The notes under the pieces were generated by a model. The model saw only the letters and a list, made by a program, of their open reading frames with translations. It was not told the DNA's origin and did no database searches. Both the position numbers and the translations under genes were made by a program. From the IMG/VR virus record IMGVR_UViG_3300031994_000033, positions 1 through 64,000 of that record: a DNA stretch of 64,000 bases; one strand, written 5' to 3'. Shown here piece by piece: positions 1-64,000 of the stretch. Origin of the DNA: a virus (lineage: Duplodnaviria > Caudoviricetes). The first letter of the stretch is position 1. Each line of letters begins with the position of its first letter.

Positions 1-1
1 T

Positions 2-1690
2 AGAAAAATGCGATCGATTTTCTACAGTTTTAACTATGTGATTTTTATATTTTTCAGTTTTATCAACTACTAATATATAAGTTTTACATTTAAACCTATC
101 TAAAATTATATCTATCCACTCGTCGCATGACTTGTTTACGTCAGTCGGATTCCATCGCTCCTTCAAGTTATATGGTGGACAGGTAAATAAACATTCGTAT
201 TCACCAGTGCTATTAAATATGTCTTCGCATGTGACTTTGCACTTTTCTAAATTAAAGTCAGAGATTATCATATTTGATTCATCTACGTGTTTACTGTTTA
301 TATCCTGTCCTATATAGGATTTACCTAAAACTGCTGTACCTAATAGTCTTCCAGAGAATCCACTAAATGGATCAAAGATCTCATTATACTGTTCTGCATA
401 TTGAATTAAAAGATCTTTAGCAAAAATCGGGTTAAATATAGATACAGATTTACAAATTCCTGCGATATTGAATCCCTCGGCTATAGATCTGCTAGATAGA
501 TTTGACTTGTAAATTATTCGGTTTCTGACTACTTTTTCAAGTAAGGTTTTATCGTTCCATGCGGAAATTGGACTTATTCCGTTTCCTACAATTCCATCAT
601 ATATAGACTTATGATAGTGCTTTACTATGCTAGTACCGATATAAGAATTTTTATGATATTCATATTCTTTTAGATGCTTATAATCTAGATTCAATCTATC
701 TCTAGAGAAACTAGGATAAGGAAATTCTTTCGGCAAAGATTCCAACATATCACTTATCCATTTCTCATAATCTATTTCGACAGCTTTCATAATTTCAGAG
801 AATATGCTTTCTATATTCTTACCATCACATACGATAAGCTTTGTGTTTTCGGGGCATAGTAAAAACCTCTCGTAATCGTTCTCTCCACGTACTCTTATAC
901 CATCAGAATCAGAGTTTATCCCATGCCAATACTCTCCATCTATTTCTATTAGTAGATCCAATTTATCGTCCTTATCAAAAACAGCAAAATCAAACATTTT
1001 CCCATTCACTGGATATTGATATTGATATTTGAAGCCTCTATTTCTCAGGAATTCGTCGATTTTCTTTTCATATCTATTATTTAGCTTTCCGTTTCTTAGA
1101 GCACGACCGTGTATAGATGGAACCTGCATTGCATTTTCATATCCATAAAGCTCTTTCATCCTTTTCTTAAATGAATCTGCGCCAAATCTTTTATCGCTAT
1201 TATACATTCTATCTCGGTTTTTCTCTTTTGCATATTCCGTCTTGTTATAATTATCTACTCCATATTTCGATAGAAACGTCTTTTTTGCCAAATCTCTGTT
1301 ATTGTAATTTTCATCATTATGATTAGTTCTTTTGCTATCCCGGCTTTTAGATTTGAATTCATCCGTCTGAACAAATGACATCTTACCGTACTTTTTAAGA
1401 CAGGTATTATGATATTTTTCAGACGATTCCTTCCAGTTATCCCTTCTAGATCTTGAAACACTATCTCTTTTTTCATTAGAAGTATTTGCACAATATAGAG
1501 AGCAGTATTTTCTATAGCCATGAACTATGTCGTCAAATTTGCACTCTTTTCCACAAAAACATTTAGGAGCTTCTCCTTTTAGAATATACTGAGTATAATA
1601 GCTTTTACTATCCATATTATGTTCTCTCTTAATATGGAGCGTAATGAAAGCTGCTTTTGAATGTTCATAACCGCATACTTCACATTTCAT
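2..1690 (-). CDS. Fusion of Zn-finger, Vsr/DUF559-like PD-(D/E)xK endonuclease and amino-DNA methyltransferase (3' end runs off the window)
   Basis: Not in the ORF track. Manual translation from ATG 1690 stays open to the window edge (~563 codons): MKCEVCGYEH..H..H, CFCG..YCSLYC, KYGVDNY-type repeats, FDFAVF..IEIDGEYWHG nuclease motif, FDPFSGFSGRLLG (SAM-binding motif I), FTCPPY (motif IV). Confidence 0.85.
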   Translation of the reverse strand, partial: MKCEVCGYEHSKAAFITLHIKREHNMDSKSYYTQYILKGEAPKCFCGKECKFDDIVHGYRKYCSLYCANTSNEKRDSVSRSRRDNWKESSEKYHNTCLKKYGKMSFVQTDEFKSKSRDSKRTNHNDENYNNRDLAKKTFLSKYGVDNYNKTEYAKEKNRDRMYNSDKRFGADSFKKRMKELYGYENAMQVPSIHGRALRNGKLNNRYEKKIDEFLRNRGFKYQYQYPVNGKMFDFAVFDKDDKLDLLIEIDGEYWHGINSDSDGIRVRGENDYERFLLCPENTKLIVCDGKNIESIFSEIMKAVEIDYEKWISDMLESLPKEFPYPSFSRDRLNLDYKHLKEYEYHKNSYIGTSIVKHYHKSIYDGIVGNGISPISAWNDKTLLEKVVRNRIIYKSNLSSRSIAEGFNIAGICKSVSIFNPIFAKDLLIQYAEQYNEIFDPFSGFSGRLLGTAVLGKSYIGQDINSKHVDESNMIISDFNLEKCKVTCEDIFNSTGEYECLFTCPPYNLKERWNPTDVNKSCDEWIDIILDRFKCKTYILVVDKTEKYKNHIVKTVENRSHFS

Positions 1691-1700
1691 AAATTTGCCT

Positions 1701-1708
1701 TATAAATA
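1701..1708 (+). promoter_or_regulatory. T4-type late promoter TATAAATA
   Basis: Exact T4 late consensus, 27 nt upstream of the baseplate gene ATG. Confidence 0.8.
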
Positions 1709-1735
1709 ACTTAAAATGAAATATAGTAAATTTAT

Positions 1736-4330
1736 ATGAGCCTAGATTATACGAAAGTCACGCACGAATCGATGCTTACGGACTGGAACAACCGAGTCCT
1801 CTCTGATGAGCAGTACAAGAATTTGAGCCAAGCTAGCATATATTCCTATCTCCAGGAATTCATCGCTGGCGTGTTAGATCTGACGAACTACTACATTCAG
1901 CGAACTGCTGAAGAGAACTATCTCGACACTGCTAAGCTAGACTCTAGCGTGATCAAGCTGTGCCACAATCTCGGCTATCAACCAAAGAGACCGATCCCAG
2001 CGACGGCAAACATCTCTATGAATCTTCAGGGTCCTCTCCCGAAGACGCTTCAAGCTGGAGACACGATCTGGCTGAACAACAAGACGCTGACTTTCAGATT
2101 CAACGGTCACGACTTCTTTCTCGACGCTTGCTATTCTTATAAGCTGACTCAGAGCGACATCAACAACGGTGTCGGAAACTCGTCATGGTCTAAGAAGATC
2201 ATGTTCGCAGTCAACGGCTACACTGATCAGCAAGAGGGATATATCACACTGAGCGGAAAGATCAACACAGCATCAGCCGCTAAGCTCAGAAACATCAAGG
2301 TCGTTCAGGGAAAGGTAGTCACTAAAGAGCTAGACTCGGTCACTTACGCTAGCAAAGTCGGAAAACAGTATCAATGGTATGACATCGACGATCTTCAGTT
2401 CTCGAACTACTACGGCATCAGAGATCCGTTCGCGTTCAAGAACGGAGAATATGAACCGAAATACGGTCTGTGCAAAGTCGGAATCGGAAGAACGATAGAT
2501 GAAGCTATGACTGATACGAACATCTTCAACATCGAAGATGAAGCAGTCGAGCTGTGCGAGAAGATCAAGACGAGAGAGCTTGGCTCTGGACCGGTAAACG
2601 TCGCTTGCATCAGATCTAACCATGACAAGACGGTTCGTCTCTACTTCGGAAATGGAATAGACACAGTAGAAGGACTGACTAGCACAGACGACATGATCTT
2701 CGTCCAGTATGTCATAACAGACGGCTCAGACGCTAACTATCCAGATGCGTCAGGATCAGTTCTTAGCCCCGAAGGAAAGATCTACGCTTCAGGCAACGGC
2801 CGGATGGTCAACCTGACAAACAATGTCACATTCATGTTCGAGAGCTCTATACACGGGGGAACTGACTTCGAGTCAAGAGACAGCATGATCAGAAACGCTA
2901 AGCTCTACTTCGCTTCGACTGGAAAGCTCATAACGATGCAAGACTTCATGAGCTATCTGCTTACGATCGCTGATCCTATCGTCGTCAAGCACGCTATCGC
3001 GTTTGGAGAGAATCAGCTCGAAGAGTCTGGACTGGAACATGACGCGGGATTGACTAATCTGGTACTATATACGCTATTCTCTGACATCTATCGTGAGTAC
3101 AACGGTCTCTACAGACCAGTCAACGTGTTCGATGAGAAAGAAGATCTGAGCAGCTCTTGCCTCTATGTCGACTATGACACATACATGAAGCACCTGTTCG
3201 ACATCGTCGACTTCTTGCTCAGACCAAAGAGAATGACGAGCGATCAGTACAATGATCGATCTACATTTGGACAATGGTGTGAACAGATCCGAGCTGACGC
3301 AGAGTCTAGAATGATGCTGAACACTAAGATGATCTCTATGCCTCCTCTCTTCCACTACTATGACGTAGTCGGAGAGATTCTCGTCGACAGGCACGTCGAC
3401 ATGGCAGAGTTCAAAGATGAGCTAGAGAATTCGATATATGCATGGCTTTCCAGAAATACGACATTCAACTCTCAGATCTACAAGTCTGACATAACTAGCC
3501 TGATTCTTCAGAATCCTTCAGCTAAGAGAGTCAATCTCGACATCAAAGTCTCGGAGCTGATAAAGGGAGAGACGAAGAGCTACCGATATGCTTCAGGTGA
3601 ACTCAGAACAAATCAGAACATCTTGATCGTTCCGATCAACGACGATCACGGAAACGACATGAGACCGATATTCACTGGCATGGTCGGAAGAGACTTCAAG
3701 ATCAAGCAGAACTCGAATCCTCCTGTTATCGACACATATCGCGTCGAAGAAGTGAGCATCGATCCGTCTTACGTCTATGTCTCGCTAGGAAGTCTAGTGA
3801 CTATAGACTCTAACCTGTACATCGATCTAGTGATTGAAGAAGACTCGCTATACTCGAGGGGAAGATATACTGGTCTTGACTTCAACTTCATGAGAGTAGT
3901 CGAAGACTGGATCGAATCTAAGAGCATCTCGACGAGCACAGACGCTAGACCGATCGAGCTGCCATATACTGTAGCAGTCGATCTCGAGTCCGAGTCTGGT
4001 GGATGGGGAGGAAGCGGTCGAGGCGGCGGTTCTCAGATGATCGACATCGATACTTTCGTCAGAGAAGAGACATTCAAGAGAATAGGAGCAAACAGCTCAG
4101 ACATCAACGAGAATCTCAGCGAAGAGTCATTCTATTATGCGATATTCAGAGCGATAAGAGACGGCTATCTTGAAGAAGATGTCGCTAAGACTAACTTCCA
4201 GTATATCTATCCAGCGCTTAAGGTCGTATTTGACGACAATATCCTGGACGACAACAACAACATCGTAAACTTCTCTTCTAGCCGGGACATTCCAGTCATC
4301 AGACTTCGCTTCAGATACGTATATGCATAG
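1736..4330 (+). CDS. Baseplate wedge protein, T4 gp6-like
   Basis: N-terminal ENYLDTAKLDSSVIKLCHNLGYQPKRPIPATA, LYFGNG, YVITDGSDAN, GGTDFES..IRNA and ITMQDF match the gp6/baseplate-J pattern. Confidence 0.85.
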   Translation: MSLDYTKVTHESMLTDWNNRVLSDEQYKNLSQASIYSYLQEFIAGVLDLTNYYIQRTAEENYLDTAKLDSSVIKLCHNLGYQPKRPIPATANISMNLQGPLPKTLQAGDTIWLNNKTLTFRFNGHDFFLDACYSYKLTQSDINNGVGNSSWSKKIMFAVNGYTDQQEGYITLSGKINTASAAKLRNIKVVQGKVVTKELDSVTYASKVGKQYQWYDIDDLQFSNYYGIRDPFAFKNGEYEPKYGLCKVGIGRTIDEAMTDTNIFNIEDEAVELCEKIKTRELGSGPVNVACIRSNHDKTVRLYFGNGIDTVEGLTSTDDMIFVQYVITDGSDANYPDASGSVLSPEGKIYASGNGRMVNLTNNVTFMFESSIHGGTDFESRDSMIRNAKLYFASTGKLITMQDFMSYLLTIADPIVVKHAIAFGENQLEESGLEHDAGLTNLVLYTLFSDIYREYNGLYRPVNVFDEKEDLSSSCLYVDYDTYMKHLFDIVDFLLRPKRMTSDQYNDRSTFGQWCEQIRADAESRMMLNTKMISMPPLFHYYDVVGEILVDRHVDMAEFKDELENSIYAWLSRNTTFNSQIYKSDITSLILQNPSAKRVNLDIKVSELIKGETKSYRYASGELRTNQNILIVPINDDHGNDMRPIFTGMVGRDFKIKQNSNPPVIDTYRVEEVSIDPSYVYVSLGSLVTIDSNLYIDLVIEEDSLYSRGRYTGLDFNFMRVVEDWIESKSISTSTDARPIELPYTVAVDLESESGGWGGSGRGGGSQMIDIDTFVREETFKRIGANSSDINENLSEESFYYAIFRAIRDGYLEEDVAKTNFQYIYPALKVVFDDNILDDNNNIVNFSSSRDIPVIRLRFRYVYA

Positions 4331-4339
4331 AGGTAGAGA

Positions 4340-5284
4340 ATGCCAAGCGAGAACACGTTCAAGACGCATAAAGTCGACAACTCGGAAGAGATAACTCTGG
4401 CATATCCGGAGCTAGTCGGAGAAGACACGATCGTAGTGAATGCTGTTCTTCTGCCGTATCTCTATGACGCTACGACTATATCGATCGAGAATCTGTCTGG
4501 ACTAGATCTAGGAAATCCAGACTCTCTAAATCACTGCTGGATCAACGTGATCGATCGGTTCGACTACTCGAGAAGCGTTCAGTTCTGCATGGGAACTAGA
4601 CTAGACGAAGACGGAAATCCTGTTCACTGCTCCGTGTTCTATGATGATCAGTTCACATACGATTCCCAGAAAGATCGATACGAGCTTACGATATTCATAC
4701 CCGCATATTGTAAAAATTCCAATACAATCGAAGGTTTCAACGAGTCTACAGTATTGTTCGAAGTCAGAGGATCAGGACTTTCGATCGCTGGAAGCTATGA
4801 GACTGTACTTCCTCCGTTCATCGTCCAAGGAAAAGCCCACAAAGAAGATCCGTTAGAAGAAGATCCGGTCTTTCCTAGCAGTGCTGACCGGTGCAGCATA
4901 GGCGAAGGAACGATTCCTGCTTACTACGAGAATTCGAAAGGCTACGCTTCGGACTATCTCTTCACTTGCGCTTCGGCTATGTACTGCGTCGAGACTAGCG
5001 GATTCATGCCATCAGACATGGCCGAGTCCACAGAGTTCCAAGACGTGTCAGCATATCTTCACAACACGAAGACTAGCTCTGACATTATGCTGAGCATCGA
5101 AGAGATCGAGACTGTGTCTACTACTATTCCTGTCATGAAGCTTCTTGAGGAGCCTGAACGTCTCTTTAACGGAGAATACGAGGTGACGACGTGGAAGTCG
5201 CGAATCGATAGCGTCTGGTCTAGAGAGAATCTAGCTACTGCTGAGAACGAGCTGACTGTTTCTGCTTCTGTTCGAGGTGTATAA
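4340..5284 (+). CDS. Hypothetical acidic protein (probably virion-associated)
   Basis: 314-aa ORF with RBS GAGG, lying between gp6 and the tube gene. Confidence 0.6.
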   Translation: MPSENTFKTHKVDNSEEITLAYPELVGEDTIVVNAVLLPYLYDATTISIENLSGLDLGNPDSLNHCWINVIDRFDYSRSVQFCMGTRLDEDGNPVHCSVFYDDQFTYDSQKDRYELTIFIPAYCKNSNTIEGFNESTVLFEVRGSGLSIAGSYETVLPPFIVQGKAHKEDPLEEDPVFPSSADRCSIGEGTIPAYYENSKGYASDYLFTCASAMYCVETSGFMPSDMAESTEFQDVSAYLHNTKTSSDIMLSIEEIETVSTTIPVMKLLEEPERLFNGEYEVTTWKSRIDSVWSRENLATAENELTVSASVRGV

Positions 5285-5287
5285 ATA
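5280..5287 (+). promoter_or_regulatory. Late promoter TATAAATA
   Basis: Exact consensus upstream of the tube gene. Confidence 0.8.
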
Positions 5288-5321
5288 ACAAGTAAAGCAA
5301 ATTTTTAGGAGAAATTCCACT

Positions 5322-5954
5322 ATGGCAGCTGAAAATGATATGAACGTGTTCACCAGCGACATCGAGAGATTGCCAGATCTCGCCAAGAACTTCTTGTGGC
5401 AAGCTGTGATCATTCCAGAAGAGGGAACACCTCTAGCTAGCATCTTCAATCTAAATGATGGAACTAAGCAGCTGTGCATTAGATGTAGGACTTCTGGTCT
5501 TCCCCAGAGATCGATAAATGATGAGTTAGTGACTCACTGGCAGGGCTCTAAGAAAGTATATCCTGGTCGTATGACGATGGACGGAACATTGACTCTGAAG
5601 TTCGACGAGTTCCAAGACTGGAAAGTATCTCACCTCTTCCATGCTTGGATGAACTTGATTCACAACTGTAACATCGGCCACGATGGAGGAGATACTGGGA
5701 TCTACTACGATACGAAGACAGGCGCAGCCATCTCAAACTACATGAAGGATTACAGCGCTAAGATCAAGCTGACTTGCTTCGATTCTCGTCTGTCTAATGA
5801 GTTCTCTCACGACTATACTCTATACTACTGCTGGCCAAAGAATATTCACGGTGTATCGCTAGATCAGGAAGCTACTGGCAAGCTTCAGAGAGAAGTCGAG
5901 ATCCGATATTCGACATTCCAAGAGACTAAGAGAGAAGAAGAGATTGAGGCATAA
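5322..5954 (+). CDS. Tail tube protein, T4 gp19-like
   Basis: CRTSGLP..HWQG..YPGRMT..TLTLKFDEF..FHAWMN..YYCWPKNI..LDQE pattern typical of gp19. Confidence 0.8.
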   Translation: MAAENDMNVFTSDIERLPDLAKNFLWQAVIIPEEGTPLASIFNLNDGTKQLCIRCRTSGLPQRSINDELVTHWQGSKKVYPGRMTMDGTLTLKFDEFQDWKVSHLFHAWMNLIHNCNIGHDGGDTGIYYDTKTGAAISNYMKDYSAKIKLTCFDSRLSNEFSHDYTLYYCWPKNIHGVSLDQEATGKLQREVEIRYSTFQETKREEEIEA

Positions 5955-5972
5955 TCGATAGGGACTGAGACT

Positions 5973-6782
5973 ATGGCTGATAGCAGCAATCCGAGAGTAC
6001 CGAAGTACTGCGATCATCGTGATCCATACTACGACATCGGCTGGATAGACAATCTAGCTTCTCTCAAGGCTTATGTCCTTCGTCAGCTCGGCTCTCCTAG
6101 AATCTGTGTCGAGCTGTCAGACGAGCAGTTGACTGATCTGATCGGCGACACTATCAGATACTTCTGGAAGTACTACAGTCAGGGACATCGAGAAGACTAC
6201 TTGGCTTTTGAGCTCGTTCCCGGAATGACACACTACAAGATCTGTCAAGAGCTTGAAGAAGTCGTCGATCTCAGCCTTCCTAGCTTCTTAGGATTGACTG
6301 ACAATCTCCTGTCTCCAGTGACTAACGCACTAGTCTCGCAATTCCCGTGGGGAGGCATGACCTTCCCAGGAACCTGTTGGGGAGGCGCAGACTATGGCGA
6401 TGTTCTTGGAAACTGGAACGCTACGCTTACATGGCTGGAAGAAGCTAAGATGGACTTCGCGAGAAAGTATCAAGTGAAGTACATCAGAGAAGAGAAGGCT
6501 CTATCGGTCTGGCCGACCCCACGCTACCCAGACCGATGTCTATTGAGAGTCTATAAGCGAGAGCACTTCATGAATCTCATTCAAGATCCGCTCTTCCGCA
6601 AGTATCTCGTCGCAAAGGCTGGATGGCTATGGACACTCGCATTGAGGAAATTCTCGCTGCAGCTCGCTGGAGGTGGTCAGCTCAACGGAGATTCACTAGC
6701 TGCTGACTTCAAGGACCAAATTGAAAAGTGTGAAGAGAGAATCGATCTAGAGACTCCATACAATGAAATAGTAGTCGGATAG
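5973..6782 (+). CDS. Neck protein, T4 gp13-like
   Basis: LKAYVLRQLGSPRICVELSDEQL and C-terminal KFSLQLAGGGQLNGD match gp13. Confidence 0.85.
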   Translation: MADSSNPRVPKYCDHRDPYYDIGWIDNLASLKAYVLRQLGSPRICVELSDEQLTDLIGDTIRYFWKYYSQGHREDYLAFELVPGMTHYKICQELEEVVDLSLPSFLGLTDNLLSPVTNALVSQFPWGGMTFPGTCWGGADYGDVLGNWNATLTWLEEAKMDFARKYQVKYIREEKALSVWPTPRYPDRCLLRVYKREHFMNLIQDPLFRKYLVAKAGWLWTLALRKFSLQLAGGGQLNGDSLAADFKDQIEKCEERIDLETPYNEIVVG

Positions 6783-6804
6783 AAACGACTAAACCTGGAA
6801 ATTC

Positions 6805-6836
6805 GAAAACGCTGAGTATAGTAACTCAGCGTTTTC
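6805..6836 (+). terminator. Intrinsic terminator hairpin
   Basis: GAAAACGCTGAGT-6nt-ACTCAGCGTTTTC, a perfect 13-bp stem. Confidence 0.75.
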
Positions 6837-6840
6837 TGTA

Positions 6841-6848
6841 TATAAATA
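6841..6848 (+). promoter_or_regulatory. Late promoter TATAAATA
   Basis: Exact consensus directly after the terminator. Confidence 0.8.
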
Positions 6849-6879
6849 AACTGTTATATTGTTCAATTTGGAGTTCTAA

Positions 6880-8238
6880 ATGTCTATTAGAGAACCAGAA
6901 GAAGTCGATGGAACCGGAATAGATCTATACGGAGTCGCTAAGTGGAGTCGAGCAACGATTGCGGACGGTAAATGGCTTCAGGAAAACACCGTCGGACCTC
7001 TATACGAGAATGAGCTGATTCTCGCTAGCGCAGTCTATGGAACTAGCGCTATCGCAGCAAACGACATCGCTAGTCTGAGAGCTAAGACGGAAGAGATATG
7101 CGATAATCTCACTTCGACGTCAGCTAATCTTCAGAACGAGATAGACATCATCAACGCCGGATCTGACGTGATCGACGTTGTCGGAGATGTAGATGATCTT
7201 TCAGCTTATCAAGGCTGGACGACAGAGAACGACGTGATAAAGGTATTGTGCGACAGCGCTCACGACGACTCGCAGACTTACTACAGATGGACTGGAGACG
7301 ACACTATGGATCCAAGCCAATCCGCTCAGCTCTGGTCTTACGTCGGCGGAGTTTCTCCTTACTACACTAAGTCAGAGATCGACACTTATTCGGCTGATGC
7401 TAGAAGCTACGTAAACGATGTCTCTGGATCGCTATATGATCGTATAGACTATGTAGACGAAGCTAACAGAACATGGACAGAAGGAGTCTCTGGATCGCTC
7501 TATGAGATGATAGAAGAAGCGTCTGGATCTAATCATGCTGACATCATGTACGTGTCAGCAGCCGTTGGAACAAGAAGCTCTGTGGAATTGCACGGTGGAA
7601 CATACGTAGAAGTGTCTAGCGCTGCTAAGCAGGACGGAACAATATCATATTCAGCAGATCTGTATGCGAGCGCATACAGGCCGTTAGCCGGAGGGCCGGG
7701 GATATCGATAGTCGAAGATCAATCTCAGATCACAATCTCTTGCTCAGCTAATTCTCCAGTCTTCTTAAACCTCGGAAACTATGATCCTTCTCAATCTACT
7801 CTATACAACGACATCGATACGATCATGCAGAACGGAAACGAGCCTGTAATTTATGAGACCGACAATTACGGAAAATACTCCTACTACTATCTGAGCTTAA
7901 GATCTTATGGAATTTCATATATGTTCACTAGATCTTACATCTCTGGCTCTAATAATAACTCTATGTATTCAGACAATCTTGTAGTAAGAACTAATGGCTG
8001 GGATATTAGATCATTCAGATCCGCAAACAACGCAGAAGCTGCACATATAGCTTCAAACCCCGTTTCTGGACATCTCGCAGCGCTAGACTCGAACGGAGAT
8101 CTGATCGATAGCGGAATACCGAAGTCAGATGTAGCTCTAGGAACTAGCGCTTATAACGCTCTGCACGGAAACCAGATAGTCGTCGGAAGTCTTGGAAGTG
8201 ACGAAAACACAGTATACTTCTTATTCTCTAACCCATAA
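6880..8238 (+). CDS. Putative tail fibre/appendage protein
   Basis: Late promoter; coiled-coil segment (LQNEIDII), VSGSLY repeats, and AGGPGISI and GHLAALDSNGDLIDSG fibre-like motifs. Confidence 0.55.
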   Translation: MSIREPEEVDGTGIDLYGVAKWSRATIADGKWLQENTVGPLYENELILASAVYGTSAIAANDIASLRAKTEEICDNLTSTSANLQNEIDIINAGSDVIDVVGDVDDLSAYQGWTTENDVIKVLCDSAHDDSQTYYRWTGDDTMDPSQSAQLWSYVGGVSPYYTKSEIDTYSADARSYVNDVSGSLYDRIDYVDEANRTWTEGVSGSLYEMIEEASGSNHADIMYVSAAVGTRSSVELHGGTYVEVSSAAKQDGTISYSADLYASAYRPLAGGPGISIVEDQSQITISCSANSPVFLNLGNYDPSQSTLYNDIDTIMQNGNEPVIYETDNYGKYSYYYLSLRSYGISYMFTRSYISGSNNNSMYSDNLVVRTNGWDIRSFRSANNAEAAHIASNPVSGHLAALDSNGDLIDSGIPKSDVALGTSAYNALHGNQIVVGSLGSDENTVYFLFSNP

Positions 8239-8246
8239 AAGCTAAA

Positions 8247-9227
8247 ATGCCATATCTATACAGAGACAGAGATCATAGAACTAGCTACGCTTTTCCGATC
8301 AAGATGAGTGCGGAAGATCCAAATCTTCCCGACTACTATTTCGTCGGAAGAAGAAGACCAATCATTCTACTCTGTAGAATGAAGAGTTTTAGATATGACG
8401 AGTGTCATCGATATATGCTGGACGCAGACGATGGAGTACACTATGTAAGTCCAGAAGGAATCACGTGGCTTCAGCAGTGCTGGCTATTGCCAGACATGAC
8501 TATAAAAGCGAACATAAACCAGCTATTATCGAATGTAGACGGAAACCTGAAGCAGATGAGATTTCAAGAAGGGAATCCATACGCTTATGACAGCACGATG
8601 TATCCGACATCTCTATACAAGTTCGTCAGAAGCGGAAACTACACATACGACATAGCAGAATTTGGTTCACCTTTGACAAACGGCTGGGGAAGCTATAATG
8701 TAAACTGGACAGATGGAAAGACGCCATCAGCATTCAATGTCAACATCAAGAGAATAGCTTCATATCTCAGCGATCGAACTAATCTTCCACAAGATCACAA
8801 CTACTGCAGAATCATAGTTGACTTCATAGGGATGAATAATGTCAGCCATTCTACTTCAGAATTCAATGGAACAGGAAACTTCGGATTCTTGAGAGATAGC
8901 TATAGCGTCTACTCTGGAGGACAAGGAGTCTCTTACCATGAGCCTATACAGCTGTGCGGAGATCCCACATACGAGGTAGGAAGTAGCCTAGGAAACTGGA
9001 TGTACACTACAAAAGACGGCATGTATGGGTATATCTATCCATTGCACGTGAACCTGACTGGATTCAACATAGCCGACACTGCTGCTGACAACGCAGACAG
9101 CATATATTGGAAATTTCTTCCAGTAGCTACATCTAACAATATCGCATGGCTGCCAAGAAGAGCTTGCATGCGCATAAGCGTAGTTTCAGCGCCGAGCACT
9201 CCTCACACACCCATCACTAATCAGTAA
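8247..9227 (+). CDS. Hypothetical protein (possible receptor-binding or fibre tip)
   Basis: 326 aa, rich in aromatic residues, Asn and Gly; follows the fibre-like gene. Confidence 0.5.
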   Translation: MPYLYRDRDHRTSYAFPIKMSAEDPNLPDYYFVGRRRPIILLCRMKSFRYDECHRYMLDADDGVHYVSPEGITWLQQCWLLPDMTIKANINQLLSNVDGNLKQMRFQEGNPYAYDSTMYPTSLYKFVRSGNYTYDIAEFGSPLTNGWGSYNVNWTDGKTPSAFNVNIKRIASYLSDRTNLPQDHNYCRIIVDFIGMNNVSHSTSEFNGTGNFGFLRDSYSVYSGGQGVSYHEPIQLCGDPTYEVGSSLGNWMYTTKDGMYGYIYPLHVNLTGFNIADTAADNADSIYWKFLPVATSNNIAWLPRRACMRISVVSAPSTPHTPITNQ

Positions 9228-10534
9228 GCTCTAGCGACGTCGTCTAGATTGATCAGATCAGAGTATCTAGAGTCATACTCGTTGAAGTAGTTGACTGCTT
9301 CATCGTCAGTCTTAGTCATGAATCCGTATAGCGCATAAGATGCTGAGTATACTTTATCTCCTATAATGATAGGAGAGTTCATGCTTGAAGTGTCTTCTGT
9401 ACCGTCAAGACTCATGCTTATCTCGTCTCCAGAAGGATCGATAGAGAGTCTAGTGTCTTTTACATAGATTCCGTCTCTCTCAAATCGAAGATCCGATAGA
9501 AGCAGATCTACGTTCTGATACTCGCCAGCCTGTCCTCCTGGAGTTCCTCGCCATGCGTTTATAATGTCTGTCATCCTCGTCTTGCAGTACTTGTAGACTG
9601 GAATGTTAGACGCTTTTCCAGTCATCAAGAACTTTCCAAATCCAGTTATGTGTCCAGCTAGATTCAGACAGTCTGAAGTGGGATGAACATTGCTAGGATT
9701 GACGAAGAGTCGCAGACCGTTCTCCAGCTTGTTGCAGATATCAGTCAACTCATTGATGTTGCTCTTCATAAATGCCGTGCACATGTCTTCATAGTCTGGC
9801 TTGATGATCCAGTCGTTGGCTCTAGTGCAATACAGCTTCATCTTGGCAGTGAAAGCCTGATAGTATGAGCTCGCTGTCTCTACGCTAGTGCACAGCTCTG
9901 TCTCGTCGAGAATGCAGTCGAACATAGCTCTTAGCTGATTCAGAAGATCGAATACGCCTAGTCTCTTCAAAGTGTCGAGATAGTATCTCAAGAAACGATA
10001 GACGGCTTCTACTTTCCTCTCTAGCCATCTCAGCCACTTGTTGATCTGAGCCAAGTAGCTCTGAAACAGACCAGTGATCGCTGACAGAGTGAAGTCAAGA
10101 GATATTCCAGAGCATATCTGCTCCTTGAAACGCTGAAAGTCCTGCGTTATCTCATGAATCTCCTGCTGAACACGTGTGTAACGATCATTTCCGTCGAGTC
10201 CGACTAGTCCACGCACAGCCTTCGAAAAGATCGAATCTGGGTTCAGAAGATAGTCTCGGAAGAACTCGCAATTGTACAAGTTCTTGCACATCTCTGTATT
10301 CGAGAAGTCTCGTATCCACAAGAAGCTCAGTGACTTCATCAGTGACGTTATCGAAGATCTTATCAGCTTGACGACTGGATTTAGAATTTCTCTAACGCTC
10401 CACAGAGCTAGCTTTACCAGTCCATAGATCGTATCGAGAATCTTGTCAGCGACAGCTTGCGCAGTCTCTAATGCGGTCTTGATCGTAACGAAAGTCTGGT
10501 AGATGTAGGTGCAGATTATCGTGGAGACGTTCAT
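9221..10534 (-). CDS. Hypothetical helical, Cys-containing protein
   Basis: 437-aa ORF with the genome-typical codon pattern, divergent from gp14. Confidence 0.65.
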   Translation of the reverse strand: MNVSTIICTYIYQTFVTIKTALETAQAVADKILDTIYGLVKLALWSVREILNPVVKLIRSSITSLMKSLSFLWIRDFSNTEMCKNLYNCEFFRDYLLNPDSIFSKAVRGLVGLDGNDRYTRVQQEIHEITQDFQRFKEQICSGISLDFTLSAITGLFQSYLAQINKWLRWLERKVEAVYRFLRYYLDTLKRLGVFDLLNQLRAMFDCILDETELCTSVETASSYYQAFTAKMKLYCTRANDWIIKPDYEDMCTAFMKSNINELTDICNKLENGLRLFVNPSNVHPTSDCLNLAGHITGFGKFLMTGKASNIPVYKYCKTRMTDIINAWRGTPGGQAGEYQNVDLLLSDLRFERDGIYVKDTRLSIDPSGDEISMSLDGTEDTSSMNSPIIIGDKVYSASYALYGFMTKTDDEAVNYFNEYDSRYSDLINLDDVARAY

Positions 10535-10555
10535 ATCACAATATATATACTAAGA

Positions 10556-11518
10556 ATGAGTACTGACTTTCAAGAAGAGTTCAACAGAATCTGGGGAGGA
10601 GCTGGCGGTTGCACTGTCAGTGGTTGGGACTGGAATCAGCCCAGACCTTTCGACGGAACTGATCCTAACAGCTGCTACGCGAATGAAGCAGCGCTAATGA
10701 GCTCTCTGACCTCAGAAGCTTACAATCAGTTCGGATTCGAGATTGACTACTACGTGAAGCAGATCTCGACAAAGCGAGACAGGCTACTCGGCGAAGATCC
10801 GCTGGAGAACATAGTCAGAAGATTCAGACTGTCAGTCTATGCAGAGAAGATTCCGAACTTGCAGAAGAAGTATCAGCTTCAGGGCATGCTCTACGAAGAA
10901 GTCTTCGAAGTCCAGGCGACGATAGCTCACTTCAACGAAGCTAGCCAGTATGACTACGGCAGGACTTCTATCAAGTACGATATGTACAAGCCGAAGATAG
11001 GCGACTTGATGTACTTCAAGTTCAACGACAAGTACTATGAGATCATCAATGTGAAGACGTTTGGAGAAAATACTGCTTTCTTGGGCACTCCAATCACTTA
11101 CACGTTCACGTTGAGAATCTGGAAGAACAATCACGAAGACGTCGACATTATGAACAAGAACGACGACGATATGCCTATCGAGAAGTTCACGTCGCTAGCT
11201 GAGACGTTCGACATCGAGAACAAGACTTCTGAAGTCGAGTCTCACGCAGACATTCTCGCTGTGAATGACTACGTCGACAGCAAAGACACGGTCAATCCTT
11301 ACACTGAGGAGCATCCAAAGCAGAAGAAGCTAAGAAAACAGAGAAAGAAGAATGAAAAGAGTGTCGAAGAGTCTCCAAAAGAGCCATTCGAAGAGAAAAT
11401 TATACAGAAAGCACAGCCGCAGACGGACTTGTTCGTCTATGAACCAAAAGATGAGCCTGCAGAGATTGTGAATCAAAAGAGAGAAACAGACCCATTTGAT
11501 CCATTTGACGGATGGTAG
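10556..11518 (+). CDS. Neck/head-closure protein, T4 gp14-like
   Basis: SSLTSEAYNQFGFEIDYY..DRLLGEDP and PKIGDLMYF..YYEIINV match gp14. Confidence 0.75.
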   Translation: MSTDFQEEFNRIWGGAGGCTVSGWDWNQPRPFDGTDPNSCYANEAALMSSLTSEAYNQFGFEIDYYVKQISTKRDRLLGEDPLENIVRRFRLSVYAEKIPNLQKKYQLQGMLYEEVFEVQATIAHFNEASQYDYGRTSIKYDMYKPKIGDLMYFKFNDKYYEIINVKTFGENTAFLGTPITYTFTLRIWKNNHEDVDIMNKNDDDMPIEKFTSLAETFDIENKTSEVESHADILAVNDYVDSKDTVNPYTEEHPKQKKLRKQRKKNEKSVEESPKEPFEEKIIQKAQPQTDLFVYEPKDEPAEIVNQKRETDPFDPFDGW

Positions 11519-11524
11519 ATAGCA

Positions 11525-11532
11525 TATAAATA
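11525..11532 (+). promoter_or_regulatory. Late promoter TATAAATA
   Basis: Exact consensus. Confidence 0.8.
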
Positions 11533-11556
11533 ACTAGAACACAAGAGGTAAATTCT

Positions 11557-11976
11557 ATGAAATTCAAAGAATTTTTGAACAAGGTCAACGAAGATCAGAA
11601 CTACAACCCTGAAGTATTCGAAGATGAAGTGACTGGCAACGTTCCAGAAGTCGGCAATACTGACGTTTCGACGCCAGCCCCAGTCGAACAGAAGAGCGCT
11701 ATGGGCGATCTGATCGAGAAGTACTTCTCTAAGGGACAGTCTGACGCTATCAAGTCTCTTGACGGCTTCTCCAACGACATGGTCAATGAGCTTTCTAACT
11801 ATATCGAGAAGGAATGGATCGTTCCTGAAGACTTCACTGGCCGTGATGACGCTCTCGATCAGTTCAAAAAGAAGGTTCATGCTCTTCTCGACGCTCGTAT
11901 CAACAAGATCGGAACGGCTATCCACGATCTCGGCGTTCAGCTCGCTAACACGAAGAACCTCTTCTTGAAGAAGTAA
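11557..11976 (+). CDS. Hypothetical late protein with capsid-targeting-like N-terminus
   Basis: Starts MKFKEFLNKVNE; RBS GAGG. Confidence 0.7.
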   Translation: MKFKEFLNKVNEDQNYNPEVFEDEVTGNVPEVGNTDVSTPAPVEQKSAMGDLIEKYFSKGQSDAIKSLDGFSNDMVNELSNYIEKEWIVPEDFTGRDDALDQFKKKVHALLDARINKIGTAIHDLGVQLANTKNLFLKK

Positions 11977-12006
11977 TCGATAAGACGCCAAAGCTGAGGA
12001 GAAGGG

Positions 12007-13392
12007 ATGGCAGACAAGAATAAGAAGTTTCCGCCAGGACCTCCGCATCATCCGTGCGGACCTTGGCCGTCAATGTTTCCTTATGACAAGGACTATCCGG
12101 GCGAGAAGCCTCCTAGACCGCCTCATCCCTATCCGTATCCATATCCTGGCCAATGCAACGACACTGAGCCAGTGATCGGTGTTCGTCCGTGGGAGCACTG
12201 CTGCGACGTCGACGAAGATCCGTGCGTATGCGTCACTTCAGCTGAAGTAGAGCTGTGGAACGAGACTTACAGCGCTGTTTCTAGCAACTCGGCTGACTGG
12301 GACAAAGCAGTCGACGACTCATGGCGTGACTCAGCAGACGACTGGCAGTCTTCATACGAGACGGTCAGCGCAAATTCAGCATATTGGACATCTGCATACA
12401 ATATAGCTTCTTCTTGGGACTCTGGCTCTAACGAATCGATCTACAACATCATCTCAGCTACTAGCGCGTTCCTGACTCAATACAGCGCATATCCTTACAT
12501 CAACGTCAACAGCGACTATTTCCAAGGAAACGGAAGTCCAGACGAGCCCATCGACTTGTCTCAGTACTTCAAGTGGTACTGGGAGCAAGCGTCTGAAGCT
12601 CTGAACGACCTGTACAGCGGCGGAAAGATAGGCGATCCTGCGAACAGACGCTGGATCGACACGTCCAGAGTCGATGAGCTGAGACGCTGGATCGAGTACA
12701 TGAACGACTTGTTCTGGAAAGTCACCCCAGACAAGGAAGATCCAGACGGAGAGAAACATGAGCCTTATTCGAATCAAGGCGGCGTGTTCTACCAGCTCGA
12801 GAAGCTGTGGCACGTCATCAGAGGCGAAGGAGAAGACGACTGGATAGTTCTGCAAGAGAACTCTGCGTCTTGGAACGCTTCGAGAGACGCAGTTCTGGCT
12901 AATTCAGCCCAATGGGATCAGGGATACTCTAGCTATCAGTACATTCACGACTATTCTGGTGTCTATAACGAGACTGTCGAGAGAGTCACAGATCTCGCTT
13001 CGTCTTCTGGAGAGTGGGACTCAGTCTACGACACAGTAAACGAAAATTCCGGAAACTGGGAGAGTGTCTACGACGACGTGTATCAGAGCTCAGCTAACTG
13101 GGACGAGACATACGAAAAAGTATCAGATAGCGCTGCTCTATGGAACTCGGCCTATGAAGCGATCCGAGACGCTGAAGACATTACGCCGAGCGCAAAGCGA
13201 TGGGATGCAGCATACTCGGCCGTGAGCGCTAACTCTGGAGCTTGGAACAGCACGAGCGCTACAGTTAACGAAAACTCAGCATACTGGTCTAGCGGATCTC
13301 ACGAGACTTGGGTATACGCCGACATGGACTACACTACTTACTCTTCTTACAGCGAACTTGGAAAGATATACTACAGCTACTATCAAGACTAA
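12007..13392 (+). CDS. Repeat-rich putative fibre protein (14-aa W-x-x-x-Y-x-x-V-x-x-N-S repeats)
   Basis: Pro/Cys-rich N-terminus; repeats such as WDSVYDTVNENSGN, WESVYDDVYQSSAN, WDAAYSAVSANSGA. Confidence 0.65.
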   Translation: MADKNKKFPPGPPHHPCGPWPSMFPYDKDYPGEKPPRPPHPYPYPYPGQCNDTEPVIGVRPWEHCCDVDEDPCVCVTSAEVELWNETYSAVSSNSADWDKAVDDSWRDSADDWQSSYETVSANSAYWTSAYNIASSWDSGSNESIYNIISATSAFLTQYSAYPYINVNSDYFQGNGSPDEPIDLSQYFKWYWEQASEALNDLYSGGKIGDPANRRWIDTSRVDELRRWIEYMNDLFWKVTPDKEDPDGEKHEPYSNQGGVFYQLEKLWHVIRGEGEDDWIVLQENSASWNASRDAVLANSAQWDQGYSSYQYIHDYSGVYNETVERVTDLASSSGEWDSVYDTVNENSGNWESVYDDVYQSSANWDETYEKVSDSAALWNSAYEAIRDAEDITPSAKRWDAAYSAVSANSGAWNSTSATVNENSAYWSSGSHETWVYADMDYTTYSSYSELGKIYYSYYQD

Positions 13393-13407
13393 CAGGAGCA
13401 TTTAGCG

Positions 13408-13842
13408 ATGAAAGATCCAAAAGAATACAAAAATTTACAAGAATTCCTTCTAAGCGAATCCACTGTGTTCGATAAGAAGGAAGACACGAATCCTCTCTAC
13501 TACATCTGGGCTATCATCAAGAGCGTGAACGGCAAGAGCGACGAAGAGATCAAGAAAGACGACTCTCTCAAGGCTCTATACAAGAAGCTCGACAAGTTCT
13601 GCGAAGACAACGAAAAGTACGTCAAGAAGCTAAAGGACAGATTCACTCCGAACGAGTTCCAGCTGACGTTACAGAATCAGACAGTCGACAACCAGAAGAA
13701 GTCTGTCGAATGGAGTCTCGACATGATGAGATCTTACATGACTTGCGACATCAAGAGCTTCAACGAGTGGAAAGAGATCACGGACAAGTTCGACGAGCTC
13801 AGAAAGTCAGAAGAGATGCAGACAGTTATCAACTCTCTGTAA
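13408..13842 (+). CDS. Hypothetical protein
   Basis: RBS AGGAG; N-terminus contains KNLQEFLLSE. Confidence 0.7.
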   Translation: MKDPKEYKNLQEFLLSESTVFDKKEDTNPLYYIWAIIKSVNGKSDEEIKKDDSLKALYKKLDKFCEDNEKYVKKLKDRFTPNEFQLTLQNQTVDNQKKSVEWSLDMMRSYMTCDIKSFNEWKEITDKFDELRKSEEMQTVINSL

Positions 13843-13851
13843 ATGAACGTG

Positions 13852-13859
13852 TATAAATA
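13852..13859 (+). promoter_or_regulatory. Late promoter TATAAATA
   Basis: Exact consensus. Confidence 0.8.
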
Positions 13860-13892
13860 ACATAAAAAGAAATACTATAAGGGTGTTACAAC

Positions 13893-14819
13893 ATGACTAA
13901 AAAGAGAAAAGAGCTTCTAAACGAGGATTTTCTGTCCGACACGGAACAGAAGCCAGTTAGCGCCGAAGACGTAGCAGGTGCACCAGAGAATGTAGCAGAC
14001 GACGACTTCGCAGATCTTCTCGGAGGATCTCAGCAGCAAGCTCAGGCTCCTCAGCAGGACGTCTCTGCTCAGGAAGAGTTCGCAGAGACGGTCTCTACTC
14101 TAAAAGATGCAGTCAACGGACTCGCCGTCACTGTTCAAGAGATCAAGGACGCTATCGCTAAGCAAGCTGCTCCTGCAGAACCAGCAGAGCCAGCCGCTCC
14201 AGCAGAGACAGAATCCGCACCAGATGCACCTCCTAACGTAGATCTAGACTCCGCACCGGCACCCGAGGGCCAACCTGCAGCATCTGAACCAGCTCCAGAA
14301 GGAGAAGCTCCTATCGAGGATAAGCCAGCTGAAGGTGGAGAAAGCGCTCCAGCAGAGGGAGAAGAAAGTGACTTCGATCAGGATGAATCCCGTCCGGAAG
14401 ACGCTACTAAGTCTGAAGCATATCAGATGAACCGCAAAGCCGGAAAGCTCCTCAACAGCAACTCTGGCTCTATCATCGGCATCGTCGAGTCTGGAAAGCT
14501 CTACAAGCTCGACGAGATGATCATGACTGCTGTCAAGGCTAAGATTCGAGAGAAGATCAACGAAGCGAAGGCTCAGCTCAAGGCTGAATTCCTCAAGGAA
14601 GCAGCAGAGATGCCGAAATCCGAACCTGAGATGATCGTCGAAGAGAAGAAGGAAGATGAAAAGAAGCCCGAGAAGAAGACTATGTCCTTCCTAGAGAAGC
14701 TCAAGGCTGCTAAGGCTTGCAAGGGCAAAGCATGCTGCGACGAGAAGAAGGACGAGTGCAAGGGTTCTGACGACAAGAAAGACGGCGACAAGAAAGAAGA
14801 CGAGAAGAAGGACCACTAA
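13893..14819 (+). CDS. Acidic low-complexity protein (prohead core/scaffold-like)
   Basis: Rich in Pro, Ala and Glu, with several I/L-x-E sites; late promoter. Confidence 0.55.
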   Translation: MTKKRKELLNEDFLSDTEQKPVSAEDVAGAPENVADDDFADLLGGSQQQAQAPQQDVSAQEEFAETVSTLKDAVNGLAVTVQEIKDAIAKQAAPAEPAEPAAPAETESAPDAPPNVDLDSAPAPEGQPAASEPAPEGEAPIEDKPAEGGESAPAEGEESDFDQDESRPEDATKSEAYQMNRKAGKLLNSNSGSIIGIVESGKLYKLDEMIMTAVKAKIREKINEAKAQLKAEFLKEAAEMPKSEPEMIVEEKKEDEKKPEKKTMSFLEKLKAAKACKGKACCDEKKDECKGSDDKKDGDKKEDEKKDH

Positions 14820-14822
14820 GCT

Positions 14823-15311
14823 GTGCTGAGCGAAACTCAAATGGGAGCTCTTCGAGTTCTGGAAGCGCTGGATGACGAGGAGACCGCTTACACGGTCAAC
14901 ATCTCGAATCCAGTGTGTCCGTGTTGCGGAGCCAAACTGATCATAAACGACGACATCAAGCTCGGGCAGAACGAGGAGCTCAACACTGAAAATCTCGATG
15001 AGAGCTACAGGGTCGATGAACAGTTCGCTGATCCAGAAGTCATCATTCCGATGGTACGAGAAGCAGCCAACGATCTCGTCGAGGGCTATACCGCATACTG
15101 CCGTCAAGATGGTCTAGATGACCGTCAGATCGCAAATGCGCTATGCTATCCTCAGGATTCTGAGCTGAAAGACGCTATCGTCAGAAAGTCAAAAGAATTG
15201 AAGTCTGTGTTCGCTTCCGCATACGGACTCCTCGTAAACGAACAGATCATCGTCCAAGATCTTCGGGATGCGATCAAGAGAATCGTAACAGGCGGACGAA
15301 GATCTGTATAA
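14823..15311 (+). CDS. Hypothetical protein with CPCCG motif
   Basis: 162-aa ORF with a GTG start, immediately after the previous stop. Confidence 0.65.
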   Translation: MLSETQMGALRVLEALDDEETAYTVNISNPVCPCCGAKLIINDDIKLGQNEELNTENLDESYRVDEQFADPEVIIPMVREAANDLVEGYTAYCRQDGLDDRQIANALCYPQDSELKDAIVRKSKELKSVFASAYGLLVNEQIIVQDLRDAIKRIVTGGRRSV

Positions 15312-15314
15312 ATA
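15307..15314 (+). promoter_or_regulatory. Late promoter TATAAATA
   Basis: Exact consensus overlapping the stop codon. Confidence 0.8.
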
Positions 15315-15345
15315 AAAAGATTTTAACAACAAAGAGGTTAACCAA

Positions 15346-15750
15346 ATGAAAGACTCTAAAATCACAAAAGAGATGCTATATGAAGCAATCGAAGTGGCAG
15401 AGGCTCATGGCTACAAGGTGGTCGATGAGTCTACTCAGGACAAGAAGTCCAAGAAGGCTTTGATCGATGAAGCTATTGAAGTCGCTAAGGCTCACGGCTA
15501 CAAGGTCGTGAAGGAAGATGAAGAACCGGGCGCTACTGCTGAAACATCCGAAACTGGTGCTGAGGGCGATGGTGATGGCGAGGAACAGGAAATCTTCACT
15601 ATTCAGGTTACGAAGGAAGAGCTCGAAGCTATCAAGTCGATCCTTGACAAGGTCGAATACGAAGATGACGGTTCCGCAGACGCTGAAGCTGCAGCTGCAG
15701 TCGTAAGCGCTATGGATGACGACAACATCTACGGTTCGATGGACGACTAA
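15346..15750 (+). CDS. Acidic protein with duplicated EAIEVAxAHGYKVV motif
   Basis: Internal repeat at 15382 and 15469; RBS GAGG. Confidence 0.7.
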   Translation: MKDSKITKEMLYEAIEVAEAHGYKVVDESTQDKKSKKALIDEAIEVAKAHGYKVVKEDEEPGATAETSETGAEGDGDGEEQEIFTIQVTKEELEAIKSILDKVEYEDDGSADAEAAAAVVSAMDDDNIYGSMDD

Positions 15751-15779
15751 GTCCTAAGCTTCTAAAAGCAGACAATTTT

Positions 15780-15810
15780 GAGCTCTGATTGATCAATCAG
15801 AGCTCTTTTT
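15780..15810 (+). terminator. Terminator, perfect 26-bp palindrome plus T-tract
   Basis: GAGCTCTGATTGATCAATCAGAGCTC followed by TTTTT. Confidence 0.8.
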
Positions 15811-15817
15811 CTATTGA

Positions 15818-15825
15818 TATAAATA
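15818..15825 (+). promoter_or_regulatory. Late promoter TATAAATA
   Basis: Exact consensus after the terminator. Confidence 0.8.
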
Positions 15826-15844
15826 ATTTGAGAGGATTATCTTC

Positions 15845-16339
15845 ATGAAGAGATTTATGGACTTTAGAGAGAAGCGCATCGATGAAGCTGAGCCAGTTCA
15901 GCAGCCTCAAGCTTCGACTGAACAACAAGCTCAAGCACCAACGCAGAAACCTACACCTGAACCTGCACAGGCACAAGAAGCTCCTCAAGAAGAGCACAAG
16001 AGCCTGAGAGAATCTCTAGCTGACAAGATCAAGGCTCAGAAAGACGTCGCAGTCGGAATCATAGACGGAATTCGCTCTGCCTTCCAAGACAGCTGCGCTC
16101 ACACGACTAAGTATGACGCAATGGGAGATCAGATCAAGAACTTCGAGAAGCAGATCCGTGGCGCTTGCGAGCAGGTCATCGCGATGGTAGAGCAAGAGAA
16201 GTTCGACTGGAGAAACTGGGACAACTGCTCTCCGAAGTCCTATGATGTCATCACGAAGTACAAAGACCGAGACTTCGACGTTCTGAAGCTCTCTGCTGCC
16301 GTAATCATCTTCTACAACAGCTTGATAGGAGAGAACTGA
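15845..16339 (+). CDS. Hypothetical late protein
   Basis: Starts MKRFMDFREKRIDE; Gln/Pro linker. Confidence 0.7.
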   Translation: MKRFMDFREKRIDEAEPVQQPQASTEQQAQAPTQKPTPEPAQAQEAPQEEHKSLRESLADKIKAQKDVAVGIIDGIRSAFQDSCAHTTKYDAMGDQIKNFEKQIRGACEQVIAMVEQEKFDWRNWDNCSPKSYDVITKYKDRDFDVLKLSAAVIIFYNSLIGEN

Positions 16340-16740
16340 TGAGATACCTAGTCGAAAAGCTACTTCTAGAGCAGCCTCACGTCTTTCTAGACATGGAGGA
16401 AGACTCTGATGAAGGCGGAATCTGGGACTTCTGCGCTGAAGACAGGCCGAAGACTTGGATCATTCAGCTCATCAAGCTGTATGCGATGCACAAGCTAGAG
16501 TCACTGAATCCGAAGAAGAACCAGTCAGTCGTTTTGTACCTGACACCAGAGGAAGTGGCCATGTTCACCTCTCACATGGCCGAAGATCCGTTCTTCCTCA
16601 TCCAGGCTAAGAACTGCGTAGAGAAGATGAAGCGTGACAATCAGACAAAAGCCATCCAGCTGCTTCGAAAGTATCTTCCCGAAGTGCTGAAGACCAAGAT
16701 AGGCATTCCAGAAGAGAAGATAGAATTGGAGGAACCATGA
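16339..16740 (+). CDS. Hypothetical protein
   Basis: TGATG coupling with the upstream gene; RBS GGAG. Confidence 0.7.
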   Translation: MRYLVEKLLLEQPHVFLDMEEDSDEGGIWDFCAEDRPKTWIIQLIKLYAMHKLESLNPKKNQSVVLYLTPEEVAMFTSHMAEDPFFLIQAKNCVEKMKRDNQTKAIQLLRKYLPEVLKTKIGIPEEKIELEEP

Positions 16741-16892
16741 GCGTAAGAGTAAGAAGTCCATACCGCAGAATCGATGTGAATGTAGTAGTACCGAACCCGG
16801 TTCAGCAAGTAAAGGTAGAAGCGCAAGTTCCTAAGCGCAAGAAAAAGAGCGAAGAGATCACTGAATCGAGTGTTTCTGATGAAGCTCTTTGA
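16737..16892 (+). CDS. Small hypothetical protein (51 aa, MSVRVRSPYRR...)
   Basis: ATGA overlap with the previous stop and GGAGG RBS; below the ORF-track cutoff. Confidence 0.55.
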   Translation: MSVRVRSPYRRIDVNVVVPNPVQQVKVEAQVPKRKKKSEEITESSVSDEAL

Positions 16893-17946
16893 ACGCGTTG
16901 AATACCTTAGTTTTGTTCTTAATATCTGAGCTGTCGTCGATATACTTCTTAGCGAGACTCAGCAGCGTAATCTTCGAGACATCGATCTTCTCTATCGATG
17001 TCTTTTCTTGTCTGCGCTGGTAGATCGGATTGACGGGATATGCTGGTCCGTAACTTTCGATCTTCTCAAGGTACTCGTTCACCTTGTTCATGTATTTCGA
17101 AGACTCCCAACTGATCTCTACGTCAATTATGTTTCCATGAATGAAGGTCTCTGGATCCTCGGGCATATCTGGAAATTTGAGCTTCTTGTACTCGATGCAG
17201 TGCTCGTTACGGATGAATTCCAGCTCTTCAGTGTAAGTGTCGAGAATGTAAAATCCCTTCTCTTCTATCTCCGAGCGATTAAGCTGGTATGGAGAGCCCA
17301 AATAGGTCAGTTTGCAGTCACCCTGTGTAGTTTCCGAGTGAATGTGATAATGTCCCGTATAGATGTGTTTCCAGTGCTTAAACAGCTCTTCTTTGTCGAA
17401 GCCCTGCCCTGCACGATTGTTGAAGATGTCCATCTTTGCGCCGAGCACGTCCAAGTGTCCGAACAAGCGAGTGATTCCACTCGTAATCGTATGCTTTTTC
17501 TCGACAGTGTTTCGGAACTCTTCGTAGTCCGTAACCCAGGGAAGAAGTAGAGTGTCGTGATCATTTCCCTCTTCTGAGCAACGCTCATGGTCAAGACGGA
17601 TTCTCAACGGCCTGTCTATGATGCAAACATTCTTGATGCGGTCCAATACGACCAGCGAACTGACGTCCATCGAATTCTTGTAATAGAGGTCGTGATTGCC
17701 GAGAATGATGTACCAGATCACTTCACCTTCATGGCGCTTGAAGAAGTCGATCACTCGGTTTATCGTCAAAACGTTAACAGCATGACGAGTGTCGAACAGG
17801 TCGCCAAGAACGAAGATTTTCTCTATCCCTCGCTCTTTGCAGTCATTCACCATCTGCTCCATGAATGCGAACTGTGAATCTTGAAATTTCTTGTCGTCAG
17901 AATGAGTGCCAAAGTGGAGGTCACTAACTAGGGCTACCTTGCTCAT
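16858..17946 (-). CDS. Recombination nuclease, T4 gp47/Mre11/SbcD-like
   Basis: Phosphoesterase motifs SDLHFG, GDLFD, GNHD, GHLD, GHYH. Confidence 0.92.
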   Translation of the reverse strand: MSKVALVSDLHFGTHSDDKKFQDSQFAFMEQMVNDCKERGIEKIFVLGDLFDTRHAVNVLTINRVIDFFKRHEGEVIWYIILGNHDLYYKNSMDVSSLVVLDRIKNVCIIDRPLRIRLDHERCSEEGNDHDTLLLPWVTDYEEFRNTVEKKHTITSGITRLFGHLDVLGAKMDIFNNRAGQGFDKEELFKHWKHIYTGHYHIHSETTQGDCKLTYLGSPYQLNRSEIEEKGFYILDTYTEELEFIRNEHCIEYKKLKFPDMPEDPETFIHGNIIDVEISWESSKYMNKVNEYLEKIESYGPAYPVNPIYQRRQEKTSIEKIDVSKITLLSLAKKYIDDSSDIKNKTKVFNAFKELHQKHSIQ

Positions 17947-19705
17947 TTCTATCCTTTACCAACTGGCTGAAGCAGCCCTTCTTCTGGACTCTCAGCGTCT
18001 CGAACTTATATTGTATTTGACTAAAATTTAGATCATTTAGCTTGTGCGAAATTAGGTACACGCCGAGGTTGCTGTCACACTGAATCATCGTGATCAACTC
18101 TTTCAGGAAGTCCGTAATTCCATCGCCGTCGATACCCGTGTCGAAGATCTCGTCCATGAACAGAATCGAGCTCGACCAGTTAGACAGCTGTTTCGCGATG
18201 TCGTAGAAAGTGAGAAGCATAGCGACGTTCACTCTCGTCTTCTCGCCGTTCGATAGTCCGTTGTATTCCATTTCAAACGCGCCACGAGTGAGCGTATACT
18301 CAAGCATGCTGTCGAATATGACTTCGACGTTCAAGCCGAACTTCTTGATGTACTCGTTGATCTTGAGGTTTAGAATCGGAACGATCTCCTCGAAGAAGTA
18401 TCGCTTGATTCCGCTGTCAGACAGAATCGTGATGAGGTCAGTGTCGATCGCTACACGCTCGGAAGTCTCGTCGATCGTGTCGTTGCAGATCTTGAGCTGC
18501 TTTCGATACTCTTCCACGCGCTTTCTCTGGTCGGACGGATCGAATCCGTTTGTCTCAGCCTCGATGTCTTTATACTGCTTCTCGTCGTAAGCGATGCCAC
18601 GCTTCAAGCCCTCTATGACCGTATTCTCTGTAGAAATTCTGTTCTTCACTTTCTCGTAGAAGTTCTTAGAGTTGCGCATCTTCTCGGCGCTCTCCTCATC
18701 TACCTTCTGCTTTTCGTTCAGAGTGTCATAGAATCCCTGCTCCATGTTTATCTCGGCGAGAATTCCGTCAAAATACTCTTTCGCGTGATCCGAGCAGAAG
18801 TCTGTCCCGCATATCGGACACTTGTTCTTGTCCCGGAAGTCGTAAATCTTCGTCAGGCTCGTAACCTTCGCCTTGTGCTCTGCGAGTCCAGCGACGCGTT
18901 CACGGATCCTAGTCATCGTGTCATCGAGTTCCGCGAAGTCGGGTTCGAGCTCGGCGCACTTCTCTTCGCACTTCTGGATGTTGGTCTCATGTTTCACCAA
19001 GTCGGACTTCTGCTGCTCGATATGGTCTTTCACCTTCTCTAGTCTGTCCGCTTTGTTCGTTTCGAAATTTCGGCTCTTCTGCTCCATGTCGGCGATGATC
19101 TTGATCAGGTCGTTGATGGAGTTCTCGAGGCCAGTCTTAGTTGCGCTCATCGTCTTGATTGTGATGTTGTCGTTCGATCTGCGATCCTTCACCTCGTCGA
19201 GCATATCGGCGATATTTGTGAGTCCGAATATCGTTTCGAGCAGCTCTCTTCTGTCTGACAGACACATATTGAAGAACGGCACATTTGAGATTGCGCCGAT
19301 ACACATCACGTTCTTGAATAGCAGATACTTGACGCCGAGCAGCTTGTCGATCTCGATCTGATTGAGCTTCTTTGAGCTCAGCGCCTCTACCATCTCGCCG
19401 TTCTTGTACAATTCGAACTTCGACGGCGCAAGTCCTCTCAGCATGCGGTAGGAATCCTTGCCGATGTCGAACTGGATCTCTACCTCCAAGTGGCGCTTGT
19501 TGATGTAGTTCACAAGACTCTTCATCTTGATGTCACGATATGGCTTACCGAAGAGCACGAACGAGATAGCGTCAACGATTGTCGATTTTCCTGCGCCGTT
19601 CTGGGCATTGATCAGGTTGAGTTTGTTGTTGAAGTTCAGGATAGTCCATCCGTTGCCGTAGGACAAGAAATTCCTGAACTTGATCGTCTTAAACTTGATA
19701 TACAT
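17924..19705 (-). CDS. Recombination ATPase, T4 gp46/Rad50/SbcC-like
   Basis: NFLSYGN, Walker A NGAGKST, CPICG zinc hook, LSNGE signature, Walker B FMDEIFD. Confidence 0.93.
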   Translation of the reverse strand: MYIKFKTIKFRNFLSYGNGWTILNFNNKLNLINAQNGAGKSTIVDAISFVLFGKPYRDIKMKSLVNYINKRHLEVEIQFDIGKDSYRMLRGLAPSKFELYKNGEMVEALSSKKLNQIEIDKLLGVKYLLFKNVMCIGAISNVPFFNMCLSDRRELLETIFGLTNIADMLDEVKDRRSNDNITIKTMSATKTGLENSINDLIKIIADMEQKSRNFETNKADRLEKVKDHIEQQKSDLVKHETNIQKCEEKCAELEPDFAELDDTMTRIRERVAGLAEHKAKVTSLTKIYDFRDKNKCPICGTDFCSDHAKEYFDGILAEINMEQGFYDTLNEKQKVDEESAEKMRNSKNFYEKVKNRISTENTVIEGLKRGIAYDEKQYKDIEAETNGFDPSDQRKRVEEYRKQLKICNDTIDETSERVAIDTDLITILSDSGIKRYFFEEIVPILNLKINEYIKKFGLNVEVIFDSMLEYTLTRGAFEMEYNGLSNGEKTRVNVAMLLTFYDIAKQLSNWSSSILFMDEIFDTGIDGDGITDFLKELITMIQCDSNLGVYLISHKLNDLNFSQIQYKFETLRVQKKGCFSQLVKDRNEQGSPS

Positions 19706-19756
19706 TGCTCTTTAAATATACGAATTGTGCAAAAACCGAAATTTCGTGCCATAAGG

Positions 19757-19786
19757 GTTTAGAAAATCATCAAAATTACCTATATT
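19757..19786 (+). promoter_or_regulatory. Early (sigma70-like) promoter
   Basis: gTTTAGA-17 nt-TATATT, with AAAATTACC before the -10; the same layout recurs at 53446 and 58874. Confidence 0.75.
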
Positions 19787-19816
19787 GTATATGTAAACTT
19801 CAAAAAGGGCCCAACT

Positions 19817-19975
19817 ATGAGGGATAGCGACAAAAAGCTGCTTATTGAGAAAATCCAAAAATATGGACAGTTGATGGCCGAAGGACGCCGTTTTGCAGCC
19901 CAGAATAATCTCAAATTGATCGAAAAGTCGATCAAAACCGACAGAGAGCAGTTCTTCGACTGGCTGGACGAATAG
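19817..19975 (+). CDS. Small early protein (52 aa, MRDSDKKLLIEK...)
   Basis: First ORF after the early promoter; AAGGG RBS; not in the track. Confidence 0.65.
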   Translation: MRDSDKKLLIEKIQKYGQLMAEGRRFAAQNNLKLIEKSIKTDREQFFDWLDE

Positions 19976-19976
19976 T

Positions 19977-20189
19977 ATGGATCGATTCGCAGATACTAGA
20001 GAGAAGCTTTTTAGCTGGCACACCGAAGAGATGGTATGCCCGTATTGCGGCTACATTCACGAGAACAGCAACGAGCTGTCGAGCGACTGCTCTGAGTATG
20101 AATGTGAGGTATGTGGCCGTGAATTTCACTATGAAAGAGAAACCGAAGTGCATTACGACACTTACCGCATGGAGGATAGAGAGCAATGA
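19977..20189 (+). CDS. Zinc-ribbon protein
   Basis: CPYCG...CEVCG. Confidence 0.75.
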   Translation: MDRFADTREKLFSWHTEEMVCPYCGYIHENSNELSSDCSEYECEVCGREFHYERETEVHYDTYRMEDREQ

Positions 20190-20509
20190 GTGAACAAGAA
20201 GTCGGATATAGAGTTGTGAAAGACGTAGAAACTCCTAAATTCTATCTATCAGAAGATGCCGAGAAACTTATCGCTGAGAAAGATAAAGAGATTGAAGAGC
20301 TCAAGCGGAAGCTTGAGGATGTGCAGGCAAACGCATACGTAGATAGCGTGGATGCAGGTATACGTGAGCGCAGGCTACGCAGGGCGTTGTACAAGGCGTG
20401 CTTTAATTGGGCGCATTTTGCAGTTGCATTCTTCAGTTCATACGCAACTAAAGAAAAATGGCGCAAGATGGAAAACAAGTGCCTCGAGAAGGCGGAGGAA
20501 TACAAATGA
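20186..20509 (+). CDS. Hypothetical coiled-coil early protein
   Basis: ATGA overlap; FYLSEDAEKLIAEKDKEIEELK. Confidence 0.7.
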   Translation: MSEQEVGYRVVKDVETPKFYLSEDAEKLIAEKDKEIEELKRKLEDVQANAYVDSVDAGIRERRLRRALYKACFNWAHFAVAFFSSYATKEKWRKMENKCLEKAEEYK

Positions 20510-20904
20510 GTGAACTGAAATCTACACGCATTACAATGGTATATAACGGAGAAGTCTACGATGATTTTGGAACAGCACCGAGTATGCAGCTTTATTACAG
20601 AAAGGAAAAAGCTGACGAAGTGATTGAGAGATTGAAAGAACAGCTTAGTGAAGAGCGTTCCGCTAAGGTTGACTACAAAGTATCAGCAAATGACCTGAGC
20701 GACGGACTTAAAGAAGCAGGCAAGGAAATACGCCGATTGCACCGCTGCGTGATTCGTATGACGATGAGGTGGTTGGGCGCAATCGATGAGATGTATAGCC
20801 GTCTAGACGATGTTCACGGAATGGACGATGACGATGTTGAAGACTGGGAGAAAGTATCTCAACTTCGCGAAAAACTCGAGAAAGTTTTGGAAAAGTGGAA
20901 GTAA
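20506..20904 (+). CDS. Hypothetical coiled-coil protein, paralog-like to the upstream gene
   Basis: Start revised to the ATGA overlap at 20506 (MSELKSTR) with GGAGG RBS; YYRKEKADEVIERLKE..IRRLHR. Confidence 0.65.
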   Translation: MSELKSTRITMVYNGEVYDDFGTAPSMQLYYRKEKADEVIERLKEQLSEERSAKVDYKVSANDLSDGLKEAGKEIRRLHRCVIRMTMRWLGAIDEMYSRLDDVHGMDDDDVEDWEKVSQLREKLEKVLEKWK

Positions 20905-20905
20905 T

Positions 20906-21316
20906 ATGCTCAAAGAAGACTTTTTGAAATTTCAGGAAATGGCGCTCGAAGATGTAGTGATGCCTGAGAACCCGGACGATATTCTGGAAAAGAATATGCA
21001 GATTCCGGGCATGAAGCAGAAGTATATCGACGCTTACCGCAAGCAAGTCGCTATCGTGGCTAATCTCGAAGTCAAGCTCGAAGAGGCAGTCGCTAAAGCG
21101 AAGAACAAGTTGAAGGACGGCGGATACGCTTACACGGCTAAGGAAGCGACAGAGCAGACAGCGTTAGACGACGATGTCGCAAAGATCAATCGCGCTTTGA
21201 TCGAACAGCGCTACTACATGGGCTGGCTCGAAGACACAGCCGCTAACATCACTTCACTCTCTTTCACAATCAAGAACTGGTTGAAGTGGAAAGAGATCAT
21301 CTCCACTAACTTCTAA
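20906..21316 (+). CDS. uvsY: Recombination mediator, UvsY-like
   Basis: Start revised to ATG 20906. 136-aa helical protein with QIPGMKQKY and C-terminal SLSFTIKNWLKWK, matching UvsY size and pattern. Confidence 0.7.
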   Translation: MLKEDFLKFQEMALEDVVMPENPDDILEKNMQIPGMKQKYIDAYRKQVAIVANLEVKLEEAVAKAKNKLKDGGYAYTAKEATEQTALDDDVAKINRALIEQRYYMGWLEDTAANITSLSFTIKNWLKWKEIISTNF

Positions 21317-21327
21317 GGAGGCTTCGA

Positions 21328-21891
21328 ATGGACTACGACTACAATCAGTACGTCTGGCACGCGATCCAGCGCACGAAGCAGCACGATCCAGAGTATTTCA
21401 GGAAATGCATCGAGCAGCGTCTCTGCAACGGAAAGGGAAGCGTAACTGACTATGTTCACGCAGAAGATCTCGAACGTGCTCTGATGCATGTATCTTGGTA
21501 CAAGTATGACCATCCCGCAGTAGCGCCTGGTTGTCGAGCCTTCAAGACTGGAGCTATTCGCGGTTGGCTCGGAATGGCTCCTCTGAAGGAGCTTGATCCA
21601 AACCGCATGTGCACGATGATGGACGTGAAGGGAACTGGAACTCTGTCTCTCGTTCTCACTGATCCTCTCGCTTCTGTCAAGCGCTGGTTCGTAGACTACA
21701 CTGTCATCATCATCGGAGACGACGGATATGGCGCTTGCATGTTCACTTTCCATCCAGGAGATCCGCTGCCACCGAGTCATCTGTCTTCAGATGGAAGCAA
21801 TGAGCTAGGACTCAAAGAGGGCGACAAGCTCACTGTCGGAAAGGCTATCGAGCTCGGATTCGTTCACGCAAAGCTTCAAGGAGAAGGATAA
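21328..21891 (+). CDS. Hypothetical protein
   Basis: Strong RBS AAGGAGG; FTFHPGDP motif. Confidence 0.75.
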   Translation: MDYDYNQYVWHAIQRTKQHDPEYFRKCIEQRLCNGKGSVTDYVHAEDLERALMHVSWYKYDHPAVAPGCRAFKTGAIRGWLGMAPLKELDPNRMCTMMDVKGTGTLSLVLTDPLASVKRWFVDYTVIIIGDDGYGACMFTFHPGDPLPPSHLSSDGSNELGLKEGDKLTVGKAIELGFVHAKLQGEG

Positions 21892-22187
21892 TGAACGTTC
21901 ATCCGATGGATTCAGATGGTTTGATCAGCGGCTCTAACCGCAATGTCGAGTTTCAAGCCGTATTGAATGTTCCGTCACTTGATCTGACACCGATCACATA
22001 CCCAGAAGATGGCGACGATCAAGATCACGACTTTCGTGGCGCACCATATTCCTACAAGTATGAAGACGATGAGGGCAACTTCATAAGCGCTATGGGCTGG
22101 GACATGGATGAAGTTGTGCGGATCTCGAACTTCTTTTTGAAATATCTCGACAAGATCATTACATATCATGACGTTATACTAGATTAA
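21891..22187 (+). CDS. Hypothetical protein
   Basis: TAATG coupling with the upstream gene. Confidence 0.65.
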   Translation: MNVHPMDSDGLISGSNRNVEFQAVLNVPSLDLTPITYPEDGDDQDHDFRGAPYSYKYEDDEGNFISAMGWDMDEVVRISNFFLKYLDKIITYHDVILD

Positions 22188-22203
22188 AAGATAAGGAGAT
22201 GGT

Positions 22204-22440
22204 ATGAGTAAGATACTAACGATCCAAGAAGAGATACACTGCGACCTCTGCGGAAAAGGGATTCATGGTGATCACAAAAGTGAGTTCGCTGGAAATCTCT
22301 ATTTGTCTGATGGGACTCCAGTTCAATACGGAATAAACTTGACTCTGTCTAAGTACTCTGGAAAAGACTCAGCAGAGCACATCTGTCGTGACTGTCTCAG
22401 AGACTTTCTAGAAAATCTCGCCAAGAACTTGAGCTACTAA
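22204..22440 (+). CDS. Small Zn-finger protein
   Basis: CDLCG...HICRDC; RBS AGGAG. Confidence 0.7.
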   Translation: MSKILTIQEEIHCDLCGKGIHGDHKSEFAGNLYLSDGTPVQYGINLTLSKYSGKDSAEHICRDCLRDFLENLAKNLSY

Positions 22441-23249
22441 GCTTTGACGTTAGTGTTTCCGCCGTTAGTCGGAGCGTTAGTTACAAAGCATGTAGGATGA
22501 GCGCAAACTAGAGTCTTCAAGTTGTTCCTACCGAGATTTACATCGCCCTGAACGGCATCGATATAGACATTTCGTTTAGCGTTGATCACTATGTCGTCAT
22601 TAGCCTCTAAGTCAAACTTCCCCTCAATCTTGACTGTCATAGTCGCAGGTTCTGTGTTGACGATCTTTTTAGACATGCTCTGCTCTACGAGAATGCTGCC
22701 GTTCGGATCAATCTGAATCTTCAGGCCAGATCGATGATTGATCTTCATCTCGCCAGTTCTTCTGTTCAGCGTTACTCCTTCACCGTCATCAGTCTTCATC
22801 AAGACCATCACGTTAGGATAGTCGAGAGAGTTAGTAGCGTCGTACAGAATGCTGTCGCCAGGTGCTCTCATTCCAAGGAACGATTCGGCAGCTGCTGCAA
22901 TAGGATTCTCGACTGTTATGATGCCGTCGTAGATGGGCTTATACGGATCGCCGTCCTCGAAGTAGCCACGAACAGTAGCGCCAACATCAGGAACGACTAG
23001 ATTAGAAGTGCCTGCGCCGAGATAGCCGTGCTCAGGAAGAGCCCAAGGAATCGAAATCTCATCTACTTCATCATAATGGCCAAAGATCTTGATCTTCGCT
23101 CGTCCCATCTTGAGAGGATCGTTGTTGCTGACTACGCGTCCAGTCCATCGCTCATTGAACTTCGGATCGTTGCTGTCAAGTATCGAGTTCCCATTCATCG
23201 GATCGTCTGGATTGTTTCCATATCTCTCGTTCAGATCAATTTCGCTCAT
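22437..23249 (-). CDS. Baseplate central spike, gp5/gpV-like (no lysozyme domain)
   Basis: GRVVSNNDPLKMGRAKIKIFG..IPWALP..VPDVGATVRGYFEDGDPYKPIY OB-fold, followed by beta-repeats. Confidence 0.85.
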   Translation of the reverse strand: MSEIDLNERYGNNPDDPMNGNSILDSNDPKFNERWTGRVVSNNDPLKMGRAKIKIFGHYDEVDEISIPWALPEHGYLGAGTSNLVVPDVGATVRGYFEDGDPYKPIYDGIITVENPIAAAAESFLGMRAPGDSILYDATNSLDYPNVMVLMKTDDGEGVTLNRRTGEMKINHRSGLKIQIDPNGSILVEQSMSKKIVNTEPATMTVKIEGKFDLEANDDIVINAKRNVYIDAVQGDVNLGRNNLKTLVCAHPTCFVTNAPTNGGNTNVKA

Positions 23250-24109
23250 CAGCTACTCCTTTTATTCTTCGCTTTTTCGAGATTCTCAGCTTCGTTCTGA
23301 GACATCTCGTTGACTATAGCTATCATCATCTCGACTTCATTGTATGGCATCTCGTCCGTTATAGTGATACCGCAGTATTTAGAGACCTGTATCTGGTTTC
23401 TGATCATCGTCGATAGCTGAATTCTGTTGAACAGCTTGTCATCAGACAGATCTATTCCGACTTTCATCGTGTTCATGCATCGGTCGCACATCAACTCGGT
23501 ATAGCCAAGAACACCGCATCTCGCATCGGAAGCCAAGTGCTTCAGTCTCGCGTACTCGTCTGCTGGAAGCTCGAGTATCTTCTTGACTAGATCTCTTCCT
23601 TCAATGTTCCATGATTCGACTATGTCCGTCCAGTTCACTATCAAGTCTATCTCTGGATCTTCAGTTCTGATCTCAGGATCGAATATCTTTCGATATATGC
23701 CAGAAACTGTAATTCCTCCGATCTCCGCTTTCCGTATGACTGACTCTTCTATGGGCTTAGACTTTATGTTGTGAACTTCGAAGTTCTTTATGACTCGACT
23801 TCCGCAGTATGGACAGTCGAACTCAGTCTGATAGCCGTTCGATAGCATGAATGTATTTCGTCTGAGATAGAATATAATAGGAAGTCTGTCCATTCGGTAT
23901 ATGTCGCTGAGATCCATCCCTTCTACCTTCAAGCATCTCTTCAGAATGTCTCCGATCATCTTGAACGCGTTCTTCTCGTCCATCGCAGCCAAGTACTTCA
24001 GATCTCTTATCTGAAGAATTCTGAATCGTATAGACGAGCATTTCGGATATAGCTGTCCGTGGCTCGGAAGATTGCTGTAAGGGATGTTGAAGTAGTTCGG
24101 CTCAGACAT
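23249..24109 (-). CDS. Baseplate hub assembly protein, gp26-like
   Basis: LPSHG, IFYLR, CPYCG and CDRC, and a gp51-like C-terminus. Confidence 0.65.
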   Translation of the reverse strand: MSEPNYFNIPYSNLPSHGQLYPKCSSIRFRILQIRDLKYLAAMDEKNAFKMIGDILKRCLKVEGMDLSDIYRMDRLPIIFYLRRNTFMLSNGYQTEFDCPYCGSRVIKNFEVHNIKSKPIEESVIRKAEIGGITVSGIYRKIFDPEIRTEDPEIDLIVNWTDIVESWNIEGRDLVKKILELPADEYARLKHLASDARCGVLGYTELMCDRCMNTMKVGIDLSDDKLFNRIQLSTMIRNQIQVSKYCGITITDEMPYNEVEMMIAIVNEMSQNEAENLEKAKNKRSS

Positions 24110-24151
24110 AGTCAGTTCTCTATAGATATTATATATCTGGAGATTTGTAAA

Positions 24152-25435
24152 ATGTCAGAGAGCAACTGGAAAGACAATGGCTACAATCCGTCAGAGCACG
24201 GATGGTGGAGAGCTACACTAGACGGAAGAGCTGATCTCGGCTATCCGACTGGCTACTACTATGCAGACACGATCAGAGCTATCATGATCGCTTTCACTAA
24301 GTTCTTCAACGATCTGTATGTCATTCGATATGACGAGAACGGCTTTCCCAGAAAGCGCATAAGAGTGCCCATCAAGTTCGGACCTAGATCGAAAGCTCAC
24401 GACTTCAGAAAAGAGCAGGAGAGCGGAGAGACCTATTATATCCCTCTTCCGAACATGTACTACAAGATCATTAACTTTCAGTATGACAACACGAGATCTG
24501 CTTCATCTAACGCCATCAGAACTTTCTATGAAGAGTATCTAATGTCTAAAGGAATCGAAGAGTCACAGGCACAGCTTCTATGGGAAGACACTCAGCCAGT
24601 ACCTTACAACTTGTCGTTCGAGCTCTCAGCTAAGACTGAAAAGATCGCCGATCTGTTCCAGATAGTCGAGCAGATCTCTTCAAGATTCAATCCTGACGCC
24701 TTCTTGTACATCAAAGAGTTCTGGTTCATGAACATCCGTCGTGACATCAAGATGAAGCTCGACACTATAGCTCTAGACTACCAGGACGAGTTCGGTGAAC
24801 AAGACAAGCGTGAGCTAGAAGCTAAGTTCACTTTCACGATAGAGGGCCAAGTCTATACGAAGATCCAAGAAGGCGCTATCATCGATCAGATCATCACGAG
24901 ACTGAATCCTTCTATCGCTACTTATAAGACAGAAGATGTGACGTTGACGCTCAGAGGCTTGAACGCAACTGACAAAGAGTTCTATATCAGCGACACTGAA
25001 GACAACTGGCTCATCAAGAACAAGATGGTCGTCAGAGACAGAGATTCTCAATACGATGGAATCGGCGTCTATGTTCCTTCTTCTGGTGCTTATGACTCGT
25101 TCTCATACTGGAAGATGCCAGAACGATACGATCTGTTTGGCAACAAGAAGGATCCAGAGAATCCCGAATACTACTGGCAGTTCACGTCAGCGATCACTTC
25201 AGATGTAGCTGACAAGTACACTTCGATCATAGGTCTATCTGGCAACTACATGCCAGTCTCTGGCTCTTACGATCCGTCGACTGGAAAATACATGGGAAGC
25301 ATAGAAGACCGATACGACTTTGCGAGAATCACTGAAGACGACTACACGTCATCCGGACGAAAGGACTTCGTCAACAGCGAAAATGACGTGATCGACACTC
25401 AGTGGGTCAGCAATCACGAGATCGAGATCAGATAA
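24152..25435 (+). CDS. Tail terminator/sheath stabiliser, T4 gp15-like
   Basis: Start revised to ATG 24152. YYYADTIRAIMIAFTKFFNDLYV, RVPIKFGP, PVPYNL, QIVEQI..F.P. Confidence 0.85.
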   Translation: MSESNWKDNGYNPSEHGWWRATLDGRADLGYPTGYYYADTIRAIMIAFTKFFNDLYVIRYDENGFPRKRIRVPIKFGPRSKAHDFRKEQESGETYYIPLPNMYYKIINFQYDNTRSASSNAIRTFYEEYLMSKGIEESQAQLLWEDTQPVPYNLSFELSAKTEKIADLFQIVEQISSRFNPDAFLYIKEFWFMNIRRDIKMKLDTIALDYQDEFGEQDKRELEAKFTFTIEGQVYTKIQEGAIIDQIITRLNPSIATYKTEDVTLTLRGLNATDKEFYISDTEDNWLIKNKMVVRDRDSQYDGIGVYVPSSGAYDSFSYWKMPERYDLFGNKKDPENPEYYWQFTSAITSDVADKYTSIIGLSGNYMPVSGSYDPSTGKYMGSIEDRYDFARITEDDYTSSGRKDFVNSENDVIDTQWVSNHEIEIR

Positions 25436-25464
25436 ATAAGCTATAAGAGATATTGCGAAGAATC

Positions 25465-26832
25465 ATGGCAGAGAACCAAAAAGAGCTTTTCGACTCGCTA
25501 GAGATGAAGATAGAGCAAGAGAATGACATTCTCTTCTCTCGTCTCGATCAGCTGTTCAACAAGTCTTCAGATTCTAGCGATCTGAACGATCTAGATGTCG
25601 ACATAAAGCAGCTTGTCGAGAGATCTTCGCTCCAGACAGAGCAGCTAGTTCTTCTAAACTCTTCAATGGGAAATCTGATAGAACAGATAACGAACGGGAT
25701 AACTGCCGTTCAGAATACTGTTCCTGTCAATGCGGATGTCGATAATGATGTAGTCGAAGAAGAGACTGAGAGAAACTATGCCGTCTCTGACATTAGAACT
25801 GTGCTAGCTGACACGCCCATCAAGATCGATCTCGATGAGCTAGAGAGGGTGACTGCTGAATATGCTAACACGCTTCGGACTGCTAACGTCGAGAAAGAGA
25901 TTGTAGAGATTCCAGAGACAGAGAAGATCTACAACGAGTCTTACTCGAGCGAAGTCAATCTCACAGATAACTCTGATCTGATAGCCACTATGTCGGACGC
26001 TATGCAAGAGAAGATTGATCAGCTTTCGCAGTCGATGGTGAGCATAGCTAACTACAATTCAGAGCTGACTAGAAACAGCTTGAGCGAACTTGCTAGCAAT
26101 CTCAGAGGTCCAGACGCTAATGCGGAGCCAGTCAACATAGACATTGATCCGATAACGGTCCTGGCTCAAGACATAAAGGCTTCAATCGATTCAGATTCGA
26201 ATACGATGTTCTCGTATCTCGAAAGGATTGGAGCCACTTCGGATGAGATAGCTAAAGCTACCTCTTCGATCTCTCTCGACAGAGTATCGACCAGTCTAGA
26301 CGATCTCGTCAATCGAGTCGACAATCTAGATGTCGGAAAGATCGAGCTAGACGAAGATAGCATCAATAAGATCATTCCGCAGTCTCTTGAATTCGACTAC
26401 AGCTATCAAGACAAGATTTTGTCAGTTCTAAGCTCTCCGGTCGACGTCAACATAGCAAATCTTCCTATGGACAACGAAAATGAGCCTACAGAGAATGTCG
26501 ACGTGTTCTCCAGAGCAGTAAGCCCTCTCGTTGAAGGTCAGCGGTCGCTTCAGAGCATGCTCGACAGCAATCTGAGAAGATTATCTGAAGCGATCGTAAT
26601 GCTCAGAGATCAGTCAAAGGACAGCGAGTCTAGAATAACTAGAGTAACTGACACTGTGAACACAGAGATGAGTGACGTTTCTATCAAGTATATCCTGTCA
26701 GACACGTCGCAGATGCGAGTCACTCTGAGTCATATCGATTCTACTCTTAGCGCATATCTTTCTGGAAATAGCACAAGCTCGTCTAGCACTTCAGTCAACT
26801 CAGACGAAGTCACATCAATAAGCATGGATTGA
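25465..26832 (+). CDS. Acidic coiled-coil protein (tape-measure-like?)
   Basis: Helical, rich in Ser, Asp and Leu, and Cys/Trp-free; in a tail context after GATAAATA. Confidence 0.4.
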   Translation: MAENQKELFDSLEMKIEQENDILFSRLDQLFNKSSDSSDLNDLDVDIKQLVERSSLQTEQLVLLNSSMGNLIEQITNGITAVQNTVPVNADVDNDVVEEETERNYAVSDIRTVLADTPIKIDLDELERVTAEYANTLRTANVEKEIVEIPETEKIYNESYSSEVNLTDNSDLIATMSDAMQEKIDQLSQSMVSIANYNSELTRNSLSELASNLRGPDANAEPVNIDIDPITVLAQDIKASIDSDSNTMFSYLERIGATSDEIAKATSSISLDRVSTSLDDLVNRVDNLDVGKIELDEDSINKIIPQSLEFDYSYQDKILSVLSSPVDVNIANLPMDNENEPTENVDVFSRAVSPLVEGQRSLQSMLDSNLRRLSEAIVMLRDQSKDSESRITRVTDTVNTEMSDVSIKYILSDTSQMRVTLSHIDSTLSAYLSGNSTSSSSTSVNSDEVTSISMD

Positions 26833-26836
26833 TCTG

Positions 26837-27970
26837 ATGGCAACTATAGAGATATACGGCGGCAGAACTCGAACTGGAGCTATCCTTCTTGAGCCATTTA
26901 GCGAGAAGGCCGTTAAAGAGTGTGGAGACTTCGCTGCATTTTTGACAGAATATCCAAAGATAGACTATGAGACCGACTGGGGAAGCTGGGAAGACAGCAA
27001 CGTAGGCATCGTCGGCGATGTAGTCTCAGCGCTAGGAGGCGGAATAAAGGCTGGAGGAAAAGCAGCTGGAGTGTTCGGAGTCAAGGGAATCAAGACTAAG
27101 ATTCTAAATATGATATTCAACAACGCTGGAAAGTTCATTCAGCTTCTCGGCGGATCAAGTTTTGAGCCTCCTATCTTGACAGACTCTTGGACGCAGCTAG
27201 CGGCTCAGCTTCCAGATGATGTAGATAAAGCGGGAATCAAGTTCGATTTTAAGATTGTCGCTTATCCAGTAACGAGAAGAGGCGTTCACGTCGAAGGGCT
27301 GAGGGCAGACTCGACTAATCTGAACCAAGTATTGAATCTCTACACTTCCGAGAGGACTATCAGATGCGCTAACATGTGGGAGTGGCTGAATCTAGGAAAG
27401 ATCGCTGGAATGCCCGAGAAGTTCTCGACACAGAGAATCTCAGACAATCTTGTCGGACTAAAAGACAACCTGAATGGAGAGACTGGACAAGCGGGAAAGC
27501 AGATTATCGAAGGTTTCACCGGTATGCTTCCAAGTCTGAAGAACGTAGCATCCGAAATGAGCCCACTCTATGGCATGGTTAGTAAAGTCACTAGCGTTTT
27601 TGATAGTGAAGAGGAGAAGGCCGCAAAAGAAGCTGCAAAGCCTATGGATCTCATCAAGGGCATATCTAAGATCGCAGTAGGATTGAGCGGAATAGGTCAG
27701 AGAATAGGCTACAGCTTCACTGTTCAGCTGTTCGACTCAGACGGAAATCTGATATTCAACTCGAAGAGAAGCAGCTGCCCGCTAGACTTCTACATCTCTG
27801 ATCTGAAGCTAGACTTCTCTCCTCATCTAGTGAAGCTGGTAAACAGCCAAGGAAAGAGGGTCGGCGCATGTCCGGAATGGTGCAAGATAGAGCTATCTCT
27901 GTCTAGCTCAACAGTCGTGTCGCCGAGTCAGATCGTCAGTATGTGCGACTTAGATCGCCAGGAGAAATAG
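26837..27970 (+). CDS. Putative tube-initiator/baseplate (tube-fold) protein
   Basis: C-terminal FYISDLKLDFS..PEWCKIELSL pattern resembles gp48-type proteins; context. Confidence 0.45.
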   Translation: MATIEIYGGRTRTGAILLEPFSEKAVKECGDFAAFLTEYPKIDYETDWGSWEDSNVGIVGDVVSALGGGIKAGGKAAGVFGVKGIKTKILNMIFNNAGKFIQLLGGSSFEPPILTDSWTQLAAQLPDDVDKAGIKFDFKIVAYPVTRRGVHVEGLRADSTNLNQVLNLYTSERTIRCANMWEWLNLGKIAGMPEKFSTQRISDNLVGLKDNLNGETGQAGKQIIEGFTGMLPSLKNVASEMSPLYGMVSKVTSVFDSEEEKAAKEAAKPMDLIKGISKIAVGLSGIGQRIGYSFTVQLFDSDGNLIFNSKRSSCPLDFYISDLKLDFSPHLVKLVNSQGKRVGACPEWCKIELSLSSSTVVSPSQIVSMCDLDRQEK

Positions 27971-27972
27971 CG

Positions 27973-28986
27973 ATGGCTGAAGCTGCTAATAAGTCGAAAG
28001 GCCAGCAAACTGATACGACTAAGAAGGAAGTATCAGATAAGCTGTCTGAAGAAGTCAAGTTCTCTCAAACACAGAAGAACATGTTCGACGGTTTCCATGA
28101 AGATCTCTATGGAAACAACTGGTTCGTATTGACGACTAACGATCTTGGAGAAGAGGGACTAGGCGACAAGAAGAATGGACGTTCTTCATCTATATGTGGA
28201 GTTCTGGAAAAAATTCCATCACTAGGATTCAAGACGACGCTGGAGTCTGGTCCAGTAGGTACAGTCCAAAAGCTATACAGCCAATATCTTGGAAGAGGAG
28301 GAATGGTAGGGTCGATAGGATCAGCTACTGGTTCTAACCTGAACAAGCAGCTAGGTGGAAACTACTCGATCAGATATCCAATATCGAGAGCATTCCAAGA
28401 AGAGGGAATAACGCTCGAGTTCGAGTGCTGGAAGAATCCAGCTGAGATATATGATCCGATCTGTCTGCCGTCTGACATGAAGAGCGTGATAAGCTATCTG
28501 ACTAGATTCGCTACAGTGCAGACGTCAGAGCAGCTAGACGTGCTAGTCGAAGGCGCAGCACAAGAAGTTCTGAGCGGCGCTCTAGGAATTCCAATTCTAA
28601 TCGGACAAGCTGCACTCAGCGCTACTGGTATCTCTAAAGATGTAGACGAAAATGGAAATCCGATCGAGAAAGGGCTTGGAGATCACGTCAAGTCAGCTGT
28701 CGAGACCGTAGCTAAGTTCACAGACGATCTTCTAGTCCGAAAGTGGAATGACAAGCAGAGAATCACGAGAGGTCGTGAGAAGTTCAATGAATGCCTACAC
28801 AGACTAGACATAATGAGGGCTGGAGTCCTCGACACATATCTGATCGTAGCAATAAAGAACTGGTCTTATCAGTTCGATCAGAATGCGCTAGGATTGATGA
28901 TGAAAGTGACAATAAACTGCATGATAGATCAGAGAATGAACAAGAACCGTTTGAAGCTCTATAGCGAGAGACCTATGTTTGGCTAG
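27973..28986 (+). CDS. Putative tube-initiator/baseplate protein, paralog-like to the upstream gene
   Basis: Start revised to ATG 27973 (GGAG RBS); architecture similar to 26837. Confidence 0.4.
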   Translation: MAEAANKSKGQQTDTTKKEVSDKLSEEVKFSQTQKNMFDGFHEDLYGNNWFVLTTNDLGEEGLGDKKNGRSSSICGVLEKIPSLGFKTTLESGPVGTVQKLYSQYLGRGGMVGSIGSATGSNLNKQLGGNYSIRYPISRAFQEEGITLEFECWKNPAEIYDPICLPSDMKSVISYLTRFATVQTSEQLDVLVEGAAQEVLSGALGIPILIGQAALSATGISKDVDENGNPIEKGLGDHVKSAVETVAKFTDDLLVRKWNDKQRITRGREKFNECLHRLDIMRAGVLDTYLIVAIKNWSYQFDQNALGLMMKVTINCMIDQRMNKNRLKLYSERPMFG

Positions 28987-29156
28987 CTCCAGAGGGATTG
29001 TTCTCTGCTCTGAACTCTTCAGCGTGCTCTCTTATCCATCTTCTTACAAACTCTTCTCCTGGATCTCTTCCGATCCTCTCTCCTTCAAGCCACTTCTGGA
29101 GCTCGATCTCGTCAATCTGCTTTCGCAAGAATTCCTTCTCGTCCATTTTGTCCTCC

Positions 29157-29540
29157 TTATAGCTTGGAGTTGTCGTTTTCGCTGTTTACGTCTGGGAACT
29201 TCTTGTTGTAGTGGCGTAGCCCAGCAGCTTTTCTCTTCTTCATGCTGTTCTCCCACTTTCTCTCGCGAGTAGGCTCTTTAGCAGCTCTCTTCTTCTCGCC
29301 AGTGATTCGTCCACGCTTTCCTGCTTCGCTGCTTGATCCGCCGCGCTTTCTGTTCAGGATCTCTTTTGGCGTCATTCTGACTTCATGAGGGTTTCCGAAC
29401 TCATCATATTCGACACGTTTGACTCCAGGCTCTGTCGTCTTGAACTTCGTAACTACTTTGCCGTCGCGAATCATCTTCTTGCGCTGTAGAGCTTCATTGA
29501 GCTCTTGATCCTCATTGATGAATTCTAGAAATCTCTTCAT
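29157..29540 (-). CDS. Prohead core protein, T4 gp68-like
   Basis: LNEALQRKKMIRDGKVV..MTPKEILNRK..SMKKRKAAGL; short acidic N-terminus and very basic C-terminus. Confidence 0.7.
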   Translation of the reverse strand: MKRFLEFINEDQELNEALQRKKMIRDGKVVTKFKTTEPGVKRVEYDEFGNPHEVRMTPKEILNRKRGGSSSEAGKRGRITGEKKRAAKEPTRERKWENSMKKRKAAGLRHYNKKFPDVNSENDNSKL

Positions 29541-29543
29541 TGC

Positions 29544-29984
29544 TTATTCTCCTAGATCGTCTAGCATGAACGAATTGTCAAGAATCGGATAGTCTCTGCT
29601 GAGATAGTCTTTTGAGTGATCGATGTGATTAAGAGAACTTCCCGTGTTTCTATTCTTGTTCTTTCTTAGTCCTAGCTTGCTTCCAAGTCTATTGCTGAGC
29701 TGCTTTCTGAGCTCGATCTTTCCTTGAATAGCAGCACGCTTGACTTTTCCAGTTCTCTGACCGAGCTTTCTGTGCCGCTTCTCTGCTCCAGTCAGTCTCT
29801 TCTCACGTGGCATGCCGTTCTTGTCATACTGGATCTTGAACCCAGGCTTGTCGCTCTTCCACTTCTTTTTCCTCTTACCCTTTCGGATGACATACTTGAG
29901 CTTGAGCGCTTCATCCAGCACTTGCTCCACTTCACCCTCCCTTTCGAGGAACTCTAAAAATCTAAGCGTTTCACCGTCACTCAT
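29544..29984 (-). CDS. Second gp68-like prohead core protein
   Basis: LDEALKLKYVIRKGK..PGFKIQYD..RLTGAEKRHRKLGQR..KLGLR. Confidence 0.65.
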   Translation of the reverse strand: MSDGETLRFLEFLEREGEVEQVLDEALKLKYVIRKGKRKKKWKSDKPGFKIQYDKNGMPREKRLTGAEKRHRKLGQRTGKVKRAAIQGKIELRKQLSNRLGSKLGLRKNKNRNTGSSLNHIDHSKDYLSRDYPILDNSFMLDDLGE

Positions 29985-30039
29985 ACTAATTATTTATGAA
30001 CTAATCGACCAATGAAGAATTAGCACATAAATACTATAT

Positions 30040-31965
30040 ATGGGCTTTATTGTAAGACATAGCAACTTAGAGCAGCAGAACAAAGTCAAGTTCGGTGAAA
30101 TAAACGCATCATCTTCTGATGTGCAGAGCACACAGGGTGACGCAGACCTGATGCGCGAAGAACTGCTCAACAAATATGGCTGGCAGTCGCCTAGCGAGTA
30201 CTACTATGGTTCATCGTCTAGTGACATGGGAATCAAAGCTAGCGACATGACACCATCGATGGGCGAAATCTCAGACTACGAGTTAGCTAGTCTAGAAGAA
30301 GGAATGGACTATTACACAGAGCCAGCAGACGTAGATGCAATACCCGACTGGTTCTGGGTAGACAGCTTAGACAACTGGTGTTACTTCAAGATTACAGACG
30401 ACATGACTGAGTTCAAGAAAGTGTCTCCGAGATTCGGAAATTTAGGAAATACTATCTTGTCGTTCGCTTCATTCGGAATATTGAACGTCATAGACGAGAT
30501 TCAGAAAGGAAACTGGATCAAGGGTATCGCCAATGGTCTGTCTTCTATGAGATTGTATTATGACGCTGCTGAAGCAAGCGTAGAGATCATCTCTGGCGTG
30601 TCTGACTTCTTTCAGAGAATTATCAGCAAAGTATATACGACGGTCTTCGGAAACGTGATAGGAAAGTCTCTAGCCGTCGTAAACAAGTTGAACATGGCTC
30701 TGTCCATAAAGATGCTTAGAGCTGCTAATGGCTTATATCAGCCGACTGAAGGAATTTTGTCTCTTCCTCTGCTTCTATACTCTATCTTCTTGACAGACAG
30801 CTCAGTCGATCATGAAGATGTCGAGGCGGAAGAGTACATCGAGATGGTGGCGTCAGGTGGACCGGAGAACAATATGCCGAGAAACTGCATCAGCTTGTAC
30901 ATGTGGAACGGCTATAAGCGCAACTGGATGCCGTTGAAGCGCATGATCGAGATCTATGACACATTCGGAAAGAGAAGCAACTACGACTTGATCTACTCGT
31001 CTCTAAAGAACATGTATCCTAAGCTGATGAGCGCTACAGACGACGAGTTTAGTCTATATCTCGAGACTTTCGGAATTCCAGTCGAGAACGCTAGCGACGG
31101 GTTCAACAGACTCAGAAATGAAGCGTTCGACATAAGAAACAGAACAAGCGGAAACTACTTCGGATTCTTGAACCAGATGACTGGCTTCCTGATGAGAGAG
31201 TGTCCTCAAGCAGTCAACTCACTAGCTAGAATGCTGTTCATGAACATATACGCGTTCGATCCCGCTTGCATAGAGGCACTTCAGCTCAGATCTCCTCTGA
31301 ACAAGAAGCACGTCTTATGGGTCGACAACGATGATGACGAGAGCTGGTCACGAGCCCACTGGCTAGAGAACTGGTCGATGTGGATTCCTCTTCCTAGAGA
31401 CAAAGCGAAGATAAAGCTCTACAACAAGAACACTTTCCAGCTCATAAATCGTCCAGTATACCAGTTGAGCTGGTTCGGTCGTGATCTCGGCGGATTCGAA
31501 CACAAGAACATCGGACATCCCTGCTTCATGCGTGGAAATGACGACATCTTGTGGATCTGTTACTGGCAGCGTTGGACCAGCACTAGAGGAGAAGAAAAGT
31601 CTGGAGGCGGTATCTTCGACAAGATCATCGAAGTCGAAGGGATCCAAGACATATACAAGTCTGATGTCGAAAACTGGACATCGATCAGAACGTCGATGTT
31701 CGAGAAGCACGACGACTACGGATACGATGACTGGATGATCAACGGAAACTACTTGCTCTCAAATCACAGGTTCACTATCGACGAAGAGAGTCCGACTGCG
31801 ATCAGCACTTACGAAGAGTCTACGATCGGTCCTGATCGTGTCGCTCCAGTGAACAGTATAGATAAAGTAAATAAGAACAAGCTTGTCCTTAGCCTGTCTA
31901 GCGGAACAGTCATATCGAGAGACGACGACAACGGAATTCTGGATGTAGCTAAGAGATGGAGATGA
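30040..31965 (+). CDS. Large hypothetical late protein
   Basis: 641-aa ORF after a CATAAATA promoter variant. Confidence 0.7.
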   Translation: MGFIVRHSNLEQQNKVKFGEINASSSDVQSTQGDADLMREELLNKYGWQSPSEYYYGSSSSDMGIKASDMTPSMGEISDYELASLEEGMDYYTEPADVDAIPDWFWVDSLDNWCYFKITDDMTEFKKVSPRFGNLGNTILSFASFGILNVIDEIQKGNWIKGIANGLSSMRLYYDAAEASVEIISGVSDFFQRIISKVYTTVFGNVIGKSLAVVNKLNMALSIKMLRAANGLYQPTEGILSLPLLLYSIFLTDSSVDHEDVEAEEYIEMVASGGPENNMPRNCISLYMWNGYKRNWMPLKRMIEIYDTFGKRSNYDLIYSSLKNMYPKLMSATDDEFSLYLETFGIPVENASDGFNRLRNEAFDIRNRTSGNYFGFLNQMTGFLMRECPQAVNSLARMLFMNIYAFDPACIEALQLRSPLNKKHVLWVDNDDDESWSRAHWLENWSMWIPLPRDKAKIKLYNKNTFQLINRPVYQLSWFGRDLGGFEHKNIGHPCFMRGNDDILWICYWQRWTSTRGEEKSGGGIFDKIIEVEGIQDIYKSDVENWTSIRTSMFEKHDDYGYDDWMINGNYLLSNHRFTIDEESPTAISTYEESTIGPDRVAPVNSIDKVNKNKLVLSLSSGTVISRDDDNGILDVAKRWR

Positions 31966-31969
31966 CAAG

Positions 31970-32731
31970 ATGATACTACCCAAATTTAAAAATAAGCTTC
32001 TGAAGTTCGGAAATACTCTGATTATAGCAAACGTAGGTCCTGTTCCTCCAGGTCCAGAGCCTACACCTCCAGAGAACGCGTTGAGTCTGAACGGTGAAGC
32101 GATATCGATAGGAAATGACTACATAACTGTCGGACAAGGAGGTGCACCGCAAGGCGTCGAAATCGGCGGGCGATTCTATCCCACCGTCACGATAGGAAAT
32201 CAGGAATGGCTCGCAGAGAACCTCGACTTCAAGTTCGATGGACTCGTCGTTGGCCAGGGAAGTTCCTCTTCAGAACCTAGAGCTAATTACTACAGGAATG
32301 ATGAAGCTACTTATGGAGTAAATGGGAACAAGTATGGCCTTCTTTACAATTGGACTGCTGTGAAGTATCTCAAAGACAACAAGTCTACGCTATTTCCAGA
32401 GGGTTGGCGTGTATCATCACAAGTAGACTGGGATAATTTGATAACAGCTGTAGGTGGTTCTTCTGTTGCTGGGACTAAGCTTAGATCCACTGCAGGATGG
32501 ACGGTTGCTAATGGAACTGACGACTTCGGCTTTGCTATTTTTCCCGCTGGTGCCCAGAACTCGGGCTCCTTCTACAATGTAGGCATTTTCGCATACTTCT
32601 GGACGTCTGTTGAGAGCGCGGGCACAGCCTTCGCATACAGCCGCAGCTTCCGTGCGGACAGCGATCCGGCCACAGGTACTTCAAGTAAGACACTCGGTTA
32701 CTCGGTTCGCCTCGTGAGAACCATTTCATAA
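31970..32731 (+). CDS. Fib_succ_major (Fibrobacter succinogenes major paralogous) domain protein; probable receptor-binding protein and DGR target
   Basis: VTIGNQEWLAENL, YGLLYNW, PEGWRV, GTDDFGFAIFPAG, AYFWTS, GYSVRLVR. Confidence 0.88.
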   Translation: MILPKFKNKLLKFGNTLIIANVGPVPPGPEPTPPENALSLNGEAISIGNDYITVGQGGAPQGVEIGGRFYPTVTIGNQEWLAENLDFKFDGLVVGQGSSSSEPRANYYRNDEATYGVNGNKYGLLYNWTAVKYLKDNKSTLFPEGWRVSSQVDWDNLITAVGGSSVAGTKLRSTAGWTVANGTDDFGFAIFPAGAQNSGSFYNVGIFAYFWTSVESAGTAFAYSRSFRADSDPATGTSSKTLGYSVRLVRTIS

Positions 32732-32806
32732 GAGGATTAGATAAATAAACAAAAGTCATCGACAAGAGCATAACTGTCGGCACGAAATTCAGAAAGGAGA
32801 ATAGAA

Positions 32807-33553
32807 ATGAAAGAGATTAAAGAGCTAAACGATTTTTCTGGTTCTGACGGCTATCTAGCTGTTGACGGACTAAACAATGAGTCAGCAGGCGGAAAGAAGA
32901 AGCTGTCGGATATTCAGCCTCTTGTTCTGCATGCGGTTACAGAGGAAGACCCAGAGAACCCTGGTAATTACTGGTCTTACATAAATTATAGCTTCGATGA
33001 CCTCCTTACGAAGGTCAAGGGCGGTACACCGTTGACAGTCATAATCGATGGGCCTATCAATACAGAATACCATGACAATAACCCATATCTTCCTAAAGTT
33101 AACTATACCTATGTAATATCTGAATTCCAAATCATAGAATCCGCTGGTGATGCTACGATTCCGCCTAATAGAAGATTGATAGGTACAACCGGAAAATCAA
33201 ATGAAGTGCACTTGATTGAAATGCAATCAGCTGGCAACATAATTCCGTTATACTTTGTACCAGGTTCGTTCACTTTAGATGTGTCTAACTGGGAATACAA
33301 TTGGCCGTCAGAGCAAATTGGATGGTCTAGGAAGTGGGCGAGACAATCGCCGAAATGCTTGGAATTACTTTGCAACGGTATGAGTACTATTGCCAATTAT
33401 ATAGCATATTTGGACGGGAACAATTACTACTCTTGTTATCAGTGCCGACATGAAAATGGCGCATATTCATTGAGTACAAGTCCTATCATATTTTACTACG
33501 ATTGGAATGAAGATACGATGCATGGCACTTTCCCGTTCTTCTCAGATCAATAA
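32807..33553 (+). CDS. Hypothetical protein (AT-richer, possibly a swapped fibre module)
   Basis: RBS AGGAG; N-terminal IKELND..DGYLAVD motif. Confidence 0.65.
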   Translation: MKEIKELNDFSGSDGYLAVDGLNNESAGGKKKLSDIQPLVLHAVTEEDPENPGNYWSYINYSFDDLLTKVKGGTPLTVIIDGPINTEYHDNNPYLPKVNYTYVISEFQIIESAGDATIPPNRRLIGTTGKSNEVHLIEMQSAGNIIPLYFVPGSFTLDVSNWEYNWPSEQIGWSRKWARQSPKCLELLCNGMSTIANYIAYLDGNNYYSCYQCRHENGAYSLSTSPIIFYYDWNEDTMHGTFPFFSDQ

Positions 33554-33574
33554 TTGATCTTCTGATCGTAACTA

Positions 33575-33610
33575 ATGCTGAGCTATTGACAACAATAGCT
33601 CAGCATCTTT
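33575..33610 (+). terminator. Intrinsic terminator
   Basis: ATGCTGAGCTATTG-ACAA-CAATAGCTCAGCAT, a 14-bp stem followed by CTTT. Confidence 0.8.
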
Positions 33611-33621
33611 GTAAATAATAC

Positions 33622-36600
33622 ATGCGAGAAGTATTCTTTAACAGCTTCAAAGAGAAGATTCTAAATGGACAAGTGCCAAGCGTATTCGACGTGTCTGGAA
33701 CTCCGATTGCTTCGGACTTCATAAACATCTACGACAACTCTGTCATCAAGCTAGAGCAGTACAAGAACTTGTCTGACTTTGACAAGTACTCTACAGGAAA
33801 TCACAACAAGCCGTTCGAAGAGACCAAGTTCAAGTATGACGAGTACTGCGTCGAATATAGCGCTTACTATGACAACGACGTGTCGGAGAAGCCCATGTTC
33901 ATCAACCCAGACAACTGGGATAAGTTCCTTCAGACCTATAGCGGAGAGATAGGCTACTCAGATCCGTATGTCAAGAGCAAGTTCGACAGCTATATCTCTG
34001 ACGACGAGAATGTGAACTCGGGATTCTACTACATTCAGAAGAAGTCTCAGCTCAAGTGGATCTCCGAGCGCTGCAACGACAGAGAGAACTTCAACAACAG
34101 AATAGTCGTAGTCATGGGCGACGACATCGGAAGTCCAGCTGCTAACTATCAGCTTCTTGATACTGTTATCTGCAACGATCCGAACCGCCCTTTCCAAGGA
34201 ATTCTCGACTTCAACGGACACCGTATCTCGAACATCGTGATGGAGTGCAAAGAGAATTCGAACGGCTTAGTTGGCTATCTTGGAGCAGACGGCGTCGTGA
34301 GAGACGCTATCGTAAACAACATTCTCTTCAAGTGCTCTAACAAGATCTCGCTAGATAAGATCAGAACCGACTGCTCGGATGTCGTGGTCGGTGGAGTCGT
34401 CGGAACGAACTACGGAACTGTCGAGAACATCGTCACTTCTGGCGACATTCGCTTCAACGGATTCTGTCCAGAAGTCTATCTCGCTAGCAACAAGTACGAG
34501 TATCAGTCTTACGACAACGTTATCAACAATCCGAACTACAACTGCTTCTTCCCTAGCAAGTTCTGCATCAACTCGCTGTACAACGTGATCCCTTATGTGG
34601 GCTACTTCGCTGAAGGCGCTGACAGCTACTTCAACGATGTCGGAAGTCCTCTGTTCAAGTTGACTATTACAGACGACGATACGCACAACGAGAAACTACA
34701 TCAGCTGTACCAAAACAACCTCAGAGCTCTGCTAGGACTTCAAGTGAATGACAAGAACATCAATGACGATGGTAAACTTCCTTTGATGTTCAACTTAGAC
34801 CACTTCACTGAGTATAAGCTAGGAAACAACGACTTCATCGATCTCAGAACAGCTAGACTGACTGACTACTTAGGATCTTCAGTCGTCGTGAAGATGGAGA
34901 ACGAGCCTGGGCTTCACCGATATAGAGACAATGTCGCATTCGGCGACGCATTCACTGTGACTAACGCAGGATATGGATCGTCCAATAACTTCCCTGTCAT
35001 GCTCTCGATGGAAGACGATCAGAATCTTCCGGAGTTCGCTCTCAACAACACCATTTCTAGTCTAGAGAGCTTACAAAGCTGGAACGACTATCAAGAGATG
35101 AAAGTCGGAAAAGATAGCAAGGAAGAGATGTGGTCTGGAACTCCTAACACGAACATGTGGGAATATGGAGCGTATCTATCGAGGCAGCTGAGAGACACGA
35201 TTATGTTCACTGCTAAGAGCTCAAGAAATGAGCAAGTCACGATTCATCAGAAGATGAACCCATATAGTCGAATCGCTTACTACTGCTCTCCAGTCGTCGG
35301 AAACAACTTCGGTCTGATCAGAAACATCGACTGCCGTCACACGCTGCACGAGACTAACGACACTTTCGTAGGATTCATCGGAAGCGTTTGCGGAAAGCAG
35401 AACTGCGGCATCATCGACAGAGTGAACTCGGTCCTCGACATCGTCCCACTGACAGAATCAGAAGTCAGCGCATCGCCACTAGCGTCTCGAGTATACACGG
35501 ACAACAGAAGCTATATTCCGGACTATCCAGACAATTATACGAATCTTGTGAACGTGTTCGGTTACAACTGGGACTACTATCAGACTTCTGCTGGCTTGGA
35601 TGTTCCCGAGCAGCGTCACTACGCTACAGTTAGCGCATCAGCAGCTTACGTGTCAGACCGATTCTACTCTTTCCACGACTTCCTCACATCTGGCGTTCAG
35701 GTCAAGAACGCAGGCGACTACTGGGTTCCTAAGAACGACAACTATGTCTTCAATGAGCTAGCAGAGAAGAGAACAGAAGCTTCTGCGACACAGAAGTACT
35801 GCAACTTCAAGCTGAATGTCTATGAAGATGCAGCTGCGTCAGCTATCGGATCAGCTATCCCAGACGCTATCAGAAACGCTAAGCTTAAGCTGTCGTTCGT
35901 TCCAAGCACGAGCGCAATTCCGTCAGATACTCTGAACACTTTCGCGATCGAAGCGAGAGTGAAAGTCGATACGGCCTCAGAGCGTTCAACGTTCAAGCTA
36001 TACAATCCTTACGAAGATAGCAAGGAAGACAACATATTCAACTCGTTGAGCTTCAATACGACTGAGCTAGAGCAGAAGATCTCTAACTTGAATCTCAGCA
36101 TCGAGCACATGGATCTCAACGTGATCGGAGACGCCGCTAAGACTCTGTCAAGAAAGGATCCTCTGACTTTCGAAATCGAAGATCGAGAAGAGGAGATCAC
36201 GCTAGCAGACGCTCTCAGCTACTGTTCAGCATTCAACGGAGAATGTGGAAGCACTGTCGACAACTCGATGGAGTTCGCTACAAACATAATGAACGCTAAA
36301 GTCGCTGTCGGATGCGAGATGCTTGGAAATCCAGCTCTGAATGTAGACTACAGCTTCCCTGGAGGAACTCAACCATTCTCTGGAGCTAAAGAGGGACTAT
36401 TCGGCTGCGCTAACGAGCACAACCAGAATGAGTATGTCATTCCGTCCGGAGTCGGTCCTAACAACACAGACGAGAACTGGGTCATCGATGTAGGAGACGA
36501 CTTCGCTGACTTCTGCTGGTATATGCAGCCAGGCGAGTACAAAGCCGATACAGAAGACGGTCCTGAAGCATTTGATATCTCTGTATGGGACAATGTCGAT

Positions 36601-39129
36601 CCGAGCAATCCTCTTGGATATATCGGTACTCTGTATCACTTTCCAGGAGACCGTCCCAACTACTTCTCTAGCATAAACGTCTCCGGACTATGGGACGTTT
36701 ACGGCGGAAGAAACGGAAGACCTGTGTTCGAGAGGAATCAGAACTGCTATCAGTCTGATCTGCCTAGAACTATGCTCACCATCGTTCCGAAAGAAGACGA
36801 GACACTAAAAGAATTTGGCGAGTACATAGCTTCTGTCGCTCATGACAAGTCTGGATTCCAAGACATTGTCGGAGACAGCTACTCGGTGAAGATCAACAAG
36901 ATCTCTATTCCGCTGTTCAACAGGACTCAGAATCGAGCATATCAGTCAAGCTCGCTCGAGGGAGTGAACAACGTCTCAGGCGTCTATCTCGACTACACGG
37001 CTCAGCCCAGACTGTGGGACTTCAAGAGAGACGAACAGGATCGAAAGACAGATCCAGTCGAAGTCGAATGCAATCCGGAAGAGAGCGCTCTCGCTGGAAG
37101 ACTAGGAAATCTTGACGACATGTATATCGACATGTCTATTCTAGTCAATGATCAAGAGCATCAATCCTATGAGGCTCCTAATCACTATAGGGTCTATCCG
37201 ATGATCGCAAAGATTCCTCTGAGAAGACTCAGAATTCCGATCTCTGCTATAGAAGTAGTCGGCTCATTCACAGGAATGGTCCAAAAGTACTCGGAAGATC
37301 TAGCGAACATCATCGGACCTATGAAGTATAACGCTAGGGAAGTCAAATACTATCATCTGCTTCCAGCATACGACATGCAGGACAGGTCTAACGAGAACGT
37401 GAAGTATGATCTGAAGTCGATCTACAACGTCGGCGGAATCTGCGGCATGATCAACCATGCTGCTAGCTTCATCGAACGGGGAATGATGGATCTATACTAT
37501 AAGCAAGAGCCGAGATCTGAAGAGAACGGTGGACCTTACAATAGAGCGTCTTGCGGTCAGATCAGCAACTGCAACGTCAAGCTCACTAGAAACACGTTCG
37601 ACTTCATCAATCATCTTCTTCTGGACAAGATGGAGAACGGCAAGCTAGTCGAGTTCAACGACAGAACGATCGGAGTCGCTAACAAGTTCGGCGGCATCGC
37701 TGCTATCTACGAATATAGACAGAACGACATCGGTACGAGCCCTTACACTCAAGTCGACGGATGCGGACCTGACAGTCTAACGAGACTCGATCAGCAGAGA
37801 TTCTTGTTCCAGAACATCACCGTCGCTGGATACGAAGAGTTCTACACAGGACATGCTCCTACAGCAGACGAGTACAGAAGCCGATCGCTGTTCAAGATAT
37901 TCACGAAGATATTCTCTCCGTTCGTCGAATGGGCTAATGTCGGAAACATTCTCGACACCACGAACATGTGGCTGATTGATGACAAGATACGCTCGAAAGA
38001 TGACAATTATAGATCTAGACACAGCTCTAACTTCCCGATAAGCTCGAACATTCATCAAGCATGGACTATGCATCTAAGCGATGGCTACTTCTGCGGACAG
38101 AACGAGGGTTCTTCGTGGATCCTCGGTATGCACCATCCAGTTGTCGCTTACAATAGAATAGATCCGACACAAGAAGAAGCCGATCTTCCAGATCGTAGAG
38201 GAAAAGTGACAGCAGAAGACCTGGGAGTCGTAGGCTGCAACATCGGGTTCGATACCACTTCAGACTACTACCCGAGACTTCAGTTCAATACGAAGACTTA
38301 CGATCTGTTGCCGAGCGTGCTTCTCAATCACGTCGACGTATGGTACTACGGCGACTCTCCCATCGTCGACTCGAAAGTGATTCACATGAGCCCAGTCGCT
38401 AACGCGCCATGCTCTGAATATAACGACATCTACATGCAGATGTTTGGTGGAAACCCGAACTTCATCAACAGGAAGCTCGGAAAGCCGATAATGATGTCTC
38501 AGCTACATGGCACAGAGGCTACATACCACTACGACATCATTAGAGGCGATAGAGTCAACAGCATGGCGTTGATCAATCAGTGGGTTCTGAGAGCTTACTC
38601 GGATCGATACGAGAAGAATCACGGCATCACCGACCGATACTTCACTTGGGACTACGACATGAGAAAGGTCAGTGCGCTCAATCGCAGCAAGACTCCGATG
38701 GACTTCACCATCAGATACGGAATCGACAGAAGTGGAACGAGAGGGCTCTGGATCCATCAGATAGACGGCTACTCGGACGTGCGTCCCTGGACAAAGTACG
38801 CTATGAAGGGAAAGAGCGAGTGCATGAACGACGGATCTTGCATCAGACTCGGCTACATGCCGTCAGACTGGTCGATCATAGAGCTCATGAACCGTTCCGA
38901 CGAAGACGACAGCGTTCCAGACAAGCAGTATGACGAAGGAAGAGCGATAGACGGAACAGACTTCAGAGGCATTCTGCTCTATGAGCCGAACGGAGATCTA
39001 GTCGCGTTCATCGATACAGAGAGTCCAATCGATCTGGTCTCTGGATGCTACATCTCGTCTCTGCCGAAAATAGAGACTTTCAACGGAGAAAGATACGGAC
39101 TTCTGACAGAGATCGCAACTGAGGAGTGA
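33622..39129 (+). CDS. Giant (1835 aa) virion protein with GLUG-like motifs
   Basis: FQGILDFNGHRISNI, GLVGYLG, VGGVVGTNYGTVEN, VGGICG, FGGIA. Confidence 0.7.
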   Translation: MREVFFNSFKEKILNGQVPSVFDVSGTPIASDFINIYDNSVIKLEQYKNLSDFDKYSTGNHNKPFEETKFKYDEYCVEYSAYYDNDVSEKPMFINPDNWDKFLQTYSGEIGYSDPYVKSKFDSYISDDENVNSGFYYIQKKSQLKWISERCNDRENFNNRIVVVMGDDIGSPAANYQLLDTVICNDPNRPFQGILDFNGHRISNIVMECKENSNGLVGYLGADGVVRDAIVNNILFKCSNKISLDKIRTDCSDVVVGGVVGTNYGTVENIVTSGDIRFNGFCPEVYLASNKYEYQSYDNVINNPNYNCFFPSKFCINSLYNVIPYVGYFAEGADSYFNDVGSPLFKLTITDDDTHNEKLHQLYQNNLRALLGLQVNDKNINDDGKLPLMFNLDHFTEYKLGNNDFIDLRTARLTDYLGSSVVVKMENEPGLHRYRDNVAFGDAFTVTNAGYGSSNNFPVMLSMEDDQNLPEFALNNTISSLESLQSWNDYQEMKVGKDSKEEMWSGTPNTNMWEYGAYLSRQLRDTIMFTAKSSRNEQVTIHQKMNPYSRIAYYCSPVVGNNFGLIRNIDCRHTLHETNDTFVGFIGSVCGKQNCGIIDRVNSVLDIVPLTESEVSASPLASRVYTDNRSYIPDYPDNYTNLVNVFGYNWDYYQTSAGLDVPEQRHYATVSASAAYVSDRFYSFHDFLTSGVQVKNAGDYWVPKNDNYVFNELAEKRTEASATQKYCNFKLNVYEDAAASAIGSAIPDAIRNAKLKLSFVPSTSAIPSDTLNTFAIEARVKVDTASERSTFKLYNPYEDSKEDNIFNSLSFNTTELEQKISNLNLSIEHMDLNVIGDAAKTLSRKDPLTFEIEDREEEITLADALSYCSAFNGECGSTVDNSMEFATNIMNAKVAVGCEMLGNPALNVDYSFPGGTQPFSGAKEGLFGCANEHNQNEYVIPSGVGPNNTDENWVIDVGDDFADFCWYMQPGEYKADTEDGPEAFDISVWDNVDPSNPLGYIGTLYHFPGDRPNYFSSINVSGLWDVYGGRNGRPVFERNQNCYQSDLPRTMLTIVPKEDETLKEFGEYIASVAHDKSGFQDIVGDSYSVKINKISIPLFNRTQNRAYQSSSLEGVNNVSGVYLDYTAQPRLWDFKRDEQDRKTDPVEVECNPEESALAGRLGNLDDMYIDMSILVNDQEHQSYEAPNHYRVYPMIAKIPLRRLRIPISAIEVVGSFTGMVQKYSEDLANIIGPMKYNAREVKYYHLLPAYDMQDRSNENVKYDLKSIYNVGGICGMINHAASFIERGMMDLYYKQEPRSEENGGPYNRASCGQISNCNVKLTRNTFDFINHLLLDKMENGKLVEFNDRTIGVANKFGGIAAIYEYRQNDIGTSPYTQVDGCGPDSLTRLDQQRFLFQNITVAGYEEFYTGHAPTADEYRSRSLFKIFTKIFSPFVEWANVGNILDTTNMWLIDDKIRSKDDNYRSRHSSNFPISSNIHQAWTMHLSDGYFCGQNEGSSWILGMHHPVVAYNRIDPTQEEADLPDRRGKVTAEDLGVVGCNIGFDTTSDYYPRLQFNTKTYDLLPSVLLNHVDVWYYGDSPIVDSKVIHMSPVANAPCSEYNDIYMQMFGGNPNFINRKLGKPIMMSQLHGTEATYHYDIIRGDRVNSMALINQWVLRAYSDRYEKNHGITDRYFTWDYDMRKVSALNRSKTPMDFTIRYGIDRSGTRGLWIHQIDGYSDVRPWTKYAMKGKSECMNDGSCIRLGYMPSDWSIIELMNRSDEDDSVPDKQYDEGRAIDGTDFRGILLYEPNGDLVAFIDTESPIDLVSGCYISSLPKIETFNGERYGLLTEIATEE

Positions 39130-39824
39130 CAAAAATGACATACGAGACTTATCCGACATTCATCGACTATCTCTTCAGCGTCAGATCGAAGACTGACGCA
39201 TACGGCGATCTAGAAGCGATTCTCACATCCGCTGGAAGCTTCGACACGTTCAAGCCGAGCACGACAGACGGATCGATTCCAGCAGCTGAAGTCTCAGAAA
39301 ACTTCATTCCGACTTCAGTGTTCTCTTATCCATCTTCTCGAATGGATCCGAGACCCTACGTCTCTGACTCTAACGGACTGTACTGCGAGACAGACAAGAC
39401 TTACGAAGAGATATTCAATCTTCCAGCTTCAGCTTCGCTAGAAGAGGGATCGAAGTATATCAGCAGCTTCGTTCAGAAAGCCATCTGGAACGCAGAGCTT
39501 CTGGGACGCTCTGTACCTTCGACTTCAGCAGAGATTCTCTCAGCAGACATTCCGTTCAAGAGCGTCTACGACGAAGAAGAGTATGACGCTTACGGTGTTC
39601 CTGTGAACTTCTTGAACGGAGATGCTCCTGGCGTGAAGGCCGAGAACATCGTCTGCTCCGGAGAGTACATCGCTGTCGCTTCTGGATGCTTGGTGACTGT
39701 CAGAAAAGAGAGAAACGGTGTCGATACGCTGTACCCGATCGGATTCATCGACTTCGAGAAGCTGTCGCCTAGCACACGCTACGAAGTGAAGTTCGATCCT
39801 CAGGGCTTTCTACAGCTAAAGTGA
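39126..39824 (+). CDS. Hypothetical protein
   Basis: GTGA overlap; GAGGAG RBS also suits ATG 39135. Confidence 0.7.
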   Translation: MTKMTYETYPTFIDYLFSVRSKTDAYGDLEAILTSAGSFDTFKPSTTDGSIPAAEVSENFIPTSVFSYPSSRMDPRPYVSDSNGLYCETDKTYEEIFNLPASASLEEGSKYISSFVQKAIWNAELLGRSVPSTSAEILSADIPFKSVYDEEEYDAYGVPVNFLNGDAPGVKAENIVCSGEYIAVASGCLVTVRKERNGVDTLYPIGFIDFEKLSPSTRYEVKFDPQGFLQLK

Positions 39825-39888
39825 TTTTATTACCTTTTATCTGGACAAGTTATATTATATAATACTTTAATCTTGAAAGGTAATAAAA
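39825..39888. repeat. AT-rich nested inverted repeat
   Basis: TTTTATTACCTTT (39825-39837) and AAAGGTAATAAAA (39876-39888) enclose the palindrome TATTATATAATA (39853-39864). Confidence 0.8.
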
Positions 39889-39973
39889 ATACTTTTTACT
39901 AAAAACTCGTCATGAAAAAGTGTATCTACGATAAATTCTTATATTTTTTCGTATTATATCTTAATTGGAACTC

Positions 39974-41437
39974 ATGGCGAAATATCAAGAATATCTTCAA
40001 TACTCACTTTGGACCAGTGACATAAAAACTAAAGAGATAGAAATCAATGCGACTCATAAACGATATGACCCAGAATGCATCAGAGGAATTTGGAATGCGT
40101 CTGGATCTAAAGGAACATTCCCAGTAGGCGTCAAGAAATGCACATTTGACGACTATATCGAGTTGATAGTCACTGGACACTCGGTTAAGCGGATTCGAGA
40201 ACTTGACGGACTATTTCAACCTTCTAGGTTCCTATTCATCGATCTAGACAATGACGATGACGAAGATGTTGAGGAGATAGAACTAGAGGCATTGAAGTAT
40301 GTGACTAATAATCGCATCGTGTACTATCCGTCAACCTCAGGCACTCCTCATCGTTGGCATCTCTATATCGAAACGACTAGCATCATGCTAGATACTGATG
40401 ATCTGAAACGAGAGACATTCAAGATCATCTCGGAGTTAGAGTCAGTATGTAAACGAAAAGTAACATGTGACTACAAATGCTACACTAGCTGGTATCAGGT
40501 ATGTTACGGAATGCCACAGAAAGAGCACTACAAGCTGTCGATTCCAGAAGGCACAGAGTTCTTCTGTCACCAGATACTAAAGCCTCCAGTGGGCGAGAAA
40601 GCGCCGAAGATCAAAAGATATGACACTTATGAGCTGTTCATGCTGTCGAACACTAAGAAGAGCTCCAAGATCCTCAGCGAGTACAATAGGCTAGTTCCGT
40701 ACAACTCGAAGATGTTATCGAAGGAACTCAATCGACAGGTTCTGATCGACAAAGCGTATTCAATTTCACCGCCGTTCACGTACCGCAGAAAGAAGACGAG
40801 CAGAGGCTTAGACTGGCGCGTCCAGCCAGGAAGCAGATTCAAGACTGCGCAAGCTTGGATCTTGAACCTAGTCCCGCAATGGTACAAGTGCAATCTGAAG
40901 TACGGAATGTGCTTCTCAATCGAAGATCTAGAGAACACGTTGACGTTTCTCTGCAAAGTCAACTTCAAAGACTACGCGACGTTCAACATGACGAGCTCGA
41001 TAAAGGGTATGCTAAAACTGGTCGAAGAGTATCAAGGGATGCCCTATGATGAGATCGAAAAGATCTCGAAGGGGAAAATACGGAAATACAGATCGGCCGA
41101 ACACATCAGAAACTCAGTCGAAGAGCTCATAGAAGAGTTCAAGATCGACGATCACACTGTCCAGTTCGAGAACAGAAAAGCGCTTAGAGAAGCGATGAAG
41201 AGATACGAAACTACGTTCAAGACAGCAGAAAGACGAATGAAAGCGCTAGGTTACGATGTGAAACTGTCAACCTACGACCGATCAGACAAGGGCAGAACTC
41301 ACAAAGGCCCAGTTTACGACTTCTCGAAGTACCCGTTGAACGAGAAAGGCCAAAGACTCATTCCGAAGGATGAGATGTGCCAAACGATGAGAAATCAGGC
41401 TTGTCGGCTCAAAATCAAGCTAAAGAGTGTCAAATAA
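39974..41437 (+). CDS. AEP-superfamily (primase/Rep-like) protein
   Basis: FLFIDLDND (motif I DxD) and YPSTSGTPHRWHLY (motif II); basic C-terminus. ATG 39974 preferred over TTG 39965. Confidence 0.6.
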   Translation: MAKYQEYLQYSLWTSDIKTKEIEINATHKRYDPECIRGIWNASGSKGTFPVGVKKCTFDDYIELIVTGHSVKRIRELDGLFQPSRFLFIDLDNDDDEDVEEIELEALKYVTNNRIVYYPSTSGTPHRWHLYIETTSIMLDTDDLKRETFKIISELESVCKRKVTCDYKCYTSWYQVCYGMPQKEHYKLSIPEGTEFFCHQILKPPVGEKAPKIKRYDTYELFMLSNTKKSSKILSEYNRLVPYNSKMLSKELNRQVLIDKAYSISPPFTYRRKKTSRGLDWRVQPGSRFKTAQAWILNLVPQWYKCNLKYGMCFSIEDLENTLTFLCKVNFKDYATFNMTSSIKGMLKLVEEYQGMPYDEIEKISKGKIRKYRSAEHIRNSVEELIEEFKIDDHTVQFENRKALREAMKRYETTFKTAERRMKALGYDVKLSTYDRSDKGRTHKGPVYDFSKYPLNEKGQRLIPKDEMCQTMRNQACRLKIKLKSVK

Positions 41438-41505
41438 GTACCATATTGTTCTATATGAAGCTATATGAAACTATAGTAACACTATGTAGCGAAGCAGAGT
41501 CTTAT

Positions 41506-41718
41506 TTTTATAAGACTTTGCGAAGCAGTCTCCTTCTTTTTCTCCAATATATGGCTTAAGAAAAAGTGTTATAAAATTTAGGCTATAAAAAGTACAAAAT
41601 AGCTCTATGAAACGATAATAATTGTAAAGAAAATTTTATAAGACTTTACGAAGTAATCTCTTTCCTCTTTCTCCAATATATGGCTTAAGAAAAAGTGTTA
41701 TAAAATTTAGGCTATAAA
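41506..41718. repeat. Two ~85-bp direct repeats with a 51-bp identical core
   Basis: TTTCTCCAATATATGGCTTAAGAAAAAGTGTTATAAAATTTAGGCTATAAA at 41539-41589 and 41668-41718; TTTTATAAGACTTT at 41506 and 41634. Confidence 0.9.
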
Positions 41719-41742
41719 TAAACTCAACAAGGAGAATCAACT

Positions 41743-41940
41743 ATGACTCGATTCGTTATCACTGGAAAAGTATCAAATCCGCTAATCGGATCTTCGCTCA
41801 ACGAAGATCTCGTCATCTCTGGTCGTCTTGACTCGAAGCTCGCACAGCTCAACCTGGAAGTCGAGAAGATCGAGAGCGCAGGCGAAGACGTGACATACTA
41901 TCTCAAGGAAGCTAGAGGCCCGAAGCTTCTCTGCGACTAG
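41743..41940 (+). CDS. Small late protein
   Basis: TATAAATA at 41713-41720; AAGGAG RBS. Confidence 0.7.
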   Translation: MTRFVITGKVSNPLIGSSLNEDLVISGRLDSKLAQLNLEVEKIESAGEDVTYYLKEARGPKLLCD

Positions 41941-42013
41941 TTCTTTACGAATATATTACGAAATAACTCTCTGCATATATATGCTCAACGCTAAAATGCA
42001 AAGGAAAACAAAA

Positions 42014-42787
42014 ATGAAAATTTTGAGAGATCAACATCAAATCGTGTTCGAGAGCCTCGGCTCTAAGGCTCCAGGTATCGCAGCGTTCATCAAGTGGCTC
42101 AACTTCAACATGGAGGAGGGCGAAATCTGGGAAGAGGACCTAGTGTTCGACCAGATCTATGCGAAGGACGGAGACGTCTACATCGACTGGGATCCAGAGT
42201 CCGAGTACATGGAGGGAGATCCAGATACATTCCCTGACAGATATCTGAAGATTCTGAAGAGAAAAGGTCCAAAGGAGTTCAGACTCTGTTCCAAGAACGT
42301 AGCTGAAGAGATCGCTTCTGGAGACCGAGACGAAGACTGGCCTCTCGAGAGAATCATCAACGAAGGAGATGAGGAAGCTGGAATCACTGAGACTCAGGGT
42401 GCGAACTACGAGATCGGCGACGAGAAGCTCCTATGGGCGCAGCTCAGATCACCTATCCGCGAGTCTATTGACCTCGACAAAGCGAAGAGTATCATCGAGT
42501 CTGCTGGACTCAAGCTGAATAGAGTCGACGAGGGATCTTTCGCTAAAGATCCGTCGAGCTATCTCAGACGCTTCGCTAAGATTCGCGAGCGTGTCGTCAA
42601 AAAGGCTACTAATATCGATCCCGAGCTTATGTCTCACTACAAGGTCACTCCTCTCGCAAGACAGCTCAATCCGAGCTACGAGGGCGACTACCTAGATCGT
42701 CTCGTTTACGGCTACATGGACGGACGTCCTGGCGACACAGATGGAATGGCTAAGGATCTGCTAGCTTGGCTGAGCGAGCACTCTTAA
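42014..42787 (+). CDS. Hypothetical acidic protein
   Basis: AAGGA RBS favours ATG 42014 (MKILRDQ). Confidence 0.65.
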   Translation: MKILRDQHQIVFESLGSKAPGIAAFIKWLNFNMEEGEIWEEDLVFDQIYAKDGDVYIDWDPESEYMEGDPDTFPDRYLKILKRKGPKEFRLCSKNVAEEIASGDRDEDWPLERIINEGDEEAGITETQGANYEIGDEKLLWAQLRSPIRESIDLDKAKSIIESAGLKLNRVDEGSFAKDPSSYLRRFAKIRERVVKKATNIDPELMSHYKVTPLARQLNPSYEGDYLDRLVYGYMDGRPGDTDGMAKDLLAWLSEHS

Positions 42788-42852
42788 TCAGACGAAAATC
42801 AAGCTTCTGATAAATACTTAAATTTCAAGAAACTCTACAAGGAGAATCATAT

Positions 42853-43077
42853 ATGATCACTAACTCTACTGACGCAACCATCGACAGCAACGACTTCATC
42901 ATTCAGTCTATGCGCAAGCTCAAGCAGCGCCTCGAGATTGAAGAGAACGACATCAAGGCTTACAAGATTCCGGAAGGACTCCAGGGCTCTGCTCTCGCTT
43001 CTGAGAAGGCCTACATCAAGGGCGCTCTCGACGAGATCCAGAAGTTCCGCCAGTTCATCAAGGAGATGGGCGTCTAG
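42853..43077 (+). CDS. Small hypothetical protein
   Basis: AAGGAG RBS; GATAAATA upstream. Confidence 0.7.
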   Translation: MITNSTDATIDSNDFIIQSMRKLKQRLEIEENDIKAYKIPEGLQGSALASEKAYIKGALDEIQKFRQFIKEMGV

Positions 43078-43107
43078 CGCAACTTACCTAAAGTTTGTTG
43101 TCTCCAT

Positions 43108-43139
43108 GAAGCGCTGGTCTAAAGACTGGCGCTTCTTTT
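43108..43139 (+). terminator. Intrinsic terminator
   Basis: GAAGCGCTGGTCT-AA-AGACTGGCGCTTC followed by TTTT. Confidence 0.75.
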
Positions 43140-43350
43140 GTACCCAGAAATCGTCATAAATGCGGTTTTGAGGATGTTTTAAGACGTTTTAAGCCTGTAC
43201 CCTAGTAACTATACCGGTGAGCCATAAAACGTCCTAAAACTGACGTTTATGCGCAAAATACGAGCTGATCAATTTTGCATAAACGGAAAATTCTTTCCGC
43301 AAATAGTTTCTAAATTAACTATTGAAAAGCGCTAGAACGAGGGTAACACT

Positions 43351-46300
43351 ATTTACAAGAATGTCTATTACGACCGTGAGTCAAATTCAATCTACGAACG
43401 TGAAGTCGGTTCGACAGAATATGTCAAGCATCCGTACACGTTCAAGTATTTTATGCCTGATTCATCGGGCGAGAGTCCGATTCGTGACTGCTTCGGCGTT
43501 CCGATGAAAGAGGTTGTATGCAAAACGAAAGAGGACTACCAGATCTATCGCGTGATGGCGAAAAAGATGCGTCTCGCTGAGTCCGACCTCAAACCTCCCG
43601 TAAAATACATTCACGAGAAATACGACACAGCAGAACTGAACTACGAAGAGTACAAGGACTACCGCATCGCCTTCTACGATATTGAAACGCAGACTTCTAG
43701 ACGCTACTACCTCAACAAGGAAGTGAAGCTTCGCTTGATCGAGGACGGTCACGAAGAGACGATGACTCTATATCAGTTCGAGCACACTTGCAAGACGAAA
43801 AAGTGGGAAATCTGGGACATCGTTCGAAACGAATGGCGCAAATACTACGACAGCTGCTTCATAAATCAGGAGTTCCCGAATCCCGAGGAAGCGAACTATC
43901 CGATCAACCTTATCACTGTCTACTCGACGGTCGCTGGCGAGACTTTCACTTGGGGTCTGGAGCCGTATGAGGGCAACTCTCCCGAAGTCACAAACTACAA
44001 ATGGTTCAAGTCCGAACTTGAGATGATGAAGGACTTCTATGTCTGGTTCTGGCAGCAGAAGTTCGATATTCTGACTGGCTGGAACTCTGAGAAGTTCGAT
44101 GATGCGTATATCATCGGCCGTATGCAGAAGATCCAGCGAGAGAATGGCGTCAAGCTCGATTACACGCGTCTGCTTTCTCCGCTCAAACTATCGCCACAGA
44201 AGCGCCCGATCACTGACGACAAGGGTAAAGTGACAGGATATCACTTCTCGTCTCCAGGCCTCTACATGATCGACTATCTGGCGCTCTACAAGTTTATCGG
44301 CTTCGTGAAGAACTCGCCGTCTTGGAAGCTCGACTACATCGGCAAGAAAGAGACTGGCGAAGGAAAGGTCAAGCTTGAATATGGTCTTACCGAGCACTAC
44401 ATCAAGGACTACACGACCTACGTCGAGTATAACGTCCAGGACGTGCGCCTGATGGTGAAGATCGAAGAGAAGAAGCGTCTGTGGCCGACGACTATCGCCT
44501 ACGCCAATGAAGCTCTGATCACTCTTGACTCTGTCTTCGCGATGACGGCCGCACACGACGGCTACATCATGAAGTTCCTCCATGCGCAGAATCAGGTCTA
44601 CAACGACCGCTACGAGAAGCCCGCAGACTGGTGGCACGACGAGGGCTACTTCAAGAAGGATCTCGGAAACGGCATCATCGAGTATCAGAACTGCACGCCA
44701 GAGTCTCCGACTTCGTTCGAGCCTTACGCTGTGAAGGCAGGCTACTGCTACGCTGATCCTGGACGCTACCAGCACAACATGAGCGGAGACATCACGTCAT
44801 CCTATCCTAATCACATCATCATGTACAACATCTCTCCCGAGACTCGAGTCATCAAGCCGAGCCAAGAGGACATCGATTCCGGAAAGGTCATCCGCTCGGA
44901 AGTCAACGGAGTCGGATTCATCAACAACGACACTGCTATTCTGCCGTCTGTCGTCTCGAAGATCTTCGACGAACGTCTCAAGTTCAAGCTGCTCATGCAG
45001 GACGCCGAGAAGGCTGGCGACAAGATCGCTGCCGACCGCTACCGCACGCTGCAGCTCACTCGTAAGAAGCTCATCAACTCTCTATACGGCGCTTGCCTGT
45101 TCCCGCAGTTCCACCTATTCAACATCGACTGCGCTCGCTCCATCACTCGTTGCGCTCGTGTCACCATACGCTATCTCAAGGACAATACGGACCGCTACTA
45201 TCGTTCCAAGTATATCCTCAAGGATTCGATGGACTTCTTCCCGGTCATCAAGATCAACACCAAGTGGTACAAGAAGGAAGACGAAGTCGAGACGGATCAG
45301 GGAAAGATTCTCGCGAAGGACGTAACGACTGCAAACACTATCGGCGGCGCAGCTGTAACGATTTTCGTGAACGATCTCACTCAGAAGCCTCTTCTCAATC
45401 CTATCAAGAAGATCACGTCGGAGAGAATCATCAACGTGGTCTACGACGGAGACTGCCACTACTACAAGCCTGGCGACGAAATCGAAGTCGAGATGGATGG
45501 AAAGAAACTCAAGATGCAGTTGGGAGTCCACGACGGCGGAGCAAGATTCACTGGCGAAGAGACCATCATGGAAGAGCTCAAGGCCAACTTCAAGCATCCT
45601 GACGGCTCTACAATTTCCGGTTTCGATCTCCAGCGCAACGCTAAGATCGACGGACGCCCGATCGACAACGTGAACGTGATCGAGAAGCCAGTCAAGTTCG
45701 TGGATCGCGAGTCTGTCGTCGTTCAGGTCGACACGGACTCCAACTACTACTGCTTCGACGAGCACAAGATCAACCTCTTCCCGTACATGGACGACATGGA
45801 ATGGTTCTACTGCATGGAGAAGCAGATGAACTGGTTCTGGAAGAGAATTCTCGACGCTAAGGCAGAGAAGAACAAGATGCACAACCGCATCATCTTCACT
45901 CGCGAGAACATGTTCTCGAACTTCATCTCTTACGGAAAGAAGATGTATCTCGGAGCAGTCGTCGACAAGGACGGCAAGTTCTTCGGCTACGAGGAAGATC
46001 CGCACAAGCACTTGAAGATTCAGGGTCTAATTCTAAAGAAGGCAGAGTTCCCAGTATTCTGTCAGGAATATGCTGTCAAGATCACTGCGGACGTTCTACT
46101 CGGACAGAGCAAAGAAGAGACGACGAGACAGATTCAGGACGCTTACTTGAAATTCAAGGCGTCAAAGCCAGAGGACATCTCGGCGTCAAGAACTATCGGC
46201 GACCTGTCTGTGATGGATCACGAAATCGACTGGTACGTCAAGAACGGCCTCACATATCCAGACCACATTCACTACTGCGCGAAGATAGGCGTAAACTTCA

Positions 46301-46587
46301 ACTACGTGAACGCGAGAGAGAAGCTCGGATACGACACGCTCCAGCGTGGATCTAAGGCTAAGCACATATTCCTCTATCCGCGAAACAAATACGGTTTCGA
46401 CCAGATGGCTTTCGAGAAGTGGCCGAAGGAGTTTGACCAGATGTTCGAGATCGACTACGATACGACTTTCGAGAAGTTCTTCATGTCTAACTTCCACGCT
46501 CTCTTCGAGTCTATCGGCTGGGCAGAGTCGAGGAAAGACTATATCGAGTACAAGATGACGAAGGCTAAAAAGAAGTTCCTGAGGTAA
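43351..46587 (+). CDS. Family B DNA polymerase (T4 gp43-like)
   Basis: ExoI FYDIET, ExoII GWNSEKFD, ExoIII YNVQDV, motif A DITSSYP, motif B KKLINSLYG, motif C DTDS, KKMY. The frame extends upstream of ATG 43453 to a probable ATT start at 43351. Confidence 0.93.
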   Translation: MYKNVYYDRESNSIYEREVGSTEYVKHPYTFKYFMPDSSGESPIRDCFGVPMKEVVCKTKEDYQIYRVMAKKMRLAESDLKPPVKYIHEKYDTAELNYEEYKDYRIAFYDIETQTSRRYYLNKEVKLRLIEDGHEETMTLYQFEHTCKTKKWEIWDIVRNEWRKYYDSCFINQEFPNPEEANYPINLITVYSTVAGETFTWGLEPYEGNSPEVTNYKWFKSELEMMKDFYVWFWQQKFDILTGWNSEKFDDAYIIGRMQKIQRENGVKLDYTRLLSPLKLSPQKRPITDDKGKVTGYHFSSPGLYMIDYLALYKFIGFVKNSPSWKLDYIGKKETGEGKVKLEYGLTEHYIKDYTTYVEYNVQDVRLMVKIEEKKRLWPTTIAYANEALITLDSVFAMTAAHDGYIMKFLHAQNQVYNDRYEKPADWWHDEGYFKKDLGNGIIEYQNCTPESPTSFEPYAVKAGYCYADPGRYQHNMSGDITSSYPNHIIMYNISPETRVIKPSQEDIDSGKVIRSEVNGVGFINNDTAILPSVVSKIFDERLKFKLLMQDAEKAGDKIAADRYRTLQLTRKKLINSLYGACLFPQFHLFNIDCARSITRCARVTIRYLKDNTDRYYRSKYILKDSMDFFPVIKINTKWYKKEDEVETDQGKILAKDVTTANTIGGAAVTIFVNDLTQKPLLNPIKKITSERIINVVYDGDCHYYKPGDEIEVEMDGKKLKMQLGVHDGGARFTGEETIMEELKANFKHPDGSTISGFDLQRNAKIDGRPIDNVNVIEKPVKFVDRESVVVQVDTDSNYYCFDEHKINLFPYMDDMEWFYCMEKQMNWFWKRILDAKAEKNKMHNRIIFTRENMFSNFISYGKKMYLGAVVDKDGKFFGYEEDPHKHLKIQGLILKKAEFPVFCQEYAVKITADVLLGQSKEETTRQIQDAYLKFKASKPEDISASRTIGDLSVMDHEIDWYVKNGLTYPDHIHYCAKIGVNFNYVNAREKLGYDTLQRGSKAKHIFLYPRNKYGFDQMAFEKWPKEFDQMFEIDYDTTFEKFFMSNFHALFESIGWAESRKDYIEYKMTKAKKKFLR

Positions 46588-46588
46588 T

Positions 46589-46777
46589 ATTATCACACTG
46601 ACACTAACAACCCCAGTGATAATTCTGGGAATCATATCTGTGCTTCTTCTCGCTTGGATCATCTCGTGCGACGGAACGCCATCGTTTCTTGGATCAGATC
46701 GATCCTGGGCGATAATCGTATCGATTGTAGTCTGGCTCTTCGTTTTCCTAGCAGTAGGAGGTATCTGGTGGTGGTAA
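46589..46777 (+). CDS. Small two-transmembrane protein (not in the track)
   Basis: ..PVIILGIISVLLLAWIISC..WAIIVSIVVWLFVFLAVGGIWWW*; start at ATT 46589 or GTG 46616. Confidence 0.6.
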   Translation: MITLTLTTPVIILGIISVLLLAWIISCDGTPSFLGSDRSWAIIVSIVVWLFVFLAVGGIWWW

Positions 46778-46803
46778 ATTTAAAAGAACTTCCTGACAAC
46801 TTT

Positions 46804-47043
46804 ATGAGACAGATCGTTCTGAGAACTGGTCCAATCGTAGCAGCGACTAGGCCGCTTGTTTGGAACAAGAAACTGAAGCGATATGTCAAAGGACACGTGA
46901 CAGGATCGGTCACGAACTATGACGACCGAGTGACAAGATTCACATCAGACGAACAAGCGAGAAGAGTGATAGCCGATGAACGAGCTCGTTGGCACTATTA
47001 CAGGTCGTTCCCTGATCGTTTCACTCCAGAAGAATGGAAATAA
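46804..47043 (+). CDS. Small basic hypothetical protein (MRQIVLRTG...)
   Basis: Start revised from 46654 because the upstream part overlaps the membrane ORF. Confidence 0.55.
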   Translation: MRQIVLRTGPIVAATRPLVWNKKLKRYVKGHVTGSVTNYDDRVTRFTSDEQARRVIADERARWHYYRSFPDRFTPEEWK

Positions 47044-47067
47044 ATACAGAAACTGAAGGTAAGTATC

Positions 47068-48573
47068 ATGGGACGAATAACTGCAACTAAGATCAACGAG
47101 ACGCACTTCTTCATTCAGGTCAATGACGGAGATATTCTATACGAGCTGGACAACGCTTTCGCTATCCACAAGGACGGATATCAGTTCGTACCCGCTTACC
47201 AGAATCACACTTGGGACGGAAAGACTCACTTCTTCAAGACTACGACTCACAAGTTCCCTATCGGACTCGTGGATGAGCTGATCAAGTGGTGCGACAGCAA
47301 GAAGTACGAGCTCAAGTTCGAGAACTACGAGAAAGAGCCAGTCGAATGGCTGTCCAGAGAGAAGTTCGAAGCCAACTGCAAGCAGATAATGGCTGGATCG
47401 AAATATCAGCCGAGAGACTATCAGCTTGACGCTGCGTTCGCTGCTCTGAACGGAAAGCGTGGCATTCTGGAGTGCTGCACTTCGTCTGGCAAGTCGCTAA
47501 TGATCTACCTCATCATGCGCAACCTGATGATGGAACGCGGCTACAAGAAGATGCTCTTGATCGTTCCGTCCATCATGCTAGTGACTCAGATGTACAAGGA
47601 CTTCGAAGACTACGGATGGTCTGACCTGGACAAGTGGTGTGAGCTCCAAGACAAGGATCACGTCCCGACCTACCACAAGACGATTCTGATCACGACCTGG
47701 CAGTCGTTGATGAAGCAGTCAGCAGACTACTTCGAGGACGTGAACGCCGTCATAATAGACGAAGCACATGGTCTCAGGGGTGTTCGCGTATCGACAATGG
47801 TACAGTTCTGTATCAATGCAGACTTCAAGATCGGTACGACTGGTACACTGCCTACTTCGGCAGTCGAGAAGTATGACGTGAAGTCTGTTCTCGGCAAGAC
47901 GCTCTACAAGATCAGTTCTGAAGAGTTGATCAGCAGAGGATTCTTGACAGACATCATCGTCGCTAACCTGTTCATGCAGTACCCGATCGACTTCATCAAG
48001 GAAAATCAGGAGAGAACGTATCCCGAAGAGGTAAGACTAACTGAAGAGTACGAGGACCGTATGCACATCCTCGACATCATCCTGAGAAAGACAGACTTGA
48101 ATCACAACATGCTCATTCTGTGCAATCACGTCGACCATCTAGAAGCTACGATCGACTATCTGAAGGAGCACGCGAAAGATCGAAAAGTCGTCAAGATCAC
48201 TGGATCCGTGAAGTCTGCTGAGCGTGAATTCATTAGAATTTCCGCAGAAGAGTCTGACGGATTGATCATCGTTGCGACTTACGGCACCATGTCCACTGGC
48301 GTCAACATCAAGAAGATTCACGAGATCATCCTGTTCGCAGACTCGAAGTCCAAGATCAAGGTTCTCCAGTCCATCGGCCGTGGACTCAGAAAGCATCCAG
48401 AGAAGTCGAAAGTGATCATTTACGACATCATCGACGACATGCGGTACAAGTCGAAGAGAGGCAAAGTTCACTCGAACTATCTCTATGACCACTGGCTAGA
48501 GCGCTCAAAATACTACATAGAGCAGAAATTTAAGCAAAAATCGACAGTTTTTCCCATCTCCAAGTTAGTATAA
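47068..48573 (+). CDS. uvsW: SF2 DNA helicase, UvsW-like
   Basis: WDGK N-terminus, PRDYQ, TSSGKS, DEAH, TTGT, STGVNI, QSIGRGLR. Confidence 0.92.
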   Translation: MGRITATKINETHFFIQVNDGDILYELDNAFAIHKDGYQFVPAYQNHTWDGKTHFFKTTTHKFPIGLVDELIKWCDSKKYELKFENYEKEPVEWLSREKFEANCKQIMAGSKYQPRDYQLDAAFAALNGKRGILECCTSSGKSLMIYLIMRNLMMERGYKKMLLIVPSIMLVTQMYKDFEDYGWSDLDKWCELQDKDHVPTYHKTILITTWQSLMKQSADYFEDVNAVIIDEAHGLRGVRVSTMVQFCINADFKIGTTGTLPTSAVEKYDVKSVLGKTLYKISSEELISRGFLTDIIVANLFMQYPIDFIKENQERTYPEEVRLTEEYEDRMHILDIILRKTDLNHNMLILCNHVDHLEATIDYLKEHAKDRKVVKITGSVKSAEREFIRISAEESDGLIIVATYGTMSTGVNIKKIHEIILFADSKSKIKVLQSIGRGLRKHPEKSKVIIYDIIDDMRYKSKRGKVHSNYLYDHWLERSKYYIEQKFKQKSTVFPISKLV

Positions 48574-48576
48574 ATA
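48569..48576 (+). promoter_or_regulatory. Late promoter TATAAATA
   Basis: Exact consensus upstream of the sheath gene. Confidence 0.8.
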
Positions 48577-48644
48577 ACTTAGAAAGATTGACTGGCCCAT
48601 CGAAATGTCAGTCACAAAAGCTATTTTACTAGGAGAAATTACAC

Positions 48645-51600
48645 ATGCCTGTTAAATGGTCAAGTCCCGGAATCGGATTTTCCGAAATAGATAATACTGT
48701 CCGTCCAAACGCTGATCCGGGCGACGGAATCGGCGCTATCGTGATCAACGCGAACCGTGGCTATCCTAACCAGCGTGTTCTCTGCACTACGATCGACAAG
48801 TTCCACGAATTCTTCGGAACTCCTGACGATCCTAATCAGTTTGGACACTTCGCTGCTCAGGTATACTTCGAACAGGGCGGAGCTACACAGCTTCTCGCCG
48901 TCAGAGCTACGCAGGGCGATGAGGGATATGCTCAGATCCAGTACCCGTATACTGACTCGACAGACAAGAATCACGAGCAGAATGTCGAGGTATTGAGCTA
49001 TGTCGACAACGAGCTCGAGAACCAGATCAAGATGATCAACGCGATCAACACTGTCGATGCTACTGACGAGAACTACTACAATCCAGCTGTAGCTAGCGCA
49101 AACGGATTCGAAGCATACACAGCGAACGGCAAGACATTCGACTTCTATGGATCTTCTAAGCAGCTTCTCGTGAACGACATCTACGAGGACTTCTACGGAA
49201 ACTCCATCAAGAACGAGTATGTCTATCGTGACATGGGAGAAGAAAACGGCGTAGTCGATGGACGCGCATTCGTCCTCGAGAATATCAAGGGCAGCACCTT
49301 CGCTCCGCCTAAGATGTTCGCTATGCCGAATGACGCTTACTCTGCTACAGTCTATGACCGTTCGAAGGGAAACGTATCTAAGAACGACATTTACTACAAT
49401 CAGTATCAGAATCAGCCAGTCGTTTCTGAAAGCGCCTCTTACTATCCGACTATGATTCACGTTCCTTCTGTCTATTCTCTTGACGGAAAAGACACTGATC
49501 TAACGATCTACACCAGCGCAAAGTTCGAAGAAGACACTAGCTTCAATCAGCTCCTAGCTACGAGCGCTATGCTGACATCGCTAAAGAATCTCGATGGCGT
49601 GTCGACAACTATAGATGCTGGTACAAATGTCTGCAAGGCAGACATCGTAGACTGGGACGATATGCTGACTAAGACATTCACAGTCACTAAGGAAGACTGG
49701 GATAAGCGAAAGGACGTCATCGGCATCAAGTTTACAGAGTATGGCACGGCAGACAGCCGCTATCTTCTCGTTCTAGCCGATCCAGCGCCTAGCGTCACAA
49801 AGTGCAGCAAAGCTGACAACGCTGAGCTCAACGAGATCGCTAGCGATTACGCAGTCGATGTCTCGGATATCGCTAACGACAAGTACGCTATTCTGACTTA
49901 TGTTCTCTCTAGAGACGAACTAGAAGAGAAGCAGAAGATGCTGATCGTCGTAAACAAGGAGCTATACTCCGAAAAGACTGACGAAGAGACTGGCGTCGAG
50001 AATCTTCAAAACGCAGCTGTCACTTACAAGAACACTTGGGCTCTCTATCTCGATTATGCGACTAAGAAGTTCACAGTCGCTTCCAACTATGGCGTAGGCT
50101 CTCCTAAGGAAGCTATCAAGCCTTGGCAGGTCAGCTTCGACGGCGACGAAGAAGTGAATCCGCTCTATGCGATCTCGTCAACAGAAGTATTCTCTGATCC
50201 GACTGGAATCTGGAAAGACGGCTATACTGCATCTTGCAAGTATGACGGCGAGCCAGGTAACGGCGACATAGAGATGTACAGATCTGGAAAGTCGAATCAG
50301 CTCATCATCGGAGCTATCGGACCGGGTAAGTACGGAAACGATGTCGGCATCTCGATCATCACTCCTGAAGCTGCTCTAGTTCCAGCTCTCTATGGTCAGA
50401 ACGCTTTCTCTTGGCTCTACAAGTATGACGATGAAGACAAGGTCAACGACTCCGGACTTGACTATAGAAGCAATCCGAACGATCTGACCTGGAAGAAGGT
50501 CTACAAGATCAACGTCTATGTCAAGGCTCCTTCTAAGACTCAGTCTGTCTGGGGCTTCGGTCTTGACGCTCTGATGAGCTCTCCGGTCGAGTCATGGCTC
50601 GTGTCTAACGACCCGAACGCTAAGGATGAGAACGGCAACAGCCTCTGGGCTCCTTACGTGATCAACGGCAACTCGCAGTTCATCTACGTGTCCAAGAAGT
50701 CAGTCGAAGCTGCAGTAGACTACAAGGGCAACTACGCTATGCCCGATATGACCTGGTCGATCTATCAGATGACCGGCGGTTCTAACTCTAAGCTGAACAA
50801 TGTCAAGGAGAAGACGAAGTGCTTGGATCTCTACAAGAACAGAAAGAAGGCTTACTTCGACTATCTGTTCAACGTCGAGCCGATCGACAGCTTCTCTGGC
50901 AAGCAGAAGTACATGGCTATGCAGAACAGAATCGGACAGATCGCTTCTTCGAGAAAGATGGACCTTGGTATCATCCAGTGCACATCTAAGGAAGCTAAGA
51001 CGATCCGTCTCAAGCTCTCAGAGGGTAAGATGTTCAGCTTCGCTGACGGCTCTTACGTGGCTGGCTATGACGACTATGACTCCTACTTCGATCCGTTCAC
51101 TTCGACTTGGGTGATGCTGCCCAGATCAGTAGCGGGCGCAGTAGCTTGCTGCTACATAGACAACTTCGACAAGCCTTGGATGGCTCCTGCTGGCGTCGCT
51201 AACGGTCGAATCGCTTACTCAGATCATTCGATGGTCAGACTCGATGACGACGAGTTCGGTCAGCTCTACAACATTCATGTCAACAGCACCATGAACTATC
51301 CTGGCTACGGAGAAGTCCTCATGGGTCAGAAGACGATGTTGAAGAAAGAGTCTGCATTGAACAGAATCGACGTCCGTAAGCTCTGCAACTACATCGAGAA
51401 GAGACTCGAGAACAAGCTTCTTCCGTATCTCTATCAGAAGAACACGACGACAAACCGCTCTTCTATGAGAACCGCAGTCGACAGCTTCCTCGGAAGAATT
51501 CAGGCTGGTCAGGGAATCATTAGCCGTAATGTTGAAGTCGTTCCGGATCAGAAGGATACGCACTTGGTCTACGTGAACATCAAGTTTGTTCCGGCTGAGT

Positions 51601-51683
51601 CTATCGAGAGAATCGAGGTCACTTTGATCCTCAACAGAGAAACTGGATCGATCACTCCGGTCGAGTCCACATCTCGAATCTAA
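48645..51683 (+). CDS. Tail sheath protein, T4 gp18-like (enlarged)
   Basis: SPGIGFSEID, FGTP, PGKYGN, PWMAPAG, GQKT..SALNRIDVRKL, FVPAESIERI. Confidence 0.92.
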   Translation: MPVKWSSPGIGFSEIDNTVRPNADPGDGIGAIVINANRGYPNQRVLCTTIDKFHEFFGTPDDPNQFGHFAAQVYFEQGGATQLLAVRATQGDEGYAQIQYPYTDSTDKNHEQNVEVLSYVDNELENQIKMINAINTVDATDENYYNPAVASANGFEAYTANGKTFDFYGSSKQLLVNDIYEDFYGNSIKNEYVYRDMGEENGVVDGRAFVLENIKGSTFAPPKMFAMPNDAYSATVYDRSKGNVSKNDIYYNQYQNQPVVSESASYYPTMIHVPSVYSLDGKDTDLTIYTSAKFEEDTSFNQLLATSAMLTSLKNLDGVSTTIDAGTNVCKADIVDWDDMLTKTFTVTKEDWDKRKDVIGIKFTEYGTADSRYLLVLADPAPSVTKCSKADNAELNEIASDYAVDVSDIANDKYAILTYVLSRDELEEKQKMLIVVNKELYSEKTDEETGVENLQNAAVTYKNTWALYLDYATKKFTVASNYGVGSPKEAIKPWQVSFDGDEEVNPLYAISSTEVFSDPTGIWKDGYTASCKYDGEPGNGDIEMYRSGKSNQLIIGAIGPGKYGNDVGISIITPEAALVPALYGQNAFSWLYKYDDEDKVNDSGLDYRSNPNDLTWKKVYKINVYVKAPSKTQSVWGFGLDALMSSPVESWLVSNDPNAKDENGNSLWAPYVINGNSQFIYVSKKSVEAAVDYKGNYAMPDMTWSIYQMTGGSNSKLNNVKEKTKCLDLYKNRKKAYFDYLFNVEPIDSFSGKQKYMAMQNRIGQIASSRKMDLGIIQCTSKEAKTIRLKLSEGKMFSFADGSYVAGYDDYDSYFDPFTSTWVMLPRSVAGAVACCYIDNFDKPWMAPAGVANGRIAYSDHSMVRLDDDEFGQLYNIHVNSTMNYPGYGEVLMGQKTMLKKESALNRIDVRKLCNYIEKRLENKLLPYLYQKNTTTNRSSMRTAVDSFLGRIQAGQGIISRNVEVVPDQKDTHLVYVNIKFVPAESIERIEVTLILNRETGSITPVESTSRI

Positions 51684-51704
51684 TCGCTCTTATGAAACAA
51701 AAAC

Positions 51705-51733
51705 AGAGCTGCCTAACCACGGCAGCTCTTTCT
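51705..51733 (+). terminator. Intrinsic terminator
   Basis: AGAGCTGCC-7nt-GGCAGCTCT followed by a T-rich tail. Confidence 0.75.
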
Positions 51734-51751
51734 CTTTAATAAATAAGCTAT

Positions 51752-52162
51752 ATGCTAGACATAACGAAATCTCCAGACTTCAAGAGAGTAGGCGACAAGC
51801 TAGACTCTGGCTATTACGACATCAGCTTGTTCAACAATTCTGAAGAATATGAGTGCAAGGGAACTTACGCTATGGACCAGGCGCTAGAGAACATTCTGCT
51901 GACTATTCCGGGAGAGCGTCTATTCAACTTGGAGTTCGGAAGTCCACTGTATCTTCTGCTATTTCAGAAAAACTATGACCAGGACGAACTGCGTGACAAG
52001 ATATATCAGTCGATAGAGAATGCTCTCAGCATAGTGATAGACAGAGACACTTCAGATCTCGGAACAACTGATGATCCGCATGTTCTGCTGATACACTTCA
52101 GATACTCAACTAAGGACGGAGTCATAACTAATCATGAGTTCACTAGACGATTCAGCAAATAG
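51752..52162 (+). CDS. Baseplate wedge protein, gp25-like
   Basis: QALENILLTIPGERLFNLEFGS. Confidence 0.88.
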   Translation: MLDITKSPDFKRVGDKLDSGYYDISLFNNSEEYECKGTYAMDQALENILLTIPGERLFNLEFGSPLYLLLFQKNYDQDELRDKIYQSIENALSIVIDRDTSDLGTTDDPHVLLIHFRYSTKDGVITNHEFTRRFSK

Positions 52163-52541
52163 AGTTGCAAAAGCATATAAGTCGTTCGACATCTCTCAAG
52201 CTCTCAAAGGCAAGCAATGCTCTTATGATCCAGGCACGGATCAGATAACATTGAACTTCGAGACGATAAGGCGTTACCTTGACATATTCAAGATACTTCA
52301 CGAACTAGCTCATCGAGAGCAGAAAGTGCAGATGCTAATCTATGGCGACGAACCACAGATAGAGGTGAGCGCAAATCGGATTGCTTATGAGGCTTACGAG
52401 AAGCTCGGATATCCGCTGACATATGAAGTGACGAGACACATAAACTTCAATAACGTCTATCAGCTAAATCGAGATCTGAGTCAGCGAGAGATAATGCGCA
52501 CGATCGCAGGAAAGAAGGAACTTATATGGCGTCTACCATAA
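52134..52541 (+). CDS. Small HExxH metallopeptidase-like protein
   Basis: ILHELAH..EVSANRIA (ImmA/M78-like pattern). Confidence 0.55.
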   Translation: MSSLDDSANRVAKAYKSFDISQALKGKQCSYDPGTDQITLNFETIRRYLDIFKILHELAHREQKVQMLIYGDEPQIEVSANRIAYEAYEKLGYPLTYEVTRHINFNNVYQLNRDLSQREIMRTIAGKKELIWRLP

Positions 52542-53335
52542 TCGAAAACGCAAAACAAGAGCTAAAGAGATTCAACGACATCTCGATCGAGCCCATCGCT
52601 CACAAGTATAGCGACTCGCTAGGAACTAAGTACACTTCCGTTACGACTTTTGTCGGCAAGTTCGCTATCCCTTTTGACAAGACTAGAATGGCTCTAAAGT
52701 GCGCTCTACGGGACGCTAGGCCAGTCAATGAAGTGTTGGATGAGTGGGAACAGAAAGGAGCTTACGCACGCTGTCTAGGCACTGAAGTGCACGCTGTGAT
52801 GGAGCATCTGTGGAAGCAAGACGAGAATAAGCCCGACTACGACGCTATGAGCAAGTTTCCTGGAATGATCGAAGACTTCGAGTACCGCAAAGGAATCTGC
52901 GTTGACTTGTACGAGAAGATGAAGAACGTGTATGAGCCGATCGCGAACGAAGTCATCGTGAACGACTCAGCTCTCGGTCTCTCTGGAACTATCGACTTCG
53001 TGGCTTACAACAAGCGCACTGACACGATCGACATTCTGGACTGGAAGACTTCTAAACAGTTCTCTGTGAGCTCTGGATCGCAGATGATGAAGGATCCGTT
53101 TGGTGAATTTCCGAACACTAATGTGTCCGAGTACAGCCTACAGCTCAGTCTATATAAGTACATCGTGGAGAAGCACACGGACCTGAAGATCAACGAGCTT
53201 CGCCTGTTCCAGATCCCAGGAAAGGGAAAGATGAAGACGATCAAGTGCTACGACATGGTCGACATCCTGAAGACGAAGCTGTTCAACGCAGAGACCTTGT
53301 CGAACGGTGAAATTCTCGAATATACTCAAAAATAA
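52526..53335 (+). CDS. PD-(D/E)xK exonuclease (lambda-exo/Cas4-like fold)
   Basis: SVTTFV, GTEVH, E..GTID..LDWKTS, YSLQLSLY. Confidence 0.85.
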   Translation: MASTIIENAKQELKRFNDISIEPIAHKYSDSLGTKYTSVTTFVGKFAIPFDKTRMALKCALRDARPVNEVLDEWEQKGAYARCLGTEVHAVMEHLWKQDENKPDYDAMSKFPGMIEDFEYRKGICVDLYEKMKNVYEPIANEVIVNDSALGLSGTIDFVAYNKRTDTIDILDWKTSKQFSVSSGSQMMKDPFGEFPNTNVSEYSLQLSLYKYIVEKHTDLKINELRLFQIPGKGKMKTIKCYDMVDILKTKLFNAETLSNGEILEYTQK

Positions 53336-53445
53336 GTATATTTCACTGCATGGACATAGGTAGCAACAATTCATATCCATCAGGCGCTCAGAAAACGGCT
53401 AAAAAGAGAAAAAACTAAGAATTTTTAAGTTTTTCGAGAAAATGG

Positions 53446-53475
53446 GTTTACAAACTCTGCCGAAATACCTATATT
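53446..53475 (+). promoter_or_regulatory. Early promoter
   Basis: gTTTACA-17-TATATT with AAATACC before the -10. Confidence 0.8.
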
Positions 53476-53517
53476 AACAATGTAAAACAAAGATCAACTC
53501 CAACAAGGACCAGAACT

Positions 53518-54039
53518 ATGATCAACACCGCCGCACTTTCCGCCCTAAAGGGAATCCACAACACCGTCAAGATCATCACGACGAAGCAGGGCTCACCTTT
53601 CAACGAAACCAAGAAGAACAAGGCTGCTCTTCTAGAACTCGGCATTGACGTCGACAAGATGGTCAAGGTAACCACTTTCAACTGCTTCGCAGGCTCCGAC
53701 ATCGACTACAATGAACTCTACGAAGAACGCGCTGGCGAGAAGAAAGAGTCTCGCCCGATCAACACCAACAACACTTGGGTTGAAGGACTCGAAGGCATTC
53801 TCATGACCAACGCGACGACTGGCAACAAGCTGCTCCGCATCTACACGGACAACGACCACAAGGCTAAGTCGATCTACATCTACGAAGGTCAGATCTTCGA
53901 CGACTATAAAGAAAAATATGCTGAATATCTCAAGAAGCCCCGAAACATCAACGAGAAGGCTGAAGGACTCTGCCCTATGTCTCTCACCCTTGAAACTATC
54001 ACCTCTATCGAAGTCGATGGCAACAAGATCAAGCTCTAA
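53518..54039 (+). CDS. Hypothetical early protein
   Basis: After the early promoter; AAGGA RBS; hairpin downstream at 54059-54091. Confidence 0.75.
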   Translation: MINTAALSALKGIHNTVKIITTKQGSPFNETKKNKAALLELGIDVDKMVKVTTFNCFAGSDIDYNELYEERAGEKKESRPINTNNTWVEGLEGILMTNATTGNKLLRIYTDNDHKAKSIYIYEGQIFDDYKEKYAEYLKKPRNINEKAEGLCPMSLTLETITSIEVDGNKIKL

Positions 54040-54119
54040 TTTTGTTAAACCGAATAACGAAGTGGCGTCAGACTTAACTTGGCGCCGCTTCTTATTCACA
54101 ACTTAAGGAACACATATCG

Positions 54120-54581
54120 ATGGCAATCGCACGATATAACCTCAAGATCTCCTCCAACGGCAATGTTCTCATTGCTCTTCCTACCACCTCCAAGACCGCT
54201 GGTCACAACGACTGGGTGCTGCCGAGCGATCTAATGACTGCCGAAAATCCGGCAGACGCCGTAAAGAAGCTGTTCGTTCAGCTCACCGGTCGTGAAATCG
54301 ATGAAGTCGCACGCAACAAGCATGCGCTTCAGTACATCCAGCGCGTAGATGACGACAAGGTCAACTACCGCACCGAAGTTGTCTTGGATGAACAGCTTCC
54401 GATGAGCTTCTCCACGAGCTCGCTCACCCGATACGACAAGTCGAGCGGCCTTCGCATTCCGAAGTATGTGAAGTTCAAGTGGGTTCCAGAAGATGAGCTA
54501 TATTACTGGCTCACTCGCCAGTACTGCCGTCTGGAAGATATCCGCATCTCTTACTTCTATCCGGACAATGGGCGTCCGTAA
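54120..54581 (+). CDS. Degenerate NUDIX-fold protein
   Basis: VLIA..WVLP..E..A..K....LTG..KWVP resembles the NUDIX layout but lacks REUXEE. Confidence 0.45.
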   Translation: MAIARYNLKISSNGNVLIALPTTSKTAGHNDWVLPSDLMTAENPADAVKKLFVQLTGREIDEVARNKHALQYIQRVDDDKVNYRTEVVLDEQLPMSFSTSSLTRYDKSSGLRIPKYVKFKWVPEDELYYWLTRQYCRLEDIRISYFYPDNGRP

Positions 54582-54593
54582 TAGGAGAAGATC

Positions 54594-54872
54594 ATGGATA
54601 ACGAAAATCTAAGCCCATTCTTGGAGAGTCAGCAAGAGAAGTTCTTGATGACTAGTGACGAGATTCGCGAGATGGTCGAACAGAAAGACTACAGTGACTC
54701 TCGAAAGCAGATTCAGGGTATGACTCAGCACGAGCTTCAGATTCTCTACTACTGGGGATTTAGAAGCAAGAAGTACATCTTCTGCTCTGCGGCTGCCGGT
54801 CTTCTGAAAGAGCATTACGGCTCTACCCCGAACTATGAACTGTGCTCGGAACGCATGTCCGAGTACACTTAG
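54594..54872 (+). CDS. Hypothetical protein
   Basis: AGGAG RBS. Confidence 0.7.
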   Translation: MDNENLSPFLESQQEKFLMTSDEIREMVEQKDYSDSRKQIQGMTQHELQILYYWGFRSKKYIFCSAAAGLLKEHYGSTPNYELCSERMSEYT

Positions 54873-54898
54873 CTGATTCGGTTCTGTCCAGATCCCGA

Positions 54899-54906
54899 TA
54901 TAAATA
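54899..54906 (+). promoter_or_regulatory. Late promoter TATAAATA
   Basis: Exact consensus upstream of the Hsp20 leader. Confidence 0.75.
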
Positions 54907-55030
54907 ATCTGGACGAAGCAATTGGAAGCGCTTCTCCACTTGAGGCGCTTCTTTTGTATGCACCCGAAGCAGACTGCCTAGGATCAGCTAATCGTCCATA
55001 TCCGTGCAAAATGCACAAGGAAACAATACA

Positions 55031-55489
55031 ATGGATGGAATCATCAATCAAGGTCTAACGCTGGCTGACCAGCTTCAGAATGCGCTCAATCACTTCGATC
55101 ACTATATGCCGTCTCCGTTCGAGAAGGCGATCAAGTCGGAATTCACGCCAAACTGTCACTGGCCATACAACGTCGTAGAGGAAGAAGATGGCTCGATCAC
55201 TTATGAAGTAGCAGTTGTCGGAAAGACTAAAGACGACATCACCGTCACTTCGAAGGAGACTGACACTCTTCCGATGCTGATTATTGAAGTTGAAGACGAC
55301 AAGAACGAGACTAAGCGCAAGATGATCGAAGAGAGAATCAAGCGTGGACATCTCAGACTCGAGATCAGCGTCGAGCCGAAGTATGATCTATCTCAGATCA
55401 AGCCGAAGGTTCAGAACGGTCTGCTGACTGTGAATGTTCCTCTCGCTAAGATTCCAGAACCGAAAGTGACTAAGTACACTATCGAATAA
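55031..55489 (+). CDS. Small heat-shock protein (Hsp20/alpha-crystallin)
   Basis: PYNVVE..YEVAVVGKTKDDI..NGLLTVNVP; start revised to ATG 55031 (AAGGA RBS). Confidence 0.85.
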   Translation: MDGIINQGLTLADQLQNALNHFDHYMPSPFEKAIKSEFTPNCHWPYNVVEEEDGSITYEVAVVGKTKDDITVTSKETDTLPMLIIEVEDDKNETKRKMIEERIKRGHLRLEISVEPKYDLSQIKPKVQNGLLTVNVPLAKIPEPKVTKYTIE

Positions 55490-55494
55490 GGGGC

Positions 55495-56196
55495 ATGATG
55501 GACTTCGCTAGAACAGCTCTAAAGAATCTGACAGATCCTCAGCCCTCTTACGAGTGGACGAGAGCTGCTCTAGTGAATACGATCAATGACTACGTCAGAG
55601 CATCGCTGTTGAGAAATCTGAATAGTTCTTGCTTGGGAGTCAAGGGGACTATTCTATTTCCAAACAGCGCTCCTCTTCCATATTATTATCTTCCAAACTC
55701 TGGTCCTAGTTGCGGTGGAGTGATCTCTTTCACTCCAGGAATAGCTACCGATGCAGACTACGACTCGGTCACAACTAAGACTAGAAACGGAGATAGATCC
55801 TTCTGGGAAAACTATTTCGAGCTGATCGGAAGAACTCTCTTCAGATCGGTCGTCAGCATAGCCCCGATCATTTCTAATGGCAGCTCTTCCACTCCATTTC
55901 CTTATACTGTTGAAACATTGAGCTCAACGAACTCGTACTATCTGACTATAGGAAACGCTTTCACTTTGAACAAGCCGTTGGATGACTGGCGAGCTGCTGG
56001 ACTTGCAGTAGTCCTTCAGATGCAGTCGAGACGCTATCAGGATAGCGAATCAGTATGGAATCTAGTAGGATCTCACGTCAAGCGTATCGCTAACAGAATG
56101 TATCTATGGAGATACTATACTGGATCAATAAAGCGCATCACGGATCCAGCTCCTGGTGTGTTTACTGGACACATATTCGGAAATTTGATTTTTTGA
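55495..56196 (+). CDS. Hypothetical protein
   Basis: 233-aa ORF in an operon. Confidence 0.65.
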   Translation: MMDFARTALKNLTDPQPSYEWTRAALVNTINDYVRASLLRNLNSSCLGVKGTILFPNSAPLPYYYLPNSGPSCGGVISFTPGIATDADYDSVTTKTRNGDRSFWENYFELIGRTLFRSVVSIAPIISNGSSSTPFPYTVETLSSTNSYYLTIGNAFTLNKPLDDWRAAGLAVVLQMQSRRYQDSESVWNLVGSHVKRIANRMYLWRYYTGSIKRITDPAPGVFTGHIFGNLIF

Positions 56197-56208
56197 CTGA
56201 GGTCGATC

Positions 56209-56820
56209 ATGGCAGAGACTATAAACAAGAACGTAAACTTATTCACTAAGAACAAATATGAGCTATCGCTCAGCAACATTCCCAATCTGACCATCATTCC
56301 GGACTCAGAGCTAGATCTGTCTACTTTTACGACTTCAGTCAAAGCTGTTCAGCTACCGAACATCACTAGCAATCTGCTTCACAGCTACTGGCAACACGAA
56401 GATCAGCTTCATCCTAATCCTCAGGGTGCGAGAGAGACGAATACTATCAACGTCACTTGGATGCTAGACTCGAAGTTTCTCAACTACATCATCTTCGCAG
56501 CATGGGCACAGGGCTCGAGATATGGAATTCCAGCTCGAAAGAAAGAAGACGGCTATGACGGTCTTCTACGAGACAACTGCATCGACAGGCTAGACGTATA
56601 CTCGCTAGACAACGCTAAGATGCCTTCCGCTAAGCTGTCGTTCTTCAAGGTTTTCCTGACTGGACTAGGAAACCTCGATCTCGAGTTCGGTGACGCTTCG
56701 ACAGTCACATTCCAGACGACATTCGCTTATCAGAAGTTTGGACTGACTGTGCAACAAAAGATGCCCGACGGCACTTGGGCCATCGAGCCTTTGAAAGGTC
56801 CAGTCGTATCGAAGGTCTAG
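56209..56820 (+). CDS. Tail tube terminator, T4 gp3-like
   Basis: N..KYELSL..VQLPNI..INVTWMLD..W..LDN..FLTGLG..TFAYQ. Confidence 0.7.
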   Translation: MAETINKNVNLFTKNKYELSLSNIPNLTIIPDSELDLSTFTTSVKAVQLPNITSNLLHSYWQHEDQLHPNPQGARETNTINVTWMLDSKFLNYIIFAAWAQGSRYGIPARKKEDGYDGLLRDNCIDRLDVYSLDNAKMPSAKLSFFKVFLTGLGNLDLEFGDASTVTFQTTFAYQKFGLTVQQKMPDGTWAIEPLKGPVVSKV

Positions 56821-57575
56821 ATCTCTGGAAGGAAGAAGTCTGTAGTCAGCGGAACGTCTGCATAGGCCGTATTGCCGCACGAGCATTCGAAGCTGGCTTT
56901 CGCTTTAGCGCCGAACGCGTACTTCTTCAAGTGTGTGATCAGTCTAGCATAGTCCATAGCGCTTCCTTTTCCTCTCACGAAGTATTCATAAGCTTCATAT
57001 AGCGACACAGAGCTGTCGTTTATCTTCTTGATGTGAGAAGCTACCGTCATCATGTCGACATCGATCGTCTCGATATAAGACGGATCGTTCTTGATCTTTG
57101 CGATGTCTATCTCGTCACCAATCGTCGGAAAAGAGACCTCTAGCTTGTCTCCGTTTGGAAGATCGACTTCCGGCTGAAGCTCTTCTTCAGCATATACGAC
57201 GATCAGATTTGACAGCTTGTAGTCATACCAAGCTTCTTTCTTGCACTTCGGACATATTCCTTTGACCTTCATCGGAAAGTCGTTGTAAGTTATCGAGCGA
57301 AGATAGTAGATCAGCCACAGCTTGTCGTTTCGCTTTATGTCTGCAAGATCGATTCCGGTTACTGCTGAAGAGATGACATAGTTGAAGACTCGATCGACAG
57401 TGAGCTTAGTCACTTTTGATAGTTCTTTCATCTCGATAGCGCTAAGCTTTCTCGCATACAGATCGTTCTGATAGTAGCGGCCTCTAGACGGCAGGAGATC
57501 TCTGTTTATCAAGATCCGTCCGCTGGGCTTGGTCTGCGCCTTCGGCATATCTTCACTCTCACGTATAGCTCTCAT
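56817..57575 (-). CDS. Second gp26-like baseplate hub protein
   Basis: LPSRGRYY, IYYLRSITY, CPKC, FPTIGD, CSCG, FFLP. Confidence 0.7.
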   Translation of the reverse strand: MRAIRESEDMPKAQTKPSGRILINRDLLPSRGRYYQNDLYARKLSAIEMKELSKVTKLTVDRVFNYVISSAVTGIDLADIKRNDKLWLIYYLRSITYNDFPMKVKGICPKCKKEAWYDYKLSNLIVVYAEEELQPEVDLPNGDKLEVSFPTIGDEIDIAKIKNDPSYIETIDVDMMTVASHIKKINDSSVSLYEAYEYFVRGKGSAMDYARLITHLKKYAFGAKAKASFECSCGNTAYADVPLTTDFFLPEI

Positions 57576-57600
57576 AGTTGAACTCCTTTTAAGTTACAGA

Positions 57601-57855
57601 TTATTTATGTTTCTTTCTGATCTCTTTCTGCTTCTTTGGCATCTCTGCATTCAGAGACCTTCCAACGATGTCGACTATCGTTCCGTCTGGGCGATATACC
57701 CGGAGAAAGTTATCTCCATTCGTATCTTTCTTCCACTCATATCGATTTACGTCGGTGTGAACTTCGTAATATGTCTTGTCATTGCACACTCGAATCGTTG
57801 TGGCTAGCGCAAATGCAGCAAAGATCGCTAAAATCAGGTAAAATGCTCTATTCAT
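57601..57855 (-). CDS. Small protein with an N-terminal membrane anchor
   Basis: MNRAFYLILAIFAAFALATT; minus-strand late promoter at 57863-57870. Confidence 0.7.
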   Translation of the reverse strand: MNRAFYLILAIFAAFALATTIRVCNDKTYYEVHTDVNRYEWKKDTNGDNFLRVYRPDGTIVDIVGRSLNAEMPKKQKEIRKKHK

Positions 57856-57862
57856 AGTCTAG

Positions 57863-57883
57863 TATTTATATACCGTATAAATA
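57863..57883. promoter_or_regulatory. Back-to-back divergent late promoters
   Basis: TATTTATA (57863-57870, minus strand) and TATAAATA (57876-57883, plus strand). Confidence 0.8.
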
Positions 57884-57913
57884 ATCAAAAAAGCGCAATA
57901 TGGAGAATTTAAC

Positions 57914-58807
57914 ATGGGAATCATGGAAAAGCTTTCTGATATGAGAAGAAGAGTCGATGAAGACTGGAGAGACGACGCTAGAGCCGCTAAAGCGGCGAAG
58001 TGGGTACACGATTTTCATCGCGAAAGACTAGAGAAGCTGGACTTCAGGATGGACACCAGTTTTGGTGACTTCAAAGTGGAAATAAAACCTAGCCGGAATG
58101 GCGGACTCGGGGTAAGTGTCTATCTTGGAGACGATTATCTATTCTACGAGAATTTCGAAAATGGCAAAGAGGTGAAAGAGTTTATCGAGAACGAACTGAC
58201 TGATAAGATCTATGAAAGAGTTCGAGATAAGTTAAAATATAAGATCGAGAAGATGCCGAGAGATGAGGCGAAGTCAGTATTGAAAAGATTTGACGGTCTT
58301 CTTGATGAGCTCGATAAAGAAGTCGATCTGAAGATAGACTTTGACGAACTTGATCGAAAGCTGCATCGTTACCAAGTATATTCGAATGCTCTGAATGCTA
58401 GAAATAGCAACAAGTCTGATCTAGAGTATCGTGCTAGAAGAAACTTCGAGAAGGAACACGGATTCGAAGTAGGTGACGTAGTCTATGGCACTCACAGATC
58501 AGATCTGAGAGACGGAAAGGCTTATGTCGTAACTGAAATTATGAAAAACGCTAGTGACAATCGGCACTGGAAGTACAAAGTCGAACCTGAGAACGGTCGC
58601 GGTCAGGGGGCTATAGTCTATGGATATCAGCTCTATCTTGACAGTGACGCGATAGACGCAGCCATCAACAACCCAGACGATCCGAAGTATACACCGAAGT
58701 TCGACCAGCAGCAGTACATGATTGACCGCTATAGCGCTGACCGTCAGTTCGACGAAGCAGTCGAACTTCTAAACAGCTGCGGCATGATCGTAGAATCCAG
58801 ATCGTAA
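57914..58807 (+). CDS. Hypothetical late protein with a KOW/SH3-like segment
   Basis: FEVGDVVYG..YVVTEI..YKVE; C-terminal DEAVELLNSCGMIVES. Confidence 0.65.
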   Translation: MGIMEKLSDMRRRVDEDWRDDARAAKAAKWVHDFHRERLEKLDFRMDTSFGDFKVEIKPSRNGGLGVSVYLGDDYLFYENFENGKEVKEFIENELTDKIYERVRDKLKYKIEKMPRDEAKSVLKRFDGLLDELDKEVDLKIDFDELDRKLHRYQVYSNALNARNSNKSDLEYRARRNFEKEHGFEVGDVVYGTHRSDLRDGKAYVVTEIMKNASDNRHWKYKVEPENGRGQGAIVYGYQLYLDSDAIDAAINNPDDPKYTPKFDQQQYMIDRYSADRQFDEAVELLNSCGMIVESRS

Positions 58808-58829
58808 CAGAAACTATATAAAAATCGTC

Positions 58830-58862
58830 AAAATCTCTGTAGAATTTCTACAGAGATTTTTT
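58830..58862. terminator. Bidirectional terminator-like palindrome
   Basis: AAAATCTCTGTAGAA-T-TTCTACAGAGATTTT. Confidence 0.75.
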
Positions 58863-58873
58863 CTTGTTTTAGT

Positions 58874-58903
58874 GTTTAGAATTCTCATGAAAATACCTAT
58901 ATT
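58874..58903 (+). promoter_or_regulatory. Early promoter
   Basis: gTTTAGA-17-TATATT with AAATACC before the -10. Confidence 0.8.
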
Positions 58904-58933
58904 ATAGGCGTAAACAAAACAAGGACCGTCAAT

Positions 58934-59239
58934 ATGAAGTACACGAAAGACCAAAAGACCCGCATGATCGCTAAGCTAGAATCCATGAAGAGCGGCACTA
59001 TCTTCGACCTCAACAAGAAGGACGTCTGTCCCATCAAGTGCAAGCTCGTCAAAGACCGCAACTCTCTTTCGATCCTCGCTACAGAGCTCAACGACGAAGT
59101 TCTCTTCACTGCTAATGGTCCTCATAAAAAGGTCATGGAAACTGCCGTCGACTGCATCGAAGACTACATCAATCACTGGGATCTGATGGTGAAGCAGTTC
59201 TTCATCTCTAAAGCCCGCTTGGAAGGCTACGAACCTTAA
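58934..59239 (+). CDS. Hypothetical early protein
   Basis: After the early promoter; AAGGA RBS. Confidence 0.75.
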   Translation: MKYTKDQKTRMIAKLESMKSGTIFDLNKKDVCPIKCKLVKDRNSLSILATELNDEVLFTANGPHKKVMETAVDCIEDYINHWDLMVKQFFISKARLEGYEP

Positions 59240-59300
59240 CAAATTTGTTTATTTTAACATTGTGAATTGTTAAGATCTAAAAATATCTTATATTATAGAT

Positions 59301-59371
59301 AACGGCTGGTCGTTGTTAGCTCCGGATCAGCCTGAGCGCTACCGTCCTGGTCCTTCGATAGCGCTCTTTTT
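59301..59371 (+). ncRNA. Candidate ~70-nt two-hairpin sRNA
   Basis: TATATT -10 at 59289-59294; hairpin 59304-59332; hairpin 59334-59366 followed by TTTTT; no ORF. Confidence 0.5.
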
Positions 59372-59374
59372 GTG

Positions 59375-59382
59375 TATAAATA
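59375..59382 (+). promoter_or_regulatory. Late promoter TATAAATA
   Basis: Exact consensus just before ATG 59390. Confidence 0.75.
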
Positions 59383-59389
59383 CTTTGAT

Positions 59390-61774
59390 ATGATCATTGA
59401 AGTGTTCAAAGAGAGTGTAGAGAAAGTAAGGCTGTTCGACGCTATAAATCCGGACTATGTCAATTGGATGTTCGACAGCAAGAACCGTCGAGACGGAGTC
59501 TCTGCTCCACCGTATAGAAACGAAGAGCAGGTTATGCCTGATGGATCTGAGAGATCCTTCATAAATGGGTTAGCGCCGCTTGATCACGATCTGCCTGGAA
59601 CTATCTACTTCGACACTGCAAACGGCGTTAGCCGAGTATACAGCACTCAGAAGAACATCGTCCTTGATTATGCTTCTCCTGCGTTGATGAGCTATACTGG
59701 ATCGTTCACTGGTTTCGACTCAGAAGAGAGTGAATATCAATGGACGCTCGAGCTAGTCATAAAAGACGATAGCGGAATCGATCCAGGAGCATATACTCTC
59801 CAGAAAGTCGTCGGCGAAGAGCGGACTGATCTAGTAAAGTACTCTAGAAAGAACGGAGACGCCCCGTATTGGAACAGCGAAGCTGAGATAGACAACGCTG
59901 GAATACTAGTCGAGGTGACGCAGTCTCTGGTCGACAAGAGCATGTATAGAGTCTCTGTCAGGATGGATCCGAAAAACGGCGAGCTATCTGCGCTACTGAC
60001 GAAGTGCGACGAGGATGGCTATTTCGAGTATCTTCGACTCGGCTTCACATTCTACGACCTCGCTGGAAATGCTCTGACTGGAACACTAGATAAGCCCTTC
60101 GTCAAGTACGACATATCGAGAGAAGAGCTGTTCAAAGATGTCCGTAAGCTGTCTATGTCGTTTATCGACACATATCCCTCAAATCTGTTCATCGACGAGA
60201 ACGTGATAGGCAAGACGACTATATCAGTTGCGAATCCTAACGCTTCACTGATTGAATATGGCTTCAAAATCAAGATTGGACTCAGATCTGACTCTGTCGG
60301 CTATCTATCTGGAGCAACAGACGAGGATCTAGAGAACGGAACGGCTACTCAGCTAGTTGACGGAATCGATAGAAGCGGATCAGTCATCGCTTACGCATAT
60401 CTCGATGGATCAGTCGGAAATCTCGAATGCAGCATATCGGGAGAAACTATCGCGTTTGAGCTAGACAAGAGCATCTCTGCAAAAGTCAGATCGATGACTT
60501 ATGTCGAGAAAGAGCTAGGAACTTTCATAACGGAGTGTGAAGACAATAAGCGAAAGATATATGTCGATCCATTTGTTCCTAGCGTATTGAAGAACGAGAA
60601 GATCTTCGGTCTCTGTAAGCTGTTCGAGAGATATCTCAACAGCATGTACACTCCATTGTCAGGAGACTGCCGAATAGGAATTCTGGAGAAGATCGAGAGA
60701 GTTGGAGAATTCAAGGATCCAGACTTCTGTGAGCCAGAACTTTTACCTAATTTTGCTGAAGAGCATGGATCAGAGATAACATTTAACTACCAGGACGTCA
60801 AAGAAGCAGCTGAGATTCTAGCTAAGTACGAGTCTAGCGGAATGACAGAAGACGGCAATGAGCTGACGAACAAGATCTACCGTCGTTACTACAGCATTCT
60901 GCCCTATATCGACCGCTGGAAAGGAACTATGCGCTCGATCGAGCTTCTCTATCGAGTTCTCGGAATAGACGCTAAGCTTAATCCGCTATGGGAAGGTCCT
61001 ACTGGCGACATGGTCGAAGAAGATAGAGCTGGATCTGACTACAGGCTATCCTCTCATCTGTCGTTGACTTTGAAATCTGAAAAGATCTCTACTGCTGACA
61101 TGAAGAAGCTTTCGAACTTCGCTATGAAAGCGGTCAAGTCGATACTTCCAGTCAATCGAGTGATATCTGACGTCAAAGTATATGACGATCTTGTCAGCGA
61201 TCGGAATGAGACGTTCTTGTTCACGACAACTAGCGTCATTGAGCAGAAGCCGTCTTTGATGGAGAAGATCGCCTTCGCTTGGCAGACGAAGAAGATGAAG
61301 AAGATCGTAAACGTATCTGGAGACTCTTTTGATATAGTCATTCCGATGTTCGCCGAAGAAGTCGAAGTTGGACACACTTCAGATGCTAGCATGACATTCT
61401 CGGTCCCAGACAACTGCGCATTCTATTTCACTCGTTTCGATAGAATGATCAAGGCTTATAATGGCGAGAAAGATTTGACGCTGAGCGTAGCCGGATTATC
61501 TGGCCACTGTCTAGTTCCAAAGAATGTCAATATAACATTCAAAGTGATCGGGGTTTCTCTTGGCAGAAACACGATCAAGATCAAAGCGAAGAAGACGAGA
61601 AACTATCAGTCTCTGATCACTGTCTACAACAACAATCTTGACAGCACAACTAGCTATATAGCGGCAGCATTCAAGTTCTCTAGAGCAGTCGATGACTATT
61701 GCGAGTCGATGTCGCTAGCAGACTATGACATACAAGAGTCTCTTACGACTCCGTATCAGTACGAGGAATCCTGA
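59390..61774 (+). CDS. Baseplate wedge protein with a P2 gpI/gp7-like segment
   Basis: DPDFCEPELLPNFAEEHG..RRYYSILPYIDRWKGTMRSIELLYRVLG; start revised to ATG 59390. Confidence 0.6.
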   Translation: MIIEVFKESVEKVRLFDAINPDYVNWMFDSKNRRDGVSAPPYRNEEQVMPDGSERSFINGLAPLDHDLPGTIYFDTANGVSRVYSTQKNIVLDYASPALMSYTGSFTGFDSEESEYQWTLELVIKDDSGIDPGAYTLQKVVGEERTDLVKYSRKNGDAPYWNSEAEIDNAGILVEVTQSLVDKSMYRVSVRMDPKNGELSALLTKCDEDGYFEYLRLGFTFYDLAGNALTGTLDKPFVKYDISREELFKDVRKLSMSFIDTYPSNLFIDENVIGKTTISVANPNASLIEYGFKIKIGLRSDSVGYLSGATDEDLENGTATQLVDGIDRSGSVIAYAYLDGSVGNLECSISGETIAFELDKSISAKVRSMTYVEKELGTFITECEDNKRKIYVDPFVPSVLKNEKIFGLCKLFERYLNSMYTPLSGDCRIGILEKIERVGEFKDPDFCEPELLPNFAEEHGSEITFNYQDVKEAAEILAKYESSGMTEDGNELTNKIYRRYYSILPYIDRWKGTMRSIELLYRVLGIDAKLNPLWEGPTGDMVEEDRAGSDYRLSSHLSLTLKSEKISTADMKKLSNFAMKAVKSILPVNRVISDVKVYDDLVSDRNETFLFTTTSVIEQKPSLMEKIAFAWQTKKMKKIVNVSGDSFDIVIPMFAEEVEVGHTSDASMTFSVPDNCAFYFTRFDRMIKAYNGEKDLTLSVAGLSGHCLVPKNVNITFKVIGVSLGRNTIKIKAKKTRNYQSLITVYNNNLDSTTSYIAAAFKFSRAVDDYCESMSLADYDIQESLTTPYQYEES

Positions 61775-63213
61775 TGGAAAGAGTAGAGTCGATGCAGTCA
61801 GACAAGGCGCTAGCACCACTGAACAATTTTCTGTTCAAGTGTGAATTCTCACCTGTAGCTGTTGGCGACAATCTATTCTCATATACTGTACTGAAGAAGA
61901 TGAACTACTCGGTCAAGGACATAAAGCTTCCGAAGATGAAGTCTGAGAGCGTCGAGCAAATTCAATACGGATCTTTCTTCGTCTCTTTCCCGTTCTTCGC
62001 TACTGGCGACAAAGAGATGACCATCACCTTCTACGAGACTGACGACATGATGCTCTCGAAGATCTTCTATGCTCTTCAAGCACAGAATCGATGGAGACCA
62101 ACGACAATCTTCAGAGACGCTCAGGCGCAACTCTTCGTCGATGTCGTGATATATGACCAGAGAAGCACACTTTCACCTAAAGAGCACGAGCTGTATCGAA
62201 ACAGATATGGTCTGCTGTTCACATATTTGGATCAACCTAAGTTTGACCGATCTAATGACGCTGACCTATGCACTGTCACTGCACACTTCAACACGATAGA
62301 AGGCGAATACACTAGTGGAAACTGGGACGGATCGAGAAAGGCTCTATTGCACAGCGACTTTAACGCAGTCAACGAGATGAAGATTGGAGACGGCAAGAAC
62401 GGTGGTCTAGACACAGAAGCAGACAATGCTGCAGTTTCGCTACAAGACATCGAAAATCGATTCACAACATGGCTAGGGGAAAGAGAAGCTGAAAAATCAA
62501 AGGAGCATTCAGATGGCGATGGTCACCAATACGAGACGAGGATAGGAACTCAGGATAAGGACTTGAGAAGGTTCTCAGAAGCGCTCGGTTCCGACAACCG
62601 CAAACGCATGCAGTATCTGGCCGATCATCCTGATAAGATCAAAGAGCTTAGAAAGCTACTAATGAATAAAGGAGTCGATGTCGAGGATGATTCGGATCTT
62701 GTTGATGCTCTATACTCTATGGGCATCATCGGCGGTACATATCTATCTGGTGGATATTGTCAGCAGGGAGCGTCAGTCATTGACGCTATCAAGTTCGGTA
62801 CTGAACGCGTACAGGCTGAAACTGCATCTAAGTCAGTTGATGCTTGGCTAAAGACCAAACTCTACAATGAAGATAAGAAGCTCGAAAAGAATGTCAAGTC
62901 AGTAGATGAAGTGAATAAGTATATACAAGAGCTGATCGACAAGGGAGAAATCCAAGAAGGAGACCAGTTGATCATTGATTATCCAAACAAAGACGGAAAA
63001 GAACAGCCAGGGCACATCTTCAGAATGCTATTTAGAGAGAAACCGAACGCAAGAGGACAAGTCGGCTGGGGAGCAGCCGCTGACTATCTACACACTAGCT
63101 ATTCTGGTCTAGGTGGAAAGCATGAAGTGTCTAGAATAAGAGTTATAAAGAAGGCTTTGCGAGATGAAGAAGCCGCTCTAGTCGAAAAGACAACACCAGG
63201 TTCAAAACCGTAA
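61774..63213 (+). CDS. Tube-fold protein with a C-terminal Cys/His hydrolase-like domain
   Basis: N-terminal VKDIKLP..MTITFYETDD; C-terminal GGYCQQGAS..EGDQLII..PGHI. Confidence 0.55.
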   Translation: MERVESMQSDKALAPLNNFLFKCEFSPVAVGDNLFSYTVLKKMNYSVKDIKLPKMKSESVEQIQYGSFFVSFPFFATGDKEMTITFYETDDMMLSKIFYALQAQNRWRPTTIFRDAQAQLFVDVVIYDQRSTLSPKEHELYRNRYGLLFTYLDQPKFDRSNDADLCTVTAHFNTIEGEYTSGNWDGSRKALLHSDFNAVNEMKIGDGKNGGLDTEADNAAVSLQDIENRFTTWLGEREAEKSKEHSDGDGHQYETRIGTQDKDLRRFSEALGSDNRKRMQYLADHPDKIKELRKLLMNKGVDVEDDSDLVDALYSMGIIGGTYLSGGYCQQGASVIDAIKFGTERVQAETASKSVDAWLKTKLYNEDKKLEKNVKSVDEVNKYIQELIDKGEIQEGDQLIIDYPNKDGKEQPGHIFRMLFREKPNARGQVGWGAAADYLHTSYSGLGGKHEVSRIRVIKKALRDEEAALVEKTTPGSKP

Positions 63214-63219
63214 TAAGAT

Positions 63220-64000
63220 ATGCAGTACAACATCTTTCACAACGACTTCTATGAAGAAATGCCCGGACTCAGCTGGGCGTATAGGCTAGACGTATTGCTT
63301 GGAGAATCTCCTGAGCCGATACTGAGGCTCGGAAAAGCGGTGAAAGATGTCGACCTGCCAGAAGCTGAGCTGAAAGTGCAGCAGGCGTTCTTCTCTGGAC
63401 TCGTGTTCAGAATTCCGATAAGATACAAGAATAGCGGAACATTCTCGATTACGTTCAACGACAACAAGAGACTCGACGTCTATCGAGATCTGATGAGGCT
63501 GTTCAGACGTTCTTATGACAATCGAGAGCAGAACAATGTGCCTGCCAGCGAAGAGTTTAGAGAGATGTATCAGACGATCGGTTCAGACTATAGGCAGAGA
63601 AAGTATAGCGACTTGAGTCAAGAACTATCGTTCGTCATCTATGAGATCGATCCTAGAAAGATAAACTACAGAGACACTCAGCTCATAAGTGAAGTAAGAG
63701 GCGAAGAACTGAGAATAGTTGGACTAGAGACTAATGATCCAGAGGTCGTAGCTAAGTATACGATACGTGACTGCTATATAGAGAATATCGAAGAGATAAC
63801 GTTCGACTATAGCAGTGAAGAGTGCGTCGAATGGTCTTTGAAAGTTCACTTCAATTCGTTCAAAGTTGATTATCATAATCAAGACAAGATCTACATGCCT
63901 GAGCATGAACTAGATGGATTCGAGATGGAAAATCTCGACATGACTGGCTACTTGCCCGATTCTGAATCACGCTACATCGCTAAGTTCGATCCAAAGCGTG
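63220..64000 (+). CDS. Tube-fold (gp54/gp19-like) protein, truncated by the window end
   Basis: Not in the track. MQYNIFHNDFY..VKDVDLPE..SGTFSITFND..DCYIENIEEITFDYS, open to the edge. Confidence 0.7.
   Translation, partial: MQYNIFHNDFYEEMPGLSWAYRLDVLLGESPEPILRLGKAVKDVDLPEAELKVQQAFFSGLVFRIPIRYKNSGTFSITFNDNKRLDVYRDLMRLFRRSYDNREQNNVPASEEFREMYQTIGSDYRQRKYSDLSQELSFVIYEIDPRKINYRDTQLISEVRGEELRIVGLETNDPEVVAKYTIRDCYIENIEEITFDYSSEECVEWSLKVHFNSFKVDYHNQDKIYMPEHELDGFEMENLDMTGYLPDSESRYIAKFDPKR

Follow-up and report, generated by a model that had tools for sequence, protein, structure and literature searches.

The locus and its genomic setting

The window analysed here covers the first 64,000 nucleotides of an IMG/VR viral contig (G000) that is 131,626 bp long and estimated to be about 52% complete; relatives of this phage have genomes of around 243-264 kb. 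It encodes proteins of the T4-type core (gp43-like polymerase, tail sheath, sheath stabiliser, tail tube, baseplate hub, SbcCD-like nuclease, and UvsW-like helicase), and the T4 late-promoter motif TATAAATA occurs in 17 copies on the + strand. Searches of 50,697 cultured-phage records with positions 58800-59500 (blastn in distant mode) and with the 794-aa protein encoded next to the element (tblastn) returned no match, and, judged from these searches, that collection contains no cultured relative of the clade.

Between the stop codon of an early gene at 59239 and the ATG of a baseplate gene at 59390, the order of features is a dyad, a sigma-70-like promoter, hairpin 1, hairpin 2, a T5 tract, and TATAAATA:

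58934-59239, + strand: upstream early ORF (101 aa), with its stop codon at 59237-59239
59254-59273, + strand: dyad TTAACA-N8-TGTTAA, overlapping the -35 of the unit's promoter and kept in relatives
59267-59294, + strand: sigma-70-like promoter TTGTTA-16 nt-TATATT from a consensus scan, with its -10 at 59289-59294
59301-59371, + strand: predicted RNA of about 70 nt, its presumed start about 7 nt past the -10 and its end at the T5 tract
59304-59332, + strand: hairpin 1, an 8-bp stem (59304-59311 pairing with 59325-59332) and a 13-nt loop
59334-59366, + strand: hairpin 2, the core, with 59334-59341 pairing with 59359-59366 plus two inner C-G pairs
59345-59355, + strand: the conserved 11-nt loop of hairpin 2, UCCUGGUCCUU, proposed as anti-RBS seed
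59367-59371, + strand: T5 tract directly 3' of hairpin 2
59375-59382, + strand: T4-type late promoter TATAAATA, 7 nt before the ATG at 59390 and the downstream boundary of the unit
59390, + strand: ATG of the 794-aa baseplate-module gene, the first gene downstream of the element

From the late promoter through the ATG, the sequence is kept in relatives. ARAGORN reported zero tRNA or tmRNA genes in the window, and no Rfam family reached its gathering threshold in the 64 kb or passed by E-value: the best sub-threshold score was 15.7 bits against a cut-off of 89, and the C4 antisense RNA family was also unmatched. The element contains no conserved ORF, and the indels in hairpin 1 among relatives are not multiples of three.

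Structure of the predicted RNA

The original prediction described an ORF-free unit of about 70 nt that follows TATATT and folds into two stems ahead of T5, and sequence and RNAfold agree on this: precisely these two hairpins are returned, at -27.7 kcal/mol (z = -2.4). The hairpin 2 stem consists of 8 + 2 bp here, compared with 11 continuous bp in relatives, and opening its loop costs 0.09 kcal/mol. A helix of 7-9 bp within an 11-nt loop is topologically strained.

A GC-rich hairpin 2 stem followed by a U tract has the make-up of an intrinsic terminator. Across relatives, the tract appears as TTTTT, as ATTTTTTT, or as a weak ACTTTG (L009), and there is none after hairpin A of L249/L257. The hairpin with the GGUCC-type loop is the sole terminator-like hairpin of that kind in G000 and in G001, a complete relative of 243,336 bp with terminal repeats that was analysed in full; no other hairpin with an anti-SD loop in these two genomes was convincing. 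Some hairpin-1 loops also carry anti-SD-like pentamers (CUCCU, CCACCU, UCCUU), a definition too flexible for these to be counted as evidence. A role as CsrA sponge was rejected, the loop being without GGA. In metatranscriptome runs X1 and X2, which hold small shares of relatives, contigs cover the upstream early gene and none covers 59210-59470, contigs being unable to show small RNAs.

Conservation among relatives

For the 794-aa neighbour, 62 homologues were found, with identities of 28-91%. Upstream regions were read at 16 loci from ENA, JGI, Logan, and IMG/VR; in 13 of them, which represent 11 distinct sequences, hairpin 2 stands at the same place. Relatives with the element at this locus are L004, L005, L006, L008, L009, L012, L038, L049, L166, L248, L249, L253, L254, and L257. 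This synteny extends over loci whose neighbouring baseplate proteins are 39-91% identical.

The alignment of the 11 distinct sequences (A2) has 98.3% of its stem cells paired, compared with 28-55% in slid controls. Compensatory changes, on both sides of the pair, occur in 10 of the 11 stem pairs of hairpin 2, and none of 500 shuffles reaches the observed score. The stems comprise one form in three single-pair variants and two unrelated stems, those of L008 and L249/L257. The loop UCCUGGUCCUU is constant throughout the 11 distinct relatives except at its second base, which is C in most and U in the L005 type. Loop conservation and stem covariation are thus both found, as the original prediction would have it, and the alignment points to selection on the folded strand of hairpin 2 and, separately, on its loop sequence. 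Because the loop remains constant while the stem covaries, a plain terminator was taken to be excluded.

Hairpin 1 is less uniform. One type has a stem beginning GGCUGG or GGUUGG (this phage, L004, L009, L012, L166, and L253); another presents a conserved UUGGUCAUUU loop on three different stems (L005, L006, L038, L049, and L254); and L008 lacks hairpin 1 altogether. Of the two-stem unit as first described, hairpin 2 is taken as the functional core, and hairpin 1 is a variable companion.

In L248, some 250 nt are inserted between the element and the late promoter, and adjacency to that promoter is therefore not essential. Three loci are without the element. At L007, the conserved loop is missing, yet the AAGGACC RBS discussed below is kept; in L255 (31% identity) and L256 (28%), the most distant loci, 14-18 kb of sequence contain neither the element nor promoters of the early class nor AAGGACC RBSs. 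In the L249/L257 lineage, the predicted RNA would be transcribed from a canonical early promoter; its loop core is retained on a stem of different sequence, and a second hairpin, a terminator, carries a 15-nt loop that contains the 16S anti-SD CACCUCCUUU. Two anti-SD-reading loops in one RNA are a hint against chance or protein binding, either of which would find the pairing of loops hard to explain.

Further searches varied in yield. A related-locus search with the single neighbour protein as query gave no match. An exact 15-mer scan of IMG/VR gave 106 matches, about the number expected by chance on a rough estimate, of which L012, L038, L049, and L082 are real; a metagenome pattern scan gave 89, with 6 (four distinct forms) in the conserved locus context. 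The hairpin of L176 from the latter scan was dismissed as a chance match, as were L002 and L003 from a hairpin-1 pattern scan, which lie inside GC-rich coding DNA.

Promoter and dyads of the element

The -10 context of the element's promoter is similar to that of the early promoter class. A promoter occurs at the same position and spacing in L004, L006, L009, L012, L049, L166, and L253, and in L249 and L257 the promoter in front of the element is of the canonical early class. In L005, L038, L248, and L254, the upstream ORF is followed by the hairpins with no intervening promoter, and L008 is without a -10, so that, as read from sequence, 9 of the 14 relatives keep the element's own promoter and the other 5 lack it. 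An extra ORF of 115-122 aa ends right at hairpin 1 in L005, L038, L248, and L254, and the hairpins there are therefore a 3' UTR. The claim of a unit with its own promoter accordingly holds for this phage and most relatives, but not for these four.

Two operator-like dyads had been proposed to overlap this promoter. Both lie where they were placed, and the TTAACA/TGTTAA dyad is conserved, whereas among the relatives the AACAAATTTGTT palindrome is found again in L004 alone, the closest of them. The conserved dyad is one form of a set of TAACATTT / AAATGTTA repeats found upstream of the element across the clade and, chance coding matches aside, solely at this locus in G000 and G001; being confined to it, the repeats were rejected as a general MotA-like middle-promoter box. 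It may be speculated that, around the -35, they could time the promoter of the RNA. A promoter-like site on the minus strand (59319-59292) is directed away from hairpin 2, and a minus-strand RNA mimicking an RBS was rejected since the U tract and the promoter suit the + strand.

Early cassettes and the AAGGACC motif

The early cassette comprises a stem-loop, GGTTTAGA or ATTTACAA, about 15 nt, CTATATT, a G-poor leader of about 25 nt, an RBS, and an ATG; G000 has 10-12 copies of it, and G001 has about 29. The same anatomy of stem-loop, early promoter, and leader defines PeSL in T4-type phages (PMC2839356, PMC4122927), and the repeated combination of stem-loop, sigma-70-like early promoter, SD, and start codon places the predicted target sites in this group.

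In G000, AAGGRCC serves as RBS behind the early promoters at 19780, 53469, 58897, 77262, and 116963, and also behind another promoter at 113516. The AAGGACC at 58921 and the AAGGGCC at 19805 named in the original prediction are both present, and its three motif-bearing genes are indeed those behind the window's three early-class promoters (19780, 53469, and 58897). Counts of AAGGACC as RBS by promoter class, with gene calls and classes that are heuristic, coming from a crude ORF caller of our own and a regex, are as follows:

G001: early-promoter-proximal 15/29; late-promoter 0/34; other 3/300; Fisher P = 4e-16
G000: early-promoter-proximal 4/10; late-promoter 0/14; other 2/155; Fisher P = 7e-5

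The predicted enrichment of AAGGACC at early-promoter RBSs is therefore found in both genomes. The motif is largely early-specific, but it marks a subclass—about half of early-promoter-proximal genes—and not the whole class, so that of the class-wide, trans-acting early shut-off first envisaged only a narrower form can be retained.

Matches to AAGGACC-N3-8-ATG exceed those to a reversed-pattern control in G001 (23 vs 2), G002 (10 vs 3), and G003 (18 vs 6), and about 20 of the 24 RBS-positioned copies in G001 lie directly behind an early cassette. AAGGACC is followed by A in 12 of 15 cases and then by G in 7 of 15, in leaders that otherwise contain 2.4% G (P = 2e-8); its remaining flanks vary freely. 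The loop, reading CUGGUCCUU, is the exact complement of AAGGACC(AG). While AAGGA can pair with the 16S anti-SD, the following CC(AG) cannot. The orthologous RBS of the 58934 gene is kept in L004, L005, L007, L009, L253, and L257, reads AAGGACT in L006, and is not kept in L254. AAGGACC may also persist partly as a portion of the repeated PeSL-type cassette (PMC4122927).

Predicted targets and pairing energies

Within the window, three RBSs are predicted targets of the loop:

53505-53516, + strand: predicted target 1, RBS of early gene 53518, behind the early promoter at 53447-53475
58921-58927, + strand: predicted target 2, AAGGACC RBS of the early 101-aa gene 58934, behind the early promoter at 58875-58903
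19805-19811, + strand: predicted weaker target 3, AAGGGCC RBS, behind the early promoter with its -10 at 19780; one G-U needed

As had been claimed, 11 of the 12 nt at 53505-53516 agree with the reverse complement of 59344-59355; nowhere else in the window is there a match with at most one mismatch. A stem-loop (58830-58860) precedes the early promoter of target 2, and a transcript from that promoter reads into the element.

With opening energies included, AAGGACC leaders score -8 to -12 kcal/mol against the loop, and gene 53518 gives the best accessibility-corrected interaction in G000 (-11.9 kcal/mol); the ranking is noisy, in that several non-early genes also score well. At thresholds from -11 to -9 kcal/mol, loop-TIR duplexes at least this stable are found in G001 for 62-69% of early, 0-3% of late, and 10-21% of other genes. 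At -9 kcal/mol or below, the shares are 69% (G001) and 50% (G000) for early genes, 3% and 7% for late genes, and 21% and 23% for others. With 300 composition-matched permutations of the loop, an early-class count as high as the real one arose in 2-3 cases. In G003, a genome of the L005 type with the U variant of the loop, there is no clear shift of the RBS extension, and trans-covariation was not found.

A putative anti-RBS RNA and the alternatives

The explanation towards which we lean somewhat is that of a trans-acting anti-RBS RNA that represses a subclass of the early genes, around half rather than all. The RNA would be small and structured, its working part being the exposed 11-nt loop of hairpin 2. 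In this phage, it would be transcribed from its own sigma-70-like promoter as far as hairpin 2 and T5, a length of about 70 nt; in some relatives, these hairpins would close the upstream early mRNA at its 3' end. The loop is predicted to pair over 7-12 bp with AAGGACC(AG), a private SD variant at the 3' end of the PeSL-like cassettes, and the presence of AAGGACCAG RBSs in a genome would go with a copy of the loop somewhere in it. The RNA would compete with the ribosome on AAGGACC early mRNAs, with the CC(AG) extension supplying specificity: because CC(AG) pairs with the loop and not with 16S rRNA, the competition would be specific, and AGGAG-type early genes and late genes would be spared. As the RNA accumulates, the outcome would be translational repression of a subclass of promoter-proximal early genes, the role filled by RegA and RegB in T4. 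We infer a discrete RNA species, pairing in vivo, and repression rather than protection or activation.

It is unlikely that the element is a terminator or 3'-end hairpin whose loop is a binding or cleavage site for a protein—an RNA-binding protein, an antiterminator, or an RNase—with the complementarity to AAGGACC coincidental or indirect. A protein-recognised hairpin would fit a covarying stem and a constant loop equally well, and the constant position between early region and late operon, the retention of an AAGGACC RBS in L007 without the loop at this locus, and the failure to see trans-covariation all suit such a site. By our own arithmetic, however, the chance that an 11-nt loop holds the complement of the class-defining 7-mer is about 3e-4 (5 positions / 4^7). 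The RBS motif moreover extends by A and then G, as the loop predicts, the L249/L257 lineage adds a canonical anti-SD loop, and a candidate protein was not found. Action of the loop in cis on the RBS of its own upstream early mRNA (promoter 58875-58903), as autoregulation or stabilisation of one operon, is distinctly improbable: an early cassette, usually with an AAGGACC RBS, lies upstream of the element in every relative, and in L005, L038, L248, L254, and L008, which have no promoter of their own for it, the element must belong to the upstream mRNA, but most relatives have a dedicated promoter directly before the hairpins, 15-20 other transcription units per genome share the motif without such a 3' hairpin, and L254 keeps the element even though its upstream orthologue has lost AAGGACC.

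There is very little to be said for a plain tandem intrinsic terminator that insulates the late baseplate genes from early transcription, with a loop devoid of sequence-specific function. The GC-rich stem ahead of T5 and the location at an early/late boundary, directly before a late promoter, are what such a terminator would have. The 11-nt loop nevertheless stays constant where the stem is wholly replaced (L008 and L249), the U tract is weak in L009 or missing after hairpin A of L249/L257, terminators usually have a far shorter loop, and the motif statistics are also contrary; on the constancy of the loop and the enrichment of the motif, the fallback that this is a tandem terminator and nothing more was rejected. 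An element acting as DNA rather than RNA, whether as an operator bound by a protein, as an origin, or as the site at which a cassette-shuffling system recombines, is highly improbable as well. Locus-specific TAACATTT / AAATGTTA repeats flank it, and in T4-type phages, cassettes of the PeSL type are hot spots for recombination (PMC2839356). Against this, the compensatory changes in the stem indicate that a folded single strand is under selection, both the promoter and the U tract have the orientation expected for a + strand RNA, and the element is single-copy.

Taken further, the anti-RBS RNA leads to a broader proposal, which we advance as a tentative possibility only a little short of an even case. 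A T4-like clade with genomes of about 250 kb may use a private SD/anti-SD-like code for temporal control, in which AAGGACC(AG) early genes would be switched off post-transcriptionally by one phage RNA that carries their exact complement and imitates the ribosomal anti-SD with a two-base retuning, in place of RegA/RegB; the 16S anti-SD loop added in one lineage might also act on ordinary strong SDs, host ones included. If this is true, one small RNA controls about 5 to 20 unlinked early transcription units via a dedicated SD variant, a new regulatory logic for virulent phages. Synthetic biology might also be able to exploit it, as an orthogonal pair of RBS and anti-RBS that occurs in nature.

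Comparison with known systems

Firmicutes have anti-SD sRNAs with C/U-rich loops, such as the hairpins of S. aureus RNAIII, RsaE, and B. subtilis RoxS. By analogy, the predicted RNA resembles these in that pyrimidine-rich loop motifs pair with the SD of several mRNAs, the terminator hairpin carries a seed, and many targets share one motif. It differs in that the Firmicutes sRNAs are host-encoded and have no sequence or Rfam relation to it, and in that the seed here fits the phage's private SD variant on one temporal class of genes. The resemblance to an intrinsic terminator lies in the GC-rich hairpin 2 stem, the T run, and the operon boundary; the difference lies in an 11-nt loop that is constant across stem turnover and in a U tract that is weak or missing in some relatives.

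For PeSL cassettes, we know of no report of a matched antisense RNA. The target sites share with them the stem-loop, early promoter, short leader, SD, and ATG, repeated genome-wide (PMC2839356, PMC4122927), but PeSL cassettes are described as shuffling or expression cassettes with ordinary SDs. The predicted RNA, if real, would explain in functional terms why the 3' end of PeSL-type cassettes is conserved.

Small phage RNAs whose loops pair around an RBS and block translation are exemplified by the c4 antisense RNA of P1/P7, and also by P22 sar and lambda OOP, according to a 2025 review of phage sRNAs (PMC12197685). In that review, as searched by keyword, c4 from P1 and P7, which are temperate, is the only RBS case, and the search gave no match for early genes, lytic or virulent phages, or T4 (PMC12197685). 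A small RNA of a T4-like phage acting on early-gene RBSs was not found in the literature searched. Like c4, sar, and OOP, the predicted RNA would be phage-encoded with a loop complementary to an RBS region. The c4 RNA, unlike the RNA proposed here, has one target, an antirepressor operon in a temperate phage, and arises by processing of that same transcript, whereas about 5 target units are predicted in the 131-kb part of this T4-like genome and 15-20 in the complete relative.

To our knowledge, early-gene shut-off in T4-type phages is known only via proteins: RegA, RegB, and transcriptional switches. Six-frame searches for RegA (PF01818) and RegB (PF10715) gave no match in G000 or in the complete G001, with control genomes also silent and the sensitivity of the search therefore unproven. 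In T4, early SDs are cleaved at GGAG by RegB, while RegA acts by competing with ribosomes (PMC3014915). The task proposed for the RNA is shared with both, namely post-transcriptional shut-off of many early mRNAs via their translation-initiation regions; RegA and RegB are proteins, whereas the proposed effector here would be an RNA.

Early-gene cassettes

A PeSL-like cassette, comprising a stem-loop, an early promoter, a leader, and an RBS, recurs across the genome, with around 12 sites in G000 (the whole 131,626-bp contig):

Window 58830-58903: PeSL-like cassette
G000 19780, 53469, 76353, 77262, 113062, 116963, 118947, 122842, 125633, 130205: PeSL-like cassettes

Roughly half of the G000 cassettes carry an AAGGACC RBS, complementary to the loop of the element's second hairpin, and roughly half an AGGAG-type RBS; therefore, the early genes form two translational subclasses. 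Despite these being T4-like phages, a six-frame HMM search of all of G000 and G001 (a complete 243,336-bp relative) returned no homologues of RegA (PF01818) or RegB (PF10715); the control genomes were silent too, so the search may lack sensitivity.

Repeats and hairpins flanking the element

Every relative, even where the RNA has no promoter of its own, retains repeats of TAACATTT(TT) and AAAATGTTA(RG) 5′ of the element:

Window 59254-59273; L005:2420-2480; L007:2950-3015; L008:2880-2945; G001:21655-21715: TAACATTT(TT)/AAAATGTTA(RG) repeats

Within G000 and G001, they are confined to the element locus. They may constitute an operator for some DNA-binding protein or, alternatively, an A/U-rich RNA stem.

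At the homologous loci L249 and L257, the conserved-loop hairpin is followed by a terminator hairpin, both on one predicted early-promoter RNA:

L249:2440-2490; L257:7955-8005: terminator hairpin, 15-nt loop including CACCUCCUUU

CACCUCCUUU is the canonical anti-Shine-Dalgarno (anti-SD) sequence of 16S rRNA.

Late promoters and locus variation

Two late promoters lie very close to their start codons:

Window 59375-59392, plus strand: TATAAATA-C, 794-aa baseplate-module gene; 7-8 nt to ATG, SD absent
Window 57870-57853, minus strand: TATAAATA-C, divergent 84-aa gene; 7-8 nt to ATG, SD absent

Late mRNAs of both genes would have little or no leader; the remaining 18 TATAAATA sites have 20-40-nt leaders and an SD. 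The promoter-to-ATG layout ahead of the 794-aa gene is kept across relatives. In one relative of ~248 kb, a non-coding insert of ~250 nt (L248:2245-2490) separates the conserved hairpin from the late promoter.

The interval from the early 101-aa gene to the element forms a hot spot where small accessory ORFs differ from one relative to the next (94, 122, 115, and 97 aa):

L005:2137-2907; L254:7198-7908; L008:2585-2878: variable small ORFs

Such turnover upstream of the element is typical of cassette-mediated shuffling.
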